Origin: an uncultured virus (IMG/VR IMGVR_UViG_3300042558_003703)
Lineage: Duplodnaviria > Heunggongvirae > Uroviricota > Caudoviricetes
DNA: 64,000 bases
Virus record (IMG/VR): IMGVR_UViG_3300042558_003703
Strand: one strand, 5' to 3'
Each line of letters starts with the position of its first letter. Positions within the stretch are counted from its first letter, which is position 1. Of the stretch, positions 1 to 64,000 are shown piece after piece. A model generated the notes under the pieces. That model was not told the DNA's origin, searched no databases, and saw only the letters and a program-made list of their open reading frames with translations. The position numbers and the translations under genes are program-made.

Positions 1-3000
1 TCCTTGTGGGCCTTGTGGTCCTTGTGGTCCAGTTGCACCAGTAGATCCAATGGGTCCGATAGGTCCTTGTGGTCCTTGTGGTCCAGTTGCACCAGTAGAT
101 CCAATGGGTCCTTGTGGGCCTTGTGGTCCAGTTGCACCAGTAGATCCAATGGGTCCTTGTGGGCCTTGTGGTCCTTGTGGTCCTTGTGGTCCAGTTGCAC
201 CAGTAGATCCAATGGGTCCTTGTGGGCCTTGTGGTCCTTGTGGTCCAGTTGCACCAGTAGATCCAATGGGTCCTTGTGGGCCTTGTGGTCCTTGTGGTCC
301 AGTTGCACCAGTAGATCCAATGGGTCCTTGTGGGCCTTGTGGTCCAGTTGCACCAGTAGATCCAATGGGTCCTTGTGGGCCTTGTGGTCCTTGTGGTCCA
401 GTTGCACCAGTAGATCCAATGGGTCCGATAGGTCCTTGTGGTCCTTGTGGTCCAGTTGCACCAGTAGATCCAATGGGTCCTTGTGGGCCTTGTGGTCCTT
501 GTGGTCCAGTTGCACCAGTAGATCCAATGGGTCCGATAGGTCCTTGTGGTCCTTGTGGTCCAGTTGCACCAGTAGATCCAATGGGTCCTTGTGGTCCTTG
601 TGGGCCTTGTGGTCCTGTGACACCAATGGGTCCGATGGGTCCTTGTGGTCCTTGTGGTCCAGTTACACCAGTTGCTCCCGTGGGTCCTTGTGGTCCACCT
701 GCTAATAGGTTAGTGCCTACTCCTGCGGCTGCTTCTGTTATATCAATATATGCACCACGTACAGTACCGCCTTGCTCAAAAATTCTTATCTTATTTTGAT
801 AAGCATCTATAGTGATACCAGTTCCAGTGTATGTTGAATTTGCAGCAGGTTTTGCTAATAGTATTTCTCCACCTTCGTCACCTACACTGTTGCTCACTAT
901 AATCTGGGGTACTGTTAAAATAGTAGTTCCGTCGAAAGTGAAGTTAGCAGAGCCTGCTGGATTATTAGATCCATCTTTATAAACAACTTGATTGGCAGAT
1001 CCAGCTACTGGTCCTGTGGGTCCTTGTGGTCCAGTTGCACCAGTAGATCCAATGGGTCCTTGTGGTCCAGTTGCACCAGTAGATCCAATGGGTCCTTGTG
1101 GTCCTTGTGGTCCTTGTGGTCCAGTTGCACCAGTAGATCCGATAGGTCCTTGTGGTCCTTGTGGGCCTTGTGGTCCAGTTGCACCAGTAGATCCTGTGGG
1201 TCCTTGTGGTCCTTGTGGTCCTTGTGGGCCTTGTGGTCCAGTTGCACCCGTTGATCCGATAGGTCCTTGTGGTCCAGTTGCACCAGTAGATCCTGTGGGT
1301 CCTTGTGGTCCTTGTGGTCCTTGTGGTCCTTGTGGTCCAGTTGCACCAGTAGATCCTGTGGGTCCTGTGGGTCCTTGTGGTCCTTGTGGTCCAGTTGATC
1401 CAGTTAATCCTGTTGCGCCTTGCAAACCAGTGGCAATCAGCACCAAAATTATAGGAAGATCGTTGGCAAAGTTGGTAGTACCAGTTCCGCCAGAATCAAG
1501 CAGCGTTACCGGTACCTCTACATATCCAGTTTGCAAAGTAGGAGTGCCGTTGACTTCCCATTTTTGGAAGTTGTCACTCAATGCAGCATCCTGTATGATC
1601 ATGACGTCTTTGTTTTTCAACAAAGCCAAAAATACATCAATATCAATACCGTCAGCATCAATATGGCTTATGTTGATGCGAGTCGCATCAACTTGAGTAG
1701 CAGTACTCCAGATAATATCGCTATTGCCGGGATCACCGCTTGTGATACTGGTGTCTACCAAATAATTGTAATAGCCGGCACTTCCGCCGTCTTGACCAGC
1801 AGGGCCTTGTGGGCCTTGCGGACCGGTAGTACCTGTTAAGCCAGTTGCACCTGTGGCACCAATAGGTCCTTGTGGTCCTTGTGGTCCAGTTGTGCCTGTT
1901 AATCCAGTTGCACCTGTAGAACCTATTTCGCCTTGTATACCTGATGCACCAGTTGCTCCGATAGGTCCTTGTGGGCCTTGTGGGCCTTGTGGTCCAGTTG
2001 TGCCTGTTAATCCAGTTGCACCCGTTGATCCGATTTCGCCTTGTATACCTGATGCACCAGTTGCTCCGATAGGTCCTTGTGGGCCTTGTGGTCCAGTTGT
2101 ACCTACAAGGCCAGTCGCACCTGTAGAACCTATTTCGCCTTGAATACCTGACGCACCTGTGGCTCCGATTTCGCCTTGTGGTCCTTGTGGTCCAGTTGTG
2201 CCTGTTAAGCCAGTCGCACCTGTAGAACCTATTTCACCCTGTATGCCGCTAGCACCAGTTGCTCCAATTTCACCCTGTATGCCTGACGCACCAGTTGCAC
2301 CTGTAGGTCCCTGTGGTCCTTGTGGGCCTTGTGGTCCAGTTGTGCCTGTTAAGCCAGTTGCACCTGTAGAACCAATTTCACCCTGTATGCCGCTAGCACC
2401 TGTTGCTCCGATAGGGCCTTGTGGTCCTTGTGGTCCTGTAGTACCTACGAGGCCAGTTGCACCTGTAGAACCTATTTCGCCTTGAATACCTGACGCACCA
2501 GTTGCTCCCGTAGGTCCTTGTGGTCCTGTAGCACCATCTAATCCTGTAGCACCTGTTGCACCAATTTCGCCTTGTGTGCCACCAGCACCAGTAGCACCTG
2601 TGGGTCCTTGTGGGCCAGTTGCTCCATCAAGTCCTGTGGCTCCAATTTCGCCTTGTATACCTGACGCACCAGTTGCTCCGATTTCGCCTTGTATGCCTGA
2701 CGCACCTGTGGCTCCAATTTCGCCTTGTATACCTGACGCACCAGTTGCTCCGATTTCGCCCTGTATGCCTGACGCACCAGTTGCTCCAATTTCACCCTGT
2801 ATGCCACTTGCACCAGTTGCTCCAATTTCACCTTGTATGCCTGACGCACCAGTTGCACCTGTAGGTCCCTGTGGTCCTTGTGGGCCTTGTGGTCCAGTTG
2901 TGCCTGTTAAGCCAGTTGCACCTGTAGAACCAATTTCACCCTGTATGCCGCTAGCACCTGTAGCTCCGATTTCGCCCTGAATACCTGACGCACCTGTTGC

Positions 3001-6000
3001 TCCGGTAGGTCCTTGTGGGCCAGTTGTACCTGTTAAGCCACTGGCACCTGTAGCTCCGATTTCGCCCTGAATACCTGACGCACCTGTTGCTCCGGTAGGT
3101 CCTTGTGGCCCTTGTGGTCCAGTTGTACCTGTTAAGCCACTGGCGCCGGTTGCTCCAATTTCACCCTGTATGCCGCTAGCACCTGTTGCACCAATTTCAC
3201 CCGTAGGTCCTTGTGGTCCTTGTGGGCCAGTTGTACCTGTTAAGCCACTGGCACCAGTTGCTCCGATTTCGCCTTGAATACCTGACGCACCTGTTGCACC
3301 AATTTCACCCGTAGGTCCTTGTGGCCCTTGTGGTCCAGTTGTACCTGTTAAGCCACTGGCGCCGGTTGCTCCAATTTCGCCTTGAATACCTGATGCACCT
3401 GTTGCACCCGTAGGTCCTTGTGGTCCAGTTGTACCTGTTAAGCCACTGGCGCCGGTTGCTCCAATTTCGCCTTGTATACCTGACGCACCAGTTGCACCTG
3501 TAGGTCCTTGTGGTCCTTGTGGGCCGGTAGTACCTACAAGTCCACTAGCACCTGTAGCTCCAATTTCGCCCTGAATACCTGACGCACCTGTTGCTCCGAT
3601 AGGTCCTTGTGGTCCTTGTGGTCCAGTAGTACCTACAAGTCCACTAGCACCTGTAGCTCCAATTTCGCCTTGAATACCTGACGCACCAGTTGCTCCATCA
3701 AAACCAGTTGCTCCGACATCGCCTTGTGGTCCAGTTGCTCCATCAAGACCAGTGGCTCCATCAAGTCCCTGGAATCCAGTAGCACCATCGAATCCAGTTG
3801 CACCGTCAAGTCCTTGATCGCCTTGCATGCCTGTTGCACCAGTGGCACCAATCGAGCCTTCTCCTCCACTAGTGCCTGTAGCGCCGATATCACCTTGAGG
3901 TCCAGTAGCACCTACATCGCCTTGTATACCACTAGCACCTGTTGATCCTTGTGGACCTTGTGGCCCTGTAGTACCAGTTAGACCTGACGCACCAGTTGCA
4001 CCCGTAGGCCCTTGTGGTCCTGTAGCACCATCAAGTCCCTGGAATCCAGTTGCACCATTGAATCCAGTTGCACCGTCAATTCCTTGTTCGCCTTGTATAC
4101 CCGATGCACCTGTGGCACCTACATTACCCTGTATTCCGGTGGCTCCGGTTGCACCTTGTACACCTGATGCACCGGTTGCTCCTGGACCTGTAGCGCCATC
4201 AAATCCCTGTGGTCCTTGTGGTCCAGTTGCTCCAGTTGCACCTGCTCCGGTTGCACCGGTTGCTCCCGTGGGTCCTTGTGGTCCTTGTGGTCCCGTTGCT
4301 CCCGTGGGTCCTTGTGGTCCTTGTGGTCCCGTTGCTCCAATGGGTCCTTGTGGTCCTTGTGGGCCTGTTGTACCTGTAAGTCCTGACGCACCGGTTGCTC
4401 CTACATCGCCTTGAATACCTGACGCACCTGTGGCACCTACATTGCCTTGAATACCTGACGCACCAGTTGCTCCTACATCGCCTTGTGGTCCAGTGGCTCC
4501 ATCTACCCCAGTGGCTCCATCCAATCCTGTAGCACCTACATCTCCCTGTGGTCCAGTGGCTCCATCTAAACCAGTTGCACCTACATTGCCTTGAATGCCT
4601 GACGCACCAGTAGCTCCAATGGGTCCTTGTGGCCCTTGTGGCCCTGTTGTACCTGTTAGTCCAGACGCACCTGTGGCACCTACATCGCCTTGAATACCTG
4701 ACGCACCTGTTGCTCCAATGGGTCCTTGTGGCCCTTGTGGCCCTGTTGTACCTGTAAGACCTGATGCACCTGTTGCTCCAATGGGCCCTTGTGGCCCTGT
4801 TGTACCTGTTAGTCCAGACGCACCTGTGGCACCTACATCGCCTTGAATACCTGACGCACCAGTTGATCCTTGTGGCCCTGTTGTACCTGTAAGACCTGAT
4901 GCACCTGTTGCTCCAATGGGTCCTTGTGGCCCTGTTGTACCTGTTAGTCCAGACGCACCTGTGGCACCTACATCGCCTTGAATACCTGACGCACCAGTTG
5001 ATCCTTGTGGCCCTTGTGGGCCAGTGGCTCCGGCTAGTCCGGTTGCTCCAGCTAGTCCAGTTGCTCCGGCTAGTCCAGTTGCTCCAGCATTGCCTTGCAG
5101 GCCAGTTGCTCCGTCAAATCCAGTAGCTCCATCGAGACCAGTTGAGCCAATATCGCCTTGCAGGCCAGTTGCTCCTGTAGGACCTTGGGGTCCTGTAGTA
5201 CCTGTAAGTCCACTAGCACCTGTGGCGCCTGCACCTGTTGCACCTGTTGGTCCCGACGCACCTGTAGCACCTGTGGGTCCTTGTGGTCCTGTGGTACCTG
5301 CAGGTCCGCTGGCACCGGTGGCTCCACCAGGGCCTTGTGGTCCTTGTGGTCCAGTTGCTCCGTCAACAGCAGAAATTCCTGTCAACAGACTGCCGTCGCC
5401 GATATAGTAGTTGGCAGTGATATTGCCTGTTGCAGAAACATTTCCAGATTGGATGTTGCCGGATATGTAGGCGTTGTCCCAAGGATTAGTTATATTACCA
5501 ACGTCGGCACTGGCACCCAATGTTACTATTGGTACAATGTCTCCGGGCATCTCACTAGTACCAGACTCGGTGAATCTCCAAGTTTTAGTTATTCCATTGA
5601 CAACAATAAGTTCGATGTCAATGCCGGTCAAGCTGATTTGAGATTCTACAACACTGTCAGCATCAATGGATTGTATTCTAATGTCGGATCCGGGTGCGCT
5701 GACAAAATCGTCAGTGCCTTGTTCTGGATGACTGTGCCAATATGCACCGCCAGGCCCAGTGAGAAATTGACCCGATATAGTCCATGTGTCAGATCCAGAT
5801 GAAACAGTTAAATTTCCAGCGGCCAGATTGCCAGTATATGTTGGCAAATAATTAGCCACGTTGGCGTTGCCATAGCCTTGGGGCAGCCCAGTCAACTGAC
5901 TACCGTTGCCAACAAAATAATTTGCAGCAATATTCCCAGTGGTAATTACATTACCAGTTAAACTTCTTAAGTTTCCAGTATATGTTGGCAAATAATCAGC

Positions 6001-6399
6001 CACGTTGGCGTTGCCATAGCCTTGGGGCAGCCCGGTCAACTGACTACCGTTGCCAATAAAATAGTCTGCAGATACATTTCCGCTGACATTAAGGCCGCCG
6101 GCTCCGATATAGGCCGAACGATATCTTAGATTAGCTGACCCAAGATCATAGGTGTTTGTTACACGTGGTACCAATTTGCTATTGGTTTGTATTACACCGA
6201 TACCATTGGGACTCAGTATTAGATTTCCGTTGGTATTCACCACTCCAATGGTGTTGTTCAGTATGGTTACGTTGCTACCAACTGGTCCTGTTGCCCAAAT
6301 CTGATCGAAATTGTCGTCAGTTTTTATAAACGCAGTGCGAAGGCTGTCACCTTCGCCGTCGTTTGGGCTTTCACCATAGTTGATTATATTTTGAGCCAT
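1..6399 (-). CDS. Giant collagen-like tail fibre/baseplate-associated protein, >2,130 aa, 3' end outside the window
   Basis: Absent from the ORF track (no stop in window). ATG at 6399 gives [31 protein letters not shown] (T4 gp9/gp10-like N-terminal motif), then Gly-X-Y runs (GPQ, GAT, GST, GAS). I read the globular inserts at ~1430-1790 and ~700-1010 as open; the latter is in frame with 6399. Late TAAATA box upstream. Confidence 0.9.
5831..6062 (-). repeat. Internal duplication of ~88 bp encoding YF(I/V)[19 protein letters not shown](D/N)YLPTYTG
   Basis: Near-identical copies at ~5831-5918 and ~5975-6062. Confidence 0.85.
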
Positions 6400-6423
6400 G
6401 AACCAGAATCCTTGTTGTCGGTG

Positions 6424-6429
6424 TATTTA
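6424..6429 (-). promoter_or_regulatory. T4-like late promoter core TAAATA
   Basis: Upstream of the fibre gene. The same box precedes other genes (7341, 9667, 26736, 29315, 39952, 49482, 49541, 62880). Confidence 0.6.
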
Positions 6430-6457
6430 CCGAAAATAGATTCTGGCGCACAAATGG

Positions 6458-6784
6458 TTAATTGGGGGAGAAACTGCTCCCGCAACCACATGTTGTGGCC
6501 GCTTGAGGGTTTTTGATGCTGAATGCAGCACCGTATTGATCTTCTTGATAGTCAATTTCGGCACCTTGAAGATAACCGCTGCTCATGCTGTCCATGAGCA
6601 CACGCACACCTCCGAATTTCAGATCAAAATCGTCGTCGTTGACTTCTTCATCCAGGGTAAAGCCGTAGCTCATGCCCGAACACCCACCTCCCTGTACAAA
6701 TACACGCAGTTTAAGTGCTGGATTATTTTCTTCTGCTATTACATCATGCAGTTTGGCAATGGCATTTTCTGTTAAGGTTATCAT
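6458..6784 (-). CDS. erpA: A-type Fe-S carrier protein ErpA/IscA (HesB family)
   Basis: GGGCSGMSY and TCGCGSSF motifs, 108 aa. Confidence 0.92.
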
Positions 6785-7335
6785 AGTCTCTCGTTACAAA
6801 CGTCCCAGTCAATAATTTTCCAAATATTGTCCAGGTATTTTTCTTTGTCCCATTGGTAATCCAGGGCCCAAACGTGTTCCCACCAATCCACTAACACACA
6901 GATATCAGTGCGTACTTGATGATTTGGGATGGTTTTAATAGTGCCAGCTGTGCTCAAATATACCCAGCCGCTGCCCTGTACAGCCATGGCAGTTTTTTTA
7001 AATTCTTCTCGAAAGTCTTCGTAAGTTTTGAAGTGTTCTTCGATCAAGGCCAACACAGCACCCTTAGGGCGGTTGGCACCTTTTGGGGCACGTAGTTGTG
7101 GGAAGAACTTGTTGTGCAAGAAGCTGCCAGCACGGTTAAAGTTAGCATTGCCTTCGCCAGCATTGTAGCGTTTGGCATAGCCTTTGGCCAGATGCTCGTA
7201 GTGATAATTAATGCTGGCTTTGCTGAGCACAGGATCTAATGCTGTTTCGGCATAGGGCAAAGGAGTGGTTTCCAGCTTGGCTGGACGGGTGCTGGCTTCT
7301 ACTAAATCGATATCTTTGCGAATGGGTCGTAACAT
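6781..7335 (-). CDS. Fe/Mn superoxide dismutase
   Basis: [34 protein letters not shown]; the four metal ligands appear present. Confidence 0.9.
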
Positions 7336-7343
7336 ATAGATAT

Positions 7344-7562
7344 TTATTTTCTTTTTATAATACGTCCACGAGCAAGATCGTACGGAGAGAACTCAATCTC
7401 CACGCGATCTCCTGTTAGTATCTTGATTTTGTTTTGGCGCATGCGGCCAGAAATAACACCAATCACTACAGTTTGTTGTAGGTCTAATTGTACTTTAAAC
7501 ATGGCGTTGGGCAGTAGATCTACCACAACGCCTTCCAGTACGAATCCTGCTTCTTTACCCAA
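7344..7562 (-). CDS. infA: Translation initiation factor IF-1
   Basis: EGVVVDLLPNAMFKV...ISGRMRQNKIKILTGDRVEIEFSPYDLARGRI. Confidence 0.95.
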   Translation of the reverse strand: MGKEAGFVLEGVVVDLLPNAMFKVQLDLQQTVVIGVISGRMRQNKIKILTGDRVEIEFSPYDLARGRIIKRK

Positions 7563-7914
7563 GTTTGTAATCTATCCTTATAAGTCTATCCCATCTGAAA
7601 CTGCGCCATGCACCTGCATTAATGTCCCAAACAGCACACACATCCTCGTTTGGTTTTTTTGTTTTGAGTTCTTTAGCGGCATTTTCTACTACGGGTGTCT
7701 GTGTATACTTAGCACCATGAAGATCACTTAGGGTGCAATTCATAACACGTACGGAACCATCGGCCTTCTTAAACTCAACCAACTGCGGCCCCGAATGTAG
7801 CAACATCTTAATCTCGGACTTGAGAAAATCCAAGTCCTGTCCTGATAAATCAAATGTATGGCAATCGCCACCTTCTCGAAGACGACGCATAATTTGTTCT
7901 TGTTCAAAGTTCAT
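7555..7914 (-). CDS. WYL-like/SH3 beta-barrel phage protein
   Basis: VEFKKADGSVRVMNCT...VWDINAGAWRSFRWD. Confidence 0.7.
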   Translation of the reverse strand: MNFEQEQIMRRLREGGDCHTFDLSGQDLDFLKSEIKMLLHSGPQLVEFKKADGSVRVMNCTLSDLHGAKYTQTPVVENAAKELKTKKPNEDVCAVWDINAGAWRSFRWDRLIRIDYKLG

Positions 7915-8122
7915 ATTCGCTCCATTTCAGTTTAAAAAGTAATAGGTCTTGTGGATTTTGAAAAATAATAGTCATATTTAATAGACCAACATCGGCAAAG
8001 TACCTGTCGCCAGGCAAGCCAAATTGCTCAATAACTTGGGCACAAATTTCATTCCAGTGAAATTTAGAATCAGACGTCCACACAATTCTGGAACGCCAAG
8101 GAAGGTCTTTTTTGTTAGCCAC
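7904..8122 (-). CDS. Small hypothetical protein, FxxxxDxxxFxLxW family
   Basis: C-terminal IIFQNPQDLLLFKLKWS; GTG start inferred. Confidence 0.6.
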   Translation of the reverse strand: MANKKDLPWRSRIVWTSDSKFHWNEICAQVIEQFGLPGDRYFADVGLLNMTIIFQNPQDLLLFKLKWSEYEL

Positions 8123-8492
8123 GGCGCATGGTACTGATCTCAACCGCTTCCTCATCTGAGAAAACAGGTACTGCATTGCTCTTGTGCATAGTACCAATAC
8201 CTTTGACCTTGGTGCCAGTGTAGACTTTGTCGGGTGCTCGTGCTGCTACCCCTAGCCCGGTGTTGAGACTGGGAATGTGATCTGTTGAGCGCGGAATTGA
8301 TATTTTGGGCATCTTGCTGTTGGTAAAAGATTTTGAAAACACAGGCCTCTTGGGTGTATGCGTCTGCTTGAGTTGCTGCCAATCTGCTGCCAACTGCTCG
8401 TGTTGACGTTTGGCTTCTGCAGAAGCAAACTTGGGCTTTGCACGTTTTTTACCAGTGGTACTAAGCCAGGGACCTTCCAAATGCATCGACAC
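8115..8492 (-). CDS. Basic hypothetical phage protein
   Basis: Ends YTGTKVKGIGTMHKSNAVPVFSDEEAVEISTMRR; follows a sigma70 promoter. Confidence 0.7.
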   Translation of the reverse strand: MSMHLEGPWLSTTGKKRAKPKFASAEAKRQHEQLAADWQQLKQTHTPKRPVFSKSFTNSKMPKISIPRSTDHIPSLNTGLGVAARAPDKVYTGTKVKGIGTMHKSNAVPVFSDEEAVEISTMRRG

Positions 8493-8522
8493 AGGTGTGC
8501 TCCTTGTTAGTGATTATACTAC

Positions 8523-8551
8523 ATTATAACAAACAACACATTACCGGTCAA
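8523..8551 (-). promoter_or_regulatory. Sigma70-type early promoter TTGACC-N17-TATAAT
   Basis: -35 at 8551-8546, -10 at 8528-8523. Confidence 0.8.
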
Positions 8552-8880
8552 CCACGATCTAATAGGTCGATCTTGTTGGGCTTACCGTCCCATTCAACAG
8601 CATCGGGCAAGGGTTCTTTCTTTCTTGTAATAATGGACCAAGTCTTGGACAGTTCGGCATTGATAGCCAAAAAATGTCGTTGGTTTTCAGGCAAGTCTTC
8701 TTCGGCAAAGATAGCGCCAGCTGGACATTCGGGAACACACACAGCACAGTCGATACATTCCGAAGGATCGATAATCAAGAAGTTTGGACCTTCCTTGAAA
8801 CAATCTACAAGCTAAGGGCAGACATCAACACAGTCGGTATACTTGCATTTAATACAGTTTTCAGTTACGACGTATGTCAT
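8548..8880 (-). CDS. fdxA: 7Fe ([3Fe-4S]/[4Fe-4S]) ferredoxin interrupted by an in-frame 6-nt insertion TAG-CTT (recoded or pseudogene)
   Basis: [52 protein letters not shown]..., colinear with Azotobacter FdI-type ferredoxins except TAG (8814-8812) and CTT (8811-8809). SD AGGAGG upstream. Confidence 0.88.
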
Positions 8881-9661
8881 TGTCTGCCCTTGCCTCCTTG
8901 TTTAGGATTCCGTCCTTGTGCGGGACATACAAGTGTATGTCTACAAAACTTTTTAAACATTCAGTATAACCTCCAAATCTTTTTTTAGGTTTATATTTTT
9001 CTACAGTAGACAGAATTTTTTGTTCTGCTAATGCTATATTATACATGGTATCGCATACAGTGTCAACAACTTCAAAATCATAATGTGCAATGTATTTTAT
9101 ACGATCTCTGACATCTAATTTGGTAGTAATTCCAATTTTATAAAAATCTTCTGAAGAATTATATAAAAGATATAATGTAGCAGGAATATCTTTTTTATCG
9201 GGGTATCTATCAAAATAAGTGTTTATGAACCAGGGTCTATAATCACCGTGTTTCTTATCACCACATTTTCTACAACCATATCCTTCAAGGTGGCCGCTTG
9301 CGTTTTGATCAAAATCACCGTGTATAGGACAAGTTATTGTTACGCTAGATCGACTGTTGACATAATTTGTTTTGGTGTATGCATAAAAATTATTGTGCAA
9401 TTTTTCAGCTTTAGATATAAACTCATTATTGGTCATCCTTCGACGCAAAACGTAATCAGACCAATTATCTTTACATTGTTGGCAACCGGACCCTGATAAC
9501 AATGTTCGAGCATTTCTTTTAAAGACCCCGTGTAGATTGCAAGTTAGAACTACATTACTTCTTGTATTGATGTAGACTGTATTTGCATAATCATATCGAT
9601 CTTTATAAATTTCTTGGCACCTAGAGACAAATTCGTCCTGCGTTAGTTTTTTTGTAGACAT
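8861..9661 (-). mobile_element. Free-standing homing endonuclease: two Cys/His zinc-binding repeats plus a T5orf172/GIY-YIG-like nuclease domain
   Basis: Repeats YDY..TVY....V.LTC..HG.F.......G.GC..C twice; C-terminal LYLL...FYKIGIT...DRI...EQKI...GYTE. AT-rich, own TAAATA box, overlaps the fdx start. Confidence 0.8.
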
Positions 9662-9696
9662 AAAATTATTTATGCCGGACACACTTTAACGCAGTT

Positions 9697-10086
9697 CTAT
9701 TTTTGTAGAGTTGCCCACATTTTTTGTTTGGCCAACAAGTCTGCTTCTAATTGTCGGTACCGCGCACCGAGCTCACGCAATTCATTCCATTCAGATTCCA
9801 ATGCAGTATTTGGTGTCAATAAGTTGAGTCGTTCCTGTATGCCTTTTAGTGTGTCGTTCAAGCTGACGTTATTGATGACAATATCGGCGCCTTCACCTTT
9901 TAAATCTAAACGTCCGGTTGGAACAGTCGAATCAAATGTGCTGGTGATATTAATAGAGTCCAGGGCGTTTGTAGTATGCCAAACGTATTGGTCGCCTGTT
10001 AATGAATTTGTTGTTATCGAATTGTTTAAGGGCGCAGTACTTGTATACATGCTATCTGCAGAGTTAGAAAATAATGAATTAAACAT
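9697..10086 (-). CDS. Hypothetical protein with C-terminal coiled coil
   Basis: 129-aa ORF coupled to the upstream ORF. Confidence 0.65.
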   Translation of the reverse strand: MFNSLFSNSADSMYTSTAPLNNSITTNSLTGDQYVWHTTNALDSINITSTFDSTVPTGRLDLKGEGADIVINNVSLNDTLKGIQERLNLLTPNTALESEWNELRELGARYRQLEADLLAKQKMWATLQK

Positions 10087-10273
10087 TGGATTTTATGTCC
10101 TTGCTGTCGGCTTTTTTTAGAGTAAATGAGCCGTCGCCGTTGTCGATCCATGTTATTGTATCGCCTGATTTCCAGCCCATGTGCTCGCACAGTTCGTCAC
10201 CCAGGTCCAAAAATATTTCGCCTGGGTGTTCGGGATCCTCTACAAGAGTTCGAACAAAACTGTAATGTGTCAT
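10079..10273 (-). CDS. AbrB/MazE/SpoVT-like small DNA-binding protein
   Basis: GEIFLDLGDELCEHMGWKSGDTITWIDNGDGSFTLKK. Confidence 0.6.
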   Translation of the reverse strand: MTHYSFVRTLVEDPEHPGEIFLDLGDELCEHMGWKSGDTITWIDNGDGSFTLKKADSKDIKSNV

Positions 10274-10465
10274 TTATTTTGCAACAGTCAATGCTTCTTT
10301 TTCAGCAGTGATTTCTTTTCTGCGCTCTTTGACAGCTTTGGAAATTTCCTGCAGGGCCTTACGTGCGCGAGCAGCAGATGCCTTGATACCTTTGGTGGCA
10401 AACTTTTCGTTTTCGGCAAGATAAGTTTCGAAAGCGGCTTTGAGTTGGTCGTGATTTGCTGACAT
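10274..10465 (-). CDS. Histone H1-like protein (Hc1 family)
   Basis: EKFATKGIKASAARARKALQEISKAVKERRKEI; GGAG RBS and TTGACA-N17-TAAAAT promoter (10530-10502). Confidence 0.75.
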   Translation of the reverse strand: MSANHDQLKAAFETYLAENEKFATKGIKASAARARKALQEISKAVKERRKEITAEKEALTVAK

Positions 10466-10566
10466 GTAATTCTCCTTGGTTATCAGTTTTAGTACTATAC
10501 TATTTTATAGTGTTGTGTTGACTATGTCAACAGATATTTAATGATTTTGTCACTTTTAGAGCAAAG

Positions 10567-10800
10567 TTAGATATGGCGTCGATTCCAGCAGTCCCATATG
10601 GTAACATTGTTCCAATTATGATTCCAATGCATTTGGAATAGGGTTAGACCGCGCTGTTCAAACAGTTTCATACGATTGTTGTCTATAGCTACCGGTACAT
10701 TGTGTTGTTGGGACCAATCTTGTAGCATTTTTTCTGCATCTTTGTCGCGTACAATTATCAAGTACAGGGCTTCGCTGTATCGGGAATTCTTGATAGACAT
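10567..10800 (-). CDS. Hypothetical protein
   Basis: 77-aa ORF in a tightly packed operon. Confidence 0.6.
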   Translation of the reverse strand: MSIKNSRYSEALYLIIVRDKDAEKMLQDWSQQHNVPVAIDNNRMKLFEQRGLTLFQMHWNHNWNNVTIWDCWNRRHI

Positions 10801-11061
10801 TTAATGCAAGGTTACACCAGATGGCACAGTGACACGCCGGACTCGACGAGGGGTTTTCTTTTGGTTGATCAATTGTTCAAATTCTGCATCCAATTGAAAC
10901 AGCTCGTTGTCATGCTTTGCTGCATTCTCGGCATTGACCCCAATAAGTCTCATGAGTGCGCCAATAGGCACTTCCCGATAACCGCGTGTGTACATGATCT
11001 CGCAGATATCAACTATAAGGTCCTGCATAACTTGTTCTAATTCTTTGTCTTTCAGCATCAA
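10801..11061 (-). CDS. Hypothetical protein
   Basis: 86-aa ORF abutting the next gene. Confidence 0.6.
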   Translation of the reverse strand: MMLKDKELEQVMQDLIVDICEIMYTRGYREVPIGALMRLIGVNAENAAKHDNELFQLDAEFEQLINQKKTPRRVRRVTVPSGVTLH

Positions 11062-11094
11062 GTAATTATGACGCTGTGCTAAAAATCAAAAATA

Positions 11095-11116
11095 AAAGCG
11101 GCCAAAAGCCGCTTTT
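11095..11116. terminator. Intrinsic terminator hairpin
   Basis: AAAAGCGGC-CAAAA-GCCGCTTTT. Confidence 0.7.
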
Positions 11117-11140
11117 GTGTGCCGCTGACCCAGGCTGGGG

Positions 11141-11476
11141 TTATGCTTGTTCTGCAACCTTTGCAGTACGGGCAGACTTGAGTGCAGAAGGTTTAACAGC
11201 CACACGCACTTCGGCGCTCTTGGCAATTCGAGCTTTTTCGGACAGTTTGTTGGCAACTGCGTAGCCAGCATCACCATCGGTAATGCCCAAGGTCTGCAAA
11301 TGCTGCAAAGCCTGCAGCTTGGTCATGGGTTGGGGCAGTTCCACCAAGTTGATGTTGGTACAACCAGACTTGTTGAGAATCTTGATACGTGCTACCAAGT
11401 CGTTGGCGAAACGAACTTTAGTAACGCCATTTTGAGTTGCAGTACCAGCTACGGTGAAGAGTTTTTCGTTCGACAT
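11141..11476 (-). CDS. Hypothetical protein with Lys/Ala-rich tail
   Basis: MSNEKLFTVAGTATQNGVTKVRFAND...; start reassigned downstream of the promoter at 11568-11540. Confidence 0.7.
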   Translation of the reverse strand: MSNEKLFTVAGTATQNGVTKVRFANDLVARIKILNKSGCTNINLVELPQPMTKLQALQHLQTLGITDGDAGYAVANKLSEKARIAKSAEVRVAVKPSALKSARTAKVAEQA

Positions 11477-11539
11477 AATATGTTGCCTTTTAAAGTTGAT
11501 TAAGTTAAGTTTCACTACATGCTTTTTATAGCATACCTT

Positions 11540-11568
11540 ATTATAACAAACGAGCACATTCTGGTCAA
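11540..11568 (-). promoter_or_regulatory. Sigma70-type early promoter
   Basis: TTGACC-N17-TATAAT. Confidence 0.8.
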
Positions 11569-11591
11569 CCATTATCTGCTCGATTTCGGTT

Positions 11592-11861
11592 TTAGGTTTG
11601 CCGAAATTCTTTTGCCCATACCAATTGGAACATGGTGGCGTGGGCAGGATTTTTAAAATAGAAAGAGGGTGCCTGACTGCTGGGCAGAGCAACTTGCGCC
11701 AGGTTATATGTCCACTGTCGTTTAGCATACCAAGGACGAGCAGCACCTTTTGCTTCCTTACTGTTGCTAGCACCAATGTTCCTGGTACACCATTTTCGTG
11801 CAGCATAATATTCCGAGTTCTTGTAGAGCCCGGGTATGATGACTTTAGTATAAATTCTCAT
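11592..11861 (-). CDS. Small hypothetical protein, FxxxxDxxxFxLxW family
   Basis: KWCTRNIG...FYFKNPAHATMFQLVW. Confidence 0.6.
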   Translation of the reverse strand: MRIYTKVIIPGLYKNSEYYAARKWCTRNIGASNSKEAKGAARPWYAKRQWTYNLAQVALPSSQAPSFYFKNPAHATMFQLVWAKEFRQT

Positions 11862-12172
11862 GCCATTAGCATAGACCAAGCTGCGGTCTTTTCCAAGTCT
11901 TGTTGAAACTCTGGATATACTTCATTTAGTTTATCCTCTGGAATTTCCAGGTAGCTCTTGCTATCTTTGCTACGTATTAACTTGTCCATTTCATGTCGAT
12001 TAGTTTCAACTACTTTACTTTGTAGTTTTTTGCCACGCCGACCCCAAACAGTGAGATAGGTATTGTAAGTAGGCCATTGATTTCTATCGCCTGATTTAAT
12101 CAGAATACTGACCCAAACCTTGTCATGGCCGTCAATATTACACCAACCGATGTATTCGTAACGAATATTCAT
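11858..12172 (-). CDS. WGR-like domain protein
   Basis: HDKVW...YLTVWGRRGKKLQ...LIRSKDSKSY. Confidence 0.55.
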   Translation of the reverse strand: MNIRYEYIGWCNIDGHDKVWVSILIKSGDRNQWPTYNTYLTVWGRRGKKLQSKVVETNRHEMDKLIRSKDSKSYLEIPEDKLNEVYPEFQQDLEKTAAWSMLMA

Positions 12173-12174
12173 AA

Positions 12175-12591
12175 TTACCAACTTGAGTTATAAAATACCT
12201 TCAAGCCCATAAACAATTCTGTCCGGGCGTTTTTGATAAACTCCAAGTCAGTATTGTAGTAGAACTCGTTAGAATCATCGCCAAAGAAGAAACCACTTGT
12301 TTTAGGCAGGCCACCAGAAATGATGTCCAGTTCTAATCTTTCTAAATCCTCCCAGGTCAGCTCTAGCTCAATGCCGTTAAAGCTGGTGACCTCTGTATCG
12401 TCAAGATTCTTTTCCTCCCAAAGTTGTTTCATCCAACCTTGTAGGTTTGGGTGCTTACGCCAGTAGGCCAGCTCACGCGGTTGACTGACTTTGGTAGGAT
12501 CGCTGTCGTCTTTGTTGTAGTTTTCATCGCCCCAGTATTCACCGTAAGCACCAGCTCGAGCTGCCACATAAGCGTATTGATCTAATCCCAT
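12175..12591 (-). CDS. Conserved phage hypothetical protein
   Basis: MGLDQYAY...YWRKHPNLQGWM...LPKTSGFFFG...FYNSSW. Confidence 0.7.
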   Translation of the reverse strand: MGLDQYAYVAARAGAYGEYWGDENYNKDDSDPTKVSQPRELAYWRKHPNLQGWMKQLWEEKNLDDTEVTSFNGIELELTWEDLERLELDIISGGLPKTSGFFFGDDSNEFYYNTDLEFIKNARTELFMGLKVFYNSSW

Positions 12592-12600
12592 ATCGATTCC

Positions 12601-12930
12601 TTAAATAATTTTAACTTGGTTAGTGTTGACTCGGTCGCTGTAATACTTGAATCCACGTTCACGGATCAAGTCAGCGGCTGTTTGCGGATTGCGATCAAAC
12701 ATCTCTCGAATGTCATCCGCAGTGATGCCGTCAGTGGCATTGATCAAATAGATCTCATAATGCCGTTGTGTATTGTAACGAGCACGAAGTTGCAAGTGCA
12801 TCAAATTCACAAAGGTCTTGGTGGGTTGCTTGCCCTGCAAGGTAGCCCACATCTTATCCTGAGCATAGTCTGTATAATCACCTACAAACTCAAGACCTGT
12901 ATTGTCCCACATAACAACGAACTGATGCAT
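12601..12930 (-). CDS. Hypothetical protein
   Basis: 109-aa ORF, TAATG coupling. Confidence 0.65.
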   Translation of the reverse strand: MHQFVVMWDNTGLEFVGDYTDYAQDKMWATLQGKQPTKTFVNLMHLQLRARYNTQRHYEIYLINATDGITADDIREMFDRNPQTAADLIRERGFKYYSDRVNTNQVKII

Positions 12931-13643
12931 TACAACACCCGTACACGGTTGAGTTGAGTACAGTCTTCACGGTGTGCTTTGACTGTGCCTTTAATTGTCA
13001 ACACAGTACCAGGATCCATGCCTTCTCGATAGGTAAACATCACAACCTTGCGAGTATCCACGGTGACAGCACGAATGTAGTTGGTGTTGTAATTTTGGCT
13101 ATAAACAGACTTGATCACTTCAACCTGGAATTCAACCTTGTTGCCTACCGGGGCCACCGGGCTGGTATCTGTGCCCCACATGCGTTGTTCATGTGCTAGA
13201 CCGGTACGGTAGCTACGGATTTGGCTAGCAATGGTAGCAATTTCCAACTGATGTACTTCCAACGCAAACTCGTCCATGCCCACAGCACGGTTCAAGGTAT
13301 TTTCAAAATCGGTAAGCGGACGCTTGAGTGCTGTCATCAACAGTTGACCTCGATGCCACGCACGAGCCGACGCACCAAGTTCGCGATCTGCCTCGGTGTC
13401 TTCACCGCAGTAGCCTTCACGCAACCAACGCTTGATCATGGCCTTGTTGGCTTCTTTAATCACGCACTGTCCGTCCGAACTACGCTGATCCTCTTTGACA
13501 TACTGGCCGTCATTGATGCGATCTGCTGTGGCAGCAAATGTCCAAACCTGGTCAGCTGTGACCATAGTAACCGTGACAGGGATTTTCTTGGCCATGGGTT
13601 TACGATATGCAAAAGGATTACTACGGGCTTGATAACTGTACAT
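12930..13643 (-). CDS. Hypothetical protein with C-terminal OB-fold-like segment
   Basis: GTVLTIKGTVKAH...TQLNRV; AGGAG RBS. Confidence 0.65.
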   Translation of the reverse strand: MYSYQARSNPFAYRKPMAKKIPVTVTMVTADQVWTFAATADRINDGQYVKEDQRSSDGQCVIKEANKAMIKRWLREGYCGEDTEADRELGASARAWHRGQLLMTALKRPLTDFENTLNRAVGMDEFALEVHQLEIATIASQIRSYRTGLAHEQRMWGTDTSPVAPVGNKVEFQVEVIKSVYSQNYNTNYIRAVTVDTRKVVMFTYREGMDPGTVLTIKGTVKAHREDCTQLNRVRVL

Positions 13644-13672
13644 GCCAACTCCTTGTTATTCACTATACATAC

Positions 13673-13701
13673 ATTATAGCCGATCTGGCGTTTCTGGTCA
13701 A
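13673..13701 (-). promoter_or_regulatory. Sigma70-type early promoter cassette
   Basis: TTGACCAGAAA...GGCTATAAT, 17-bp spacer. Confidence 0.85.
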
Positions 13702-13716
13702 CCAAAAAGTGTTGCG

Positions 13717-14067
13717 TTAAAACAACGGATCATTTAGGGCAGATTCTGGTGTTCTTAAACGTTCTGCAACCAACTCCTTCTGAAACCGTTCGAAATATTC
13801 GTTTTTGCGTAGCCAACCTTTTACTGTTTCACGGTCGCCATAACTGCCGTATGGTGCTCGGCTTTCAATCCAACGAGCATATTCTCCTATGAGATCAATA
13901 TTTACAAAATCAGCTCGACCAACAGCACCATATAGGTCATTTGACAACACTGCGGTCATGAAACCACCAGGTTCAAAACCGTGTACAAAATAATTGTACA
14001 AGGACTCTTTGCTTTGCTCGGTCATTTTATAACCGCTGAAATCTAATCTTTGAAATTTGGAATTCAT
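13717..14067 (-). CDS. Hypothetical protein
   Basis: YFVHGFEPGGFMTAVLSNDL...RAD; AGGAG RBS before ATG 14067. Confidence 0.7.
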   Translation of the reverse strand: MNSKFQRLDFSGYKMTEQSKESLYNYFVHGFEPGGFMTAVLSNDLYGAVGRADFVNIDLIGEYARWIESRAPYGSYGDRETVKGWLRKNEYFERFQKELVAERLRTPESALNDPLF

Positions 14068-14077
14068 AGTCGGCTCC

Positions 14078-14284
14078 TTAGGCTGTAAAGTCGTAAGCGT
14101 ACTCGCCGTGCATTGCGACACTGACTTGGACCCGGCCGTTATAGTCCTTAAACAACATGGAAAACACACGGCGAGCATCTTTCTCTTCAGTACAAACAAA
14201 CAAGGTACCGTTGCAAAAATACGCCTGGCGGTCTTGCTTGATAACTTTTGCAACCTTGTCTAACACGATTTTTTCGAAACCCAT
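14078..14284 (-). CDS. Hypothetical protein
   Basis: 68-aa ORF with AAGGA RBS. Confidence 0.6.
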   Translation of the reverse strand: MGFEKIVLDKVAKVIKQDRQAYFCNGTLFVCTEEKDARRVFSMLFKDYNGRVQVSVAMHGEYAYDFTA

Positions 14285-14306
14285 TTGATTTCCTTTAATA
14301 TTAGAA

Positions 14307-14558
14307 TCAATATCCTGCTGTCATTTTATCAGTTTCGGGATTGTAGGACACAAAAACAACAGTGTAGTCCAGCTCGTTAGCATCATTTAGGAACATAGCA
14401 TCGTAAGCGAAACGATAATCTACAGGTTCCGGAGCTGCCAGGCTACGGAACGTGATGTTGATAAAGGAGTCACCTTCAAAACCCGAATCTTGAATAATGT
14501 CGGTCAACTGGTCAGCGTTGATATGCATCAGCTGGTATAGTTTGTTTGCTTTCAACAT
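14307..14558 (-). CDS. Acidic hypothetical protein
   Basis: First gene after an early promoter cassette. Confidence 0.65.
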   Translation of the reverse strand: MLKANKLYQLMHINADQLTDIIQDSGFEGDSFINITFRSLAAPEPVDYRFAYDAMFLNDANELDYTVVFVSYNPETDKMTAGY

Positions 14559-14589
14559 GGTCTTGTTCCTGTTTGTTTACTGTATAACT

Positions 14590-14618
14590 AGTATAGCCGA
14601 AAAAGGGTTTCTGGTCTA
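14590..14618 (-). promoter_or_regulatory. Sigma70-type early promoter cassette
   Basis: TAGACC-N17-TATACT followed by ACAGTAAACAAACAGGA. Confidence 0.75.
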
Positions 14619-14688
14619 CCAAAATCTGCCAAAAAGCCACAAAAAAGCCCCTGAAAAAGAGGCCATTTTGTGTGGTTTTTTTACAACA

Positions 14689-15375
14689 CTATTTTAGTGC
14701 ATAAAACACATGACCTCCAATGCTTTTTACTCTAGCTTCACTAGTGGCCCATCCGGGTCTAACATAAGTGGCATGAAAATGTGTGGCATCTTTTAACTTG
14801 GAAACTCTGATTCCGGATAAAAAATCATCCACCGCTGTTTGAACAGCAGCAACTTGAGTACCATTTAACGGACGATTGCGTTTGATCGTGTCACGAGTCC
14901 ACGAAAACTGATTGGGTGCATGTATTACACCGCACAGATCTCGACCCCAAGCACCGCTGCGAACACGATTCCATGTGACTTGAGCCACTGCAATTTTTCC
15001 TTCGTACGGCTCCCCGCCGGCTTCATAAAACACATTGCGAATCAAACAATTGCGTTCTTGTGCAGTAATCGTTACTTTTTCGCTAGAAACATGTAAAATT
15101 ATACCAGGGTTAAAATCAGGCATTGCTGTGATTGACGGTGGTTTAATTTTAAATATTTCTACAGGATTACGATGCTGCTCGTTGTATTCCCATTTAGCAA
15201 GATACTGATCTACTAGAGGTTCATAATCCAGCTGCTCTTGAGTCACTGTACTGTACGGCAAAATCGGTTGTGTTGGTGTCACAACAATAGACAGCATTGC
15301 AACCACTACGACAGTTACAATGATCACCGACTTTGCCACACAGGCAGAAACTTGGTTATTATATTTTTTATACAT
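14689..15375 (-). CDS. SleB-like cell wall hydrolase (Hydrolase_2) with N-terminal TM segment
   Basis: CLIRNVFYEAGGE...AVAQVTWNRV...QFSW...ATHFHATYVRPGW...IGGHVFY. Confidence 0.9.
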   Translation of the reverse strand: MYKKYNNQVSACVAKSVIIVTVVVVAMLSIVVTPTQPILPYSTVTQEQLDYEPLVDQYLAKWEYNEQHRNPVEIFKIKPPSITAMPDFNPGIILHVSSEKVTITAQERNCLIRNVFYEAGGEPYEGKIAVAQVTWNRVRSGAWGRDLCGVIHAPNQFSWTRDTIKRNRPLNGTQVAAVQTAVDDFLSGIRVSKLKDATHFHATYVRPGWATSEARVKSIGGHVFYALK

Positions 15376-15489
15376 GAGTTTCTCCTTTGGCGGAATAGTT
15401 ATATATGCCTAGGGGTATAAACAATAAACCCTATTTTAGTATACTAGATTTTTTGATAACTAACGAGCTTTTTGGCTCGTTAAGTTAAA

Positions 15490-16083
15490 CTAGATATTGA
15501 AAAACTTGTAATGCTGCCCTAATGTCCATGCATGAGGATTAGAAATTGCCAGGCCATTAAAGGTCTCGTATTCAGCGTCAAACACTCCTGTGTATCTATC
15601 GAAGAAATGCCAGTAGCTAGGTGTTTTATTATTGAAACCACTCTTGCTCAACATGGAATCGTTTTCCTTGCTTATCAAGCAGGTCGGCGGATTCATTGCT
15701 TGTCGAATACTAATACGATCTTGTATTAGTAAATCTCGAATTCTGCTCTGTGGTATCATGTGTTCAAAGATACAGGCTGTTGCATCAACCCCGATCTGTC
15801 GATAGTGAGAACCAATATTACCTTCAATACAATACCCATGACCTCGGCGCAACAATAAATCAATCATATCACGTATTAATCTAGCACGTTGATCGAGCGT
15901 GGTTAGGTTGCGATACATTTCAACATAACGTTTGACTTCGGAAGCAATAAACTCTTCAGTAATACGATATGCTTCTTTATTTCGTTCAACCATCACTTGT
16001 CGATAGTTAATTTCTTCAAACCCCTCAACTGCTTCTTTGAGCAGTTGAAGAGCCTGTTCAATTTTTTGTTCAGGAGTAAGCAT
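15490..16083 (-). CDS. Hypothetical protein with HNH/His-Me-like EHxIP motif
   Basis: IFEHMIP...TCLISKEND; overlaps the upstream ParB-like gene. Confidence 0.55.
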   Translation of the reverse strand: MLTPEQKIEQALQLLKEAVEGFEEINYRQVMVERNKEAYRITEEFIASEVKRYVEMYRNLTTLDQRARLIRDMIDLLLRRGHGYCIEGNIGSHYRQIGVDATACIFEHMIPQSRIRDLLIQDRISIRQAMNPPTCLISKENDSMLSKSGFNNKTPSYWHFFDRYTGVFDAEYETFNGLAISNPHAWTLGQHYKFFNI

Positions 16084-17200
16084 AATCAACTCCCGGTGCA
16101 GTAGTTACAGGTTCTTTGTAAAGATGTGCATGATTTGGAATTAATGTAGCATCAACCCAAAGACCCTGGTCCAAATCAAAGTCGGCACCATCGCTAGGAA
16201 TAGACAAAACGCCACCATTGAGTTTGTAAACTTCCCGCATGAACTTGAACATGCCTTCGGGCACATTCCATGTATTACTACGACCGATCCATTTGGCATG
16301 TCGGCTGGCAGCTTCTTCTACATGTACGCTATTGCTAAAACTTTTTGCCACGCCTTTGCACACTTGCAACATCCAATCCTTTGGCATTTTCTTACCCAGG
16401 CTACCAACCACAGTATTCATGTGGTACAGTCCAATGTAGATACCGTTTTGTACTTTGGCATTTTTGGGCCAAGTCTTGATGATGGCTTCGAGAATTTGAC
16501 CAGCAACAAGACCTTTTTTGTCTGTACCCATAGGCTTGTAAGCATAGTCAAAGTGACTCATGAAGTGATTCTGTCGTTGGGATACTGGGATCAGTTCTGG
16601 CTTCTCCACAAGGTCAATTTTTAATCGATCAAATTGTGCTTGCAAATTGCAAGCAGGAACAGTTTCAACATCTCGAACACCAAGATTATATAAGCGGATA
16701 TTGTTGCGATGAAAGTCTGGCTTGCCAATTTTCTTAATCACGCTGTTGCTGGTGCGAAATGCATAGCTGGCAAATTTAGGATCTGCGTCAACGACCACCG
16801 TTACAAAAACTTCTTCAAAACCCAGGATTGCCAAGGTCACGCAACGATGCTGAGCATCGTATACAAACAGTTTCTTAAATTTGTAAATGTGGTTGATCGG
16901 ATCATTGACTTCAACCATACTGGGGTCTGTGTTGCAGGCAGCAGGTTGGCAAATACGATTGTCCCATTTTTGTAGCAGAGACAAAATAGTTTTGATGATG
17001 ACATCACGCTGTACTTCGTAGTCAATCCATAAGATTGACGTTGGTACGCGGATACCTCCCAAGGGAAAGTGATAGCCAGAGTTGAAAACACGGTTTCGTA
17101 ATTGTGCTAATTGTTTGTCAGTGACACCGTGGTCGTCCTTCAACTTCTGAAGAATTTCTTTGGATACATCCGACAGTGAGCGCGAGATTCGCTTTATCAT
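16070..17200 (-). CDS. ParB/Srx-like (DGQHR-type) protein
   Basis: IDYEVQRD...LFVYDAQHRCVTL; own promoter and AGGAG RBS. Confidence 0.65.
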   Translation of the reverse strand: MIKRISRSLSDVSKEILQKLKDDHGVTDKQLAQLRNRVFNSGYHFPLGGIRVPTSILWIDYEVQRDVIIKTILSLLQKWDNRICQPAACNTDPSMVEVNDPINHIYKFKKLFVYDAQHRCVTLAILGFEEVFVTVVVDADPKFASYAFRTSNSVIKKIGKPDFHRNNIRLYNLGVRDVETVPACNLQAQFDRLKIDLVEKPELIPVSQRQNHFMSHFDYAYKPMGTDKKGLVAGQILEAIIKTWPKNAKVQNGIYIGLYHMNTVVGSLGKKMPKDWMLQVCKGVAKSFSNSVHVEEAASRHAKWIGRSNTWNVPEGMFKFMREVYKLNGGVLSIPSDGADFDLDQGLWVDATLIPNHAHLYKEPVTTAPGVDYAYS

Positions 17201-17238
17201 TTGTAAAACTCCTAAGGTTAATTAACTAATGAAATACG

Positions 17239-17267
17239 ATTATAGTACAAGCAAGGTTTCTAGTCAA
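17239..17267 (-). promoter_or_regulatory. Sigma70-type promoter
   Basis: TTGACT-N17-TATAAT. Confidence 0.75.
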
Positions 17268-17509
17268 CTCCATTGTAGCATGAAAGCCACACAATCACGT
17301 TCACTATCAAAGTAAAATGCATACCGACCCGGACGTTGATCAGTGCTGACTTCAATCAATTGCCAACGCCAGTCCCCGGTCAGTTGATCTTTGCACCAAT
17401 CAAGCACTGTATCCAAAGTTCCAAATGGTTTGGTCAGCTCATGGTGGTAAGCAAAGCTAGCACTTTCCCTATAATTAATGAGACGTTTTTGTTCTTCGGT
17501 CAGCTGCAT
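17264..17509 (-). CDS. Small hypothetical protein, FxxxxDxxxFxLxW family
   Basis: DWCKDQLTGDWRW...FYFDSERDCVAFMLQWS. Confidence 0.65.
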   Translation of the reverse strand: MQLTEEQKRLINYRESASFAYHHELTKPFGTLDTVLDWCKDQLTGDWRWQLIEVSTDQRPGRYAFYFDSERDCVAFMLQWS

Positions 17510-17910
17510 TCTTCTAAAGTAAGTTGGCGAGCGCGATGCAATTCGTCCAAGGGCAAGTTCCAATCCTTGTAGCCTTGAGCAATAGTATCGAAGTAGGATC
17601 TCGAAGGCAACGACGGAGGGTCGTCATTCATAACATAGACCATGAACTCTTGTCCCACATGCGTTAAGTGTATTTTGGTGTACAAGAAAGGAAATCCTTC
17701 AAATACATCCAGATTGTCTTCGCACTCTTGAGTGATTTCCCACAGTGCTCCATGCACTCGAGAACCAGTCTCGGGTATTATAGTGGCCACTCCAGAAAAT
17801 GCCAAGCGCCAATCGGACAGAATCAATTGACCAACAGGTCTAGCATCCGGGCATCTAAAACGCATGCCTTCCAAGTTTAAGTTTGCACCGTAAGCAAAAT
17901 ATAGTTTCAT
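17500..17910 (-). CDS. Gamma-glutamylcyclotransferase (AIG2-like) family protein
   Basis: LYFAYGANLN...RCP...VHGALW...LDVFEG...Y. Confidence 0.85.
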   Translation of the reverse strand: MKLYFAYGANLNLEGMRFRCPDARPVGQLILSDWRLAFSGVATIIPETGSRVHGALWEITQECEDNLDVFEGFPFLYTKIHLTHVGQEFMVYVMNDDPPSLPSRSYFDTIAQGYKDWNLPLDELHRARQLTLEECS

Positions 17911-18146
17911 TCTAAGTAAGTGTCCTTTATGTATTTGACCACACCGGCCGGATCAATGGCATTAAAAAATAAAATATGATCTACTATTTTAAATGTGCTA
18001 CAAAAACTCTGTCCTGGGGTCAAGCTTTTGAGACCATCAAAACAGTAGGTCTTTTCCCACTCCAAGTATTGTTCTAGAGTAATTTTTTTAGCTGTGCGTT
18101 CACCGTGATCGCTTTCTAGATGCGCCTTTATCATTTGAGCAAACAT
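17907..18146 (-). CDS. Hypothetical protein
   Basis: 79-aa ORF coupled at both ends. Confidence 0.6.
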   Translation of the reverse strand: MFAQMIKAHLESDHGERTAKKITLEQYLEWEKTYCFDGLKSLTPGQSFCSTFKIVDHILFFNAIDPAGVVKYIKDTYLE

Positions 18147-18877
18147 TAAGCAATCCTTTCTACAGCAACATCACTCATGTAGTAGTGATAAAAATCTTGT
18201 CCCCGAACTTGTCCTGTGCGAAAATAAGCTGATACAGTGACTTGGGATCGCACAAACAAACTGTCAACCACACTACGCAAGGGATTGCCGTTAAGTACAG
18301 ACCACATGACTGGTTGTCCCACGTGGTTTTGAAACCAGTACTCTTGGGTCTCACTGCCTCGGCGACTTCTAAATATCTTCATCAAGGGCGTCAAGGTATG
18401 TGTTTCTTTGCTGCCAATGTTCTTCATGGCGTTGCCTATCCAATCTTCTTTCAAGCTCCTGTCTTTAATCAGTTGTTTAAGCTGTTCTCTGTTTTGATCT
18501 TCCACATAAAAATACGGCAGTCTATGTATCATGCCTATGTGTCGCTGTTGCAGTTCAACATCGCCCAGCAACATTTCATATAGATCGTGATAAAATGGTG
18601 TCAGGGGCTGCTGACTTGTTAGTGCTTTGACACCAATTTTGTTTCGATAGTACTGACGAACTTGATCAGCCATCTCATAATCTTGTAGGTGTACTATGCA
18701 CTGATCAAGATCCAGAAATCGCACTGCCATTTCAGTTTCTACAGCACGCCTATAACTGGCACAGCTTAGAGCAATAGGATCTTCTTTGAATACTGCTGGC
18801 TTATTGGGATCCGTATTGGGAGTTACATCTCCCAAGATACTTTCAAGGGTTTCAGTCACTATCATGTTCAATCCCAC
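18146..18877 (-). CDS. Hypothetical protein
   Basis: 243-aa ORF in operon. Confidence 0.7.
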   Translation of the reverse strand: MGLNMIVTETLESILGDVTPNTDPNKPAVFKEDPIALSCASYRRAVETEMAVRFLDLDQCIVHLQDYEMADQVRQYYRNKIGVKALTSQQPLTPFYHDLYEMLLGDVELQQRHIGMIHRLPYFYVEDQNREQLKQLIKDRSLKEDWIGNAMKNIGSKETHTLTPLMKIFRSRRGSETQEYWFQNHVGQPVMWSVLNGNPLRSVVDSLFVRSQVTVSAYFRTGQVRGQDFYHYYMSDVAVERIA

Positions 18878-19563
18878 AATGCTTGATAGTACTTGCCGAA
18901 TAGTCGGAATCCGTTGTTGATACGGTCTTGTACTACTTTCATACCGTCGTAATCACAGTGGTATGTGTGATTTGGACCTTCGCCCATATGATAAAGTTTT
19001 GCATCTTTTTCTGGTACTGCATTACCTTCACCATCAACAGGTAACCAAACGGTATCCATTACACCAGAACGGAATGCATCTTCCCAGCTATCGTCAAGTT
19101 CACATTCAAATGCAAAGATCATTTCGTCCATGATCCAATCCCAACGTAGGAAATGATTGCTATCTGTATCATACTCATTCTCCTTGGGCTCTGCTACTGT
19201 ACTACGCAAATGTTCCGGAACATCATCGTCTTCAGTAAATGGTGCACCATGTTTTGTTTCTTTCAGTTGTTTTAGCATGGGCAGGATGATATAACTCAAT
19301 GTATGATCCATGCTCCAAGTATCCCAACGATCAATTTTTACTTTGATTGTGCGTGTACGCTTAGATTCAATCCATATACAAGCTCGTTGCAGCCAGGAAT
19401 CTTTGTCTTCGCCACCTGATAACCAAGTACCAAAGTTGTGTACCCAATCTTTAGTTTTTGGAAATCCGTATTCGTCTTTTTCTTTACGGACCCAAAAGCA
19501 AAGAGCCTCTGCAATTTGATATGGTCCTACCCAATTTTTGTACGGTCCAATTTTAACCTTCAT
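18868..19563 (-). CDS. Conserved phage hypothetical protein
   Basis: IDRWDTWSMDHTL...WDWIMDEMIFAF...LFGKYYQALWD. Confidence 0.75.
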   Translation of the reverse strand: MKVKIGPYKNWVGPYQIAEALCFWVRKEKDEYGFPKTKDWVHNFGTWLSGGEDKDSWLQRACIWIESKRTRTIKVKIDRWDTWSMDHTLSYIILPMLKQLKETKHGAPFTEDDDVPEHLRSTVAEPKENEYDTDSNHFLRWDWIMDEMIFAFECELDDSWEDAFRSGVMDTVWLPVDGEGNAVPEKDAKLYHMGEGPNHTYHCDYDGMKVVQDRINNGFRLFGKYYQALWD

Positions 19564-19864
19564 ATTCAACTACCTCGATTGTGCCTTTACCTTCTAAATC
19601 TTTGACAAACTGTGCAAAGACGCTAGATGCATATCCACTCATACCTTGGCTTTGTTTGCCGCAGTTGTAGATGCTGCCGGAATGGTTATGGATTTCGTAA
19701 TGTGTATCTTTATCCACAATTTCGGTGATGCCGCTACTCAGCTTCCAGCGGTCACTACCCAAGTAGCCACCGTACCAACTGGCCATGATCTTGCGAGTAA
19801 CTTCATCACTGTCGTTGTACTTTAATTCTACAATGGTCCAAAGATCAGGATTATATATGCTCAT
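19553..19864 (-). CDS. Conserved phage hypothetical protein
   Basis: YNPDLW...SWYGGYLGSDRWKLSSGI...SGSIYNC. Confidence 0.7.
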   Translation of the reverse strand: MSIYNPDLWTIVELKYNDSDEVTRKIMASWYGGYLGSDRWKLSSGITEIVDKDTHYEIHNHSGSIYNCGKQSQGMSGYASSVFAQFVKDLEGKGTIEVVEYEG

Positions 19865-19867
19865 AAT

Positions 19868-20086
19868 TTACCACTCGCTTTCGTAAGTTTCTTCATAAGT
19901 TTCGCTCATGTCGATAATGTTTTCGATTTCGCCGCCTCGACGAATGTATGAAGTTCCACCGTCGGTAAAGATAGCACAGCATCCGCACCGAACAAATTCA
20001 TGTCGGCTCCGGCTTTCAATAATGTCCAGGCATTTAGCACATTGACATTTATTCACTACAACTACTGTTTTCGTTCTTGTTACCAT
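19868..20086 (-). CDS. Small Cys-rich (zinc-binding) protein
   Basis: CAKCLDIIES..RHEFVRCGC..IFTDGG..YIRR. Confidence 0.7.
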   Translation of the reverse strand: MVTRTKTVVVVNKCQCAKCLDIIESRSRHEFVRCGCCAIFTDGGTSYIRRGGEIENIIDMSETYEETYESEW

Positions 20087-20289
20087 GTTGATACATCCGT
20101 AATATCTATAGTTGTGTCAAATTCTAGATTGTTATCTTTAAAGATACTAAATTTAACCTCTACTGTTGGCCCAATTCCCGAAGGAGAACTTTCACATATT
20201 GTAAACCATCCTGTATCTGGAAACTTTGTAACCAACTCTGCCAACTGCAGAACCTGCTTTCGTGTCAGTGAAATATTGCTCATTACCAA
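20080..20289 (-). CDS. Hypothetical protein
   Basis: SSPSGIGP...IDITDVSTW. Confidence 0.6.
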   Translation of the reverse strand: MVMSNISLTRKQVLQLAELVTKFPDTGWFTICESSPSGIGPTVEVKFSIFKDNNLEFDTTIDITDVSTW

Positions 20290-20465
20290 CTCCCGTCATC
20301 AATCCAAAATTTTGCATTTAAAAATAGCCAGCTTGCTCGATATGAACGTAGCAGACCTTCTGGCCATTCAAGATTATTTTCTTTGTAAACTCTAGGTATC
20401 CATTGCCAATGGAACGGATTAACTGTTAGTGTAACACAAGCACCGCTATAACGCAACCAATTCAT
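20283..20465 (-). CDS. Trp-rich hypothetical protein
   Basis: First ORF after the promoter at 20527-20499. Confidence 0.55.
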   Translation of the reverse strand: MNWLRYSGACVTLTVNPFHWQWIPRVYKENNLEWPEGLLRSYRASWLFLNAKFWIDDGSW

Positions 20466-20498
20466 TGTACTGTGTCCTTTAGGTTTAGTATATTATGT

Positions 20499-20557
20499 AT
20501 TATACATTAGAACAAATTACTGGTCAAAGAAAAACCACCCGAGCGAGTGGTTTTCCT
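20499..20557 (-). promoter_or_regulatory. Terminator hairpin followed by a sigma70 promoter
   Basis: AAAACCAC-CCGAGCGA-GTGGTTTT hairpin, then TTGACC-N17-TATAAT. Confidence 0.7.
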
Positions 20558-20589
20558 GAGTGTGTTCTGCGTGATCAGAACAGCGAATA

Positions 20590-20862
20590 TTAGTCTACAA
20601 GACCCATGCTCATGGCCAAATAACCAGCGGCAACCAGCTTACGGCTTGGTTTACCAATTTGGTATTCGGTCACAGTAACGCCGTTGCCAGCTCGGCGGCT
20701 GTTGCTGTAAACAGCAAAACCGTGCTGGCGAATGCGTGAAACTTCGGCGGAAAGGTTCTTTACGCCGAAACGCTTGTTGGCTTCAGCAGGAGTAATAGCT
20801 GCACCAGTCTGGAGAGCTTGGAATACTTTAAAAGTTTTGGTTTCTGGATTGATGTGTTTCAT
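20590..20862 (-). CDS. Winged helix-turn-helix protein
   Basis: LQTGAAITPAEANKRFGVKNLSAEVSRIRQHGFAV. Confidence 0.7.
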   Translation of the reverse strand: MKHINPETKTFKVFQALQTGAAITPAEANKRFGVKNLSAEVSRIRQHGFAVYSNSRRAGNGVTVTEYQIGKPSRKLVAAGYLAMSMGLVD

Positions 20863-20960
20863 ATATTTCCTTATCGTTTAGTTTAGTGGCTTTTGCAGCC
20901 TATAAACATAATAACACGGCTGTGGCATAAATGCTACGGCATTTGGCTCAATTGCTCAAA

Positions 20961-21242
20961 TTACTTGCTCGTTTCTTTTAATGTCAGCAGGGCCATGGTA
21001 AGATAACTTTCGTTGCGTACAGCAATAAAGTAAGGTTTGCGACCGGTACGGGGGCTTTTACTTGAACCAAAGGTTGCTTGCCACTCGGTTGGTCGGTCCC
21101 ATCGCCATTGGGTACCAAACATTTGTTCCATTCTCTCTTCAATGGGATCACACACATTACCTTCCCATTTGGCAAAACGCAGAGCATGAGTGTAACCTTT
21201 CTTGTACAGCGTATAATTCTTGGTTAATTTTATAATCTTCAT
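20961..21242 (-). CDS. Hypothetical protein
   Basis: ORF in operon; C-terminus resembles the FxxxxDxxxFxL family. Confidence 0.55.
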   Translation of the reverse strand: MKIIKLTKNYTLYKKGYTHALRFAKWEGNVCDPIEERMEQMFGTQWRWDRPTEWQATFGSSKSPRTGRKPYFIAVRNESYLTMALLTLKETSK

Positions 21243-21451
21243 CTGTGTAGTAACATCCATTCTGTTGCTTCTGGTGTCTCCGGAAAGGTCAACTTTATCT
21301 CAGGGGTATGGTCTTCGAACACCCAGTCAATTTCGTAAGGACCTGGTAGAATCTTTCTAAAGGTATCGGACAACTGCTGTTTTGTTTCTTCGCACCAAGG
21401 CTCACCAAGAAATCTGATAATGGCCAGGTTTGTTGCGTCTTCAATAGTCAT
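21239..21451 (-). CDS. Hypothetical protein
   Basis: ORF coupled at both ends. Confidence 0.55.
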   Translation of the reverse strand: MTIEDATNLAIIRFLGEPWCEETKQQLSDTFRKILPGPYEIDWVFEDHTPEIKLTFPETPEATEWMLLHR

Positions 21452-21621
21452 GATTCCCACCGCAACATAAAAAATGTGTAGTCCTTTTCTCGAACAAAAT
21501 AAATGGTATCAAATGCGTAGTCCCATTTTTTATCTTCAATATTGTCCCTGCACCATTCAAGAATTTCTTTTGATGGTTGTGCATTTGGTGCCGTTGAATT
21601 GTAACGCCATTCCTTCATCAT
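21448..21621 (-). CDS. 57-aa protein, FxxxxDxxxFxLxW family (below the ORF-track cutoff)
   Basis: Manually translated MMKEWRY...EWCRDNI...IYFVREKDYTFFMLRWES. Confidence 0.65.
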   Translation of the reverse strand: MMKEWRYNSTAPNAQPSKEILEWCRDNIEDKKWDYAFDTIYFVREKDYTFFMLRWES

Positions 21622-21851
21622 GCCCTCAATAAAAATGCTGTTGCTGACCTTTCGTTATCAAATTCAGCTCGATACCACCAGTCTGGAGGATCGTCGCCAT
21701 CGGCTACTATGTTGACTATGCCGTGTTCCTGTTCCAAGTAAACATAAAAGTTCAATCGACGAGGCTTTGCCTTCTCAAAGGCTGCCTCGTATTCGCTTCG
21801 GACTTTATCTAAAGTAGATTGAGAAAAACGATATACATTGACAGTATCCAT
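21618..21851 (-). CDS. Hypothetical protein
   Basis: Ends AEFDNERSATAFLLRA. Confidence 0.6.
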   Translation of the reverse strand: MDTVNVYRFSQSTLDKVRSEYEAAFEKAKPRRLNFYVYLEQEHGIVNIVADGDDPPDWWYRAEFDNERSATAFLLRA

Positions 21852-21854
21852 TTG

Positions 21855-22277
21855 TTATCGAGCCCGCATGCCAAGATTAATAAATTCTTTTTTGGCTGAT
21901 CTTGCATGCTCGCGACTCATACAGGTAAGCCATACACCATGTTCAGCAGTGGTGTCCCATAGGTCTTTGGCTTCTTTGAGTCCAAGGCCTGTGGCTGTAC
22001 GAATGGCCTTGATCACGGGTACAGCAATAGTGTGAGTGTGTCCCGAGTAAGGCATACCAGGACGACTCAGTTCCAGTCGCATGCTGCTGCCATTGCCTGA
22101 CAGCATGGTCATAAACACTTGACCCTTGACATCTTCGCCCACAGTAGGTCCCAACTCCTTCCAAACTTCCATGGCACGTTCGGCGCCGTAGTAGTTGCCC
22201 AGACTTTCCAAAAAACGAATACTGTCGTTGATCAGAATATCGTACAGGCCGTCTTTGTTTTCTTCCGTTTCGTCCAT
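21855..22277 (-). CDS. Protein containing a ribosomal protein bL12 (L7/L12) C-terminal-like domain
   Basis: VPVIKAIRTATGLGLKEAKDL motif. Confidence 0.75.
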   Translation of the reverse strand: MDETEENKDGLYDILINDSIRFLESLGNYYGAERAMEVWKELGPTVGEDVKGQVFMTMLSGNGSSMRLELSRPGMPYSGHTHTIAVPVIKAIRTATGLGLKEAKDLWDTTAEHGVWLTCMSREHARSAKKEFINLGMRAR

Positions 22278-22495
22278 TATCTTTTATGATGCAATTCTAC
22301 GCCTGGCATGTACTTCTCGCCAGTCCAGTGTTCAACAGTAACACACAGGCCTTCTAATACTGTCGTAGTACCCTCTAACATCTTGGGCAAAGACTTGGCA
22401 GCGGCCTGGCATTCGGCTTGAGATGTTTGCACAACCGGGATCTTGCTGACAAAATCTCCGGCAGCAGTATACATGAAGATCAACAAGACCCACAT
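22277..22495 (-). CDS. Small putative secreted protein
   Basis: MWVLLIFM...SQAECQAA...C. Confidence 0.55.
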   Translation of the reverse strand: MWVLLIFMYTAAGDFVSKIPVVQTSQAECQAAAKSLPKMLEGTTTVLEGLCVTVEHWTGEKYMPGVELHHKR

Positions 22496-22496
22496 G

Positions 22497-22769
22497 TTAG
22501 ACCACTGTCAGCATGTTGGCAGGCACTCGGTAAGTACCTTTGGGGGTACTGACATGCACATACTTGATGTTGATTTTAAGAACCGAGCCAGAATGAACGT
22601 AGCCAATACGTGTATCTTTAAATTCTACACGATCGCCTACACGGATTGAACGCTTGACCTGGTGACCAAGTTGGGTACGAGCGTATTTGATAGCTTCTCC
22701 CAACTCGTTGAGTTCGGCATTTGAGTAGCCATTCAACATGATGGCAGATTTAAGAACATTGATATCCAT
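22497..22769 (-). CDS. SH3/KOW-like hypothetical protein
   Basis: IRVGDRVEF...GSVLKINIK...YRVPANML. Confidence 0.6.
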   Translation of the reverse strand: MDINVLKSAIMLNGYSNAELNELGEAIKYARTQLGHQVKRSIRVGDRVEFKDTRIGYVHSGSVLKINIKYVHVSTPKGTYRVPANMLTVV

Positions 22770-23110
22770 TATGTGACCTCTGTATGTTTGCATTTACCGC
22801 GGAACTTGAACCCGGAACATGTGCAAGTCAACTTGCCAGCCACACGTTCTACTATATAATTTTCACCTCGGCTGCCTTTGACAATCCAACTGTCCTTAGA
22901 CACTACTACTTCGGGTTCTTCAAACCCAAACGTGTTAGGTACTTCCTTAAACTTACGTTTAGTAGTACCAAAGCGATACTTGGACTTCATCATCTCAAGT
23001 TGTTCACTGCCGGCTTTGACATACCCATACATGAATTCCTTGCTGTCACTCAACAGGTATACATGATTAGGGTAGTGTCCGCCTTCAGTTGTTTCTTGAA
23101 AAAATTTCAT
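22769..23110 (-). CDS. SWIM zinc-finger protein
   Basis: VKGSRGENYIV...CTCSGFKFRGKCKH. Confidence 0.8.
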   Translation of the reverse strand: MKFFQETTEGGHYPNHVYLLSDSKEFMYGYVKAGSEQLEMMKSKYRFGTTKRKFKEVPNTFGFEEPEVVVSKDSWIVKGSRGENYIVERVAGKLTCTCSGFKFRGKCKHTEVT

Positions 23111-23527
23111 TTAGTTGGCACACATGCGAATGAACTGCACCACACGACCGTAAGCATCATACTGCGGTACATTCTGTGTGACGCAGGCACGGGGTTGATA
23201 ATAACCACCGTATGCCGCAGGCGGCGCAGGGTAAACAGGAACCACTCCGGGTGGAGGAGCATATCCATAACCAGGTTGAGCATATACCGGAGGTGCGCCA
23301 TAACCAGGTTGAGCATACCCTTGAGCAGCCGCGTTGGCATTGTTTTGCATTACACCTGAGATGATGGCGCCGGTGATCATACCGGCAGCACCGATTGCGG
23401 CACTGTTCCAAGCGGCACTGTTATTGTAGCCTTGGTTCTGATTGTAGCCGCGTTGAGCGTGGGCTGGTGCCACGGCAGTTGCGGCTAAGGCTGCTACTGT
23501 TGCGATTACAATTACGGACTTTTTCAT
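23111..23527 (-). CDS. Secreted Gly/Pro/Tyr-rich protein (signal peptide, glycine zipper)
   Basis: MKKSVIVIATVAALAATAVAPAHA; GAAGMITGAII; YAQPGYG repeats; AGGAGG RBS. Confidence 0.7.
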   Translation of the reverse strand: MKKSVIVIATVAALAATAVAPAHAQRGYNQNQGYNNSAAWNSAAIGAAGMITGAIISGVMQNNANAAAQGYAQPGYGAPPVYAQPGYGYAPPPGVVPVYPAPPAAYGGYYQPRACVTQNVPQYDAYGRVVQFIRMCAN

Positions 23528-23562
23528 GGTGCCCTCCTGGGCTGTTTGTTTACTGTACATAC

Positions 23563-23591
23563 ATTATAGCAAACGGTGAGTTTCTGGTCAA
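23563..23591 (-). promoter_or_regulatory. Sigma70-type early promoter cassette
   Basis: TTGACC-N17-TATAAT followed by ACAGTAAACAAACAG. Confidence 0.85.
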
Positions 23592-23595
23592 CCGT

Positions 23596-23835
23596 TTAAT
23601 CGTACGATTTCTTGTCGCCGTGGCGTTCATTGTGATCGTAACCGGCATAGTAGGCCGCAACTTCTTCTGCGGTCATCTGCTCTTCGGTCACAATGGGAGA
23701 CATACCGGTACCGCCCACATAGTAGTGTGGTTTGGCACCACGGCTGTAATAGCTGTCAGCCGAGCCGCGATCAAATGGACCACCGTGGCGGGCATTGTAT
23801 TCTACACCGTTGAACGTGACTTGTGATACAACCAT
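23596..23835 (-). CDS. Hypothetical protein
   Basis: RHGGPFDRGSADSYYSR...YYAGY. Confidence 0.7.
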   Translation of the reverse strand: MVVSQVTFNGVEYNARHGGPFDRGSADSYYSRGAKPHYYVGGTGMSPIVTEEQMTAEEVAAYYAGYDHNERHGDKKSYD

Positions 23836-23897
23836 TTTGTTACTCCTGTTTTGTTAGTGTAAGTACATTATAGCCGAAATAGCATTTCTGGTCAAGC

Positions 23898-23924
23898 AAA
23901 ATAGCCCCATGACGGGGCTATTTT
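23898..23924. terminator. Intrinsic terminator hairpin
   Basis: AAAATAGCCCC-ATGAC-GGGGCTATTTT. Confidence 0.8.
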
Positions 23925-23931
23925 TGTGTTG

Positions 23932-24168
23932 TTATTTTGCAACAAAACCGCAGAAGTGCTCGCAGTCGTACCAGGCAACAGGCACGTGGTTAAGCTCGTA
24001 AACAAACACTGGGTCTGCTTGCTCATTTACAACATCATAAACTATGTTGTTTTGAGCTACAAAATCGTTGGGGTAAACGTCAAACATGTCATCTTCACTG
24101 GGCTCAACGATGAGAAGCGAGCAGTTGTATGCATTATTGTTTACAAAAGCGTCTAGGTCGTAAACCAT
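23932..24168 (-). CDS. Acidic hypothetical protein
   Basis: Single gene between two repeated promoter cassettes. Confidence 0.65.
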   Translation of the reverse strand: MVYDLDAFVNNNAYNCSLLIVEPSEDDMFDVYPNDFVAQNNIVYDVVNEQADPVFVYELNHVPVAWYDCEHFCGFVAK

Positions 24169-24233
24169 AATAAACTCCTGTTTTGTTAGTGTAAGTACAT
24201 TATAGCCGAAATAGAGTTTCTGGTCTACCAAAA

Positions 24234-24434
24234 TTAGGCTTTAACACAGTCAAAGATGCTTTGTTGCAAATCAGCAACTTCGTCAATGGGAACATAAAAA
24301 TCGGTACGAGGATCCCAATATTCGCCTGCTTTGTTGTCATAATACAACACTCTACCGTTTGGGTAATGGAACGGACCTTCCAAACCTGGGCGAGGACCGT
24401 ATGCTTGATTGTGCTTGAAAACTCTGTATGTCAT
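24234..24434 (-). CDS. Hypothetical protein
   Basis: GLEGPFHYPNGRVLYYDNKAGEYWDP. Confidence 0.65.
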   Translation of the reverse strand: MTYRVFKHNQAYGPRPGLEGPFHYPNGRVLYYDNKAGEYWDPRTDFYVPIDEVADLQQSIFDCVKA

Positions 24435-24643
24435 TCTTCAACTCCAAAACGGTTTTTAATATCAAATGATGCCCAGTGCCGACCAGATTTATAATCACCA
24501 GTATCATAGTCTTCAGTCAAATTAGCAACTCGAGCACATTCAGCCACAATCAACTCGGCGAACTTTTCACAGAATTCTCTTTCGTCCAAATTGCCTGCGG
24601 CAAGACATGTCTCACTATATATTTTCTCAATCAATTCGTTCAT
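24431..24643 (-). CDS. Small protein of the MNE...KFAELIVxEC...FGVEE family
   Basis: Paralog of 43270-43578 and 43575-43784. Confidence 0.7.
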   Translation of the reverse strand: MNELIEKIYSETCLAAGNLDEREFCEKFAELIVAECARVANLTEDYDTGDYKSGRHWASFDIKNRFGVEE

Positions 24644-24644
24644 C

Positions 24645-24905
24645 TTACATGCTCCAGTAAGTTTCTGATGCCGGGTTGCAACACCAAGGAGTATTGGAAT
24701 CGATTTCTACTTCCGCGCCGGTCATTAGGTTCTTGACAGTCTTTTTGGTTACCACAAAAGTGTCGTAATAAGTGAAGTGAGCCACAGCATATTCAACAGC
24801 TCCGGCCTTGCGGTTCATCACAGTGGCAGATCGTCTGGCGCCGGCCACGGTGTTGAACTCTTTGATCTTTGCGGTACTACCAAGTTGGTATACAATGTAC
24901 GACAT
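24645..24905 (-). CDS. Hypothetical protein
   Basis: KNLMTG..VEI...TPWCCNPASETYWSM. Confidence 0.7.
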   Translation of the reverse strand: MSYIVYQLGSTAKIKEFNTVAGARRSATVMNRKAGAVEYAVAHFTYYDTFVVTKKTVKNLMTGAEVEIDSNTPWCCNPASETYWSM

Positions 24906-24935
24906 GTTCCGCTCCTGTTCGTTTACTGTATATCT

Positions 24936-24964
24936 AGTATAGCCGTAATTGAGTTATTGGTCAA
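24936..24964 (-). promoter_or_regulatory. Sigma70-type early promoter cassette
   Basis: TTGACC-N17-TATACT followed by ACAGTAAACGAACAGGAG. Confidence 0.85.
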
Positions 24965-26049
24965 CCTAATGTACTATTCTTTTTATAATATTCACTCAAC
25001 ATGTATAAATTTTCTTTATTATTATGATTCTTATATTTGCTGAGATAATCGATAATATCAGGATTATAATCAATTATTAAATCTTTGGTCAATCTGGCAT
25101 CAAGAAATTGAGGTAGTAAATCCTCGATCGGACACTGCAGGAGTATTTTTGCAATTTCGATATCTTTAAAAGGAGTCCAAGTTAATGTATTACCTAAATG
25201 CCAGTGCTGGTGATCGTTTATTAAAATATTCAATATCTGTTTATTTAACAAATCAATGGTGGGATAGTCGTGTTGCAATTGATGTCGAGTGTTCCATGCA
25301 TCTTTCCATAGTTTATCGTAACGATTGAAATGATGATAATGATAACTGGTTGGGTTAGCAGATAATAATTGAAAGAAATTAATATTATGCCATGCTGTCA
25401 GCATGCTGATTACAGCAGGACCTCTTAAAAAATATTCATCGCCGTGGCTACCGGTTGCTAACCAAGCAGGTTCTACCCAATGATGTATCTGTTTGTATGC
25501 CCAAAATTTTTTCAGTGTAGTTTGATTTTCAGTAGTAAATTGGTCCAGGGCATAATGTTCTTCGGTTAATAGATCAAAATCCGAAAGCATGCTGTATATC
25601 AGTAATGTGTCTACTCCGCCGGAATAATACAACTTCATACGCTCCAGCGGTGACGTTAATTTTCTGTCCAGACGTTGCTGTATTCTGTGTTGAGCTTGCC
25701 CAATTGTCAATGCGCCCGGGGCGACAGACAGGTCGACTGAGTGTTTGGTTAAAGTTATATTTCCATGTTTGTCAATGTGGGCTGCATCATCAGCCCAGAC
25801 TGGACACAAAGAACAGTCGAGATTGGTAATCAATCTCGACTGATACCACAGCGGAAAACTTCTCGGTTGACTGTGATCGATTTCAGCACCGTGTTGATCG
25901 AATACTATTTTGCAATAATTATCATCATATCCTTTATAAAATGTTGAATCAGTCTGTTGCCAACCGTTATCACAATTAAACCATAAATGATCAAATTGAA
26001 AATTATTAGGAAATTTTTTATCTATTTTGGTGCTGATGCTAAAAAACAT
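24961..26049 (-). CDS. Asparagine-synthetase-like PP-loop adenylyltransferase
   Basis: LYYSGGVDT, TGSHGDE, TPF.D motifs. Confidence 0.65.
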   Translation of the reverse strand: MFFSISTKIDKKFPNNFQFDHLWFNCDNGWQQTDSTFYKGYDDNYCKIVFDQHGAEIDHSQPRSFPLWYQSRLITNLDCSLCPVWADDAAHIDKHGNITLTKHSVDLSVAPGALTIGQAQHRIQQRLDRKLTSPLERMKLYYSGGVDTLLIYSMLSDFDLLTEEHYALDQFTTENQTTLKKFWAYKQIHHWVEPAWLATGSHGDEYFLRGPAVISMLTAWHNINFFQLLSANPTSYHYHHFNRYDKLWKDAWNTRHQLQHDYPTIDLLNKQILNILINDHQHWHLGNTLTWTPFKDIEIAKILLQCPIEDLLPQFLDARLTKDLIIDYNPDIIDYLSKYKNHNNKENLYMLSEYYKKNSTLG

Positions 26050-26053
26050 TTTA

Positions 26054-26644
26054 TTAACGTTTACTAATAACTCGATCTGCTAGACCATAAGTCACAGCTT
26101 CGTCTGCACTCATGAAAAAGTCGCGTTCCATATCTCGTGCTAGATCTTCAAAGCTTTTTCCACCAGTATTATGTTGGTAGTAAATGCCGGTTAATTCTTT
26201 CTTCATTTTAAGGATTTCACGTACTTGAATTTCCATGTCTGTGGCTTGGCCACGGGCACCGCCCGACGGTTGGTGAATCATGTGTCTAGCGTAGGGCAAG
26301 ATCAAACGTTTACCTTCTGCTCCGGCTTGTGCCAACAAGGATCCCATGCTACAGGCCTGACCCATGACTACTGTGGAAACATCGCATTTGATAAACTGCA
26401 TGGTATCGTAAATGGCCATGCCAGCAGTGACTACTCCGCCAGGCGAATTGATGTAAAACAAGATATCGCGGTCTGGATCTTCTGACTCCAAAAACAGCAT
26501 CTGTGCCACAATTAGGCTGGCACTGTGTTCGTTGACATCGGTGTCCAACATCACAATGCGGTCTTTGAGTAGACGGCTATAAATGTCATAACTGCGCTCA
26601 CCTTTGGCGGTTTGCTCTACTACCATTGGAATCAAACTGGGCAT
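26054..26644 (-). CDS. clpP: ATP-dependent Clp protease proteolytic subunit
   Basis: [21 protein letters not shown], catalytic ACSMG / MIHQP / RDFFM. Confidence 0.97.
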
Positions 26645-26742
26645 ACATTTCCTTTAATGTTTTAACTTGTTTATACAGTATATACTATTTTTAGATAGTC
26701 TGCAAGAATTATGGTCTGATAGCAGTAGCATGTAATAAATAC

Positions 26743-28359
26743 TTGATGCGCGACTTACTTGATCTACTCGAAAATATCTTATTAACTGAAAAATCCCGTG
26801 GTCTACTTTACCGAGACAAAGGCGATGGATTTTTTCAAGGATCTTTAGAAAATCCATCGGCTGTAATTACATTTGATGGTGTAGACTACTATCCCGGTAT
26901 GCCCGGTGCTTACGAAACTCCCGAAGAAATAGACGCAGCTTGGCAACAAGCTGAACAAACATATCCAGGTATTGTTTGGTCAAACAAGCCCAAGGGATCC
27001 AGTAAAGCGTTTGCTGTACTGAAATTTGACGGTCCAGCTAAAGGTAAAAAAAGTTATTTTGGTAGATTTTTTAATGATATAAAACCTGACATGGCCGGAG
27101 CATGGGGAAATGGCGAGTTGCCAGGCGGGTGGCAATTAAACAAGACTACCAGTCTCAAAGGCAGTTATTATAAACTAAAACCAGCTGATTTATTTCCACC
27201 TAACAGCAACTTTGCCACTCCATCTGACTGTGTAGCAGAACTTGGAACCAATCCCAAAAACAACCCAGCTGTGCCGAAGATTATGCCCGGCATGCAAGAA
27301 TTGCTAACCGGGCGATTACCGACATTTGAGAATGTAGGAGAAATGGGTAGTGCTATTAGAGATGACTTAGGCGAAACAATAGGGCCTATTGCATTAATAC
27401 AAGGAATGATTAATACACAAGGTGCTGAGGCTGCCAGAAAAGATATCTTAGGACCCAACGGCAGCTATAGTGGATCAAGTATCTACTTTCCTGCTGCAAA
27501 AAATAACGGACTTGTTGATAGTTATATTACCACACCAGGTGGTGTCGAAATTGGTATTTCCAGCAAGGGCGAAAAGGGTGCCTTGGCCAGTGTTAGAAAT
27601 ATTTCTGATGGTATCGACGTTGCTCGGCAAAAAGGCATGACTGATCTGTTAGATAGCTATGCTGAAGAAATCAAAAGAATTGAAGAAGTAGGAAAATTAA
27701 GTAGTCTCGAATTTCCATTGAAATTGGGTATAGAACAGGGCTTGATAAATGCTGGCCAAGCCAAAATAATTCTACAGCTAGTCAAAGAAGGTGCCAAATC
27801 ATTAGATGCTGTTACTATGAGTCAAGAAGATTCGGCTGTGTTATCAGGGCTGATGAAAGATATTAAAGCCAAAACAGATAATACAAGATACAACGCTGGT
27901 TATCATATTCTCAGTAGTCTGGCACGTAAGGTAGTACAACAGATTAATACTGATCCAAAATTTGGCGAAGCATGTTTAAAGTTCCTTAATACCAGTCCCA
28001 TTATACAATTGCATCTTAACGCCAACATGAAAGGCGATAATGTACAAGTAACCGGGTTCAGCAGTAAATATCCTCCAGATTTCAAAGGTACAGTCGGGTT
28101 GGATGCCAGCAAGGTTTATGCTGCTACAGGCATCATCGGTCGTGTTTCTTTTGCTTATAATCCAGTTAGTGATGGTCTTCCAGATGCAGACGAAACTGAT
28201 TCAGTGCCTCCAGAGCCCGCTGTTATTGACAATGAAAAACTAGATGCTGTTAATCAACAACGCAGTGGAATTAAAGCTGCTAGAATGACTGCAGCACCTG
28301 CAGGTGCTTCGGAACCTGTTGGTAATAAGCAATCCCTGGGCCGAGCAAGACGTCGTTAA
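26743..28359 (+). CDS. Late-expressed hypothetical protein, possibly PD-(D/E)XK-like or head-packaged
   Basis: 538-aa ORF, TAAATA just upstream, N-terminal LLTE, internal VDSY...IGISSKG. Confidence 0.6.
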   Translation: MMRDLLDLLENILLTEKSRGLLYRDKGDGFFQGSLENPSAVITFDGVDYYPGMPGAYETPEEIDAAWQQAEQTYPGIVWSNKPKGSSKAFAVLKFDGPAKGKKSYFGRFFNDIKPDMAGAWGNGELPGGWQLNKTTSLKGSYYKLKPADLFPPNSNFATPSDCVAELGTNPKNNPAVPKIMPGMQELLTGRLPTFENVGEMGSAIRDDLGETIGPIALIQGMINTQGAEAARKDILGPNGSYSGSSIYFPAAKNNGLVDSYITTPGGVEIGISSKGEKGALASVRNISDGIDVARQKGMTDLLDSYAEEIKRIEEVGKLSSLEFPLKLGIEQGLINAGQAKIILQLVKEGAKSLDAVTMSQEDSAVLSGLMKDIKAKTDNTRYNAGYHILSSLARKVVQQINTDPKFGEACLKFLNTSPIIQLHLNANMKGDNVQVTGFSSKYPPDFKGTVGLDASKVYAATGIIGRVSFAYNPVSDGLPDADETDSVPPEPAVIDNEKLDAVNQQRSGIKAARMTAAPAGASEPVGNKQSLGRARRR

Positions 28360-28913
28360 CCTATGTGATCGCAGATGTGATACTGTAAGGCTTCTTCGGC
28401 CGACAAGTACACATCCTGTGCCGGCAACAGAATTTCTTTGATGGTGTCTTGATCTAGTCCAGTGGTTTGTTGATACAACTTGATCATTCTTTTCTGAGTC
28501 AAATCAAATTCTTTCATGGTTGCAAAAAGCTCATGTGCTTTGCCTTCTGTGCCCCAACTGAATTGATGGCTCATGACACTGGTATTGGGTGTTAGAATTC
28601 TACGACCAGCATGCCCGGCTAAAAATATCAACAAGCCACAGCTGGCAATCTGTCCAAGTCCTACTGTTTTGATCGGTATTTTGCTGGAGCGCATGACATC
28701 AATCAAAGCAAATGCTACACTGAGATCGCCGCCTTCGCTGCAGATCATCAACAAGAGTTCTTTGAGTTTTTTCTTTTTAACATAGTTTTCGTACAAGACC
28801 CATTCCACTACCGGTCTAACAGATTCAGCATCAATCTCGCCCATCAGGACCATCATGCCATGGTCGCTCAAGGTAGGAATGTTGTCTAGTGCAGAATCTT
28901 TGTCTATGGCCAT
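28356..28913 (-). CDS. Second, divergent ClpP-family protease
   Basis: ICSEGG, IASCG, MSHQ, QDVYLSAEEAL. Confidence 0.88.
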   Translation of the reverse strand: MAIDKDSALDNIPTLSDHGMMVLMGEIDAESVRPVVEWVLYENYVKKKKLKELLLMICSEGGDLSVAFALIDVMRSSKIPIKTVGLGQIASCGLLIFLAGHAGRRILTPNTSVMSHQFSWGTEGKAHELFATMKEFDLTQKRMIKLYQQTTGLDQDTIKEILLPAQDVYLSAEEALQYHICDHIG

Positions 28914-28981
28914 ATTTGATAAAAGTAAAGGTAATACTGCATTATACAGCATTACCTTTACTTATCACTAGCAAAACGGTA

Positions 28982-29197
28982 TTATTTGTTTGGAAAAAGA
29001 GTCTTGGTTGCCTCTTTCATGTTGTTGTTGAAATATTCTGCAGCAGACTCAACATGCTTTGCAAATCCTTTGCTAAATTCAACTTGCTTATCAGTTAGAT
29101 CAAGCAAGGCAGTTTTAACTGCGTCTGGTTGTACGTAAGCAATGGCTGCTTTTGCGTTTTTTGCGTAAGTGTCTACTAAAGTTTCGAATGTGAACAT
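28982..29197 (-). CDS. Small helical phasin-like protein (tentative)
   Basis: 71-aa amphipathic Ala/Lys-rich helix, LTDKQVEFSK; TGC-rich palindrome upstream. Confidence 0.5.
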   Translation of the reverse strand: MFTFETLVDTYAKNAKAAIAYVQPDAVKTALLDLTDKQVEFSKGFAKHVESAAEYFNNNMKEATKTLFPNK

Positions 29198-29339
29198 TAT
29201 GTTTTCCTTTAAATGGTGTAGTTCTATTGTACACTTATTTATGCTGCAAAGCAACAATTTAATGTTTTTATTGGATGTTTTGGCAATATTTGCACCGGCA
29301 TAACAATTAGTTAATAAATATTACATCAAGGAGATTTAC

Positions 29340-29561
29340 ATGTTTAAAGCAATTAAAGAATTTTTCGCTGGAAAAAAAGCAGATGCAGCAGAACCGCAGG
29401 CGCCTTACAAAGTGGAAACACCTGTAGCAGAAGTTACAGAACGGTCTTCGGCTCCTGCATCAGAGGCTAAACAGTCTGCAGCTCCTGCGACTAAGAAATC
29501 TGCTGCTGCTAAAAAGCCAGCTGCTCGAAAGCCAGCTGCTAAAAAACCCACACCTAACTAA
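29340..29561 (+). CDS. Small Lys/Ala/Pro-rich (histone-like) protein
   Basis: AKKPAARKPAAKKP; TAAATA box and AGGAG RBS. Confidence 0.7.
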   Translation: MFKAIKEFFAGKKADAAEPQAPYKVETPVAEVTERSSAPASEAKQSAAPATKKSAAAKKPAARKPAAKKPTPN

Positions 29562-30564
29562 TTGCTGCAACAAACTGGTCGCGGGCGAGATTCTTCCCTT
29601 TTGATTCACATTGAATATCGAAGTTATCTGTAAATCCTGCGACCCATTCATTTACAGCCTGATTCCAATAAAAATCCGAATGCGCACGAAGTTTCTGCTT
29701 CTTGTATCCTGCAGCCAATAACGCAGGCATGTCCGGTAGTGTATTCGGATCGTGTCCTACCAATACATCTTCGCGACTAACGCTGTAATGCATAGCAGGA
29801 CGTACACCGCGCCAGGAATCCAATACACGCTTAACGCGATCCGAATTCGGGTCAAGATACTCTCCCTCTCGACACCAATGGTGGTGAATATCCAAAACAA
29901 TGGGAACAACATCACCAAGACTGAGACAATCATCTAACCCCCATGAATTTTCTTCGTTTTCGATTGTAATAGTATTCCTAGCTTCCGGGGAGAGGCGATC
30001 CAGGACACGCCTAACACCCTCGGGACCTTGACGCCCGCTGATGTGTACGTTGATTTTAAAATCTTGGAAACTTTTACCATATCCCATCCATCTAGCCATG
30101 TCTGCATGATACTCAAACTCCTCTATAGATCGTTCAACAATATTTTCGTTCACACTAGCTAGGACACAAAACTGTCCGGGGTGAAAACTCAGTCTCACTC
30201 CCAACTGTCTTGCTCGTTCGCCAATGGGTGCAAATATCTGTTCCAAGTGTCGTTGTACATCGGCCTGTTGCCACCACGCAATCCAGTCAGGTTCGGTGTA
30301 GCCTTGCAGCATTTCGCTGCCCAGGCGAACCATACGCAGGTGTTCAGGCAAACTACCTACTCGTTCAACCATGCGCAAGGCAGCGGCAGTATTGTGATTC
30401 ATAATGTCCCACTGACGCTGTTCTGCTTCGTTTTTGTGTTCACGTAGCCAACGCATGGTGGTACTGCGACCATTTAGGTCTCGGCTTTCGCTAGTGGGTT
30501 TACGGCCAGCACATTCCGCTGGGTGATCGATCCATTTACAACAGAAACCTACTTTACCCTTCAT
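29554..30564 (-). CDS. uvsE: UV-damage endonuclease UvsE/UVDE
   Basis: RLSFHPGQF, IENEE, VLDIHHH, MHYS, RAHSD, ESKGK. Confidence 0.92.
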   Translation of the reverse strand: MKGKVGFCCKWIDHPAECAGRKPTSESRDLNGRSTTMRWLREHKNEAEQRQWDIMNHNTAAALRMVERVGSLPEHLRMVRLGSEMLQGYTEPDWIAWWQQADVQRHLEQIFAPIGERARQLGVRLSFHPGQFCVLASVNENIVERSIEEFEYHADMARWMGYGKSFQDFKINVHISGRQGPEGVRRVLDRLSPEARNTITIENEENSWGLDDCLSLGDVVPIVLDIHHHWCREGEYLDPNSDRVKRVLDSWRGVRPAMHYSVSREDVLVGHDPNTLPDMPALLAAGYKKQKLRAHSDFYWNQAVNEWVAGFTDNFDIQCESKGKNLARDQFVAAIS

Positions 30565-30769
30565 GGGGATCCTTTAAGTCATGTGCAAAAATAAAATAAA
30601 ACCATGTGCGATCTTTGCTTTCTGTAAATCGAAATCGTATGTTGCGCGATCCTTCGAAGTCCCAACGACCTCCACGATTACCAAAATTTTGTCGGCAATA
30701 CTTTACCATCTTAACAGCAACTTGTTGGTCACTAATATATTTAGAATGTAGTTCGGAAGCGTTCTTCAT
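30554..30769 (-). CDS. Small hypothetical protein, FxxxxDxxxF family
   Basis: YCRQNFGNRGGRWDF...FRFTESKDRTWF. Confidence 0.55.
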   Translation of the reverse strand: MKNASELHSKYISDQQVAVKMVKYCRQNFGNRGGRWDFEGSRNIRFRFTESKDRTWFYFIFAHDLKDPHEG

Positions 30770-31311
30770 TGTGCTAGTAATTGTAGCACATTTCCTAAAG
30801 AGTCGCAAGTGAGATTGGAGAGGTCTTGAAAGTTTTTATAAAGGTCTTTGGGATGATCAACCAAGACCCATTGTGTATCAGGGTGCTGTTTGATCACGCT
30901 CAGCACATGTCCGTAATAGTGTCGGTTATTTGTATCAATCGAAATTAAATCAAATCCCAGCATCAATATGATATCAGCACTGGTATTGGCCAAATGTAGT
31001 GCTACGATGTCGTCGGTGTGTTGCATGTCGTGTTGAAATGATCCACCGTATCGTTGTACCCTGTCAGGTTTATCTAATTCGTGGTATAAGGAATTGGACA
31101 CATAAAAGTTACAGCCTTCGTTAAACTTGCGATCAATGAGTTCTATGGCCTTGGGTTTATTGTTGCAAATAACATTGTCAGTGCCGCATCCACGCCAAGT
31201 GGTCCAACTGCCCCAAATTGGACCAACATTCTTAATTGTATCTAAATTGATGGTGGGATCAAATTGATATCCTTCGGCAATGACCCAGCTGATGTTCACT
31301 CTTGTCTCCAT
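30766..31311 (-). CDS. Hypothetical protein, possibly glycosyltransferase/MAF-like fold
   Basis: ALHLA...IILMLGFD motif; sits in a sugar-modification operon. Confidence 0.5.
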   Translation of the reverse strand: METRVNISWVIAEGYQFDPTINLDTIKNVGPIWGSWTTWRGCGTDNVICNNKPKAIELIDRKFNEGCNFYVSNSLYHELDKPDRVQRYGGSFQHDMQHTDDIVALHLANTSADIILMLGFDLISIDTNNRHYYGHVLSVIKQHPDTQWVLVDHPKDLYKNFQDLSNLTCDSLGNVLQLLAQ

Positions 31312-32210
31312 GTGTCCAATGTAACACAATGAAATCCGCCACCTAATGTACGGCTGTGTCTTAATTCGTGCGGAATCACAGTAAAACTCCATTGCTCTAG
31401 TTTGCGTATTAGTTCGGGTTGTTTTCGATCTACAATTACAGTATGCGGATCTACGACCAACATGTTCATAGCAATCCATTTACTGGCATAAGGGTACTGA
31501 TAAAAACTTTGCGGTACCACTTGATCAACGTAAATCTTATCCCAGGTTTTAAATACCTGCGGGCAGTTGGCTGCATTGACTCTGGTGCCATTCAACAACA
31601 CAAGACCTTCTCTAAGTGGGACTACAGTAGAATCAATATGCACACCTGCATAGAAATTACAAGTTTCTACTTTCCAATTTGGCAAGTGTGTATCTAACCA
31701 TACTGCTGCTGCTCGATTACCACTGGCACTTTCCAAGTACAGCAAAGTATCGTTGAGTCTGCAGATATTGGCTGCGTCTAATACAAAGTCTGATTCTTTG
31801 GGCATCTCCAAAACTTGGTTGTTTTGCATGACTGCCTGCAATGCTTGTGTTTCTATATTGCGACATGGATAATGCATATTGGTATCAACAACAACATCGC
31901 CGGCAATCAACAAGCGATCTCTAGGACAATAGTTATACATACCATCTAGTGCAATAAAATCCATGTCGGTGGGACGATGTACTGTTACTCCTGCAGTCAG
32001 CAGAATATCGCATAGTCCTGACAGATCTTCATTTGTTTCATCTACAATCCATTGCGGTACTGGGCCTGCAGGCAACGGAGTATCTTTCCATAATGTAGTT
32101 TTTTCTTCGGCACGAAATACAGGATCGTGCTGTGGCCAATTGGCGTTGGTAGCTGTTCCTACTATTATTTCACGCAGTGTATCCCACTCATTCCACGAAG
32201 ATATTTTCAT
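31296..32210 (-). CDS. Amidinotransferase (glycine/inosamine-phosphate amidinotransferase family)
   Basis: SWNEWDTLREIIVG, CPRD, DAAN, HIDST, GGGFHCVTLD catalytic motifs. Confidence 0.9.
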   Translation of the reverse strand: MKISSWNEWDTLREIIVGTATNANWPQHDPVFRAEEKTTLWKDTPLPAGPVPQWIVDETNEDLSGLCDILLTAGVTVHRPTDMDFIALDGMYNYCPRDRLLIAGDVVVDTNMHYPCRNIETQALQAVMQNNQVLEMPKESDFVLDAANICRLNDTLLYLESASGNRAAAVWLDTHLPNWKVETCNFYAGVHIDSTVVPLREGLVLLNGTRVNAANCPQVFKTWDKIYVDQVVPQSFYQYPYASKWIAMNMLVVDPHTVIVDRKQPELIRKLEQWSFTVIPHELRHSRTLGGGFHCVTLDTWRQE

Positions 32211-32730
32211 CTGGTACGCCTGTAATTTGTAATGTATAACGATCTGTTGTGCCAACGTTGGCTGCTAAATGCTCGACGGCATTGCGCCATACTACGTATT
32301 CGCCTGCCGGCCATTCAGTTTCTGGTTCACCGTCGATTTCAAAGTAATGCCCTGACTGCCAGTTTTCTAAAAATACAACAGCTCTAAATATTGTAGCAGG
32401 GTCTTGTATACTGTAAATCTCGCGGAATCGAGCATAAGTGTCAGCATGGTTAGGTAATACTGTACCAGGCCCCATACGATACACGCTCCAGCTAAAGTGT
32501 TGCCATGGGAAGTGTTGCCGGAAAGGTGCAATCCAAGCAGGTTCTGGTTTACGCATATCATACATGTCGCCGGTGAATCTTGTCTGTGTATAACCCAGTT
32601 CCTGCCATTGAGCTAAACTAACAGGATCGTTAAAAGGTTCGTTGACGTAAGGCAAGTCTCTGTGTGACGATCCCCACCACGTGTTTGTTATCCAGCCGTT
32701 GGACCACTTAAACTTGTCTGGTATTGCCAT
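32188..32730 (-). CDS. 2OG-Fe(II)/cupin dioxygenase-like protein
   Basis: PGTVLPNHAD...HLAANVG..DRYTLQITG (HxD...H...R). Confidence 0.7.
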   Translation of the reverse strand: MAIPDKFKWSNGWITNTWWGSSHRDLPYVNEPFNDPVSLAQWQELGYTQTRFTGDMYDMRKPEPAWIAPFRQHFPWQHFSWSVYRMGPGTVLPNHADTYARFREIYSIQDPATIFRAVVFLENWQSGHYFEIDGEPETEWPAGEYVVWRNAVEHLAANVGTTDRYTLQITGVPDENIFVE

Positions 32731-33955
32731 AGTGTACGACCTCCTTGACTCCGGGCATGTCTTTGGGCAAACGTCTCCAAGGATCAACCACCACAGAACC
32801 AGGTTTGATGTCAAAGTAAAATGTGTCTTCGCCTGCTTGGCCTGTATAACCGTAGGTGATATAACGATTGTGTGCCATCAAAACCACAGCAGGCCATTTG
32901 ATTAATTCAGGTGCTGCAACATGTTGAGTATCGTCTGCCAAAGGATCCACATAGGTAATGTCTCGGCCGCCTTCTACAACATAGTATCCAACCAAGGTTG
33001 AATAACTTCCAATGCAGTAAGGAACATCAGGCTTGTAGGCTTTTCCATGTATGACAATAGGCAAGGCATGATATTCGGACAAATCCAATAGATACTGTGC
33101 CATGTTTTTAGCTTGTATTTCACGAGCATGCATGATTGTATCAAATAAATCGTATCCGATATTGTATTCTTGTGCTAGCCAACGCAGAGCAATGTTGTCT
33201 CTGGGATGGCAAGCACCAGAATCGCCCATGCCGGCGGTCATGTATTTAGGTCCCATGATTCGCATGGTGCTTTTGGCCAAGGCATTGGTAACTACATCTA
33301 CATTGATATTGCCAATTCGGATAGCAAAATCTTGTATCATGTTGGCCAGGCCCACTTTGGCACTGATGAAAGTGTTGTAGAAAATTTTGATGGCTTCGCA
33401 TTCGTCCCAGGTACCAATCTCGTAGCGTGGATTATTCTGCATGATGGTTTTGTACAAGTCAATTAACTCACCGGCTAAGGCCGTAGGGTTTCCATCTTCG
33501 GTTCCGATCATGATCATTTCTGGGTTGACCATGTCCCATTTAACCGAACCCATGGCAATCAAGTAAGGATTATATAAAAATTTGTGTTTAGAGTCTAATT
33601 CTGTTACAAACTTACGCCGTGTTGTACCGGGCAGCACAGTGGAAATCAACACAACCTTTTTGGGTGAAGTAGCATGCTGATTAATCAACGCAATGGCGTC
33701 GAGTACTGCATCATGCCCAAAGTCTCGCGGAGTCATGTGACTACTAGGTACAGATCCGTCATATCCTTCGGCATGTGGGGTAGGAACAGCTATAAAGATC
33801 CAGTCACTGAGGTTGATAGTTTCTTCAGCCGACGAAACTTTTACCTGGTCGCTGAGTCTTGGGTAAATATCATAACCTCTCACTGTGTGCTTTTCTGCAA
33901 ACACCTCTGCGCAGTCTAGACCGAGTTTTCCTAATCCAATAAAACCAATATTCAT
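32708..33955 (-). CDS. UDP-glucose/GDP-mannose dehydrogenase family protein
   Basis: GLGKLG, IAVPTP, STVLPGT, KIFYNTF, GACHPRD, AYKP. Confidence 0.92.
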   Translation of the reverse strand: MNIGFIGLGKLGLDCAEVFAEKHTVRGYDIYPRLSDQVKVSSAEETINLSDWIFIAVPTPHAEGYDGSVPSSHMTPRDFGHDAVLDAIALINQHATSPKKVVLISTVLPGTTRRKFVTELDSKHKFLYNPYLIAMGSVKWDMVNPEMIMIGTEDGNPTALAGELIDLYKTIMQNNPRYEIGTWDECEAIKIFYNTFISAKVGLANMIQDFAIRIGNINVDVVTNALAKSTMRIMGPKYMTAGMGDSGACHPRDNIALRWLAQEYNIGYDLFDTIMHAREIQAKNMAQYLLDLSEYHALPIVIHGKAYKPDVPYCIGSYSTLVGYYVVEGGRDITYVDPLADDTQHVAAPELIKWPAVVLMAHNRYITYGYTGQAGEDTFYFDIKPGSVVVDPWRRLPKDMPGVKEVVHYGNTRQV

Positions 33956-33966
33956 AACATCTCCAA

Positions 33967-35244
33967 ATGACAGTGCCTGTACATAATTTATACGACTTTG
34001 TTCACCAAGTTACAAAAAATAAATACTTTCTTTTGTATTTTTATCCCTGGGGCGAACGAGCTATCGAAAATGCAATCTTTTATCAAATTGATAATCAGTG
34101 GCTAGACGGACCTAAGGGAATATCCATTGAGGACCGATCTAAATTGCCTCTTAAATATTCCGCTGCCATGGAACTCGATCGAGTTTCTCTAATTCAGCCC
34201 ACGATTCTTTGTCACGATCAAGAACCACTTAATTATTCTTTATATCACAAGGATTCCAAATATGTTAATAAAATTTTTCAATACTGGCAAAATAAAAACG
34301 GATCTCTGTTGCTTGACAGTTTTAAAAATATCAATTTACGACTAGCTCTTCCGTACTCTCTTCAAAAAAGCTGGATATTGTTACATTCAGAACTTAATTC
34401 ATCAGAGCTAAAACTTTACGAAGATACAGGTCGATTTTGCGGTGCATATTGGTGGAGTCATGCTGTTATAGCCAGAGATTGGTATCGCTATGCTGAATAT
34501 GATCTGTCCTTGACACCAGTAAGCACATCAAAAAAAATATTTCTCTCTTATTGTCGAGATACCACAGGATCAAGGCAATATCGTAAAGATTTCTTGAATT
34601 TGGTATCTCATAATAGAATATCAGATCAGTGCCAAACACAATCTTTTGACGGTGCAGATCACGGAGCAGAATCCAGTGCTGTTTACAATTCAGAAGATTT
34701 CAATAACACGACAATTAGCGTGGTATTGGAAACTGTGTTTGACAACAGAATACATTTAACAGAAAAAATCTTAAGGCCAATTGCATGCGGGCATCCTTTT
34801 ATTTTAGCAGCCGGGCCAGGCAGTTTAAAACTATTAAGATCCTACGGATTCCATACGTTTGCTGGTTATATAAACGAAAGTTATGACGACATACAAGATG
34901 CTCAAGAGCGACTGGCTGCTATTGTGTCAGAAATGCGGCGTATTGCATCATTACCAAAAAAACAGTTCGATAGTTTGATACAAATATTGAGATCCATTGC
35001 CGAATTAAATCGCAAAAGATTTTTTTCTCCAGAATTTCATCAGCAAGTAGTCGATGAACTAGAAAGAAATGTTGCTGCAGCATTTTTTACTCACGCAGGA
35101 GAATTAGATTTAGATATGTGGTGGCAACAACGTCGAGAAAAAAAACAACAACTTAAAACCAAACTTGTACTTTCCCCAACCACACCTCTAGTACCACTTT
35201 ATCGACAGCAGCGACTGGCTCGGCGAATTACTCGCGAACAATAA
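33967..35244 (+). CDS. Putative glycosyltransferase-like protein (ET...TEKxxxPI family)
   Basis: VVLET...HLTEKILRPIACGHPF...LRSYGFHTF...ESYD. Confidence 0.6.
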   Translation: MTVPVHNLYDFVHQVTKNKYFLLYFYPWGERAIENAIFYQIDNQWLDGPKGISIEDRSKLPLKYSAAMELDRVSLIQPTILCHDQEPLNYSLYHKDSKYVNKIFQYWQNKNGSLLLDSFKNINLRLALPYSLQKSWILLHSELNSSELKLYEDTGRFCGAYWWSHAVIARDWYRYAEYDLSLTPVSTSKKIFLSYCRDTTGSRQYRKDFLNLVSHNRISDQCQTQSFDGADHGAESSAVYNSEDFNNTTISVVLETVFDNRIHLTEKILRPIACGHPFILAAGPGSLKLLRSYGFHTFAGYINESYDDIQDAQERLAAIVSEMRRIASLPKKQFDSLIQILRSIAELNRKRFFSPEFHQQVVDELERNVAAAFFTHAGELDLDMWWQQRREKKQQLKTKLVLSPTTPLVPLYRQQRLARRITREQ

Positions 35245-35584
35245 TGCCGGCCCAGCTGTCGTCTAATTCTGTGTCGCGCAGTTTGTCCACACGTTGCAAG
35301 ATGGAATCGTAAAAACTATCCAGCTCTCCATTCCAGCGTCCTTTGAGATGTTCGATAGCATCAATACAGTAATTCCAATTCTTCAAGGCATAGTTGCGTA
35401 ACACATTGTTGTGCAATTCAATATCTTTGTCTATTCTTATCATTTCTGTAATCGGCACAGTTTCTATTAGACAGTAGGCTACACGAGTTTGATCAATCTC
35501 AGCAAAATAAAATGTGTCCAGCTGCAAAACAGTATACCTGTTTTTGATGTCGTCTGTTAAGGAATCACCGAACATTATGTTCAT
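35228..35584 (-). CDS. Hypothetical protein
   Basis: 118-aa ORF coupled to clpS. Confidence 0.65.
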   Translation of the reverse strand: MNIMFGDSLTDDIKNRYTVLQLDTFYFAEIDQTRVAYCLIETVPITEMIRIDKDIELHNNVLRNYALKNWNYCIDAIEHLKGRWNGELDSFYDSILQRVDKLRDTELDDSWAGIIVRE

Positions 35585-35883
35585 GCCACGTCCGGTTCCA
35601 GTTTGATTTGCAAAGGATAGCCTTCGCTTCGTGCGCTGACTGTGATTTCAATACCTTTTTGCTCGGCTAATTCATAAGGTAAGACTGCTACCACTGCAGA
35701 ACCGGCGCCGTGTATATCCATGGTAATTTTTTCGGCTGTGACTGCATCATACTCGAAGTATTCAATCAAGCTGCCGATTACAAATTCAATCGAAGTTTGA
35801 TCGTCATTCATGTAGATAATCTTATACATGGGAGGCTCTTTTAACTTGACGCTGATTTTGCTTTTGGTTTCAATTTGTGACAT
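35581..35883 (-). CDS. clpS: Clp adaptor ClpS
   Basis: PPMYKIIYMNDDQT..FV...IHGAGSAVV....ELAEQK...YPL. Confidence 0.92.
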   Translation of the reverse strand: MSQIETKSKISVKLKEPPMYKIIYMNDDQTSIEFVIGSLIEYFEYDAVTAEKITMDIHGAGSAVVAVLPYELAEQKGIEITVSARSEGYPLQIKLEPDVA

Positions 35884-35900
35884 GCTGGTCCTTGTGTGAC

Positions 35901-35925
35901 ACAAGGCTGCAGGATGCAGCCTTGT
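35901..35925. terminator. Hairpin between hsp20 and clpS
   Basis: ACAAGGCTGCA-GGA-TGCAGCCTTGT. Confidence 0.6.
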
Positions 35926-35937
35926 TTACTGTTGAGG

Positions 35938-36393
35938 TTATTTGATTGAATTGTCTAACGTTGGGATCTGGTTGTTGATAGCAATCTTTCTGGGCTTTTG
36001 TGACTCAGGAACAATGCGCTCCAATCCAATGGTCAAGATGCCATCTTGGAAGTTGGCTTCCTGGACTTCCACATATTCACCCAAGGTCCAACTGCGTACA
36101 AAATCGCGGTTGCTGATGCCATGATGCAGATACTCTACTTCCAACTGCTCCTGTCGATTGCTACGCACAGTTAAAGAACCTTCGTGAAATTCAATATCAA
36201 TCTCACCGGGTCGAAAGCCAGCCACCGCTAACCGAATTTCGTAAGTTTCGTTGCCGGTCTTGACAATGTCGTAGGGAGGGTAATTGTTGTTTGTGGTTCC
36301 ATCCAACTGTTTGGTGATGCGATCAAACAAACGATCTACTCCAACAGAATTGCGGTAAAAAGGGGTAAGGTCTAGTGATGTAATTCTAGTCAT
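35938..36393 (-). CDS. Small heat-shock protein Hsp20 (IbpA-like)
   Basis: GVDRLF, NYPPYDI, LAVAGF, YLHHGIS.R.F, DGILTI.L...PE..KPRKI. Confidence 0.95.
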   Translation of the reverse strand: MTRITSLDLTPFYRNSVGVDRLFDRITKQLDGTTNNNYPPYDIVKTGNETYEIRLAVAGFRPGEIDIEFHEGSLTVRSNRQEQLEVEYLHHGISNRDFVRSWTLGEYVEVQEANFQDGILTIGLERIVPESQKPRKIAINNQIPTLDNSIK

Positions 36394-36450
36394 GTTGTTC
36401 TCCTATTAAGCAAGTTTGACTATGTAACAAGACCCGTTAGGCATCTTGTA
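36391..36450 (-). promoter_or_regulatory. ROSE-like RNA thermometer in the hsp20 5' UTR
   Basis: CUUGCU-UAAU-AGGAG hairpin with bulged G over the SD, preceded by hairpin ACAAGA...UCUUGU. Confidence 0.65.
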
Positions 36451-36488
36451 CGTTTATTTATTATAGCACGATCACAATCGTAAAACAA

Positions 36489-36755
36489 TCATAATGGTTG
36501 ATCACGTTCTCGGTCTGCAATAATTCGGAAATTATGCCACCAATCAGCATTAGATGGTGGATTCCAGGTCAGTTTAAAAAGCACATAATAACGATCATCG
36601 TCGAAGCAAATCCGATGAATCAATTTGACAGTTTTTTCTTGATAAGTTATGTTGTGGCGCTCGGCCCACTTGGCAATTTCTTGCGATATTCGACGTGCAG
36701 CATGCATAGGCAAAAATCCACCGCGTTCAGCTGGCAAGTAGAACTCAATCAACAT
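36489..36755 (-). CDS. Small hypothetical protein, FxxxxxxxxFxLxW family
   Basis: ICFDDDRYYVLFKLTW. Confidence 0.6.
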   Translation of the reverse strand: MLIEFYLPAERGGFLPMHAARRISQEIAKWAERHNITYQEKTVKLIHRICFDDDRYYVLFKLTWNPPSNADWWHNFRIIADRERDQPL

Positions 36756-36976
36756 CAGTACATTTTTTTGGGAAGTTCTTGGCTGCGCAGGTACTTTTTC
36801 CAGCGACTCTTGGCCTGTGCTGCTTTGACTTTTTTTCGTGTGGTTGGTTTAACAAAGGTTTCACGTTCGCGCAGTTCTAACAACAGACCTGACTCGCCGA
36901 TCTTCTTCTTGAACTTGCGCAGGGCACGTTCGATGTTTTCGTCGTTGACGATCACAGTTCTTCCTAGTAATTTCAA
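36755..36976 (-). CDS. rpsU: 30S ribosomal protein bS21
   Basis: NIERALRKFKKK...LLELRERETFVKPTTRKK. Confidence 0.92.
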   Translation of the reverse strand: MKLLGRTVIVNDENIERALRKFKKKIGESGLLLELRERETFVKPTTRKKVKAAQAKSRWKKYLRSQELPKKMY

Positions 36977-38199
36977 TCTATTTTCCTTTCAAGTACGGTA
37001 GGATTATTTACCTGGGTTTTATCGATCACTACACGATTAATTTTATCCCGTTGATACTGTTTTAAATGAAACATGTGAGGCATTAGGATGCTTTCTAATT
37101 CAGCGTGTAGGGCACGAGCACCGGTGCCAGAGTCCATGGCACGATCAACTACCACATCAACAGCATCTGCAGTAAATTCTAGTTCTACTTGATCTTGTTC
37201 AAACAGCCAGTGATACTGCTGTATCAAATTGTTTTTGCTTTGAGTAAGAATATTTCTAAGGTCAGCCCGTTCCAAGATATTCAAACAAACCAAGCCGGGA
37301 AATCGTCCTATAAATTCTGGAATCATCCCAAATTTTACCAAGTCATCCGGAGTAACTTTTCCCAACATGTCTTGCTTGGCCACATCAAGTTTTGATCCGA
37401 ACCCAATGGCAGTTCCTTGTGTTCGAGTTTTGATTATGTTGTCTAGACCGACAAATGCGCCGCCGGCAATGAACAAAATATCTGTGGTATCTACTTCGAT
37501 CATTTCGCCGCCTGGATGCTTTCTACCGCCGCTCGGAGGTACTCGACAAACAGTGCCTTCTACCAACTTCAGCAGGGCCTGCTGTACTCCTTCACCACTG
37601 ACGTCTCTAGTGATGCTGCTGCTTTCGCTTTTGCGAGCAATCTTGTCAATTTCATCAATGTAAATGATACCGCGTTGTGTTTTTTCAATGCTGTTGCCAC
37701 TGGCAGCATACAGTCTTGCTATCAAAGATTCAACATCGTCACCAACATAGCCTGCTTCAGTAATGCTAGTAGCGTCAGCGATCACAAACGGCACATCAAG
37801 GTATCGTGCCACTGTCTTGGCCAACAAGGTTTTTCCGGAACCACTGGGGCCAATCATTAAAATATTGGCCTTGGCTATTTCCAAGTCTCTATCAGCACTG
37901 GCAATATTTTTAATACCAAGCACTCGTTTATAATGATTTATAATTGCCACACTCAATATGATCTTGCCTTGATCTTGTCCAATCACATATTGATCAATGA
38001 ATTTTTTCAACTGCATGGGGTCTGCGTTCGGTACGATCTTTGTGTCAACTGAATCTGCTACAGCATCTTCTTTCAACAGTGTTTCACAAAATTCTACACA
38101 TTCATTACAAATAGCAACATCGTCGCTGACAATGAGTTTTTTTACTTCTTCTTTCTTCTTACCGCAAAAACTACAGACATGTTTGATTGCGTTTGTCAT
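36973..38199 (-). CDS. clpX: Clp ATPase ClpX
   Basis: CSFC...CNEC zinc domain, GPSGSGKT, EAGYVG, DEIDK, RKHP, IGF loop, GAR. Confidence 0.97.
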   Translation of the reverse strand: MTNAIKHVCSFCGKKKEEVKKLIVSDDVAICNECVEFCETLLKEDAVADSVDTKIVPNADPMQLKKFIDQYVIGQDQGKIILSVAIINHYKRVLGIKNIASADRDLEIAKANILMIGPSGSGKTLLAKTVARYLDVPFVIADATSITEAGYVGDDVESLIARLYAASGNSIEKTQRGIIYIDEIDKIARKSESSSITRDVSGEGVQQALLKLVEGTVCRVPPSGGRKHPGGEMIEVDTTDILFIAGGAFVGLDNIIKTRTQGTAIGFGSKLDVAKQDMLGKVTPDDLVKFGMIPEFIGRFPGLVCLNILERADLRNILTQSKNNLIQQYHWLFEQDQVELEFTADAVDVVVDRAMDSGTGARALHAELESILMPHMFHLKQYQRDKINRVVIDKTQVNNPTVLERKID

Positions 38200-38207
38200 T
38201 GTGTTTC

Positions 38208-39944
38208 CTATTTGAGTCTTGTTTCAATCTGAATTCGTTCGGCGTCCGACAACATGTCAATGTCGTATTCGCCGGTGCTGATCTTGTCCATCAAGTAATT
38301 GATATAGGCATCGTTATAAACATAGTTGTCGGAAAGATTTTTGTCGACTTCGATCCACTTGGATCCATTGTATTTAAACAGCTTGGTAGGGTAGTGGTTG
38401 GTATTCAAGAACATGGCACCTTTGGCAGAATTTTCAGGCCATTGATTACCAAATCTGACATCATTGTCGGCTTCGACCAAGGGTACCAAATATTCTTCCC
38501 AGGGCAATTTATCAATTGCTCCGGTTGCCAACAAACGTTTTTGCTCTTTTAGTGTGTGTCCCGGATGATCTGCTTTCCAATTTTTTTTGGCTTCCTTAAC
38601 TGAAGCAGGCTCATTGACATCGTCTTCTTCGTCTAGACTTTGATCAGTTTTTTTTTCTGCTGTGTCTGTAATAGGTTGCTGATTTACTGCTGGTGAGATC
38701 GGCCAAGAATAAAATTTTGTCCATGACACTGCGGGCACAGTATCTGCAGATGCAGCATGGTTCAGTTTGTTTTTGTGTTTTGGAGATCGCTGTCGGATCC
38801 AAGCCATGCTTTCTGTGGCTGCCAACAACATCATCACAGCCAAGGGATCAAACACAGCCACGATCAATATGATAACCCAACGCACTGCTTTTTCCAGCAG
38901 GTTGGTGTCTGTGGACTCTCCGTAGATAAGTTCTGCAATGTATTTGATAGGACCTACTTCAACTTCCAACTTGCGATACTCTGCTTGCAAATCGTATTTT
39001 TTTCTGGTGAGAGTTTCTATTTCTGTAGTAGCACTTCGAATACGATCTTGTTGTTCGTTTACCAAAGTTTCTACGCTGGCAGTATCACCCTTGCCCAATT
39101 GATTACGCAAGCGATCAATCAAACGATTTGATTCTGCCACTTGGGTTTCTACTGTGCGTCGCACACGGGCAATTTCTTCTCTGGCAGCTCGTATAACAGG
39201 ATTGTCATTGGCCTGTTCCAGTTTAACAACAGCTTCTGATCGTTCTCTTGCCCGGGCACCTTGCCACGTGCGCACTGCCGCTGCAGTGCCAGGTCCCCAA
39301 TTACCATCCACTGCTGTGCCTACCAAGGCCTGTGCCTTGTTGATTTCTTTGTCATCTATAAACTTCTGCAACTGTGCCGATTGTTGGTCTATCTTATTGA
39401 TCTGATCTTGATATATTCGAGTTTGTGCATCAATGATTTTGTTTTGTTCATCAATGGCCGGCTGCACTCGAGCCAAGGCAGCATCTATGCGTGACTGCTC
39501 TGTGCGGATCTGACTGTTGACATTGGCGTCAGCACCTGTGCCTGAAGTTTCTAAAGTACGGGCACGAGCTTCGGCCTTTTCGACCACGTCAGTTTGACGT
39601 TTTAGTTCTGCATCAATGCGTTGTAACTGTGCAGCATTTTCTTGGCCCACACCCACTTGTTCGATATGTGCCTTGCTTAAGAATCCAAAAATGCCCATGC
39701 TGGTGATAAACATCAGGATAACCACGGCCGGCACCAGATACAGTTTCATTGTAATCTTGACCTGCTGCCAGTATTCGTGCAGCCATACTGTGATCACCAG
39801 TTTGGCCACTTCTAAGATTGATCCCATAATCACTACCGAAATTACCGATGCAGCGAAAATGGCTGTGAGCCCAACAATAGAGTAAAATGCAGCTACAGCA
39901 CTGAGGCACAAGGCCACAGCCAACATGAGATAGGTTAAGAACAT
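38208..39944 (-). CDS. Membrane-anchored coiled-coil protein with a peptidoglycan-binding-like motif
   Basis: Three N-terminal TMs, long coiled coil, VDGNWGPGTAAAVRTWQ, C-terminal TM with FDPLA. Confidence 0.7.
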   Translation of the reverse strand: MFLTYLMLAVALCLSAVAAFYSIVGLTAIFAASVISVVIMGSILEVAKLVITVWLHEYWQQVKITMKLYLVPAVVILMFITSMGIFGFLSKAHIEQVGVGQENAAQLQRIDAELKRQTDVVEKAEARARTLETSGTGADANVNSQIRTEQSRIDAALARVQPAIDEQNKIIDAQTRIYQDQINKIDQQSAQLQKFIDDKEINKAQALVGTAVDGNWGPGTAAAVRTWQGARARERSEAVVKLEQANDNPVIRAAREEIARVRRTVETQVAESNRLIDRLRNQLGKGDTASVETLVNEQQDRIRSATTEIETLTRKKYDLQAEYRKLEVEVGPIKYIAELIYGESTDTNLLEKAVRWVIILIVAVFDPLAVMMLLAATESMAWIRQRSPKHKNKLNHAASADTVPAVSWTKFYSWPISPAVNQQPITDTAEKKTDQSLDEEDDVNEPASVKEAKKNWKADHPGHTLKEQKRLLATGAIDKLPWEEYLVPLVEADNDVRFGNQWPENSAKGAMFLNTNHYPTKLFKYNGSKWIEVDKNLSDNYVYNDAYINYLMDKISTGEYDIDMLSDAERIQIETRLK

Positions 39945-39950
39945 AGTGAA

Positions 39951-40271
39951 TTATTTACCGTTATTGTGTTTGATTTCACTGGCTACTTGTATACTAAACT
40001 TGACAGCTACCCAGGTAGCAAACTGCGGATCCGGCACGTCAAACCACACTGTTTGTGGACAATGCTCTTTCATCCAACGTTGTATGACAGGACTGTAACT
40101 GGATACCTTGCGAAATCCTTTCAAGACATGACGTTGAGTACGCCAGTTGAGACCGTACAGATTTCGACATTCGTGCATGACAGCATACCATTGGTCTACA
40201 GTGGACAGCGTGAACCAAAATCGGTGTAGAGCTGGAGCCGTTATTTTAAGTGGTTCCAGTGATATCGACAT
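39951..40271 (-). CDS. Hypothetical protein
   Basis: VWFDVPDPQFATWVAVKF; GGAG upstream of ATG 40271. Confidence 0.6.
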   Translation of the reverse strand: MSISLEPLKITAPALHRFWFTLSTVDQWYAVMHECRNLYGLNWRTQRHVLKGFRKVSSYSPVIQRWMKEHCPQTVWFDVPDPQFATWVAVKFSIQVASEIKHNNGK

Positions 40272-40309
40272 ATAAAAGAGGTCTCCATTTAGATGTACTA
40301 ACTGCATAC

Positions 40310-40508
40310 TTTACACTGTGACTTCCGTATGTGTGCATACCTCAACCAACAGTTGATTTTGTTTGAGATCTTTTTCAAGTCTGGTCTCAAACCGGACAGT
40401 GCCACACCCTTGGCAACAACCAAACTACATCGTATTTGCCACGGGGCCAACAACCCACTGCATGTTGTTTTTCCCAATACGTGAGTGCCGATTGTACTCC
40501 GACTCTAC
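40310..40508 (-). ncRNA. Candidate structured ncRNA or long 5' leader
   Basis: ~200 nt with no minus-strand ORF, downstream of TATAAT (40520-40515), with six hairpins and a closing helix. Family not recognised. Confidence 0.45.
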
Positions 40509-40524
40509 CTGTTTATTATAGCAC

Positions 40525-40550
40525 AAAAAAGCCACCTCACGGTGGCTTTT
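40525..40550. terminator. Intrinsic terminator
   Basis: AAAAGCCACC-TCAC-GGTGGCTTTT. Confidence 0.8.
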
Positions 40551-40564
40551 GGTTAAAGTGTGTG

Positions 40565-40999
40565 TTATTTTTTAGCAGGCGATCGCTTGGGTGCGATTTT
40601 CTTTACTGGTTTTTTATTTGCTTTTTTTACCGCAGGTTTGGCCGCTGATTTTTTGATCTGTTTTAGTTGTTTGGCCGTAAGTGGACCATCGTCGGCTGGG
40701 TAAGCAGGCTTGGTTTTGGCAGCAGCCTTTTCTGTTACTTGCTTTGCTGCCTTTCTTGCCAAAATGGCGAAACCTGCACTGTCCTCTTCGTAAGGAGTTT
40801 GTGTCCAGTGCAAGCGTGTCCATTCCTGTTCACTCACAGCACGATACTCAACTGTTGAACCTAGGCTTTTTTCAAAATTCAACCAAGACTTCAGGTTATA
40901 GCCACGTGACGGAATAGTTAGACGAAATCCGTCACGGGCCACCACGTCAATCAAGTAGTAACCATCGTATTCAACTTTTGGTGCTGGTGTTGATGTCAT
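40565..40999 (-). CDS. Hypothetical protein with Lys/Ala-rich tail
   Basis: C-terminal KKSAAKPAVKKANKKPVKK. Confidence 0.7.
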   Translation of the reverse strand: MTSTPAPKVEYDGYYLIDVVARDGFRLTIPSRGYNLKSWLNFEKSLGSTVEYRAVSEQEWTRLHWTQTPYEEDSAGFAILARKAAKQVTEKAAAKTKPAYPADDGPLTAKQLKQIKKSAAKPAVKKANKKPVKKIAPKRSPAKK

Positions 41000-41014
41000 T
41001 GTTACATCCGGTGA

Positions 41015-41557
41015 TTACTCTGTTGTTGTACTATCGATTAAATCAGGAGAATACTTTTCAATTGCTGCAATTAGTGCCTGTTCAATTAATTGATTGAAGG
41101 TAATATCTTTTTCATGTGCTAGTTTCATATACGTCAACAGGTCCTCATCTGAAAAGGTAACCGGAATAGATACACGAGTATCATATTCTTGTCCCAACTT
41201 GATAGCTTGACATTTTTGGATAAAGTCATCGACCACTTCTAAATCTACATAGTCGACATCGTCCCATGCTTGACTAGCCAGAACAGTTTTGGATTCTGCT
41301 TCTTTACGATGCTTTTCAACATTTTTAGGATTGATCATACGATAAGCACGATCGTTGGTATAGTCGCACACACTGACTTCGTAGACCTTTTGTGTCTTGG
41401 TACTAAACACAATGCTAAAACTATATCCACCTGTGCCGTAAACACCATTCCATGAATCTAGTGTGTAGCTGTTTGATCCGTAGCAGGACCAACCATAATC
41501 ACTGCCTTCGGTGATTTTATAATCAACCAATTCCATCCATTCTTTCATTGTGATCAT
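41015..41557 (-). CDS. Hypothetical protein with C-terminal ribbon-helix-helix-like segment
   Basis: MKLAHEKDITFNQLIEQAL. Confidence 0.7.
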   Translation of the reverse strand: MITMKEWMELVDYKITEGSDYGWSCYGSNSYTLDSWNGVYGTGGYSFSIVFSTKTQKVYEVSVCDYTNDRAYRMINPKNVEKHRKEAESKTVLASQAWDDVDYVDLEVVDDFIQKCQAIKLGQEYDTRVSIPVTFSDEDLLTYMKLAHEKDITFNQLIEQALIAAIEKYSPDLIDSTTTE

Positions 41558-41733
41558 TTGTTGACTCCGTAAGTAAGTAAGATGATGGGAATACCAATCA
41601 TCAAGAACAAAATTCCTGCAACCGGTTGCCCTTGCAAGAAGTACATTACACTATTGGCTATATTCAACCCACCGATAGTATATCCAATTGCCTGCTGATT
41701 TCGATCTAGCCATCCAAAAATTTTATCTTTCAT
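41554..41733 (-). CDS. Small membrane protein (59 aa, below the ORF-track cutoff)
   Basis: MKDKIFGWLDRN...AGILFLMIGIPIILL; GAGGAG RBS. Confidence 0.55.
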   Translation of the reverse strand: MKDKIFGWLDRNQQAIGYTIGGLNIANSVMYFLQGQPVAGILFLMIGIPIILLTYGVNK

Positions 41734-41843
41734 TCTTCGACTCCTCGATTAATTGTTGAATTTCTTTGTACCATTCGGGGTTACGCTGTATGATTTCCTC
41801 TATTACAGTGTCTAACTCTGCCAGACTTCTTTTGACCAAGGGT

Positions 41844-42017
41844 TTATTCATTCTTTGACCCCAAAGATTTCGAACTTTGTTCTTGATTGCGACGTAAACA
41901 TTCCATAATGGCATTTAAACCTTGATCAAATCCACTACGCTGTGCCGCTCTACCTCTATCCGACTCAAGATAGTCTTTTATATCTTTGTCGGTCATATCT
42001 TCAATTTGCTTGCTCAT
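41844..42017 (-). CDS. Small hypothetical protein (57 aa, below the ORF-track cutoff)
   Basis: MSKQIEDMTDKDIKDY...; GGAG RBS. Confidence 0.5.
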   Translation of the reverse strand: MSKQIEDMTDKDIKDYLESDRGRAAQRSGFDQGLNAIMECLRRNQEQSSKSLGSKNE

Positions 42018-42054
42018 TCTTCAACTCCGTTAACTGTGTGGAACTTCGTAATGT

Positions 42055-42738
42055 TTATTGTATTTCAGGAAACAAACATTCTTGTATAAACAGTTGTACA
42101 TCTTCTTCACTAAGCCCAAGACTAACCATTACTTTTGGAGTATGTGGATTTTGCTTTTGATTTTGTGCATAGAAGTTCTGAGAATCTCGAGTGTTTTCGA
42201 CAGTGCCGCTTGTTTCGCCTACGCATTTGATATAATGATCGACCAATATACCTGCCAAACTAGCGATTTGATTCAGCTCAGTTTCGTCACTGACATTGCC
42301 GGCTGCAACCATGTGCGGACTAAAAATACGCTGTGCCCATTCTGGTAAGACTCGCTTCTTGTTCCACTCGTATCGGCTCACTTCTTTACCAAAATATTCA
42401 ATCATAGCATGATCAATATCGCCAGCAGGGCTGTAGTCTATAAAACAGCCGGTAATCTTGTTCTTGCCGGCTATGACATCAAATCCAAAAATAGGTGCAG
42501 GATTGTCCAAGTGAGGAAATACGCAACAGTGCATCATCCACAGTCCTCGTGTTTCTCGAGCGTCTACCACATCAATGTGTGCCCGACGATACTGACTGCT
42601 GGTCCACACTTTGTTGATCCAGCCTGGTTGATTGAATCGATCCATGCCGGGTTCTTGGATGATACTGCCAGAAGCATAAAATGCAGCTTCCAGCTGTTGT
42701 TCGATTTTAATCAGCGTGTTCCATACATTACTCTCCAT
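42055..42738 (-). CDS. pcyX: Ferredoxin-dependent bilin reductase, PcyX/PcyA type
   Basis: RRAHID...MMHCCVFP...PIFGFD...DYSP...LPEWAQRIFS...QKQNPHT; Asp where PcyA has Glu76. Confidence 0.8.
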   Translation of the reverse strand: MESNVWNTLIKIEQQLEAAFYASGSIIQEPGMDRFNQPGWINKVWTSSQYRRAHIDVVDARETRGLWMMHCCVFPHLDNPAPIFGFDVIAGKNKITGCFIDYSPAGDIDHAMIEYFGKEVSRYEWNKKRVLPEWAQRIFSPHMVAAGNVSDETELNQIASLAGILVDHYIKCVGETSGTVENTRDSQNFYAQNQKQNPHTPKVMVSLGLSEEDVQLFIQECLFPEIQ

Positions 42739-43273
42739 GGTGTAGGTCTCGCATCATTTTAATAGCATACTCAAATGCCACACGAGCCTCGTCGCCCAGG
42801 TCGTCTGTAAGTGTCTGGCGAATGGCTGTCTTCATAACATCGCCATTTTCAAAGTCATAAAACTTGCCACTGCTGATGTGTGCCACTTGCTTCTTGATAA
42901 TCTGTCCACCAAACAGGTCTCCCATGTGTCTGCAATACAAATGAGCTTTGACTAACTGTTTGCGGTCTGCATCATTTCCTAGCTGGTGTAGATAGGCTTG
43001 ATACTCTAAGGTAGCAGGAGTTAGATAACAATAGGTGCCGTCATCTAACTCCAAGAAATCTGCTAAAATACCTTTCAAGCGAGGAAGGCCCGGCATTGTG
43101 TCAAGAAAGCCTTGCCGTTTGCAATACCATTCAATAGGATCATAGATTGCCAGTAAGTTATACAGGTAGTTTTTGTAATCTTCTCGACCAATCTTGCCGC
43201 TGAGTAACATCTTAGCAAATGTTGTTGTTTCTGCCTCGTGATGGAGGTCTTTAGTAATGTCTTTTAGACTCAT
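42728..43273 (-). CDS. Biliverdin-producing heme oxygenase
   Basis: TKDLHHEAE proximal His, AHLYCRHMGDLFGGQII, FYDF, EARVAF. Confidence 0.92.
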   Translation of the reverse strand: MSLKDITKDLHHEAETTTFAKMLLSGKIGREDYKNYLYNLLAIYDPIEWYCKRQGFLDTMPGLPRLKGILADFLELDDGTYCYLTPATLEYQAYLHQLGNDADRKQLVKAHLYCRHMGDLFGGQIIKKQVAHISSGKFYDFENGDVMKTAIRQTLTDDLGDEARVAFEYAIKMMRDLHHGE

Positions 43274-43578
43274 TCTTCAACTCCGAAATGTTGTTTAATC
43301 TGATTGAGAATATCTTCTGCTCGACGATTTGCTTGATAATTTTCAAATGATTCTAGAATCTGACTACCCCCACGATAGTCGGGTTCATATATGTTGTGTT
43401 TAACAATGTCCACACATTCTCGAACAATCAACTCGGCGAACTTTGCCAGGTCAACAGCCGCATACATCTTATCACCCAATTGTGGATATACGTTATCTGC
43501 CCATTCAACTCTGCCCCAATCACCAATTGTTGCAACAGGACCTAACTGGCCAGCAAGTTGTTCAATTCGTTCGTTCAT
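43270..43578 (-). CDS. Small protein of the MNE...KFAELIVxEC...FGVEE family
   Basis: Shared N- and C-terminal motifs. Confidence 0.7.
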   Translation of the reverse strand: MNERIEQLAGQLGPVATIGDWGRVEWADNVYPQLGDKMYAAVDLAKFAELIVRECVDIVKHNIYEPDYRGGSQILESFENYQANRRAEDILNQIKQHFGVEE

Positions 43579-43784
43579 TCTTCAACTCCGAAATGTTCTT
43601 CTAACTGTTCTGCCGCATAATGATCATCTAGTGTGTCTTTCAAGAAGTTAGCACATTCCTTAACAGTCAACTGGGCAAGTTTGGTCACTCTAGCATTCCA
43701 TTGAGCGGTATGGTTGTTCTCAAATCCCATAGTTCTAGCATCAAGTCCAGCATCCTCTGCTAGTTTTTGTATTAGTTCATTCAT
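43575..43784 (-). CDS. Small protein of the MNE...FGVEE family
   Basis: KLAQLTVKECA...HFGVEE. Confidence 0.7.
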   Translation of the reverse strand: MNELIQKLAEDAGLDARTMGFENNHTAQWNARVTKLAQLTVKECANFLKDTLDDHYAAEQLEEHFGVEE

Positions 43785-45175
43785 TCTTTCTCTCCGGTTA
43801 GTGCATCACGAAATCGTTCAAAGCGTGGGAAACGCAAGCTGTACGTTCCGTCTTGATTTTGTGTCACCGCATCAGCTTTGACTTCAACCACTCGACCAAG
43901 TAACTGATCACGATCTGCCCAGAAACTATCGCGATCACTATCAGTGAGCCCACTGCCAACATTAACATTAATACGTCTATCATTGTCTGTTCCTTCACAA
44001 ACGATTGCACCCAAACGACCTAGGTTCTTACCGGTACCTTCTTCAAAACCAACAATATTCAAGTCTACAGTAATAACGGGCTTCCACTTCATCCAGAAAC
44101 TGCTACGCTTACATTCATATGGTGCGTCTTGATCTTTGATCATGATGCCTTCGAACCCATCTGCTACTGCATCTTCGGCATAGCGACGCATGATGTCATG
44201 CCCTTCAGCAGTATCCAAGTCCACTTCGATGCCAGGAGTGATCTGTACGTCAGGTGCTTGGGTTGAGTCATCTACTGAATTGAACATATGGTGTAAGGTA
44301 TCAATGCGTTTGTACTGCTGTGCATTATAGTGTCCTTCAAAGAAGGCGGCCTTGGGCATGACATCAAATACAAAGTACTTGCTGTCGCTGGCATCGACAT
44401 TGGTCTTGCGTTGTGCCTGCTTCATAAGTGCCTGAAAGCTTTCACCTATGATTTCGCCATCCAACACAAAGTCCGTATACTGCCCAAACGCCGCAGTACT
44501 GAGTTTACGTGAGATTGATCCCAACTGTTCTTCGATGTGCGGAAAGTTAGTGAACGGCTTGCCATTGCGGCTAAACAAGTTGACCCCGCCTTCCTTGTAG
44601 CAGATAGCAATCACACGCACACCATCTAGCTTGACTTCCAAGCGTTTGCGACCTTTCAGCTTGGCCGGATGATCGTTGCTGTCTTGTGCCAGCTGACAAG
44701 TAAAGGTAGGAATCTTCCACTCAGTCTTGCCCAGCACTTTGTTTAGAGTCTTATCGCTGATGCCACAGCGCAGATCCTTGATGATCACACGGCGACACAT
44801 TCGATTCCATTCTTCGGAATCAAACAGCTGGCTGACTTCTGTAATGGCATCCCTGGCTGAATGCCCAGTGACGCTGCGAGTACGCAGGCTTTCTAACAAG
44901 GCCCAGAATCGGGGCCATGGATTGGCCAGGCCAACTAGCCCTTGGGTCTCGGGCACTTGGCGAACACCAAACACATAAAAAGGATTGTAGGCTTGATAGC
45001 AGTTGTATAAAAAGCATTGAGCACTGGTGCTACCTAACTTTGCAGCTATCAATGCTTTTTCAATCACAGATTCTTTGTGTAGTCTGCTGTCGCTCGATTC
45101 TAAGTCCTGTATCCAATCTGCTGCCATGGTTAATCCATTAAACTTTGCGGAATCAATGTCGATTGTTGTTGTCAT
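43781..45175 (-). CDS. ATP-dependent DNA ligase
   Basis: KLDGVR, SRNGK, DGEI, FD, EGIMIK, WMKWK, LRFPRF..FR. Confidence 0.95.
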   Translation of the reverse strand: MTTTIDIDSAKFNGLTMAADWIQDLESSDSRLHKESVIEKALIAAKLGSTSAQCFLYNCYQAYNPFYVFGVRQVPETQGLVGLANPWPRFWALLESLRTRSVTGHSARDAITEVSQLFDSEEWNRMCRRVIIKDLRCGISDKTLNKVLGKTEWKIPTFTCQLAQDSNDHPAKLKGRKRLEVKLDGVRVIAICYKEGGVNLFSRNGKPFTNFPHIEEQLGSISRKLSTAAFGQYTDFVLDGEIIGESFQALMKQAQRKTNVDASDSKYFVFDVMPKAAFFEGHYNAQQYKRIDTLHHMFNSVDDSTQAPDVQITPGIEVDLDTAEGHDIMRRYAEDAVADGFEGIMIKDQDAPYECKRSSFWMKWKPVITVDLNIVGFEEGTGKNLGRLGAIVCEGTDNDRRINVNVGSGLTDSDRDSFWADRDQLLGRVVEVKADAVTQNQDGTYSLRFPRFERFRDALTGEKE

Positions 45176-45193
45176 TTATTTAAGCCCAGATGA

Positions 45194-45571
45194 TTAGTGA
45201 ATCAGCGCAATGATTACGATGTAAGTGAGGGTGTGTAACAGTTGATCAAAGCCTAGCCATGTCCAAAACTTAGGATGTGCTGGGATCATGCCCTGTGTCA
45301 TTCGCTGTTTAAACCAGTCAATGTGATAGTGAAATACTGCATCCATGCCGGCCAAAAAAGCAATCTCATATATGTCAAATCTGCCAAATAAAAACAAAGC
45401 CAACACCACGGCTGTGCCAACACCGTGTGTTAGTGCATGACTGATACCGCCTAGTGAACCGTACTGTCCTTTGGTTGCAACTTGATGCGATGTTTGCAAT
45501 ACAAAATCACACAACCAATGCTTGACTGCAAGTGCTGTCAGTAGCAATAAAATTACATGTTGATTTATCAT
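45194..45571 (-). CDS. DUF3307-like membrane protein
   Basis: HWLCDFVLQ...H...H...HYHIDW.K...DQLLH. Confidence 0.8.
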   Translation of the reverse strand: MINQHVILLLLTALAVKHWLCDFVLQTSHQVATKGQYGSLGGISHALTHGVGTAVVLALFLFGRFDIYEIAFLAGMDAVFHYHIDWFKQRMTQGMIPAHPKFWTWLGFDQLLHTLTYIVIIALIH

Positions 45572-45741
45572 TTGTTTAACTTCCTACATTGTTCGCGCAC
45601 AGCAGTCGGATAATCTGGGTGTATTTCCGCTAGACTGCAGTTGTAATAACGTCCTTCGCCGCGTGTCATCATGGGCCAAAGGTTCCATGCCACAACAGCA
45701 AATACCGCAGACACAATCAATCCAAAGATACAATTCCACAT
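45568..45741 (-). CDS. Small membrane-anchored protein (57 aa, below the ORF-track cutoff)
   Basis: N-terminal TM, then YNCSLAEIHPDYP..VREQCR. Confidence 0.55.
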   Translation of the reverse strand: MWNCIFGLIVSAVFAVVAWNLWPMMTRGEGRYYNCSLAEIHPDYPTAVREQCRKLNK

Positions 45742-45750
45742 GTTACTTCC

Positions 45751-45978
45751 TTAACCGTAAAAGTGTATGGCTAATCCTGCAATGGCAACCAAATTCATCA
45801 CACCATTGGTCACAATTAGTGCAGGTTCACGCCACCGTATGCTGACTGCTAGCCACATTAGGCCACCCAGCAACAACAGCAAGGGACCTTGGGGGTAATA
45901 GCCCAGGCTATTAACGCCAGTGCCAATGATCAGAATCACTGTGGCTGTCCATTTTAAAATGCTATTCAACATCATCAA
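45751..45978 (-). CDS. Small three-TM membrane protein
   Basis: Hydrophobic, KWTAT...YP...W.E.AL..N. Confidence 0.65.
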   Translation of the reverse strand: MMMLNSILKWTATVILIIGTGVNSLGYYPQGPLLLLLGGLMWLAVSIRWREPALIVTNGVMNLVAIAGLAIHFYG

Positions 45979-46150
45979 TTCCCAACTCTCGATAAATCTC
46001 AGTCATTTGTTCGCGACAAGCAACAGCAATGGCCTGCTCCAAGGCGTCGGCACGAGTGGGATAATCCCTAGTCAATACATCGGTCAATTCACGCAGGCTT
46101 TGATTACTAAGCATGGCAATGTCATTGGCAATGCGTTCGATAACAGTCAT
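45962..46150 (-). CDS. Hypothetical protein
   Basis: AGGAG RBS. Confidence 0.55.
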   Translation of the reverse strand: MTVIERIANDIAMLSNQSLRELTDVLTRDYPTRADALEQAIAVACREQMTEIYRELGIDDVE

Positions 46151-46167
46151 AACAGCTCCTTATTTGA

Positions 46168-46500
46168 TTAGTCTGCACGACTTGACATGTGGGCATCAAT
46201 ACCATACTGCACCAAAGTGCGAGCATAAGCCACAGCACCGTGTTCTTTGATGTCCATGCTTTGCGTAAAACTACCGCCTGGGTTCCACAAGTCCAAGCCA
46301 CCGTAGTAGCTCTTACGGAAACCTACTTCTTTAAGAGCACGGCCTAATTTAGTACTTGCCTTGACCGGAACATTAACCCAAGCAAAACCACAGTAACCAG
46401 GTTCGCCGTGTTTGGCAATAAAACTCTGTTCGGCTGCCTTTGCGGCCATTGTGGCTTCAAGGTGGATTGCACGAACTTGATCTAAAGTAAATTCAGACAT
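46168..46500 (-). CDS. Conserved phage hypothetical protein
   Basis: CGFAWV...QSMDIKE.GA.AYA.....GI.A...SRAD. Confidence 0.7.
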   Translation of the reverse strand: MSEFTLDQVRAIHLEATMAAKAAEQSFIAKHGEPGYCGFAWVNVPVKASTKLGRALKEVGFRKSYYGGLDLWNPGGSFTQSMDIKEHGAVAYARTLVQYGIDAHMSSRAD

Positions 46501-46502
46501 TA

Positions 46503-46784
46503 TTATCTCCGATCTGAGAAGTATTCAAACAAAACGAACTTGGCACGGTTCAACAGCTGACGCTGGTCTTCCAAAAGGTTGGCCAGCGTGTCGCCGTCAT
46601 ACGGGCCATAACTGACCATCTCTTGTGCATCACTCAACATACCGGCCGCAACCATTGCAGGGCCCGAAAACTTAAAAGTAGAGCTGGACTCTATTGCTTC
46701 ACGCATGCCCGCTTCAGTCACGCCAAACATACGGACTTCACGCTTTTCTTGCTCTGTTAGTGCTTGGTAAGTTGCTGTAGTCAT
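46503..46784 (-). CDS. Hypothetical protein
   Basis: LSDAQE...RQ.LNRAK; follows a promoter cassette. Confidence 0.65.
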   Translation of the reverse strand: MTTATYQALTEQEKREVRMFGVTEAGMREAIESSSTFKFSGPAMVAAGMLSDAQEMVSYGPYDGDTLANLLEDQRQLLNRAKFVLFEYFSDRR

Positions 46785-46814
46785 TTACTGCTCCTGTTTT
46801 TCTACTGTATAAAC

Positions 46815-46843
46815 ATTATAGCCTATCTGGGATTATTGGTCAA
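46815..46843 (-). promoter_or_regulatory. Sigma70-type early promoter cassette
   Basis: TTGACC-N17-TATAAT followed by ACAGTAGAAAAACAGGAG. Confidence 0.85.
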
Positions 46844-46851
46844 CCAAAAGA

Positions 46852-47007
46852 TCAGTAAGCAAAAGGAAGAATGTACTCGCTCTTGCCGATGTAAAAAACA
46901 CGTCCGTTGTTAAGCATCCTCGCAGTGCGAGTAGACTGTTTGATATAGTCGCAGCCGTTTAGATGAAATAAACGCCCAATTCTGAGATCTGCAAAATCCA
47001 AGCCCAT
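46852..47007 (-). CDS. Small hypothetical protein (51 aa)
   Basis: MGLDFADLRIGRLFHLNGCDYIKQSTRTA...; between two promoter cassettes. Confidence 0.6.
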   Translation of the reverse strand: MGLDFADLRIGRLFHLNGCDYIKQSTRTARMLNNGRVFYIGKSEYILPFAY

Positions 47008-47037
47008 TATCTACTCCTGTTTGTTTACTGTTTAACT

Positions 47038-47092
47038 AGTATAGCCGAAATAGCATTATTGGTCAACAAAAAAAGCCCTGTTTCCAGGGCTC
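47038..47092 (-). promoter_or_regulatory. Hairpin plus sigma70-type early promoter cassette
   Basis: AGCCCTG-TTTC-CAGGGCT hairpin, TTGACC-N17-TATACT, then ACAGTAAACAAACAGGAG. Confidence 0.85.
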
Positions 47093-47110
47093 AAAAGTGT
47101 TGTTTTTTTG

Positions 47111-48994
47111 CTACAACGGGATTTGAGTGTCGGTATTGATACCTACTGCATTTAATGCAGCAATGTTTCGGCCTTCGCGTAGGCTGGCGATCACGGCTTG
47201 GCCGTAGATATTGGTGGTGTCTGCAATGGCTGTGAACAGTGCATTTTGTCCGTCGTCACCTTCGTCCAGTCCAATATCGTGCAAACTGGTTCCCAGACTC
47301 AACAAGGATGTGGTTGCGTTTCCAGTTAGCTCAGCAAAGTCTACACCAGCTTTGGTTAGGTTAGTGGTCTCATAAGTCAGCTGCTGAGCCATGACATCAA
47401 AGTCGGAATTTAACGATTCAGCAGCTGATGTGTTGACAGTGGCAATGTTACCGATTAAACTTTGAGCAGCTGGAATCAAGCCTGATGTAAATGCCAAATC
47501 CAAACTGGTATATGTGCCTTCGCCTGGCAGGCCCGGCGGAATAGTGATTGTCAAATCAATCGGCGGTCCTGGGTCAATCACAGTGGTGTAGTCGCCATTC
47601 AGTGTGTTTATCATGATGGTGTATACTCCATTCACCGAATCTGTCAGCGTATCTAACTGTCCGCCACTTTGTAATTGAGTCAGAGTTGCAGTGGCCTGGT
47701 TAAACTCGTCGGTATAAGGTGATCCAGCAAGCACACCTAAGAAATCAAACAAGGTCAGTGTACCATTGGGTCCTGTGCCGGTTGCCAACATGCTGAGAAA
47801 GGATACCTGGATCGAATTTGGTACCGGCTGCATCAGTGTGTTGATAGCAGGCAAGCCAGTGTTGGTTTCTAATGCCACCACAGCCGTTGCAAATTCTGGC
47901 AAGGTCAAGTTAAAGATATTTTTGATCTGTTGTAGACTTCTGGCAATGGCCTTGTTGGCCAAGGCCTGGTCTGGTGGTATTACCCGGATCAGATTCTGAT
48001 ATTCAACGTCATCCACAAACAACAGTTCAAGAGTAGTATTGACTCCGCCATTTTCCAGATACACATAAGGAAACACTGCAGCAGAAGAATCATCTGTGGG
48101 AAAATTAACTGTCAATGTTGTGTAGCTGTTGGGCAAAGTTTTCACTGGATTCAGCAGATCTGCCATGGTAACAAGTCCACTGGTGGTCACATCCAACAAC
48201 AGCTTGACTTGATCCAGCAAATCTCCAGTCACGGTCAGCATGGCTCGGTATATCAAAAGATCAATGTTGGCCAATACCGGTACGCCATTGTTGCGTAAGG
48301 CTATTAGATCTGTGCTGGACAGTCCGGCATCGGTTAATTTTTTAGCCACTTCGGGCAACAGACCGCCTACCCTTATCAATTGATACAGCAAGGCAGCCGG
48401 TGATCCAAGATAGTCCAGATTTGACAAGTCCCATGTCTGCCCTAGTTTGACCAGGTCTGCACCAAACGCCGGCAAGTCAGTGTTGGCTTCGCTGACATTG
48501 CCGGTAGTCAAGGCATCCATGTCAACAAAGGTACTGTCTAGTATGTTGGAATTCACTACTGAATTGATGTACTGATTGGTCTGTGTCACATAGGACTGTG
48601 CAATATTATACACCTGAGAAAATATCGACAAATCACCGCTGCCCAATATCTCATTGGCTTGTGCAACAACAACACCGGAAAATCCGCCGGTATAGGTATT
48701 GCCCAATGGCCCTAAATCGGCCAGGTAAGCCGACGGAACAGCATTGGTCACAGCAGGCAAAATATTGGCTGCAAGATTTTGCAAAGTACTAAAAGTGCTT
48801 TGAGTTATTTCATTGTTGGCAACACCTATCGCGATAGCAGCGTCGGTTAATACATCTGTATAAGATGCAACCACTGTAGTTGCATTATAGTTGTTGATTG
48901 CAATGGTTAGATTGCCGTTGATGGCCAGACCTAGGTCTTGTAAAAAACCATCCGTGGCTATTATCATTACTGGGCTTAAAGGACCTGGACTCAT
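47111..48994 (-). CDS. Large acidic putative virion (baseplate-associated) protein
   Basis: 627 aa, Thr/Asn/Leu-rich, co-transcribed with PAAR from a TAAATA promoter. Confidence 0.6.
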   Translation of the reverse strand: MSPGPLSPVMIIATDGFLQDLGLAINGNLTIAINNYNATTVVASYTDVLTDAAIAIGVANNEITQSTFSTLQNLAANILPAVTNAVPSAYLADLGPLGNTYTGGFSGVVVAQANEILGSGDLSIFSQVYNIAQSYVTQTNQYINSVVNSNILDSTFVDMDALTTGNVSEANTDLPAFGADLVKLGQTWDLSNLDYLGSPAALLYQLIRVGGLLPEVAKKLTDAGLSSTDLIALRNNGVPVLANIDLLIYRAMLTVTGDLLDQVKLLLDVTTSGLVTMADLLNPVKTLPNSYTTLTVNFPTDDSSAAVFPYVYLENGGVNTTLELLFVDDVEYQNLIRVIPPDQALANKAIARSLQQIKNIFNLTLPEFATAVVALETNTGLPAINTLMQPVPNSIQVSFLSMLATGTGPNGTLTLFDFLGVLAGSPYTDEFNQATATLTQLQSGGQLDTLTDSVNGVYTIMINTLNGDYTTVIDPGPPIDLTITIPPGLPGEGTYTSLDLAFTSGLIPAAQSLIGNIATVNTSAAESLNSDFDVMAQQLTYETTNLTKAGVDFAELTGNATTSLLSLGTSLHDIGLDEGDDGQNALFTAIADTTNIYGQAVIASLREGRNIAALNAVGINTDTQIPL

Positions 48995-48997
48995 GTG

Positions 48998-49285
48998 TTA
49001 TCCTGCAAAGACATCGCCGCTGCCTTGTGCAATTCGAGTGCAACCCGACAACGCATCACCCACGCAAGCAATAGGGCGACCATTTACACGCACTGACCTG
49101 CTGGCTTGAATCGGAGCAGCGTGTATACTGCATTTTTTACCACCTGGTTTTTTGTGTGTGTCGCTGAGATCACCATCTCTAGCAACTGGACGGCCATTTA
49201 CACGCACATCCGGCGAGCCTTGTGCAATAGTGTAACCGCTGCAATGAACTAGTCCTGCATCACCCTTTCTTGACACTGCTGGCAT
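48998..49285 (-). CDS. PAAR-repeat spike tip protein
   Basis: PAVSRKGD, VNGRPVARDGD, VNGRPIACVGD, GSGDVFAG. Confidence 0.92.
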   Translation of the reverse strand: MPAVSRKGDAGLVHCSGYTIAQGSPDVRVNGRPVARDGDLSDTHKKPGGKKCSIHAAPIQASRSVRVNGRPIACVGDALSGCTRIAQGSGDVFAG

Positions 49286-49475
49286 ATTCTCTCTCTAATA
49301 AAGTACTAAAACGCTCACCCCAGGCATCAATTTCCCGGTGCTGTTCATCAGTATGCGGCTCAGGCGGAATCTCTGGTACAAATTCAATCACATGATCGAT
49401 CTCTGCAGGTATCGCTGCAAAGTCCGTAAACGTATGCAGTAAACCATTGATTACGACAACAAATCTGTGAGCCAT
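49260..49475 (-). CDS. Conserved small protein upstream of PAAR
   Basis: IP.EIDHVIEF.P..P.EPHTDEQH. Confidence 0.7.
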   Translation of the reverse strand: MAHRFVVVINGLLHTFTDFAAIPAEIDHVIEFVPEIPPEPHTDEQHREIDAWGERFSTLLEREYASSVKKG

Positions 49476-49568
49476 ATCAAGTATTTATTTGGAAAAAAAT
49501 ACCCGAATTTTTAAAATTATTGTGTCAACAAAGCACTCAATAAATATCTGACAACATTATCAAACTCA

Positions 49569-50144
49569 ATGACACTAGACCAAACGTATTTTTTCTGGGG
49601 CTGCGGAAAGCCTGTTCAGTATGGATTGTACAGTCCTGTAGTTGATAGACTGGTATGCGTAGACGACGATTATCAATGGTTTGAACATGCAGTGTTTTTA
49701 TTGTCTAGTAAAATCAGACTGTTGATTGTTCCGTTACACTTCGCTCCAAATTTTCAAATCGATTTAATAGACAACATTTGCTGTTCCCAGTGGAGTATCA
49801 CCAACTGGCCCGCTGGATCACTAGATTCAAAATTTAATTTTCCAATAACTAAAAAAAATTTCTTGCTTGACACATGTGGGGACTTGATATCAAAACCCAA
49901 CAAAGATCTTGTTGAAATTCAAAATTTTGCTTTCTTGGCACATTATGTTTTAAAACTTTTTAAATTTTCTAAAAATTGTCAATATAGAATTTTTTCTAAT
50001 CTGATCAAGTTGCCGTTTGACGAGTTTACGCAGATAAAAGAAATAGAAATGATATGCAATCAAACAATTTATCTAAACAACGAATACAATTCTGCCAAGA
50101 AAAAAATTGAACCACTGTGTAAGATAGCCGAGACCTTGTTATGA
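49569..50144 (+). CDS. Hypothetical protein (AT-rich)
   Basis: 191 aa, TAAATA upstream, ATGA overlap with the next gene. Confidence 0.6.
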   Translation: MTLDQTYFFWGCGKPVQYGLYSPVVDRLVCVDDDYQWFEHAVFLLSSKIRLLIVPLHFAPNFQIDLIDNICCSQWSITNWPAGSLDSKFNFPITKKNFLLDTCGDLISKPNKDLVEIQNFAFLAHYVLKLFKFSKNCQYRIFSNLIKLPFDEFTQIKEIEMICNQTIYLNNEYNSAKKKIEPLCKIAETLL

Positions 50145-51265
50145 AGCCTTTGCGAATTTCTTTCGATTTTTATAATTTGTTACCGATTGATCTACAAGCA
50201 CGCCTGAAAACATTTTTGTTAGCTGACCAAAAATTCTGGCCAGGATGTGAATCAATCTCCAGTGCCAGATACGGAAAAACGAAGATTTGGAATTTTTATC
50301 ATGATCCAGATTATGTATCGTGTCCTCCATTGATGCAATGTTTTAACAAAAGTTTTAGCGAAGTAACTGACGCTAGAGCTATCGAAATTAAAAAAACAAT
50401 GCAGCAAAGAAATCTGCCACTGGCTATTTTTTGGTCAGGCGGAATAGATAGTACCCTGGCATTATCGGCTATAATAAAACATTTTGATACAGCAGATCTA
50501 AAAAATATCACAATCTTTGCTAACAATCAGAGTTACTTTGAAAATCCAATATTTTATCACTCAGTGATAGAACAATATCAATTAAAAACTATAAATTTCA
50601 AAAACTTTTCTAACAAAGACATACAATCTGTATTTGACAAATATATTGTAACTGATGGGGAACCAGCAGATAAGTTGTGGATAGTCAATATTGCTATTGA
50701 GTTTGAATTAGTGTACGGCGCTGGTTCTTTGGAAAAATCTCTTAGAGAAACCAGTGGCAAGTTTATTGAATTTCTAACTAACTACATGTCAAAAGAACAA
50801 GCAGTCGAGTACTACGATTCATTGACACAAAACATTCACGAAGCAGGAATAGAAGTTGTTACTATAGGCGATTTATTTTGGTGGATTAACTTTAATTTTC
50901 ATTGGGTAGAACATCTGCTGATATGGTACAATCAATTTCCAATCAAAAACACTGCAAACTACAATCAATATAAACAAAATTATATGCCGTGGTTCAATTG
51001 CGACGAATATCAATTGTGGAGCTTGTCTGACAGACCCAAGTCAATAAAACCAGATAGGCATGATTTGTACAAGATGCCAGCAAAGCAGTATATCTACGAG
51101 CTAAATCAAGACACGTATTATCTAAATTATAAATCCAAACTGGGATCGCCCAAGCATTTAATAAGAATAGATGCCGACATGGTGTTGCTGTCCGACGGCA
51201 CCTGTTTAGATTGCAACAATCCTAACCTGGTGGAAACATTCATTCGACAAAATTGTTTAATGTAA
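50141..51265 (+). CDS. PP-loop (asparagine-synthetase-like) protein
   Basis: IFWSGGIDST, TDGEPAD, YKMPAKQYI. Confidence 0.65.
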   Translation: MKPLRISFDFYNLLPIDLQARLKTFLLADQKFWPGCESISSARYGKTKIWNFYHDPDYVSCPPLMQCFNKSFSEVTDARAIEIKKTMQQRNLPLAIFWSGGIDSTLALSAIIKHFDTADLKNITIFANNQSYFENPIFYHSVIEQYQLKTINFKNFSNKDIQSVFDKYIVTDGEPADKLWIVNIAIEFELVYGAGSLEKSLRETSGKFIEFLTNYMSKEQAVEYYDSLTQNIHEAGIEVVTIGDLFWWINFNFHWVEHLLIWYNQFPIKNTANYNQYKQNYMPWFNCDEYQLWSLSDRPKSIKPDRHDLYKMPAKQYIYELNQDTYYLNYKSKLGSPKHLIRIDADMVLLSDGTCLDCNNPNLVETFIRQNCLM

Positions 51266-51913
51266 ATTTTGCAATTCTTCGAGGAATTTGTCTGTCGTGG
51301 CTGTGCGTACACCAGTTATCTGAAATGTCACACGTGGATAGTGCCCGGTATTGGCTGTGCTGTGTGGTACATTTGCCCAGTCGAAGGTAGTTACATCACC
51401 GGCACGCCATTGATTATAATGATAGTTGCCGTATGCCCAGAATTGACCAGGTTGCCAGTCAGTTAATTGAATCATAATACGCATGATACGGCTGGGGTCT
51501 TCCGGGCACCATTTCTGTAATTTATCTATGTGTAAATTCCAAACTTCCCCAGGTCGTTGTACATGTATGCGGTTCATGCAATCATCTAAGCCAAAAAGAT
51601 CACTGATCTTTTGTAAGCTATCGGGGATAACCCAGTTCAAGTGCGTGATGATCATGTCGGGATCTGCACCGACACGCTCGATATCGTGCCGTTCGGCTTC
51701 GAGATCTGCAGACGGAACTTCGACACCTTCTCCCTTGTATCCTCTAGTGGCCCATGTTGCCGGTTTTGATTTGCTGACAATATCAGCAAGATCTGTATCC
51801 CACGTAGGAGAAATACGACCCAGTCTAATAACTGTATCGTATGCCGGATCCATTATGGTTGAATCAAAATGATACTGACTTTGAGCTTTTGTGTAGTCCC
51901 ATGAACTTTTCAT
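51257..51913 (-). CDS. 2OG-Fe(II)/cupin dioxygenase-like protein (paralog of 32188-32730)
   Basis: PGEVWNLHID...PHSTANTG..PRVTFQITG. Confidence 0.7.
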   Translation of the reverse strand: MKSSWDYTKAQSQYHFDSTIMDPAYDTVIRLGRISPTWDTDLADIVSKSKPATWATRGYKGEGVEVPSADLEAERHDIERVGADPDMIITHLNWVIPDSLQKISDLFGLDDCMNRIHVQRPGEVWNLHIDKLQKWCPEDPSRIMRIMIQLTDWQPGQFWAYGNYHYNQWRAGDVTTFDWANVPHSTANTGHYPRVTFQITGVRTATTDKFLEELQNLH

Positions 51914-52530
51914 ATTAATGTTACCTTGATATCATATTCGGCGTACCTTTGAAAATACTCTTCCGGCGGTGTAGCAATGTATAGACGAGCTGCCAATACT
52001 ACATTGGAATTGATTGTTTTTCCTGAATATCTCTCACGTGCCAAGCGTATGTCTTGATTTTGATTATAGATGCGACGAGCCATTACAGGAAGATTTTGAT
52101 AGTATTCAGCATAGTCAGGATAGGTAATACCAAAGTGACCGCATTTGACCCACCACCCTAGGCAAGCATCGTCGTCTCGCTCTACTAACACTACAGGGCA
52201 GTCGGGCCATGTCTGCTTTAGATAGTCAATGTGATGTGAAAATACATGACTCTTGATGATGCGTACACCTGTTCCAGAAAACGGTCTATCAAACTCTTGT
52301 TCGTTTTCTTCACGACTATATTGATCCAACCGATCAAAATGGTCGCCGAACTCCATGCCAGGATCAAAATATGCACCCATGTGCATCAACAAAGGTTCTC
52401 CCCAGGCACTGTGCCAATACTCACGTGCAGACGAAGAATCTGTGCGATCAATGTCGGGGCTGAAATAAATGTTCTTGCTCACACTGGACCATTTGGATCC
52501 AGGAGCGCCTGCCATAAAGATGTATTTCAT
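51910..52530 (-). CDS. Sulfotransferase-fold/P-loop-like protein
   Basis: IFMAGAPGSKWSS, IIKSH, VLVERD resemble PAPS-binding signatures. Confidence 0.5.
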   Translation of the reverse strand: MKYIFMAGAPGSKWSSVSKNIYFSPDIDRTDSSSAREYWHSAWGEPLLMHMGAYFDPGMEFGDHFDRLDQYSREENEQEFDRPFSGTGVRIIKSHVFSHHIDYLKQTWPDCPVVLVERDDDACLGWWVKCGHFGITYPDYAEYYQNLPVMARRIYNQNQDIRLARERYSGKTINSNVVLAARLYIATPPEEYFQRYAEYDIKVTLI

Positions 52531-53516
52531 TCTTTGGTCAAATCAATAGTTTCTAACACAGGTATAAATGTGGCTCTCAATTCGTTCATGTGTTTGCGTA
52601 ATCCTTCTGGTTTTAACTCTGATTCTTCATAAAATACAACTTGATTTTCCATCCATTCTTTGTATTCTGCAGAACGCACTGCTTTAGAGAACTCGCGTTG
52701 ATACCAATCAACAATGTCACCGGGGGTGTTAGGTGGCAACTGCAAGGACCAAGCAGCATATACATTGATACCAGGAGCAACAGTATTTAATAAAGGTATC
52801 TTGGGATATTGATCCATTTTTCTATTGCCAGTAAATCCAATGGCTTTTACTCTACCCGCGTCCAGCAACGGCTTGGCAACTGCAATTGGCATGATTCCAA
52901 ATTCAGTGCCAGATTTGCCATCAAATGCAGCCACACTGGTAACAGTTGGCAACGGTCCATTGAATCTGATGGGCCTGACCAGATCTTTGTTTCCCTGCCC
53001 ACGGTACATGAGATATTCAAATGCAGTTCTATGAGCACCGCCACCTGTTGCAATACTGATGGGTTTTTTAGTAGTCGAGATCAGTGTTATAAAATCTTCA
53101 GGAGTGTTTATCATACTGCGAGGACTGGCAACCAACACCAGTGGACTTTTGCCCATGGTCAGCACATCAGTAAAATCATTGTATTTGAACTTTTTAATAT
53201 CTTTTTGCCATATATCGTTGGTGACATACGTGCTCATATGGCTGGGCAAATTGGCAGTGTATCCATCTGGTGCAGCATCAAGAAATCTGTTCTGTGCTAT
53301 AACACTGTCAGCACCTGGAATGTTTTGTACTACATATACAAATTTGGGATTATTGCGTTGAACCAATTCGGCTAATTTTCTAAATGCAAGTTCGTTGCCG
53401 GCCCCGGGAGTATTGCCTACATACACTGTGACTGGCTTGATGGGTTCCCAAGCTGCAGCAGCAAATGGTACGATTGCTGCCGCTGCCAACAGGAGAGCAG
53501 ATAAAAAGTTTTTCAT
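52527..53516 (-). CDS. Bug/TctC tripartite tricarboxylate transporter substrate-binding protein
   Basis: Signal peptide, P.KPVT..V...PG, NIPGA, PDGYT, P.VLV, GRVKAI, PP.TP. Confidence 0.88.
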   Translation of the reverse strand: MKNFLSALLLAAAAIVPFAAAAWEPIKPVTVYVGNTPGAGNELAFRKLAELVQRNNPKFVYVVQNIPGADSVIAQNRFLDAAPDGYTANLPSHMSTYVTNDIWQKDIKKFKYNDFTDVLTMGKSPLVLVASPRSMINTPEDFITLISTTKKPISIATGGGAHRTAFEYLMYRGQGNKDLVRPIRFNGPLPTVTSVAAFDGKSGTEFGIMPIAVAKPLLDAGRVKAIGFTGNRKMDQYPKIPLLNTVAPGINVYAAWSLQLPPNTPGDIVDWYQREFSKAVRSAEYKEWMENQVVFYEESELKPEGLRKHMNELRATFIPVLETIDLTKE

Positions 53517-53620
53517 TATTTTTCCTTGTCAAGATTTATGATATATATAGTTAGATATTGTCACAGACACAAAATTTTTTGCTGTCTTGTAAATTTATTT
53601 ACCTTTTTTATAAAAAATCT

Positions 53621-54370
53621 ATGAATAGCAAAATTTTTAATCATATTGTAAAAAAATTACACGAAACTTGGAATTTACCCAAACACAGTGCAATTAGACA
53701 ATCGCTAGAGGCAGACACATTATTAGATTCTCTGCCGTGGACTCCTGTGAAAAAGCAAAAATTCAAATCAGACCTCGAAGGCACGTTTGGGGTCGCAATT
53801 GATGTTGCAGGCACTGTTGCACAGCTGGTCGATCGCACCGACGATCAATACCTGGCTTGGTTTTTTGGTGAAGCATGGAAACCCAGAACCGACATGTATC
53901 ACTGGACCGGCTGGAGAATCGCTGACGAAATCAACAAGACCAAGCCTGCTAAAGTACTAGATGTAGGCTGCGGATACAATCCATTTAAAGAAAGGATTCC
54001 CAATCTAGTAGGTATTGATCCTTATAACAATTGTGCAGACTTCATGATTGATATTCTTGACTACAATGTAGAACCAGAATCATTTGACCATGTCATTGCA
54101 TTGGGCAGTATCAATTTCAACAGTCGCGATGACATTGAAATTAGATTTCGAAAGACTGTTGAATTGCTGAAGCCAGGAGGTAAACTGTGGATGAGGGCCA
54201 ATCCCGGGCTAGATCACGACGGAGTTAAAACTCCCAACAAAGGTCCGTGGGTGGAAATATTTCCCTGGAGTTTTGAAGTAGCCCACGAACTGGCCAAAAC
54301 ACACGGACTTACATTAGAGTTGATGAAGAAAGACCAAGACCGATTGTTTTTCTTGTTTGTTAAGAAATAA
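53621..54370 (+). CDS. Class I SAM-dependent methyltransferase with ACP-like N-terminus
   Basis: VLDVGCG, GID, ESFD, LLKPGG. Confidence 0.8.
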   Translation: MNSKIFNHIVKKLHETWNLPKHSAIRQSLEADTLLDSLPWTPVKKQKFKSDLEGTFGVAIDVAGTVAQLVDRTDDQYLAWFFGEAWKPRTDMYHWTGWRIADEINKTKPAKVLDVGCGYNPFKERIPNLVGIDPYNNCADFMIDILDYNVEPESFDHVIALGSINFNSRDDIEIRFRKTVELLKPGGKLWMRANPGLDHDGVKTPNKGPWVEIFPWSFEVAHELAKTHGLTLELMKKDQDRLFFLFVKK

Positions 54371-54371
54371 T

Positions 54372-54396
54372 AAAAAAGCCCCTTAGGGGCTTTTTG
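54372..54396. terminator. Bidirectional intrinsic terminator
   Basis: AAAAAAGCCCC-TTA-GGGGCTTTTT between convergent genes. Confidence 0.85.
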
Positions 54397-54699
54397 TTAT
54401 CCTGTAATGATAGACTTTTTAGCCGGCACATCAATGCCGGTTGTTGCTTTGATATAGCCAGCTCTGACATCTTCACGCACTTCTGTGGTCATTAAAATGC
54501 CAGATGCGTACAACAAGACATCGCGATCCAAATTGGCACTGAACAAGCTGGGCATCATTTGGAGTCCTTGCTGTCCTGGTACTAAAGTAACCGGCTGCTT
54601 GATCACAATCATACCATCAACCACGCTGACAACCTTGGCAACAACTTCTTCGCCGGTGATCAGTTTAAATGTCAAAATCTCGTCTTTTTCAATGTTCAT
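54397..54699 (-). CDS. Sm-like beta-barrel phage protein
   Basis: FKLITGEEVVAK...IKQP...YIKATTGI. Confidence 0.65.
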   Translation of the reverse strand: MNIEKDEILTFKLITGEEVVAKVVSVVDGMIVIKQPVTLVPGQQGLQMMPSLFSANLDRDVLLYASGILMTTEVREDVRAGYIKATTGIDVPAKKSIITG

Positions 54700-54701
54700 T
54701 A

Positions 54702-54944
54702 TTATCCTTTAAGTTGTGTCCAAAATTCTTCAGGTTGTGATGCCAAACCCTGATATCCGCCTTGCAATAATGCGTCGCCATTGAAAATTTGTGGCACACT
54801 GCGCAAACCTTGATCCACTAAAAATTCACGGGCTTCGGTACGAATACCTACATTGATGGTAGTATATTCAATTCCTTTGCTTTCAATTAGTGCTTTTGCT
54901 CGATCGCAAAACGGACAATTATCTTTTGTGTATATTGTTAACAT
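54702..54944 (-). CDS. Glutaredoxin
   Basis: CPFC, RSVPQIF, GGY. Confidence 0.93.
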   Translation of the reverse strand: MLTIYTKDNCPFCDRAKALIESKGIEYTTINVGIRTEAREFLVDQGLRSVPQIFNGDALLQGGYQGLASQPEEFWTQLKG

Positions 54945-54958
54945 ATCAATTTCCTAGT

Positions 54959-56137
54959 TTAGATTATAGCAGTTTCTATCAAGTGTGTCAACTGTTTTGC
55001 TGTTGCGGGGCTAACTGTCCATCCCAAATGACCGTGACCAGTATGATAAAACACTCGCGAGTCTGTTTGACTTTGTTGTATTATGGGCATCATGTCGGGG
55101 GTCATTGGACGCAGACATGCCCAAGATTGATAATCATCTGTGTTGATTTGTGGTAAATTTTCATGTACCCAATTCAACAAAGGTTCGATTCTGTCTCTGC
55201 GTATGTCATAGTTCTCACCTGTAAGTTCCGCAGTGCCGGCCACACGCAGTCTATTGCCCAAAGGCGAGGCTACTATTTTAGCTTGATCATCTAACAAACT
55301 GGTACGAGGCAACAATTCTGGATCAACATTGTTGATAGTGATACTGTAGCCTTTGATAGGATAGATAGGTAATACATCGCCGATGCTGCTGGCCAAATGA
55401 ACTGAACCAACTCCGGCTGATACTACCACTGCGTCATACTGTATTGTCAGAGATTCTAAGTCGTTTAATTTGTAGTTATAATGAAATTCAACACCATATT
55501 TTTCATTTAATACCTCGCACAACTGATGACAAAATTTATGCATGTCGCCAACCCAGTCACCGGCAGTCCAGGCACCACCTACAACACCACTGGCCATGAG
55601 CATAGGGTCAGTAGCAGCAACAGTTTGAGCGTCCATGATACTCCATTCGCACCCGTTTGATTCGTACAAGTCTTTTGCTTGTATGGCTGCATCAAAGTAT
55701 TGTTGATCTTTGTAAAAATGCAAGATTCCGCACTTGGCTTGATCAAAGTTTGCAATACCTTCGTTGTTGATCAAGTCTTGATATAACTTGCGTGACTCGA
55801 GTCCCAAGCAAATAGTCGCTGCAGTATTCGTTGCATAATCACCTCGAACTGTATGGTACAAAAACTTGGTCATCCATTTGATTTTGTCCCATTCAAATTT
55901 GGGTCGGACCAACAAGGGTGCGTCTTTACGCAACATCCATTTGACACCCTTTTTTACATTACTCCAGGTGTTCCAAACTTCGCTATTTGATACAGACACT
56001 TGGCCGCCGTTGGCATAACTAGTGCGCATGGCTGCATATCTTTCTTGATCAATGACTGTGATGTTGTGCCCAGCTTTAACCAGATAGTAAGCAGCCATAA
56101 TTCCACTAATACCTGCACCTACTATTGCAATTTTCAT
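54959..56137 (-). CDS. dadA: D-amino acid dehydrogenase (DadA-like FAD oxidoreductase)
   Basis: GAGISG, TSYANGGQ, IYPIKGYSIT, LRVAGTAE, WACLRPMTPD, TGHGHLGWT. Confidence 0.88.
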   Translation of the reverse strand: MKIAIVGAGISGIMAAYYLVKAGHNITVIDQERYAAMRTSYANGGQVSVSNSEVWNTWSNVKKGVKWMLRKDAPLLVRPKFEWDKIKWMTKFLYHTVRGDYATNTAATICLGLESRKLYQDLINNEGIANFDQAKCGILHFYKDQQYFDAAIQAKDLYESNGCEWSIMDAQTVAATDPMLMASGVVGGAWTAGDWVGDMHKFCHQLCEVLNEKYGVEFHYNYKLNDLESLTIQYDAVVVSAGVGSVHLASSIGDVLPIYPIKGYSITINNVDPELLPRTSLLDDQAKIVASPLGNRLRVAGTAELTGENYDIRRDRIEPLLNWVHENLPQINTDDYQSWACLRPMTPDMMPIIQQSQTDSRVFYHTGHGHLGWTVSPATAKQLTHLIETAII

Positions 56138-56155
56138 TCGACAATTTTCCAATAA

Positions 56156-57259
56156 TTATAATGCTGGCAACTGATTGTAATCAAGCTCATCGCTCATAAC
56201 ACCAATCACATAATTAGTCGATTCAGTTTCTTGCAGAGCTGACTGTTTCTTGTGAATATCAGTATGCTTGTTGAACCAAGGAATTGGTGTACTGCGTGGT
56301 GCTGTGCCTTGATACTTGATACCGATCTGTTTGAGTGCGTCTACTGCAGTGTAGTCCACAAAGTCCATTAAGATATTGGCATTGAGACCAATCACTGGTC
56401 CTTTCTTAAATAGGTACACTGCCCATTCTTTTTCCTCACGAATAACATCGCGGTATATTTCATATACTTCAGCTTCGCATTCGGCTTTGACTCGAGCAAA
56501 GCGTGGGTCTTCTTTAACAACTTGATTAATTAAGAAAGCTGTCCAACCTTTATGCAACAGTTCGTCTTGTAAGATCAGGCTGATGATGTTGCCGTTGCCG
56601 ATAAAGATACGATTTTCAACCATAGCCAAACTGGTGGCAAATGAAACCATAAAGCGGAATGCTTCTAAGGCATAGCTGGCATGTAGTGCCAACCAAATTG
56701 CTTTAATGTGTGCATCTTCGCCAGCCATTTGCGGATCAATTTCTTTATAGCAATTGATCTTGTGCAGCTCGTCATAGTACTTGCCTACACTCGCTGCCAT
56801 ACCAACAATCTCTTCAGTGTCGTGGATTGTGTTGAACACATCCTTGGGCACGTTGTAGATGTTGCGGATAATATGACTGTAGCTGCGACTGTGAATGTTT
56901 GTTTCAAAAAAGCTCCAGTTATACATTAGAGCTTCTAACTCAGGCAAACTCACACAAGGTGTAAACACCTGTGCTGGGCCACGTCCTTGTAAACTGTCCA
57001 AGGCTGTCTGTCGTAACAAATTGCTGGTAAAGATGTGTTTAACAGCATCACTAGCATCCTTGAAGTCGCCGGCATCCTTGGTGAGACTGATCTCTTCAGG
57101 TACCCAATAGAATCCACGAGCTGTGGTTTCAAAGTTGGCAATCTTATTGTACTTTACTTCCTCAAAGCGTTGAATAGTGACCGGACCAGCTGGATCCAGA
57201 AACATCTTGCGATTTAGATAGTCTGTCTTTGTGTATAGATTATATTGCTGTTTTGACAT
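56156..57259 (-). CDS. nrdB: Class I ribonucleotide reductase beta subunit
   Basis: WVPEE, LDSLQGR, ETNIHSRSY, EAFRF.VSF, DELLH. Confidence 0.95.
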   Translation of the reverse strand: MSKQQYNLYTKTDYLNRKMFLDPAGPVTIQRFEEVKYNKIANFETTARGFYWVPEEISLTKDAGDFKDASDAVKHIFTSNLLRQTALDSLQGRGPAQVFTPCVSLPELEALMYNWSFFETNIHSRSYSHIIRNIYNVPKDVFNTIHDTEEIVGMAASVGKYYDELHKINCYKEIDPQMAGEDAHIKAIWLALHASYALEAFRFMVSFATSLAMVENRIFIGNGNIISLILQDELLHKGWTAFLINQVVKEDPRFARVKAECEAEVYEIYRDVIREEKEWAVYLFKKGPVIGLNANILMDFVDYTAVDALKQIGIKYQGTAPRSTPIPWFNKHTDIHKKQSALQETESTNYVIGVMSDELDYNQLPAL

Positions 57260-57276
57260 TTATTTTTTCTCTTTAC

Positions 57277-57936
57277 TCATTTATAATTACCCGACGCCAG
57301 CACAATCTTGCAAATGTGTTCAAGTCGTTCAATATGTTCGTAAGCACGCCACGGACTAGTATCAATTGCAACAACACCGTGGCCCTTGATACCAACGATG
57401 TCAAATGGTACGTTTCCATGTCTGTCTATCTGTAATTTTTCTAAAGTTTGATCAGCAAGTTCTTGACTGATGGGAGGCACATCACCTACGTTGGGTGCAA
57501 CTCGTGTGTAACGATTGAGTTCTGGAAATGCATTACTAATAGTGCTAAGATCTATCCCGGCATGCATGGCAGCAATGCAGTAGGTAGGATGAACGTGTAC
57601 AACTACACGAACATCATCCCGGTGCTGTCCCATTTCTTTCTGCAGACCAAAATGTAAGGGTATCTCTCCACTGGGAATTAAATTTTTACTTATGTCGGTG
57701 TACTCTAGATCACGCCACGAATAATTGTAAGCCTCAGAGCCAACTCCGCTGTTAATCCATTTTTCAATTTTGATTTTTTTAAACTGATCCGGCTGTAGAG
57801 TTTGTTTACGGACACCGCTGGGTGTGATGTAAAAGTGATCACGGTCGTGATGACGTATACTGACATTGCCATCACGACTGGTAATCCAATTACGCTTGTA
57901 AGCGTCTACCATTATGTCGCATATTGTTTCTAACAT
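57277..57936 (-). CDS. Class II aldolase/adducin family protein
   Basis: GNVS.R, ITPSG, PSGE..LH, HVHP, GHG. Confidence 0.9.
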   Translation of the reverse strand: MLETICDIMVDAYKRNWITSRDGNVSIRHHDRDHFYITPSGVRKQTLQPDQFKKIKIEKWINSGVGSEAYNYSWRDLEYTDISKNLIPSGEIPLHFGLQKEMGQHRDDVRVVVHVHPTYCIAAMHAGIDLSTISNAFPELNRYTRVAPNVGDVPPISQELADQTLEKLQIDRHGNVPFDIVGIKGHGVVAIDTSPWRAYEHIERLEHICKIVLASGNYK

Positions 57937-57938
57937 TA

Positions 57939-58505
57939 TTAGTTACCAGGTGGGTTCTGTATAGGCAAGCTGACAGGGTATTGCGCACAGGCGTCGGGAT
58001 TTCCTTGACCGGCTTCAGTTAAGAATGTAGTTGCTGCCGGAACTTGACCAGTAGGGCATGAACATACAGCTATACCGTCAGCACCTTTGACACAGTTCCA
58101 ACTAAAACAGTTGCTGGACTTGGCACCAAGATTCAAGCTGGCATCACACTTTTGCACCACTGCTCGCATGTCTTCGGGTTTCTTGCTGAATCCGCTGGCT
58201 TCTTGTGGATAATATACCTTAGGGGCAAACAAACTCCATACGTGTTTACTATCCGTTGGTGCGCAGGATCCTTTCATATTGCCTGCTGTGGTATCAGCAA
58301 TGGCATGACCATTGAGAATAGGACATCGACACACTACTTCTGGATAAGGAACACCATTGTTACCTGTGATTGTTTTACCTGTGGGCTTACAAGTGCTGGC
58401 CGCACACAAAGCATATTCACCGTTGCACACTGTAATACCAGCAGTATCTTTGGACTGCACACTAAATGTCACTGTTGCCAGTAGTACTAGTAATAATTTT
58501 TTCAT
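57939..58505 (-). CDS. Secreted Cys-rich hypothetical protein
   Basis: Signal peptide MKKLLLVLLA, about 12 Cys. Confidence 0.7.
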   Translation of the reverse strand: MKKLLLVLLATVTFSVQSKDTAGITVCNGEYALCAASTCKPTGKTITGNNGVPYPEVVCRCPILNGHAIADTTAGNMKGSCAPTDSKHVWSLFAPKVYYPQEASGFSKKPEDMRAVVQKCDASLNLGAKSSNCFSWNCVKGADGIAVCSCPTGQVPAATTFLTEAGQGNPDACAQYPVSLPIQNPPGN

Positions 58506-58517
58506 TTATATTTCCTT

Positions 58518-60836
58518 TTAAAGTTTACATGCCTCGCAGTCTTCTGCGTCGTCAAAGTCAATTGCTTCTAACATCGTTGGTACATCTTCTGCTGTAGCCT
58601 TGGATCCTTGTTTGTTGATTAGGCTGTAGTAGAATGTTTTCAATCCCCATACATGTGCCTGCATCAAGTTCTTTGCAATCAATGTAGTTGGTACTTTACG
58701 ATCTGCAAAGTGTGCTGGATTGTAAAAAGTGTTTGTTGAAATACTTTGATCAACATAAGCTGCTAACACTGCTGCGGTTTTTAGGTAACCATCGCAGTCT
58801 TGTTGTTCCCACATTAGTTGATACCGTGACTTCAGCTTTTGATATTCTGGTACTACCTGCACTAACGATCCTGCTTTTGATTCTTTAACTGTGATCAAGC
58901 TCATAGGCAACTCAATGCCGTTGGTTGAGTTAATAACAACTGAACTAGACTCCACAGGAGCAATGGCCATTTGTGTGGCATTGCGTACACCGTGTTCTTT
59001 CATTTGAGTACGTAGGGTTTCCCAATCGAGTTCAGGTGTAAAGTCAGCAAGTTCATTGACGCCTGTGGCACGTAGTTCCCAAGGAAATGTACCTTGGCCA
59101 TAGCGTGTTTTGTCACTGTGTAGACACGGACCACGTTCCCGAGCCAATTCAACTGTGGCTTCTGTTAGGTAGTATGCCTGATGCTCCATCCACGATTTGA
59201 CTTCGGCTAGTGCTTCTTTCTCGCCGTATTTTAATCCACGTTTGGCGTGCCAATATGCCAAGTTAGTGATACCAATGCCGATGGGACGTATTTCGTCATT
59301 GCTTAACTTACTTTGTACGCTTAAGAAATCTTGGTAATCCAAAATGTTGTTTAAGCTACGATGTAGGATACGTGCAGCTCGGCGCATGTCTTCGGGATTA
59401 CGAAATGCACCCCAGTTCAGCGAACCCAAGGTACACAGCGCAATACGCCCGTTGTCGTCATCTAAGCGTTGGAACGGTACTGTAGGCAATAGAATCTCAC
59501 AGCACAGGTTGCTCTGGAAGATTGTGTGGAACTCAGGATCAAAAGGGCCTTGACTCTGTACATTGTCAATAAACACAAGATAGATACGGCCAGTGTCTGT
59601 TCGTTCTTTAAGTAGTCCTGACTTAAACACTTCTTCGGCGCTGATTGTTTTCTTACGCAGGTCTTTGCGTTTTTCGTATTTTACATAAAGTTCTTCAAAC
59701 CTTGCAGTGTTGCTGTAAAAAGCTTGATGCAGATCAGGAACTTCATTGGGATCAAAGAATGTTATGTTTTCTTTGTTCTTAAAACGTCTCCAAAAGAAAG
59801 CACTCAGTACAACACCGTAGTCCATGAAGCGAACGCGAGTTTCTTCAGTGCCTTGATTGTTTTTTAGTACAATAAGATCATCGAACTGATAATGCCATAT
59901 GGGATAGAACACTGTGGCTGATGCATTGCGAATACCGCCTTGCGAACAACTACGCAGATCGCCAAACCATTTCTTTAAGAATGGTATCATGCCGGTGTGT
60001 TGTATTTCGCCGCCGCGAATAGGTGCACCAAGTGGGCGTAAGCGGCCAATCTCTAATCCAATACCAGCACGTTTGGCCGCATACTTGGCCATCATTTCTC
60101 CAGATGCAAAGATTGAATCAAGATTGTCATCACTGCGAATCAATACACAACTGCTAAATTGTTTTGTTGGAGTACCCAAGCCTGCCAGCACAGGAGTAGC
60201 AAGAGTAAACAACCCGTCGCTGGCTGCATTGTAATATTCTTTGATATAGCGCATGCGAGCTGTGTTGGGTTCTTCGCCGTGGAATACTGTGGCTGCAGCA
60301 ACCATGTAACGCACTTGTGGTGTTTCGTATGTTTCTTTAGTGGTACGATTACGTACCAAATACTTTTCGATTAACTGTTCGATAGCAGCATAACCATACT
60401 GCTCGTCCTTGTCGTGATCGATCATACTGTCCATACGAGTCCAGTCTTCTTCGGTGTACCATATCAGCAGTTCTGGAGTATAAACACCAGTAGCTACATT
60501 CTTGCATACAATTTCATACAAGTTTGGGGGTACATAGTACCCATATACATCTTTACGCAGCATTGACAAACGTTGCTTGCCTGCTACATATTGATAGTTG
60601 GTATGGCCCACATCAGGATTTGATTCTACATCAATTAAATCAACTATGGCACGTAAAGTGATTTCGTCAATTTCTTTAGTAGTAATGCCATCGTAAAAGT
60701 GCGGCTGGCTTTTGATTTCTATCATCGATTGACTTACATCTGCTATGCCACTGCAGACTTTGGTAATTTGCGTTTGCCATTTATCGATATTTAATGGCTC
60801 ACGATTACCGTTTCTTTTTTGTACTTGAATTGTCAT
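58518..60836 (-). CDS. nrdA: Class Ia ribonucleotide reductase alpha subunit
   Basis: ATP cone, SSC, SNLCCEI, LKTFYY, C-terminal CEAC. Confidence 0.97.
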   Translation of the reverse strand: MTIQVQKRNGNREPLNIDKWQTQITKVCSGIADVSQSMIEIKSQPHFYDGITTKEIDEITLRAIVDLIDVESNPDVGHTNYQYVAGKQRLSMLRKDVYGYYVPPNLYEIVCKNVATGVYTPELLIWYTEEDWTRMDSMIDHDKDEQYGYAAIEQLIEKYLVRNRTTKETYETPQVRYMVAAATVFHGEEPNTARMRYIKEYYNAASDGLFTLATPVLAGLGTPTKQFSSCVLIRSDDNLDSIFASGEMMAKYAAKRAGIGLEIGRLRPLGAPIRGGEIQHTGMIPFLKKWFGDLRSCSQGGIRNASATVFYPIWHYQFDDLIVLKNNQGTEETRVRFMDYGVVLSAFFWRRFKNKENITFFDPNEVPDLHQAFYSNTARFEELYVKYEKRKDLRKKTISAEEVFKSGLLKERTDTGRIYLVFIDNVQSQGPFDPEFHTIFQSNLCCEILLPTVPFQRLDDDNGRIALCTLGSLNWGAFRNPEDMRRAARILHRSLNNILDYQDFLSVQSKLSNDEIRPIGIGITNLAYWHAKRGLKYGEKEALAEVKSWMEHQAYYLTEATVELARERGPCLHSDKTRYGQGTFPWELRATGVNELADFTPELDWETLRTQMKEHGVRNATQMAIAPVESSSVVINSTNGIELPMSLITVKESKAGSLVQVVPEYQKLKSRYQLMWEQQDCDGYLKTAAVLAAYVDQSISTNTFYNPAHFADRKVPTTLIAKNLMQAHVWGLKTFYYSLINKQGSKATAEDVPTMLEAIDFDDAEDCEACKL

Positions 60837-60843
60837 TTGTCGC

Positions 60844-61272
60844 TTATTGTAAAAAACTTTCTAATTCAGAACTGTCGATCGTGTTCTTAACAGTGGTTAT
60901 TGGTGTTGAGTGGGTATTTAACATCTCTCCGGGTGCCCAATTCAATATATATTTCCCATCGTCGACCAGGACTAAATTGTCTTCTTTGATTTGTATTATT
61001 TTTAAATTTGTGTAGTTGAGATTTTCCGTTAGCATTATAGTATACACTATTCCTAATGCTCGTGCAAGATCACAATAGCCGTTGTTGGTTAAAAGTTTCC
61101 AGGGATCGGGCCAATTTAAACGATCGGGCCAGGTAATGGTTTTATTCACTATAGGTGCACAGAACCACCAATTGTTTATGGCCAGTAGTTGTGCTGATAG
61201 ATCAAGTGGCTGGATGGTGTGCCTAAGACGCACCCAGTCGGCAAATCTGTCTTCGTAGAAGGTTTCCCACAT
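60844..61272 (-). CDS. Hypothetical protein (transglutaminase-like pattern)
   Basis: WPDPW...GYCD.ARALG..YT...YILN. Confidence 0.6.
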   Translation of the reverse strand: MWETFYEDRFADWVRLRHTIQPLDLSAQLLAINNWWFCAPIVNKTITWPDRLNWPDPWKLLTNNGYCDLARALGIVYTIMLTENLNYTNLKIIQIKEDNLVLVDDGKYILNWAPGEMLNTHSTPITTVKNTIDSSELESFLQ

Positions 61273-62856
61273 TTAGGCCAAGTGTGATATCGAGTAAGTT
61301 AAAATTCCATCGGACCCAGTCGAAGTAGTGGTATAAGCTATCACCACCGATGTGCCTCCTGCTGAGACTCCTAGCGTTACTCCAGTGGGAAGATTCTCTG
61401 TGTAATCGTCGGTGTAGGCAGGTGTGGGAGTGGCAAGATCTGCTGCCACGGTGATTGTGCCAGTCCTGATAGCACCCAGTCTACCAATAGTGTAGTCAAA
61501 TCTAAATGCCTTGGTTTGACTGCTATTAACTGTAACTACATCTTGATTTACCGAATTATCAAAAAGATCAACTGTGTGACCGCTTTCTCTGACATATCGG
61601 CCCAGTTGATTCACAGCAGTGGTGTCACTAACATACTGCCCTGTTATGAGAATGCGGCGGGTAATCAATGCTTCAGCATCGTTACGTTCAAACATGTCAC
61701 TGAGTGACACATTGTTATCAGTAGCAAATGTAATAATTGGATAGACCGGATTTCCAGTATAACCTTCAGCCACGTCGTAAAATGTATTGTATGCTGATAC
61801 ATTAAGATCTGAATCAGAAATTAAAATACCTTCACGAAAAACCAAATCAAACATGTTCTGTACAATACGGAATCCTGTGGGTCCTCCCAAGATTGTAGTT
61901 CCAGCACCCAACACAACTCCTTGATACAAGGTATCAAATTTTCCATTGCTGATAGTAACTGCTTGTACCTGCTGATCTGTTTCGAATGCGTATTTCATAC
62001 CACTGAAGCGGCACTTGTCAAAAGTAATTTGATTACAGATCAAGGTCGGAGTACTGGCAAATCTCACACAAGATATTTCTGGCGGCGACGGCGTATTGCT
62101 ACTAATCGCTTCTTGGGTCAACGGACCAATAAAATTCACACTGTCAAAATAGCACTGTGCCGCATCTTCAACTAGGAAAATATCTGTTTCTTCCTGTGAC
62201 TGAAAAGTTATGGAACTGATTTCAATGTTTCTGGGAGCTGTGGCACCGTTGCTGGTAATGTTGGCACCAACTTGCTGTTTGCTGTCACCAAATCTGGCCA
62301 CATACGCACTCAAGCTGCTGATGTCAGAACTGGTGTCCAAGAATATAATACTACAGTCAGCACCTTCGCCCACTAGTTTTGCAAAAGTGGGAATAATAAT
62401 ACTTTCAGTGACGCGATAAGTTCCAGCTGGAAAGTACAAGCTACGTCTAACAGCAGTGTTGCTGGCCACACAATACAGCTGAAACAGTGCGCGGTTAATG
62501 GCTTCAGTATCGTCTACTAATCCGTCGCCGACAGCACCAAAATCCCGAACGCTGGCAAAATCATCCAGCTTGGCTTGTACTGTGCGTACAACTGGGTCAC
62601 TAGCAGTAGGTCCAGTTTGTGCAGCATAACCAACTGCTATGTCAGAATAAGTGTAGTTGCTGAGTGCAGTAATATCAGAAAATTCAGTTAGAATTTCTGT
62701 GTTGCCAATTACCGGCGCACCTTCTTGTAAGGTGCCGTTTCCAATAAAAAGTCTGCGACTGTCTACCGCCCATCCCAGTTCTGCACCAGCCAACTGTGGC
62801 AAGTTTTCTGTGAGACCTTTACGGTTGGTAATTCTGGAGATTTGAACAATGGCCAT
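61273..62856 (-). CDS. Tail fibre/spike protein with a pectate-lyase-like beta helix
   Basis: LAGAELGW..D..RLFIGNG head; SVRDFGAVGDG..DDTEAINRA...YFPAGTY. Confidence 0.8.
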   Translation of the reverse strand: MAIVQISRITNRKGLTENLPQLAGAELGWAVDSRRLFIGNGTLQEGAPVIGNTEILTEFSDITALSNYTYSDIAVGYAAQTGPTASDPVVRTVQAKLDDFASVRDFGAVGDGLVDDTEAINRALFQLYCVASNTAVRRSLYFPAGTYRVTESIIIPTFAKLVGEGADCSIIFLDTSSDISSLSAYVARFGDSKQQVGANITSNGATAPRNIEISSITFQSQEETDIFLVEDAAQCYFDSVNFIGPLTQEAISSNTPSPPEISCVRFASTPTLICNQITFDKCRFSGMKYAFETDQQVQAVTISNGKFDTLYQGVVLGAGTTILGGPTGFRIVQNMFDLVFREGILISDSDLNVSAYNTFYDVAEGYTGNPVYPIITFATDNNVSLSDMFERNDAEALITRRILITGQYVSDTTAVNQLGRYVRESGHTVDLFDNSVNQDVVTVNSSQTKAFRFDYTIGRLGAIRTGTITVAADLATPTPAYTDDYTENLPTGVTLGVSAGGTSVVIAYTTTSTGSDGILTYSISHLA

Positions 62857-62882
62857 TAGCGTATACCTATTTGATTAGGTAT

Positions 62883-63593
62883 TTATGCTGATAGGTAGTA
62901 GAGCTCTACACGTTTAATCCATTCGTTTTTCCAGTGTGCAAACTCGTCTCCTGCAACTACAAATTCTAAATATTGGGGAGTTGTGTAGGTTTGATCTTCT
63001 AATAACTTAGGCTGTACAGCCATTAAAATAACGCCTTGGTTAATTTCAGTACCGGTCATTTCGTCGTGTGCCAATGCATAAGCTGCCAACTGTAGGAAGT
63101 AGTCCTCAATCCATTCACGCTTTTTAACCTTGTTGCTTTGCTTAAAGTCCATAATAGCAGGCTTGCCGTTCCATAGCCCCACACAGTCTGTAGTACCTGC
63201 ATACAAGCCGCTATAATAAACAGGAACTTCTACACCCCAGAACTCATCAACTTGATTAAGTCCGTTAAGAATAATTTGTGCAGCCATAAACCAACTTGGA
63301 TGTGCAAATGGGTTACTAGGCAATGGTTTTAAATCATCCATCATCACGTATGTTTCTAAGTAGCTGTGCATACGTGTACCACGATTAGCAGCTTCTGTGG
63401 TAATTTGCTGTGCTTGATGTTCGCCTACACGCTTTTTCCAGTTAGCTAAAGCTTCGCGACTTTCTTGGCTTTTAGTTTTGTCCAGGATTGTTGTAACACT
63501 GGGAACTTTCTTACCGTTTGGTAAACAGTAATGTCTTTTGCCGTCAATGGTTTCTCGTGCCAGGGGAGTATAATCGTATCGTTGTGTTATCAT
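62883..63593 (-). CDS. PD-(D/E)XK exonuclease
   Basis: PSVTTIL, RGT.MH, E, AGTTD, DFKQS, QLAAY. Confidence 0.9.
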   Translation of the reverse strand: MITQRYDYTPLARETIDGKRHYCLPNGKKVPSVTTILDKTKSQESREALANWKKRVGEHQAQQITTEAANRGTRMHSYLETYVMMDDLKPLPSNPFAHPSWFMAAQIILNGLNQVDEFWGVEVPVYYSGLYAGTTDCVGLWNGKPAIMDFKQSNKVKKREWIEDYFLQLAAYALAHDEMTGTEINQGVILMAVQPKLLEDQTYTTPQYLEFVVAGDEFAHWKNEWIKRVELYYLSA

Positions 63594-64000
63594 AAGTGGT
63601 CTTGTATATTTTTTAATATATTTTTCTCTAGCTGCTTAGACTGTAGAATTTGTTGGTTATGTCGTAATTGCTCTTTGTTGGATTGCCAGATGTCTTCTAT
63701 GTTGTAATACAATTTATCCAATAAATCTATGGTTAATCGTGTCCTTTCTCTCCACTTAACAACAGAATCAATAGCAGACAAATCCATACCTGTATAACTA
63801 ATATCTAATTCCATGTTTGCCATTGAAGAAATAAAATTAACACACGATACAGGAAAAATTAAGGTGCCTGTTGCAATACACTTAAATGTTTTTTCGGTAG
63901 GACAAAAACGTTCGTAGCTACTTTCTGTACAGATATTACTATAGCAGTCAGTATATGCCGGAGTGTTGGCACTATGACAGATTGTCCATTGATAGTTTGA
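63590..64000 (-). CDS. 3' part of a glycosyltransferase-like TEK-family gene (5' end outside the window)
   Basis: Frame open to the window edge: ICTES..RFCPTEKTFKCIA, similar to 33967-35244. Confidence 0.55.
   Translation of the reverse strand, partial: SNYQWTICHSANTPAYTDCYSNICTESSYERFCPTEKTFKCIATGTLIFPVSCVNFISSMANMELDISYTGMDLSAIDSVVKWRERTRLTIDLLDKLYYNIEDIWQSNKEQLRHNQQILQSKQLEKNILKNIQDHL

Follow-up and report, generated by a model that had tools for sequence, protein, structure and literature searches.

A nuclease cassette inside phage ferredoxin genes and a candidate ribosomal hop over a stop-containing gap of five or six nucleotides

A gene for a 7Fe ferredoxin (fdx, 8880-8548, minus strand) in the 64,000 nt stretch of phage DNA analysed here (the window) reads ...VCP*LVDC..., and the question it raises is how a gene interrupted in this way could be kept and still yield its protein. 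The interruption is the hexanucleotide TAGCTT at 8814-8809 (minus strand), between the Pro and Val codons of VCPVDC; we describe it as a gap (8809..8814, minus strand, defined by sequence) made up of a TAG stop and a presumed landing triplet CTT. On one side of it lie fdx codons 1-22 (8815..8880, minus strand), which include GTCTGC (8823-8818), the 3' strand of a helix described below, and end in CCT (8817-8815, minus strand), the presumed take-off codon. On the other side lies the 3' part of the gene (VDCF...LLDRG, 8548..8808, minus strand), assigned to the FdxA type by profile and alignment matches. Compared with Azotobacter-type 7Fe ferredoxin chains (E 5e-46) the window gene has an exact two-codon insertion between CP and VDC. 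A sequence-only reading had proposed that a homing endonuclease abutting fdx cuts insert-free alleles at these codons, that the insert confers immunity and that recoding rescues the protein. The 6 nt insert on which that proposal was built is real, as the same break recurs in viral and metagenome data. The window itself is a fragment of a large phage and shares 97% of sampled words with its nearest virus record (G001, a 65 kb fragment). Beside fdx (6458-7914) is a cluster of host-like genes, which encode an Fe-S assembly protein, an Fe/Mn superoxide dismutase, IF-1 and a WYL_2 protein. At positions 1-5800 the minus strand has a long stretch of collagen-like repeats, and the plus strand opposite carries shadow ORFs rich in Pro.

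To collect further examples we scanned viral contigs and metagenomes with sequence patterns and obtained 49 distinct interrupted fdx alleles, many of them from aquatic phages (two mis-anchored rows, L102 and L117, were left out of this set). The interruption was present in 19 of 28 viral matches, the other nine being non-ferredoxin chance matches, and all 58 metagenome matches had TAG under a scan pattern that also permitted TAA, TGA and TGG (CAG lay outside the pattern). Sequencing error as the source of the interruption is ruled out by the 49 alleles and chance by the recurrence in 19 of 28 viral and 58 of 58 metagenome matches. When viral contigs were scanned for any insertion of 1-30 nt (27 matches, six of them non-ferredoxin) no sense insertion in a ferredoxin was seen. 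None of 50,697 records of cultured phages contained the cassette, and the GTDB genomes gave a single 3.8 kb contig with the interruption (L239, a 5 nt allele), which is probably phage DNA inside a bin. From the gap sequences the alleles could be divided into two groups. The larger group (38 of 49) has a 6 nt gap consisting of TAG followed by CCA (13 alleles), CTA (11), CTT (11), CCG (2) or CTG (1). The smaller group (11 of 49) has a frame-shifting 5 nt gap, in each case CCG TAGCG GTA, so that the remainder of the gene is out of frame. In all 49 alleles TAG-C stands in frame directly after the presumed take-off codon; the triplet after TAG switches between Pro and Leu codons with TTA and TTG never used, the last base of the gap is A, T or G, and the landing triplet is a Pro codon in 15, CTN in 23 and GCG in 11. 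For comparison we had at least 147 uninterrupted (empty) alleles, 118 of them with at least 1 kb of upstream DNA. Throughout, allele counts are counts of related alleles and not of independent events.

Next to the interrupted gene in the window is an ORF for a putative homing endonuclease of 266 aa (8861..9661, minus strand, ATG start, assigned from its domains and a PHROG match), which overlaps the fdx ATG by 20 nt and stops 47 nt from the insert, close to the 50 bp or so estimated earlier. Two DUF723/CapR-type zinc repeats (two copies of C-x2-HG...C-x2-C) are followed by a C-terminal T5orf172/GIY-YIG-like domain; DUF723 scores 21.9 bits (Pfam cut-off 20.9), T5orf172 scores 18 bits, just under its cut-off of 20 (E 0.004), and a PHROG endonuclease family is matched at E 2.5e-39. 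The GC content of the ORF is 0.337 vs 0.435 for the window, and the ORF is as described earlier, AT-rich, with zinc repeats and a weak T5orf172 match, and overlapping the fdx start. Eleven full-length copies are 58-66% identical with Y174, G177, R187, E213 and E234 invariant; Tyr, Gly, Arg and Glu residues of this kind have a role in T5orf172/GIY-YIG domains. The nuclease also has, as had been suggested, a TAAATA box of its own: GCATAAATA (9667..9675, minus strand) lies 5 nt before its ATG and resembles a late promoter, and all 11 full-length copies for which upstream sequence is available have it. The same box, at a similarly short spacing, is found upstream of four other long ORFs in the window. 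TAAATA is the late promoter box of T4, and by analogy it may drive late transcription of the nuclease. Among distant relatives of the nuclease (21 matches, 27-41% identity) neither a ferredoxin nor, by eye, a gapped target gene was found beside the nuclease in the 15 contexts viewed. One locus of this wider family (L248:1276-3753) has two tandem nucleases between nrdA-like and nrdB-like genes (by eye), and at L031:1700-2000 another nuclease-like gene, of a different kind (HIYP...DNL, HNH-like by eye), has taken the place of most of the cassette nuclease.

The position of the nuclease relative to fdx became clear from the sequence on its far side. In all 11 full-nuclease loci for which upstream sequence exists the codons C-x-x-V-C-P stand directly before GCATAAATA, and in the window comparison of codons identifies 9676..9696 (minus strand, N-C-V-K-V-C-P) as a leftover 5' fragment of the invaded fdx and as the left junction of the cassette. 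Seven old fdx codons are kept there in the window and all 22 in L199 and L218. As these old codons lie to the left of the nuclease and end at the same site as the gap, the element must have inserted inside fdx, bringing with it a second copy of codons 1-22. The order is thus old 5' fdx fragment, TAAATA box, nuclease, a 43 nt structured leader, codons 1-22, and TAG with two or three further bases. The left junction coincides with the CP codons proposed earlier as the target. That proposal had a mobile, mobA/gene 60-like cassette adjoining fdx; the mobility and the likeness hold, but the element sits within the gene and resupplies codons 1-22 together with a structured leader, and although the observation was real its extent was underestimated, with the 5 nt alleles, the left fdx fragment and the leader all missed. 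The occupied allele L024 is 97.7% identical to its empty sister L146 upstream, up to the region of the old ATG, and keeps the old fdx start fused to the nuclease tail. The junctions resemble a short CC duplication. The left half-site abuts the TAAATA box (window 9667-9696) and is conserved; the nuclease might bind it and repress itself, in the manner of I-TevI, for which autorepression has reportedly been seen, or the half-site might be kept as homology for homing.

Co-occurrence of nuclease and insert across related genomes had been put forward as a check, and it holds: 12 of 12 full-length nucleases adjoin an interrupted fdx, and none of the 147 empty alleles among the matches listed has an intact nuclease beside it. 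In 50 rows (the 49 alleles and the window) there were 12 full nucleases, 24 remnants, four matches running to the contig end, seven rows without a nuclease match and three with too little upstream DNA; six of the seven rows without a match, gave on translation the tail of a divergent nuclease of the L175 kind. The shortest remnants consist of nothing but the leader, which codes for the last residues of the nuclease, and they are not separate evidence. A nuclease match was found in one of the 147 empty alleles among the matches listed (L033, a 58 aa remnant); this allele resembles the other empty ones at codons 16-22 and looks to have reverted by gene conversion after its nuclease died. The interrupted alleles are scattered over the ferredoxin tree, and on a quick tree of the 3' part (92 columns, 189 rows, many open forks) the starred branches force at least six changes for the 6 nt state and at least four for the 5 nt state, with labels still clustered vs shuffles. 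The cassette has moved between phage lineages. Loss of the nuclease is common as well. Over 8975-8158 L201 matches the window at 100% identity, yet it is without 9686-8976, which is nearly the entire nuclease, and in 23 comparable nuclease-less alleles the DNA kept ranges from 347 nt down to 43 nt but is never shorter. Most interrupted alleles later lost the nuclease while leader and gap stayed. The 43 nt floor equals the length of the leader, and the first base of a pseudoknot within it lies at about -43.

The whole structured leader occupies 8881-8923 (minus strand, 43 nt). Immediately before fdx is the strand GCAGAC (8882..8887, minus strand), which can pair with codons 20-21: in 45 of 45 interrupted alleles, vs two of 147 empty alleles among the matches listed, a hexamer whose end lies 0-2 nt ahead of the ATG pairs with codons 20-21 at six of six positions. 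Compensatory changes in this helix were found in two separate sets of alleles (L002/L230 and L019/L185/L220). One empty allele without a nuclease match, L267, passes the 6 bp helix test, either by chance or as a reverted cassette. At codon 20, 43 of 45 interrupted alleles have GTC vs 14 of 147 empty ones, and at codon 18 all 45 have GTY vs 49 of 147, in both cases among the matches listed; codons 17 and 21 were left out of this comparison as they are biased by the search patterns. A Shine-Dalgarno sequence GGAGG (8893..8897, minus strand) has an unusually long spacing of 11-13 nt to the ATG, and GGAGG at this spacing is present in 43 of 45 interrupted vs one of 147 empty alleles among the matches listed. 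Further upstream is a pseudoknot-like element (8903..8923, minus strand), a CCG..CGG stem crossing a stem of 4-5 bp, or alternatively two hairpins that exclude each other; its two stems have 93.5% and 92.1% of cells paired, with double changes in one of three and four of five pairs, and the fold is remade with other letters in the L022 type. A small hairpin, ACATAC-N4-GTATGT (8925..8940, minus strand), lies inside the 3' end of the nuclease gene in most alleles (by eye); judged from its absence where 43-45 nt are kept, it is dispensable. When the four helices are taken together in 41 of 46 full-leader alleles, 94.6% of cells are paired and 70 double changes occur. None of 500 shuffles reached either value, while slid controls gave 30-46% paired, though it should be noted that shuffles ignore kinship and that the structure was derived from the same sequences. 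The structure did not outdo the shuffles on two other measures, namely how many pairs show double changes and how many pair types occur. In the window the leader and 5' coding region fold with z -3.9 and the start codon is buried in a hairpin of -44 kcal/mol. A loose leader pattern gave 49 distinct matches, and all five with a recognisable, well-placed gene were at fdx; in five carrier records the leader pattern occurs once each in four, the L175-type leader being unmatched. Loose-pattern matches without fdx (L384, L398, L400, L405 and similar) show, in many contigs, a recurring hairpin followed by GGAGG and represent a separate element.

A compact conserved RNA next to the gap could mean that the gap is removed or edited in the RNA, the leader serving as a guide within the transcript or as a small ribozyme. 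The pairing of the leader up to the gap, and in many alleles across it, is guide-like, and the pseudoknot-like fold adjoins it. We nevertheless regard removal as very unlikely, as Rfam gave no match on 8400-9800 at E up to 5, just 43 nt of leader are always kept, both the length of the gap (5 or 6) and its last base (A, T or G) vary, and the pairing across the gap is missing in 5 nt and L022-type alleles. A core of group I type is too large for 43 nt; a group I intron was rejected on this minimal leader, on the Rfam result and on the gap end, which is A, T or G and not a terminal G.

The in-frame stop in every allele and the buried start could also be taken to mean that no full-length protein is made. 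On this view fdx is dead, or re-initiation yields its product in two pieces (an in-frame TTG lies 10 codons past the gap in the window), and the leader has another task, such as mRNA stability or nuclease autoregulation. This is the least probable of the explanations considered here. Downstream frames of 85-96 aa are intact in 40 of 40 alleles uncut by the contig end (five shorter frames run off the contig), and in the 3' core 41 close pairs of interrupted alleles, which are not independent, give a pN/pS of 0.068 and 55 five-nt pairs one of 0.10, against 0.091 for 811 empty pairs; even in the nuclease-less L022 clade it is 0.21 over 88 codons. These ratios point to purifying selection on the downstream frames of interrupted fdx, part of which may be older than the invasion. 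Moreover, the resupplied 5' copy is whole while the left copy decays, the leader outlasts the nuclease, and no conserved start codon follows the gap. Synonymous divergence is ten times lower in the resupplied part than downstream (0.058 vs 0.567), which fits either RNA constraint or shared cassette ancestry.

If a full-length protein is made, the same cassette might be rescued by amber readthrough in 6 nt alleles and by a -1 slip at TGC-CCG in 5 nt alleles (from CCG to CCC), both routes adding two residues, with the leader helix stimulating rescue or only regulating initiation. Several observations agree with this. Matches between take-off and landing triplets are often poor, which counts against a hop; the take-off codon is CCG in 11 of 11 five-nt alleles, supplying the Val codon for the -1 frame; and three of the best 120 database proteins, with two more in their clusters, read CP-QL-VDC. 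These five proteins may be cases of TAG read as Gln by gene callers, and P0124, a 65 aa cluster mate with an identical C-terminus, was started after the break. Against this, the spacing from CP to C is two in 117 of the best 120 database proteins and in 147 of 147 empty alleles among the matches listed, two mechanisms would be needed in one family, in which loss of one C connects CCG-TAG-CCG (L218) with CCG-TAG-CG, and the triplet after TAG toggles between Pro and Leu. No sense codon replaces TAG in the viral contigs, nor TGG in the 58 metagenome matches, though this would fix expression. No CUA anticodon was found among 143 tRNAs of five carrier contigs (17-80% complete; two anticodons unclear), no CUA suppressor tRNA in the window or its nearest record, and TAG ends ordinary window genes. 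Genome-wide reassignment of TAG was rejected: with table 11 the long genes read as open frames, and TAG closes 10 of the 85 ORFs listed (some of them shadow ORFs). A hop over the stop is favoured over readthrough because 11 alleles are out of frame; it would cover both gap lengths by one mechanism and explain how the normal protein is made. We consider readthrough with slippage unlikely, if the most serious of the alternatives.

The reading that we prefer, and think rather probable, is of a homing cassette whose gap blocks re-cutting, with ribosomes hopping from the Pro codon over UAG under the pull of the leader helix. In this reading a free-standing homing endonuclease cassette invades fdxA of phages at the Cys-Pro|Val codons, which are conserved. 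Its nuclease, expressed late from the TAAATA box, would cut empty alleles at or beside the insertion site, and the gap would prevent re-cutting of an otherwise rebuilt target. As the cassette carries its own codons 1-22 and leader, the gene can still be started, and the full-length ferredoxin would come from a programmed hop. The ribosome would pause with peptidyl-tRNA-Pro on CCU or CCG and UAG-C in the A site; the long hairpin of leader and 5' coding sequence would zip up behind it and pull mRNA through, and pulling would stop once the helix GCAGAC:GUCUGC arrives at the exit, 5-6 nt short of the landing triplet. Re-pairing of the tRNA on a matched or near-matched triplet (CCA, CCG, CUN or GCG) would follow, and decoding would restart at Val. 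The Pro tRNAs of the carrier contigs all have a UGG anticodon (seven of seven). The helix would join the 5' leader to codons just behind take-off and so act as a ruler at the mRNA exit: of 45 alleles, 32 have 5 nt and 10 have 6 nt between its end and the landing triplet, which is roughly where a Shine-Dalgarno duplex sits relative to the P site. As the helix covers the E-site codon at take-off, it can be completed only during or after movement. No mini-Shine-Dalgarno sequence was found 6 nt before the landing codon, a place occupied by codons 20-21, and the leader GGAGG comes near the landing site only in the folded RNA. The probable role of the pseudoknot and the far-spaced Shine-Dalgarno sequence is to permit initiation at the buried start or to meter it. 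At fdx codons 11-14 (window 8839-8850) the nascent peptide is KCKY or KCKH, resembling the KKYK motif that aids bypassing in gene 60 (10.1101/2024.12.09.627546); since empty alleles have it too, it is at most a pre-adaptation.

The hop could be real and the gap still not be the basis of immunity, if the nuclease cuts at another place close by, or synonymous changes in the resupplied copy protect it, and the gap is an insertion scar. In keeping with this the resupplied codons 18 and 20 differ synonymously from those of empty alleles, and the junctions resemble the CC duplication noted above. However, a gap-free resupplied copy is seen with an intact nuclease in none of 12 cases, the sole gap-free cassette has a dead nuclease, and for mobA the gap blocked nicking while polymorphisms alone did not (10.1101/2022.08.31.505936). 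We judge a scar without protective function highly improbable.

For a programmed hop of 5-6 nt the fdx alleles make a strong but unproven case, in which a real, widespread mobile cassette carries a defined cis-acting RNA element. Natural cases of programmed bypassing are very few, T4 gene 60 chief among them, and short-distance counterparts of gene 60 have long been expected. The whole signal here spans about 115 nt, and nature supplies dozens of variants of it as well as a series of deletions. Two gap lengths and six landing triplets are found, along with compensatory changes in the helix and deletions that nest within one another, and with this variety mRNA pairing at the exit site as a motor of the ribosome becomes directly testable in a reporter. 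It would also show one more way in which a homing nuclease can live in a conserved gene without splicing, by resupplying the start and hiding its target behind a skipped stop. Genes of this kind are likely to be mis-called in databases as broken or as TAG-to-Gln. No description of the fdx cassette was found in the open-access literature, and the word ferredoxin is absent from the main text of Manning and Atkins (10.1101/2022.08.31.505936).

Among known systems the closest is T4 mobA/gene 60. In both, as far as the published account extends, the nuclease lies inside its target gene, a homologous stretch of the target is resupplied, UAG follows the take-off codon, invasion has been repeated and the nuclease can be lost with the gap kept (10.1101/2022.08.31.505936); protection from cutting by the gap is established for mobA in that account and only presumed for fdx. 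The T4 system has an HNH MobA (with some GIY-YIG or VSR replacements) and here it is a DUF723/T5orf172 protein; the target is the gene for the large subunit of topoisomerase there and ferredoxin here; the gap is 50 nt in T4 gene 60 and 5 or 6 nt in 49 of 49 fdx alleles. The fdx cassette is not a member of mobA/gene 60 because nuclease family, target and gap length all differ, and its origin is separate. The landing codon is matched in gene 60 and mostly unmatched in fdx, and the product is a split two-chain protein in the one case and, with the whole N-terminus resupplied, a single chain in the other. For gene 60 a 5' stem-loop that completes outside the exit channel is the proposed motor (PMC5009743; 10.1101/2024.12.09.627546), and the 5' helix of the fdx cassette is, unlike that of gene 60, built from the leader. 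T5orf172 homing endonucleases with CapR/DUF723 zinc fingers, the same domain make-up, occur in ICP1 and other phages, and the sections of that report drawn on describe no ferredoxin target or coding gap for them (PMC10448857). Of short gaps in phage genes the nearest case is the 10 nt bypass of the Streptomyces phage Hau3 terminase, for which a 5' stem-loop and Shine-Dalgarno sequence are proposed as signals, and its junction peptide was seen in Escherichia coli (PMC10732093); there, however, the trigger is a hungry UUA codon, the proposed role is regulatory, there is no nuclease cassette and homing goes unmentioned in the text (PMC10732093). Synthetic stop hops such as CCT-TAG-CCA, in which nine bases give one residue with the stop between take-off and landing, have the same layout as the fdx gap; they are low-level and signal-free in constructs (PMC5009743), whereas the fdx hop would be natural, programmed by structure and tolerant of 5 nt. 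In the relevant part of their review, Atkins et al. knew of no natural in-frame stop hopping to 2016 (PMC5009743). We would give roughly even chances that fdx is the first natural stop-hop and an independent second pairing of a nuclease with bypassing, over 5-6 nt, in which an exit-site helix acting as a ruler matters more for landing than codon match.

Follow-up and report, generated by a model that had tools for sequence, protein, structure and literature searches.

A mobile endonuclease cassette in phage ferredoxin genes ends in a stop-containing insert that ribosomes may bypass

The window analyzed here is a stretch of 64,000 nucleotides from an uncultured virus (IMG/VR record IMGVR_UViG_3300042558_003703); it comes from a large phage with ribonucleotide reductase, tail and PAAR genes, and uses code 11. 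On the minus strand, translation of positions 8880..8548 yields a 7Fe-type ferredoxin that is intact except for one internal TAG and a leucine codon between a proline and a valine. The product matches 7Fe ferredoxin I/FdxA (the group of PDB 1axq and 6fd1) with an E-value of about 3e-45 and every motif cysteine present, and the CxxCxxxxCxxxCP and CxxCxxCxxxCP motifs together with the DUF3470 tail place it in the 7Fe FdxA family. Solved ferredoxin I chains align with it over the full length, with a two-residue gap exactly at the stop-Leu site; unlike those proteins, the window gene is broken after the CP motif. The initial annotation had read the minus strand as C-P-stop-L-V-D-C in an otherwise intact ferredoxin with exactly two extra codons, and translation and alignment bear out both points. 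Elsewhere the window holds host-like genes (6458-7562, 10274-10465, 26054-26644, 29554-30564 and 36973-38199), including those for an Fe-S assembly protein, a superoxide dismutase domain, IF-1, an Hc1 histone-like protein, ClpP, UvdE and ClpX. Positions 1-5800 form a G+C-rich repetitive coding region, which we take, by eye from alternate-frame open reading frames, to be collagen-like. An 11/12 match to the sigma70 consensus at 8523-8551 overlaps the ferredoxin stop codon and faces the next gene.

The features of the ferredoxin locus, in the order in which they are transcribed, are as follows.

9667..9696, minus strand: cassette left arm, in which a duplicate of the target half-site in ferredoxin (C-V-x-V-C-P-A-stop) leads into a CATAAATA box that precedes the start of the nuclease gene
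8861..9661, minus strand: gene for a putative free-standing homing endonuclease of 266 aa; the leader is encoded at its 3′ end, which overlaps the start of ferredoxin
9038..9066, minus strand: sigma70 consensus promoter inside the nuclease gene, 12/12 match, 186 nt before the ferredoxin AUG
8924..8941, minus strand: leader hairpin P1, 7 bp with a 4-nt loop; 3/7 pairs change on both sides
8903..8923, minus strand: compact pseudoknot; a stem of 4-5 bp closes a CGG loop, which base-pairs with CCG
8881..8897, minus strand: GGAGG, a 5-6 nt spacer and a 6-8 nt guide that ends just before the AUG and pairs with codons before the take-off Pro
8815..8880, minus strand: ferredoxin 5′ part, 22 codons, the last being the take-off Pro codon CCT; forms one long hairpin with the leader
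8817-8815 CCT, 8814-8812 TAG, 8811-8809 CTT and 8808-8806 GTA, minus strand: the junction codons
8809..8814, minus strand: insert TAG-CTT, the coding gap; register ambiguous by one base, TAG in 23/23 alleles
8548..8808, minus strand: ferredoxin 3′ part, from the Val after CP; derived from the host gene, with Fer4 and DUF3470 matches

The initial annotation treated the site as a stop-hop within a single gene. The recurrence of the insert upholds that reading in part, but the homing cassette and the covarying leader RNA had been missed: judged from its sequence context, the insert forms the right-hand end of a mobile cassette that runs from a target-like left arm through a DUF723/T5orf172 endonuclease gene with an embedded sigma70 promoter, a pseudoknot leader and a new ferredoxin 5′ end. 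We hold with high confidence that this cassette is real, recurrent, mobile and under selection. In profile searches of the putative nuclease, a candidate GIY-YIG-like homing endonuclease, DUF723 scores above its cut-off, while T5orf172 (18 bits against a cut-off of 20) and MUG113 (16.7 against 22.3) fall below theirs; the protein also matches the PHROG 681 endonuclease family (E 2.5e-39), and its nearest Atlas clusters carry the same families. About 67 full-length relatives with at least 52% identity stand among the 120 matches listed and most end in the leader-coded tail, which suggests that many more phages carry the cassette; in the cultured-phage collection all nuclease relatives are less than 60% identical, the best about 37%. 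Five of five viral loci with the nuclease lie upstream of a ferredoxin gene, four of them insert-bearing. The left arm is present in all seven alleles with a full-length nuclease gene and is a candidate for both operator and late-type promoter. The embedded sigma70 promoter matches the consensus at 12/12 positions in 10 of the 12 alleles that retain the stretch, at 11/12 in one and at 10/12 in one, and it occurs in 1/121 insert-free genes. One phage holds a second nuclease-like gene with NUMOD3 that abuts a remnant of the first nuclease (L131:1714-2511).

The same insert is found in other phages, many of them large and aquatic. An exact-pattern scan gave seven viral matches, four in ferredoxin genes; with the six bases left free, 19/27 matches were ferredoxins and all 19 read CCT-TAG-CYW; in metagenomes 13/13 matches were insert-bearing ferredoxins. 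The non-ferredoxin matches of these three scans (3, 8 and 0) were treated as chance and dropped. When any stop after the CP motif was allowed, 22/28 matches were ferredoxins, with TAG in 22/22, and the scan added two divergent phages with a five-base insert and one contig ending in the insert; a stricter site pattern gave one match. In prokaryote genomes 15/15 matches were not ferredoxins, and the cassette was seen in none of the seven ferredoxin records and two DNA matches of the cultured-phage collection. The insert is a minority state, present in 2/80 and 4/80 of the best viral relatives. Pooling yielded 23 distinct phage insert alleles, all at the same site and all with UAG after Pro, which were compared with 122 distinct insert-free ferredoxin genes; the nearest record, G001, is identical to the window over 1801 bases, may be the same assembly and was not counted as independent. 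The insert has 6 nt in 21/23 alleles and 5 nt, out of frame, in 2/23; TAG is followed by CTT in 13 alleles, CCA in six and CTA in two, and the five-base form reads CCG-TAGCG-GTA in the two divergent phages L131 and L172, both ferredoxin halves being intact in each. The initial annotation had proposed looking for recurrence as CCN-stop-CYN with conserved downstream coding, and this is what the 19/19 CCT-TAG-CYW matches, with intact downstream parts, provide. An assembly error and a recent pseudogene, two of the alternatives it had listed, are rejected on this recurrence, the same insert occurring in separate assemblies and the downstream coding being intact and conserved. A metagenome contig, L120, has a ferredoxin allele identical to the window's; compared with window positions 9696-8960 its nuclease is deleted, a deletion found in L003 too.

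Several lines of evidence indicate movement of the cassette between phages. Sequence comparison establishes insertion of the putative endonuclease gene into phage ferredoxin genes at the conserved VCP/VDC site, with the old 5′ end left upstream and a promoter, a structured leader, a new 5′ end and the UAG-containing insert of 5-6 nt brought in. In a tree of the ferredoxin 3′ part (a quick method, 140 rows, 91 columns) the insert label requires 13 changes, six of them forced by strongly supported branches, so that insert alleles are scattered among insert-free relatives, with filled and empty sites in near relatives. This distribution is what homing predicts, presumably through cutting of the empty site. 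Old ferredoxin 5′ ends are stranded upstream of the cassette in L004, L117, L102, L122 and L126. Three of these (L102, L122 and L126) share the same internal nuclease deletion despite different neighbors and different ferredoxins, which indicates that the defective cassette itself has moved. In one phage the leader and a nuclease remnant are kept and the insert is absent (L133:2608-2750); its gene is nearly identical to the insert allele L094, and the arrangement looks like precise loss of the insert by gene conversion.

The sequence brought in ahead of the insert folds into a conserved RNA. In an alignment of 18 of the 23 alleles, made without three near-duplicates and the two whose leader diverges, 94.7% of the cells are paired, compared with 26-41% in slid controls, and 9/23 pairs change on both sides; the covariation score was reached by 0/500 shuffles, counts that are not independent and are inflated because the alleles are related. 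The pseudoknot stem changes on both sides in 3/5 pairs; the CCG/CGG pairing is invariant in 18/18 rows and so carries no covariation. P1 is dispensable in some alleles, being lost in L110 and L160, where the deletions stop within a few bases of the 5′ edge of the pseudoknot, a coincidence that with n=2 is suggestive only. The guide pairs with the two codons preceding the take-off Pro, in a helix with 97.9% of cells paired and 3/8 pairs changing on both sides, and the mean leader-site duplex energy is -19.0 kcal/mol in the 23 insert alleles versus -6.3 kcal/mol (sd 3.3) in the 122 insert-free genes. Of the two strongest insert-free duplexes, one (-15.3 kcal/mol) belongs to L133, which kept the leader when the insert was lost; the other is that of L081, an insert-free phage in which the end of the upstream gene is strongly complementary to the same site (-24.6 kcal/mol), by chance or as a hint at the origin of the guide. 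The window leader and ferredoxin 5′ part fold as one long hairpin (z = -5.3; 0/200 shuffles as stable), while neither the coding 5′ part alone (p 0.09) nor the 60 nt downstream of the insert are more structured than controls. A second helix, between leader and insert, forms in most 6-nt alleles and is absent from the 5-nt alleles. A search with the RNA model gave a single match per record in 5/5 records, always at the ferredoxin gene; as coding sequence is part of the model, insert-free ferredoxins also score 37-70 bits. A scan of 8400-9900 with Rfam gave a single chance match, which scored 20 bits where the cut-off is 50. Another leader class, found at L107:2891-3039 and L172:2415-2562, keeps the guide, orders its stems differently and has an A-rich spacer; the nuclease relatives P0060 and P0062 end like it.

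The ferredoxin behind this leader bears the marks of a working gene. The nuclease is full-length in seven of the 23 alleles, a 3′ remnant in 13 and undetected in two, one contig being too short to judge; 15/22 scorable alleles have thus lost most of it, while the leader and both ferredoxin halves stay intact. Four cysteines are kept in 18/18 distinct 5′ parts, the second cysteine motif is present in 23/23 alleles, and 22/22 complete 3′ parts are open. Among the nearest pairs that could be measured, dN/dS of the 3′ part is 0.05-0.16; two further pairs give 0.48 and 0.57. Part of the divergence behind these values may be older than the insertion. The ferredoxin gene is single-copy in 5/5 records, all incomplete. 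These data bear on the possibility of a parasitic cassette that largely shuts down a dispensable gene, its hairpin doing no more than repress translation, so that ferredoxin is produced in small amounts or not at all. The hairpin does bury the start region, ferredoxin is an accessory phage gene, the insertions may be recent, and L133 kept the leader after losing the insert. We nevertheless regard silencing as quite improbable, given that the cassette brings a promoter, a ribosome-binding motif and an intact 5′ end and that open 3′ parts and cysteines persist even where the nuclease has decayed. The window also encodes a heme oxygenase adjoining a ferredoxin-dependent bilin reductase (42055-43273), and these possible clients of the ferredoxin likewise speak against silencing.

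If ferredoxin is made, the insert probably has to be skipped: a sense insertion would protect the site equally well, with no recoding required, but the fold allows none, as the invariant UAG and the lack of any insertion at the CP/VDC position in the 136 scorable distant homologues indicate (14/150 were not scorable by motif). The 5-nt, frame-breaking form requires in addition that the skip be independent of frame. Programmed ribosomal bypass of 5-6 nt is the best reading of these observations, and we give it somewhat better than an even chance. Under the bypass model the nuclease would cut insert-free alleles at VCP/VDC and the insert would render its carrier immune. A ribosome would pause when UAG enters the A site, its peptidyl-tRNA-Pro being paired with CCU (or CCG), whereupon the leader guide would zip onto the codons just behind it and favor a position 5-6 nt onward. 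The tRNA would then re-pair, often imperfectly, on the triplet before Val, and decoding would resume, yielding a ferredoxin with the consensus CPVDC. The ribosome-binding site lies hidden in the hairpin formed by leader and 5′ part, which would keep down the number of ribosomes trailing behind.

The energetics fit this scheme only over a short range. When pairing is allowed to within about 6 nt of the P site the folding gain is -9.7 versus -2.0 kcal/mol, and only here does it coincide with the hop; at 9 nt it is -3.7 versus -1.5 kcal/mol and at 12 nt -3.5 versus -2.8 kcal/mol. Such dependence on a short exit distance counts against bypass, as do the absence of gene 60 signals and a landing that is mostly non-cognate. 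The take-off/landing pairs are CCT/CTT in 13 alleles, CCT/CCA in six, CCT/CTA in two and CCG/GCG in two, so that the landing triplet is cognate for Pro in 6/23, would form G-U at codon position 2 in 15 and has a first-position mismatch in two. Between cognate and non-cognate pairings of guide and site the energy hardly differs (-6.2 versus -6.0), a further point against bypass. All Pro tRNAs among 115 phage tRNAs, drawn from four incomplete records, have the UGG anticodon. The initial annotation had proposed a bypass in which the tRNA re-pairs at near-cognate CUU. Bypass stands as the best mechanism, but CUU re-pairing is not the whole story, because the 5-nt form has GCG before Val.

A different fate of the same cassette would be a product that keeps two extra residues: with 6 nt by readthrough of UAG, with 5 nt by a -1 slip at the Pro codon. 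Either route arithmetically gives C-P-x-x-V-D-C with exactly two additional residues. Two different recoding events would then be needed for one cassette, since plain readthrough cannot repair L131 and L172, in which the 5-nt insert breaks the frame. Six database proteins do read CPQLVDC (P0133, P0134, P0174, P0260, P0281 and P0283) and would favor a tolerated insertion over bypass if they came from true CAG alleles. Most likely they are gene calls made with code 15: P0260 equals the window protein letter for letter with Q for TAG and its source contigs are at most 9.6 kb, while on 29 and 11 contigs of up to 118 kb the same 3′ part appears as a stub of 76 aa. A sense codon occupies the stop position in 0/19 ferredoxin matches found with that position free, and the uninterrupted distant homologues weigh against two tolerated residues as well. 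Readthrough also finds no helper in the tRNAs, a CUA anticodon being found in 0/115 (two anticodons unassigned), and TAG ends 8/59 long minus-strand open reading frames in the window. We therefore consider the two-residue product unlikely. An amber-reassigned (code 15) phage was rejected on the same 8/59 open reading frames and on the known window genes, which are open in code 11. The window's nearest record, 18% complete, gave no tRNA match.

Re-initiation downstream of the insert, which would make a two-chain ferredoxin of a 22-residue peptide and a separate 3′ part, like split nrdA or gene 39/60, had also been raised on the strength of a TTG at 8778. That codon is present and in frame in the window, and split genes that reassemble are known for homing insertions; it has no counterpart conserved across alleles, however, 9/23 having no ATG, GTG or TTG in the first 20 codons past the insert and start positions varying elsewhere. 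The Val codon after the insert (window 8808-8806), a potential start, is GTG in 0/23 insert alleles versus 37/122 insert-free genes. GTG may be avoided there because it could act as a false start when the hairpin places GGAGG nearby, or the bias may stem from a preference of the nuclease. With the re-initiation codon so disfavored, two chains are very improbable.

The insert could also leave the mRNA as a micro-intron of 5-6 nt, with the guide directing its removal and the leader RNA itself or a protein nuclease and ligase carrying it out; such removal would likewise be frame-independent. The guide duplex covers the site itself instead of lying behind it, the covarying pseudoknot leader lies at the 3′ end of the nuclease open reading frame, as the available text of PMC2988022 describes for group I introns, and a register with U before the removed piece and G at its end is available in 23/23 alleles. 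That register, though, converts Val to Leu or Phe, which is seen in 0/120 and 0/143 scored homologues, and its U pairs with G in 4/23 duplexes, with A in 12 and with nothing in seven. The leader is no exon splint, because in most alleles its pairing favors the insert over the 3′ flank, and the structure spans only about 60 nt with no Rfam family near threshold. We judge excision to be decidedly unlikely. A group I intron proper was rejected: a covariance model detects no catalytic core, U-G is found in only those 4/23 duplexes, and the register gives Leu or Phe for Val.

Beyond the bypass reading as such, the cassette may represent a new class of recoding in which a leader RNA with pseudoknot, GGAGG and guide, encoded in the nuclease gene tail, acts on a site 60 nt downstream and fixes the skip at 5-6 nt with little regard to whether the codons match, be it on the ribosome or through excision from the mRNA. 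We offer this tentatively, as a proposal with less than an even chance of being right; if it is, no natural coding gap would be smaller, and the element would be a portable means, dependent on a guide, of passing over a stop codon. Natural cases of programmed bypassing are very few, and the ferredoxin locus adds a second endonuclease-plus-gap cassette unrelated to that of T4 mobA/gene 60, which suggests that homing endonucleases can settle in conserved genes not only by way of introns and inteins but also, as a third general route, by recoding. The whole signal is shorter than 200 nt, and nature supplies variants of it that differ in landing (matched or unmatched), in gap length (5 or 6 nt) and in the presence of the second helix, besides one that has the leader and no insert; the forward drive of the ribosome and the codon matching needed for landing thereby become directly testable. 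Annotations do not reveal the cassette, because gene callers either cut such genes short or put Gln at the stop. We found no report of it, and no natural hop this short, in the literature searched, which was thin on subscription journals; the supplements of 10.1101/2022.08.31.505936 and 10.1101/2024.12.09.627546 may list further cassettes, and ferredoxin is not mentioned in the available portion of PMC12619734.

Comparison with known systems places the cassette beside T4 mobA/gene 60, of which the accessible text of 10.1101/2022.08.31.505936 gives the main features. There mobA carries the gene 60 insert, which blocks self-nicking. Both systems put a free-standing endonuclease into a conserved gene and supply a new 5′ end, both have a site-protecting, stop-containing insert (protection being presumed here) with UAG beside the take-off codon, and in both the nuclease is often lost while the insert is kept, with repeated independent insertions (10.1101/2022.08.31.505936). 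At the ferredoxin site the insert travels with the endonuclease gene as one mobile unit and UAG adjoins the take-off codon in every one of the 23 alleles. In contrast, the gap is 5-6 nt rather than 20-50 (10.1101/2022.08.31.505936), the target is ferredoxin and the nuclease is of the DUF723/T5orf172 type, and the new 5′ end would serve to make a complete protein, not a split enzyme. According to the same accessible text, take-off and landing codons of gene 60 homologues are always matched (10.1101/2022.08.31.505936); here they match in 6/23 alleles, landing is mostly unmatched, and a covarying guide and pseudoknot lie in the 5′ leader. A gene 60-type take-off stem-loop is absent, the take-off codon lying on the 3′ strand of the upstream hairpin with no consensus pairs starting there, and the gap is too short for a mini Shine-Dalgarno 5-7 nt before landing, which is likewise absent; the only conserved GGAGG lies in the leader, 5-6 nt before the guide. 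The nascent peptide, a source of signals in gene 60-type bypassing, is here under constraint as part of ferredoxin. Because matched codons, the take-off stem-loop and the mini Shine-Dalgarno were each sought and do not characterize the cassette, it is not a member of the gene 60 family, although on this analysis it would work like mobA and its gap.

In the part of a 2016 review that is available, no natural in-frame stop-hop is known, and synthetic E. coli stop-hops decode nine bases as one residue across a single stop codon (PMC5009743). The ferredoxin cassette would share with them the hop across one stop codon, with Pro-stop-Pro in six alleles; those were laboratory constructs with matched codons (PMC5009743), whereas the ferredoxin case is natural, conserved and mobile and has a 5-nt out-of-frame form. 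The I-TevI operator and the promoters embedded in T4 seg/mob genes, as covered in the open text of PMC2988022, offer a parallel in gene control. With the former the cassette has in common a target-like sequence over the nuclease's own promoter, here a candidate operator and promoter, and with seg/mob a promoter for the downstream gene inside the nuclease open reading frame; it differs from I-TevI in having no group I intron (PMC2988022). Pairing of the exiting mRNA has been proposed as the forward driver of bypass in the accessible part of 10.1101/2024.12.09.627546, and the ferredoxin cassette, with a strong covarying hairpin whose guide would pair just behind the paused ribosome, would fit that model if pairing can reach to within about 6 nt of the P site.

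Follow-up and report, generated by a model that had tools for sequence, protein, structure and literature searches.

The complementarity between the 5′ untranslated region of a phage ferredoxin gene (fdxA) and the site where its coding sequence is interrupted is real and conserved, and it belongs to an apparently undescribed cassette with a putative homing endonuclease that, as read from its sequences, probably repairs the gene it invades by programmed ribosomal bypassing. Comparison of homologous loci shows a cassette that inserts after the Pro22 codon of phage fdxA and abandons the resident start, and that brings its own promoter, leader, codons 1–22, and a UAG-initiated insert of 5, 6, or 28 nt. 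It looks like a second, independently built endonuclease-plus-bypass element in large aquatic phages.

The window (the whole 64,000-nt stretch analysed) is a piece of a large phage genome, and fdxA lies on its minus strand (Table 1) among neighbours that, from their translations, we take to be ribonucleotide reductase, ClpP/ClpX-like, SOD, and IscA-like ORFs. The ferredoxin aligns with ferredoxin I structures of the Azotobacter type (E = 1e-45), leaving a 2-residue gap precisely where TAG CTT stands, and insert-less near relatives exist (94% identity). The nearest virus record, an 18%-complete fragment with one fdx copy, has 97% of sampled words in common with the window. A near-perfect sigma-70 promoter (TTGACC-17-TATAAT, 11/12, with TG; minus strand, 8551–8523) begins at the fdx stop codon and precedes the next gene. 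On the minus strand of 1–6400 lie long collagen-like Gly-X-Y repeats, recognised through plus-strand shadow ORFs, which probably belong to a tail-fibre gene running off the window end.

Table 1. Features of the interrupted fdxA gene and its cassette in the window
Feature	Position	Strand	Remarks
Left end, target-copy remnant (codons C-V-K-V-C-P)	9676..9693	minus	ends at the Pro codon preceding the element
CATAAATA motif	9667..9674	minus	5′ of endonuclease gene; [TC]ATAAATA occurs 3 times in the window, all minus strand
Putative homing endonuclease, 266 aa	8861..9661	minus	DUF723 zinc-ribbon repeat and T5orf172/MUG113-like nuclease domain
Sigma-70 promoter, TTGACA-17-TATAAT	9038..9066	minus	perfect; inside endonuclease ORF, about 157 nt before fdx ATG
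Hairpin H1 (GACAUAC/GUAUGUC)	8924..8941	minus	91% paired; 5/7 pairs with double changes
Predicted H-type pseudoknot	8904..8923	minus	S1, CCG (8923-8921)/CGG (8912-8910); S2, AGGA (8916-8913)/UCCU (8907-8904)
Shine-Dalgarno (SD), AGGAGG	8893..8898	minus	strong; unusually far (12 nt) from AUG
Spacer and guide	8881..8892	minus	core GCAGAC (8887-8882) pairs with codons 20-21
fdxA (7Fe ferredoxin)	8880-8548	minus	in-frame TAG CTT between Pro22 and Val23
Cassette-borne fdxA codons 1-22	8815..8880	minus	guide target GTCTGC, 8823-8818; presumed take-off codon CCT, 8817-8815
Insert, 6 nt, TAG CTT	8809..8814	minus	stop codon and presumed landing triplet
Resident fdxA 3′ part, Val23 to stop	8548..8808	minus	intact, with CxxCxxCxxxCP

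Pairing and structure of the leader

Directly 5′ of the ATG at 8880, AAGGGCAGACA (8891–8881, minus strand) is the exact reverse complement of TGTCTGCCCTT (8824–8814), as the initial annotation had it, coordinates included, and the region 8795–8910 folds into a single long hairpin (−39.6 kcal/mol, z = −5.49, 0/200 shuffles as stable). Two extensions of this helix had been proposed: AGGC/GCUU, with the A of UAG bulged, is present in the minimum-energy structure, and ACAAG/CUUGU is absent from it. The complementarity is kept across insert-bearing homologs, with a 6-bp leader match to codons 20–21, 0–2 nt from the AUG, in 42/42 distinct insert-bearing genes compared to 1/59 insert-less homologs, the controls for which were the 80 best matches to the window protein, with the marine-type clade under-sampled. 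A first check among the 80 top-ranking viral homologs had found 2 with the same insert. In the ensemble, guide pairing exceeded 0.5 in 41/42 insert-bearing and 3/59 insert-less genes, and the Val20 codon is GTC in 40/42 and 8/59, respectively. Synonymous changes compensated in the leader (GTC>GTT and GCAAAC, 2 rows; TGC>TGT and ACAGAC, 3 rows) amount to few independent events, a point against the bypass model, and a divergent insert-bearing homolog (L015, 69% identical) retains the pairing through changes on both strands. The proposal that the leader co-evolved with the insert, which is then no random lesion, is strongly supported by the 42/42 versus 1/59 distribution and the compensatory changes. 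G·U pairs in the guide helix (7/33 at one position) indicate that pairing is at the level of RNA, not DNA. A single leader-bearing, insert-less allele was found (L227/L267), and the leader is therefore compatible with a normal gene.

The conserved pairing covers codons 20–21(22), which lie 5′ of the stop (paired in 96% of cells; 3/8 pairs with double changes), and pairing with the inserted bases varies (64% of cells, single register tested; 0 double changes). In the 5-nt class the latter is absent or marginal, the 8 tested alleles pairing essentially only with codons 19–21. Pairing over the inserted bases is thus secondary, since its register shifts between alleles and it is missing in the 5-nt class; the earlier suggestion that the helix uses inserted bases applies to the window and many 6-nt alleles without being universal. 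The same alleles bear out the suggestion that the helix occludes the SD, though partial occlusion is predicted in 27/40 leaders with GGAGG. The initial annotation missed the larger mobile element around the helix, with its endonuclease, internal promoter, pseudoknot, and duplicated start of the gene.

The leader is an ordered series of elements, with GGAGG 11–13 nt before the AUG in 40/42 insert-bearing and 0/59 insert-less genes, 6 nt from the end of the pseudoknot in 29/38 and 5 nt from the guide in 30/38. H1 is dispensable and is missing where the endonuclease has been lost (e.g., L094, L143, and L167). Pseudoknot stem S1 is 100% paired and nearly invariant, and for that reason unproven by covariation; S2 covaries clearly (90% paired, 3/5 pairs with double changes). 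Across the alignment of 33 sequences, which left out the divergent L093/L114-type leaders and the 28-nt alleles, 89.5% of cells in the hairpin-pseudoknot-SD-guide structure are paired and 11 pairs have double changes, and the covariation exceeds all 500 shuffles and all slid controls, though relatedness inflates such numbers. By eye, the divergent leader type seems to keep the pseudoknot topology with other bases. A covariance model placed the leader only at fdx, both in 5 large contigs (with one extra match, E = 0.18) and in 99 local sources that included 64 loci around endonuclease relatives, and 14 viral matches in a pattern scan for the leader before other genes consisted of 4 at fdx and 10 apparent chance GC-rich matches. 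Downstream structure is not conserved (5/6-nt forms, median z of 0.12 versus 0.20). An Rfam scan of 8000–10500 gave no ribozyme or intron, only two snoRNA/lncRNA matches (E = 1.8 and 3) far under the gathering scores. Group I intron, twister, HDV, hammerhead, and pistol identities were rejected in the same interval, where no family covariance model or core matched, as was a twister-like reading (GAG-GC/UAG), the P2 of which (ACAAG/CUUGU) is not kept in homologs and which has no Rfam match.

Insert alleles and the mobile cassette

Pattern scans that allowed any 1–30 nt between the Pro and Val codons and required TGTGT or TGCGT, so that inserts >30 nt in metagenomes could escape them, returned 23 viral and 88 metagenome matches, of which 21 and 60 were ferredoxins with a TAG-initiated insert. 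The remainder comprised 2 ferredoxins with an extra C or CCC, which look like homopolymer errors, and 28 chance matches; one further scan with the 1–30-nt pattern gave 0 matches. Those two ferredoxins aside, TAG directly follows the Pro codon in 81/81 multi-base ferredoxin inserts, from collections that overlap. Among 45 distinct 5′ regions, the insert was 6 nt in 33 (CCT TAGCCA, n = 12; CCT TAGCTT, n = 10; CCT TAGCTA, n = 8; CCT TAGCCG, CCT TAGCTG, and CCG TAGCCG, n = 1 each), 5 nt and out of frame in 10 (all CCG TAGCG), and 28 nt in 2 (L152 and L199), and TAA, TGA, or a sense codon stood in place of TAG in 0/45. UAGC is invariant in 43/45 alleles, a strict conservation that fits a weak stop and also a catalytic site. 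The landing position holds a Pro codon in 16 alleles, CUN in 19 (including CUU in the window), and GCG in 10, followed by Val23 as GTA, GTT, or GTC in 44/45 and GTG in one.

In the 28-nt form, a stem-loop of −21.9 kcal/mol holds the take-off codon and UAG in its 5′ arm and pairs, in its lower stem, the GUCUGC that is also the target of the guide, and GAG stands 6 nt before a matched CCA landing codon, with an AU-rich spacer of six bases. These alleles have the leader and 5′ copy in common with the 5-nt alleles, and the 28-nt gap may be an ancestor or a secondary expansion. A further sequence (L215) also has a 28-nt-type insert and ends inside it. No cultured phage with the cassette was found in INPHARED, where the best endonuclease matches were 37% identical and the sole DNA match was an intact ferredoxin beside mutS; one record filed as an Acinetobacter phage (L346, CAKLQF020000001.1) has the order mutS-acetyltransferase-ferredoxin and looks like a bacterial chromosome. 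A genome collection gave 0 six-nt matches and, with a looser pattern, 2 matches, consisting of a real 5-nt allele (3.8-kb contig in a MAG) and one chance match.

At its left end the cassette has a V-C-P|G(C/T)ATAAATA junction common to 9 homologous loci (window, 9693–9667), which in the window includes CATAAATA, presumably akin to a T4-type late promoter. The endonuclease ORF overlaps the leader and first fdx codons with its 3′ end. In Pfam it matches DUF723 above the cut-off (E = 1.7e-4) and T5orf172 (E = 0.004) and MUG113 (E = 0.012) below it, and it also matches PHROG 681, endonuclease (E = 2.5e-39), and a PHROG labelled HNH endonuclease. Its family is tight, with about 67 close clusters of 194–268 aa, most ending in leader-encoded residues. 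Nine clusters of the same family (P0023, P0042, P0044, P0049, P0053, P0059, and P0066–P0068) have C-termini unlike the usual leader-encoded peptide and, on that basis, may carry other leader types or target sites. The 12/12 promoter is present in 11/40 insert-bearing loci, 10 with a full or near-full endonuclease and one where a long remnant is left; it is absent from all 58 insert-less loci, none of which exceeds 10/12. In lineages now without the promoter region, a new near-consensus promoter is often seen.

An endonuclease or its 3′ remnant was found upstream in 24/44 insert-bearing loci compared to 0/59 without an insert, where 1 kb or more of upstream sequence was available for 55. The endonuclease is truncated or undetected in 27/37 informative loci, where leader, insert, and both gene halves persist. 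At one locus (L179) the resident codons 1–22 run straight into the cassette left junction, and at three others (L089, L131, and L164) two left ends are stacked. L164 has two full leaders (518–565 and 1408–1455), the first preceding an abandoned resident start that reads C-P then GTA, without an insert, and the second preceding the new copy; this abandoned start with its own full leader, together with the stacked ends, suggests loss and re-invasion. A tree built from the resident 3′ half (95 proteins, 89 columns), which is weakly resolved and has biased sampling, requires 5 changes of insert status, of which at least 4 fall on well-supported branches, and identical 5′ copies occur on 3′ halves that differ at about 12–17 synonymous sites in 39 codons. 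The repeated changes and the identical copies on diverged halves indicate that the element moves horizontally. In L113, most of the cassette endonuclease is replaced by another ORF of 260 residues, which has repeated basic motifs, looks endonuclease-like by eye, and lies upstream of the fdx ATG (965 to 182 nt); the 3′ end and promoter of the cassette endonuclease remain.

Substitution patterns show purifying selection on both halves of the rebuilt gene. The pN/pS of cassette-borne codons 2–19 is 0.27 compared to 0.21 in normal genes, all four Cys, Val18, Val20, and Pro22 are kept in 35/35 distinct cassette-borne copies, and the 3′ cluster motif is present in 42/42. The residue profile of codons 1–22 is much alike with and without the insert. 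Abandoned resident 5′ copies are truncated or gone at most loci, and each of 5/5 large partial contigs has one fdx/ferredoxin match.

Proposed crossing of the coding gap

The favoured reading, in which the leader would stimulate recoding, starts from the putative nuclease, which would cut fdxA at the site coding for Val-Cys-Pro/Val-Asp-Cys. Because these residues are invariant, immunity would come by insertion and not by substitution, the insert shielding the allele from the cassette's own nuclease. A ribosome would pause when its P site holds Pro22 and its A site UAG-C, the peptidyl-tRNA-Pro would let go, the mRNA would slide by 5–6 nt (a +5/+6 bypass), and the tRNA would re-pair on CCN, CUN, or GCG, with decoding resuming at Val23 to yield wild-type ferredoxin. 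Given the geometry of the ribosome, the guide would be unable to pair while codons 20–21 occupy the E-site channel and would pair once the ribosome has slid, since the end of its target would then lie 5–6 nt before the triplet in the P site, at the spacing from which the gene 60 mini-SD acts. In the alleles themselves, the guide target ends 6 nt before the landing triplet (5 nt in the 5-nt class). The helix may then draw the mRNA forward, keep it from sliding back, and set the length of the hop, which would account for poor landing codons being tolerated; that it drives and fixes the hop is suggested by the shared spacing and by pairing of exiting mRNA being a proposed motor. With no ribosome on codons 1–22, the helix would partly cover the region of initiation and may restrict the loading of ribosomes. 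No single readthrough or frameshift rule accommodates inserts of 5, 6, and 28 nt; a hop or an excision can cover all of them. Further points in favour of the bypass reading are TAG directly after the Pro codon in 81/81 inserts, the gene 60 features of the 28-nt form, the linkage to the endonuclease, the selection on both gene halves, the persistence of leader and gene where the nuclease is truncated or undetected, and the compensated synonymous changes. The Pro tRNAs found in these phages, moreover, carry the anticodon UGG (7/7), which reads CCU, CCA, and CCG by wobble.

Several observations weigh against a hop. In 29/45 alleles the landing triplet is not a Pro codon; against a UGG anticodon, CUN would need a G·U pair at position 2 and GCG is mismatched at position 1. 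The C and Y of CYN are explained equally well by pairing to the GG of the SD. The 5- and 6-nt forms are without a take-off stem-loop, mini-SD, or special downstream structure, and UAG is never swapped for UAA or UGA, though a mere pause would allow it. Three protein clusters read CPQLVDC, and a real Gln codon in the DNA would mean that two extra residues are tolerated. A bolder version, which we consider rather doubtful, makes the 5′ UTR an adaptor lengthening the anti-SD of the ribosome: the pseudoknot and GGAGG would stay docked on the 30S platform during elongation, or re-dock to it, and the adjoining 6–8-nt guide would grab codons 20–21 as they leave the E site and pull the mRNA by 5–6 nt across the stop. 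If true, a 45-nt leader would programme a site-specific jump at any downstream complement of the guide, largely independent of codon matching.

The poor landing codons would be irrelevant if the 5–6 (or 28) nt were removed from the RNA, the leader being a small ribozyme or the guide for a phage nuclease/ligase. Though unlikely, such excision fits the covarying pseudoknot at its fixed 6-nt distance from GGAGG and the invariant UAGC, and in one register, with the cut after the Pro codon's CC, it brings back Pro-Val in every class. The pairing around the removable bases, however, varies freely (bulge, internal loop, or none), there is no conserved U·G splice pair or terminal G, the 28-nt allele has ribosome-type signals, and the Rfam scan of 8000–10500 also speaks against it. 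The leader-bearing, insert-less allele L227/L267 differs from its nearest relative at codons 15–18 too, which fits recombination and not a copy of spliced RNA.

Improbable as well is the tolerance of two extra residues, by UAG-C readthrough in the 6-nt form and a −1 shift at C-CCG in the 5-nt form, with the leader stimulating this or tuning initiation. The products, C-P-X-L/P-V-D-C and C-P-V-A-V-D-C, would both be exactly two residues longer, the −1 frame is open, UAG-C is a weak stop context, and CPQLVDC is read in three clusters (3/120 matches; 0/120 with a second query from another clade). Two mechanisms would be needed, though, and both fail for the 28-nt form, where the two shifted frames meet stops; a sense codon, which should sweep if the residues were tolerated, replaces TAG in 0/81 insert-bearing ferredoxin contigs. 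One Q-form cluster includes a C-terminal fragment starting after the break and a version extended by W beyond the usual end, which makes alternative-code gene calls likely, from a caller switching genetic codes, and the CPQLVDC clusters are probably such calls, although the Logan preprint, in its account of its own gene calls, names plain Prodigal. TAG acts as a normal stop in the window, terminating 6/57 long minus-strand ORFs, and no tRNA with a CUA anticodon is present among 143 tRNAs in stretches of 5 partial contigs, both of which count against readthrough and led us to reject an amber-recoded phage (code 15) or suppressor readthrough. No tRNA genes were found in the window or the nearest record, both genome fragments. 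In two insert-bearing phage contigs, tRNA genes were called with four-base anticodons (L260, 7026–7099, gtaa; L263, 6356–6433, ttgt).

That the insert inactivates a dispensable fdx, the helix merely repressing a useless 22-residue peptide, is very improbable: the in-frame stop, the predicted masking of part of the SD in 27/40 leaders, and an intact 3′ half that could reflect recent invasion, given identical 5′ copies on diverged 3′ halves, are set against a cassette-borne 5′ copy that keeps its Cys residues and a near-normal pN/pS while abandoned resident copies decay, and against a perfect promoter and strong SD, with promoter-losing lineages often gaining a new near-consensus one. Least credible is a split protein, with termination at UAG, re-initiation at or near Val23, and two fragments assembling around the clusters; endonuclease-split genes with interacting halves are described (MobE-split NrdA; bioRxiv 10.1101/2022.08.31.505936), but Val23 is GTA, GTT, or GTC in 44/45 alleles, no SD precedes it, no terminal extensions are added, and frame-independent re-initiation would not require a C-first triplet.

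Comparison with known bypass systems

No description of an interrupted phage ferredoxin was found in the literature searched, mostly open-access and without preprint supplements. The 2022 preprint on the gene 60 cassette calls that cassette unique, and 'ferredoxin' occurs 0 times in its main text, the scope of the search (bioRxiv 10.1101/2022.08.31.505936). Bacterial programmed bypassing rests on gene 60 (well studied) and Hau3 (partly tested). If true, the bypass reading would add a rare natural ribosome hop with a gap of 5–6 nt and a leader of about 45 nt, for which dozens of natural variants and insert-less controls are available, and would open to test whether mRNA pairing at the ribosome exit drives forward sliding. 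It would also give a mobile nuclease a further way, beside introns, inteins, and split genes, to reside inside a conserved gene, would imply that, among the short in-frame stops of phage genomes, some reflect neither pseudogenes nor recoding, and would account for spurious code-15 gene calls.

Synthetic 'stop hops' of +5/+6 were reportedly obtained by Weiss et al. in 1987. Those events and the fdx site have in common the codon-stop-codon arrangement, the decoding of 9 nt as one amino acid, and the lengths +5 and +6, but the fdx site is natural, conserved, and has dedicated cis signals. The synthetic hops were unprogrammed, low-level events in constructs, and no natural in-frame stop hopping was then known according to a passage of the 2016 review (PMC5009743). 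In the terminase of the Streptomyces phage Hau3, a 10-nt bypass was confirmed in E. coli, by mass spectrometry, with a version carrying UAA (PMC10732093). Hau3 resembles fdx in its short coding gap, the proposed stimulators being a 5′ stem-loop and a flanking SD, and differs in its rare UUA sense codon as trigger, its proposed regulatory role, an SD in the coding region, and, in the passages on it, no link to an endonuclease (PMC10732093). The Magnusiomyces mitochondrial byps are likewise mobile inserts that ribosomes skip, some of them with take-off and landing imperfectly matched, but they are 27–55 nt long, are read by mitochondrial ribosomes, involve an unused sense codon, and are reported in the passages on them as independent of mRNA context (PMC5009743; bioRxiv 10.1101/2022.08.31.505936).

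The closest likeness is to the gene 60/MobA cassette (bioRxiv 10.1101/2022.08.31.505936, Manning and Atkins; 10.1101/2024.12.09.627546, Wills et al.). In its described parts, gene 60 has a mini-SD 5–7 nt 5′ of the landing codon and homologs all with matched codons (bioRxiv 10.1101/2022.08.31.505936), and its bypass is proposed to be driven by pairing of the mRNA as it exits the ribosome (bioRxiv 10.1101/2024.12.09.627546). In both cassettes a free-standing endonuclease and a UAG-initiated coding gap travel together (UAG in 45/45 here), the element supplies a new N-terminal stretch homologous to its target, insertion has been repeated at one site with the endonuclease often lost while the gap stays, and 5′ mRNA pairs close to where take-off occurs; gene 60's take-off stem-loop, mini-SD, and matched codons recur here in the 28-nt allele. 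The nuclease, in contrast, is DUF723 plus T5orf172-like instead of the HNH MobA, the two being set apart by domain matches, the target is fdxA instead of a topoisomerase, and the gap is 5–6 nt instead of 20–50 nt. Unlike gene 60, the fdx cassette has a mostly unmatched landing triplet (window, CCU/CUU; Pro in 16/45) and lacks a take-off hairpin in 43/45 alleles, there being no room for one in 5–6 nt; at the mini-SD position the 5/6-nt alleles hold the guide target GUCUGY, with GAG at 6 nt only in the 28-nt alleles. Its RNA signals (pseudoknot, SD, and guide) lie in the 5′ UTR, 60 nt and 19 codons from the paired site, and its gene is rebuilt whole by the cassette and not split. The fdx cassette probably works like the MobA/gene 60 cassette and is not a member of it.
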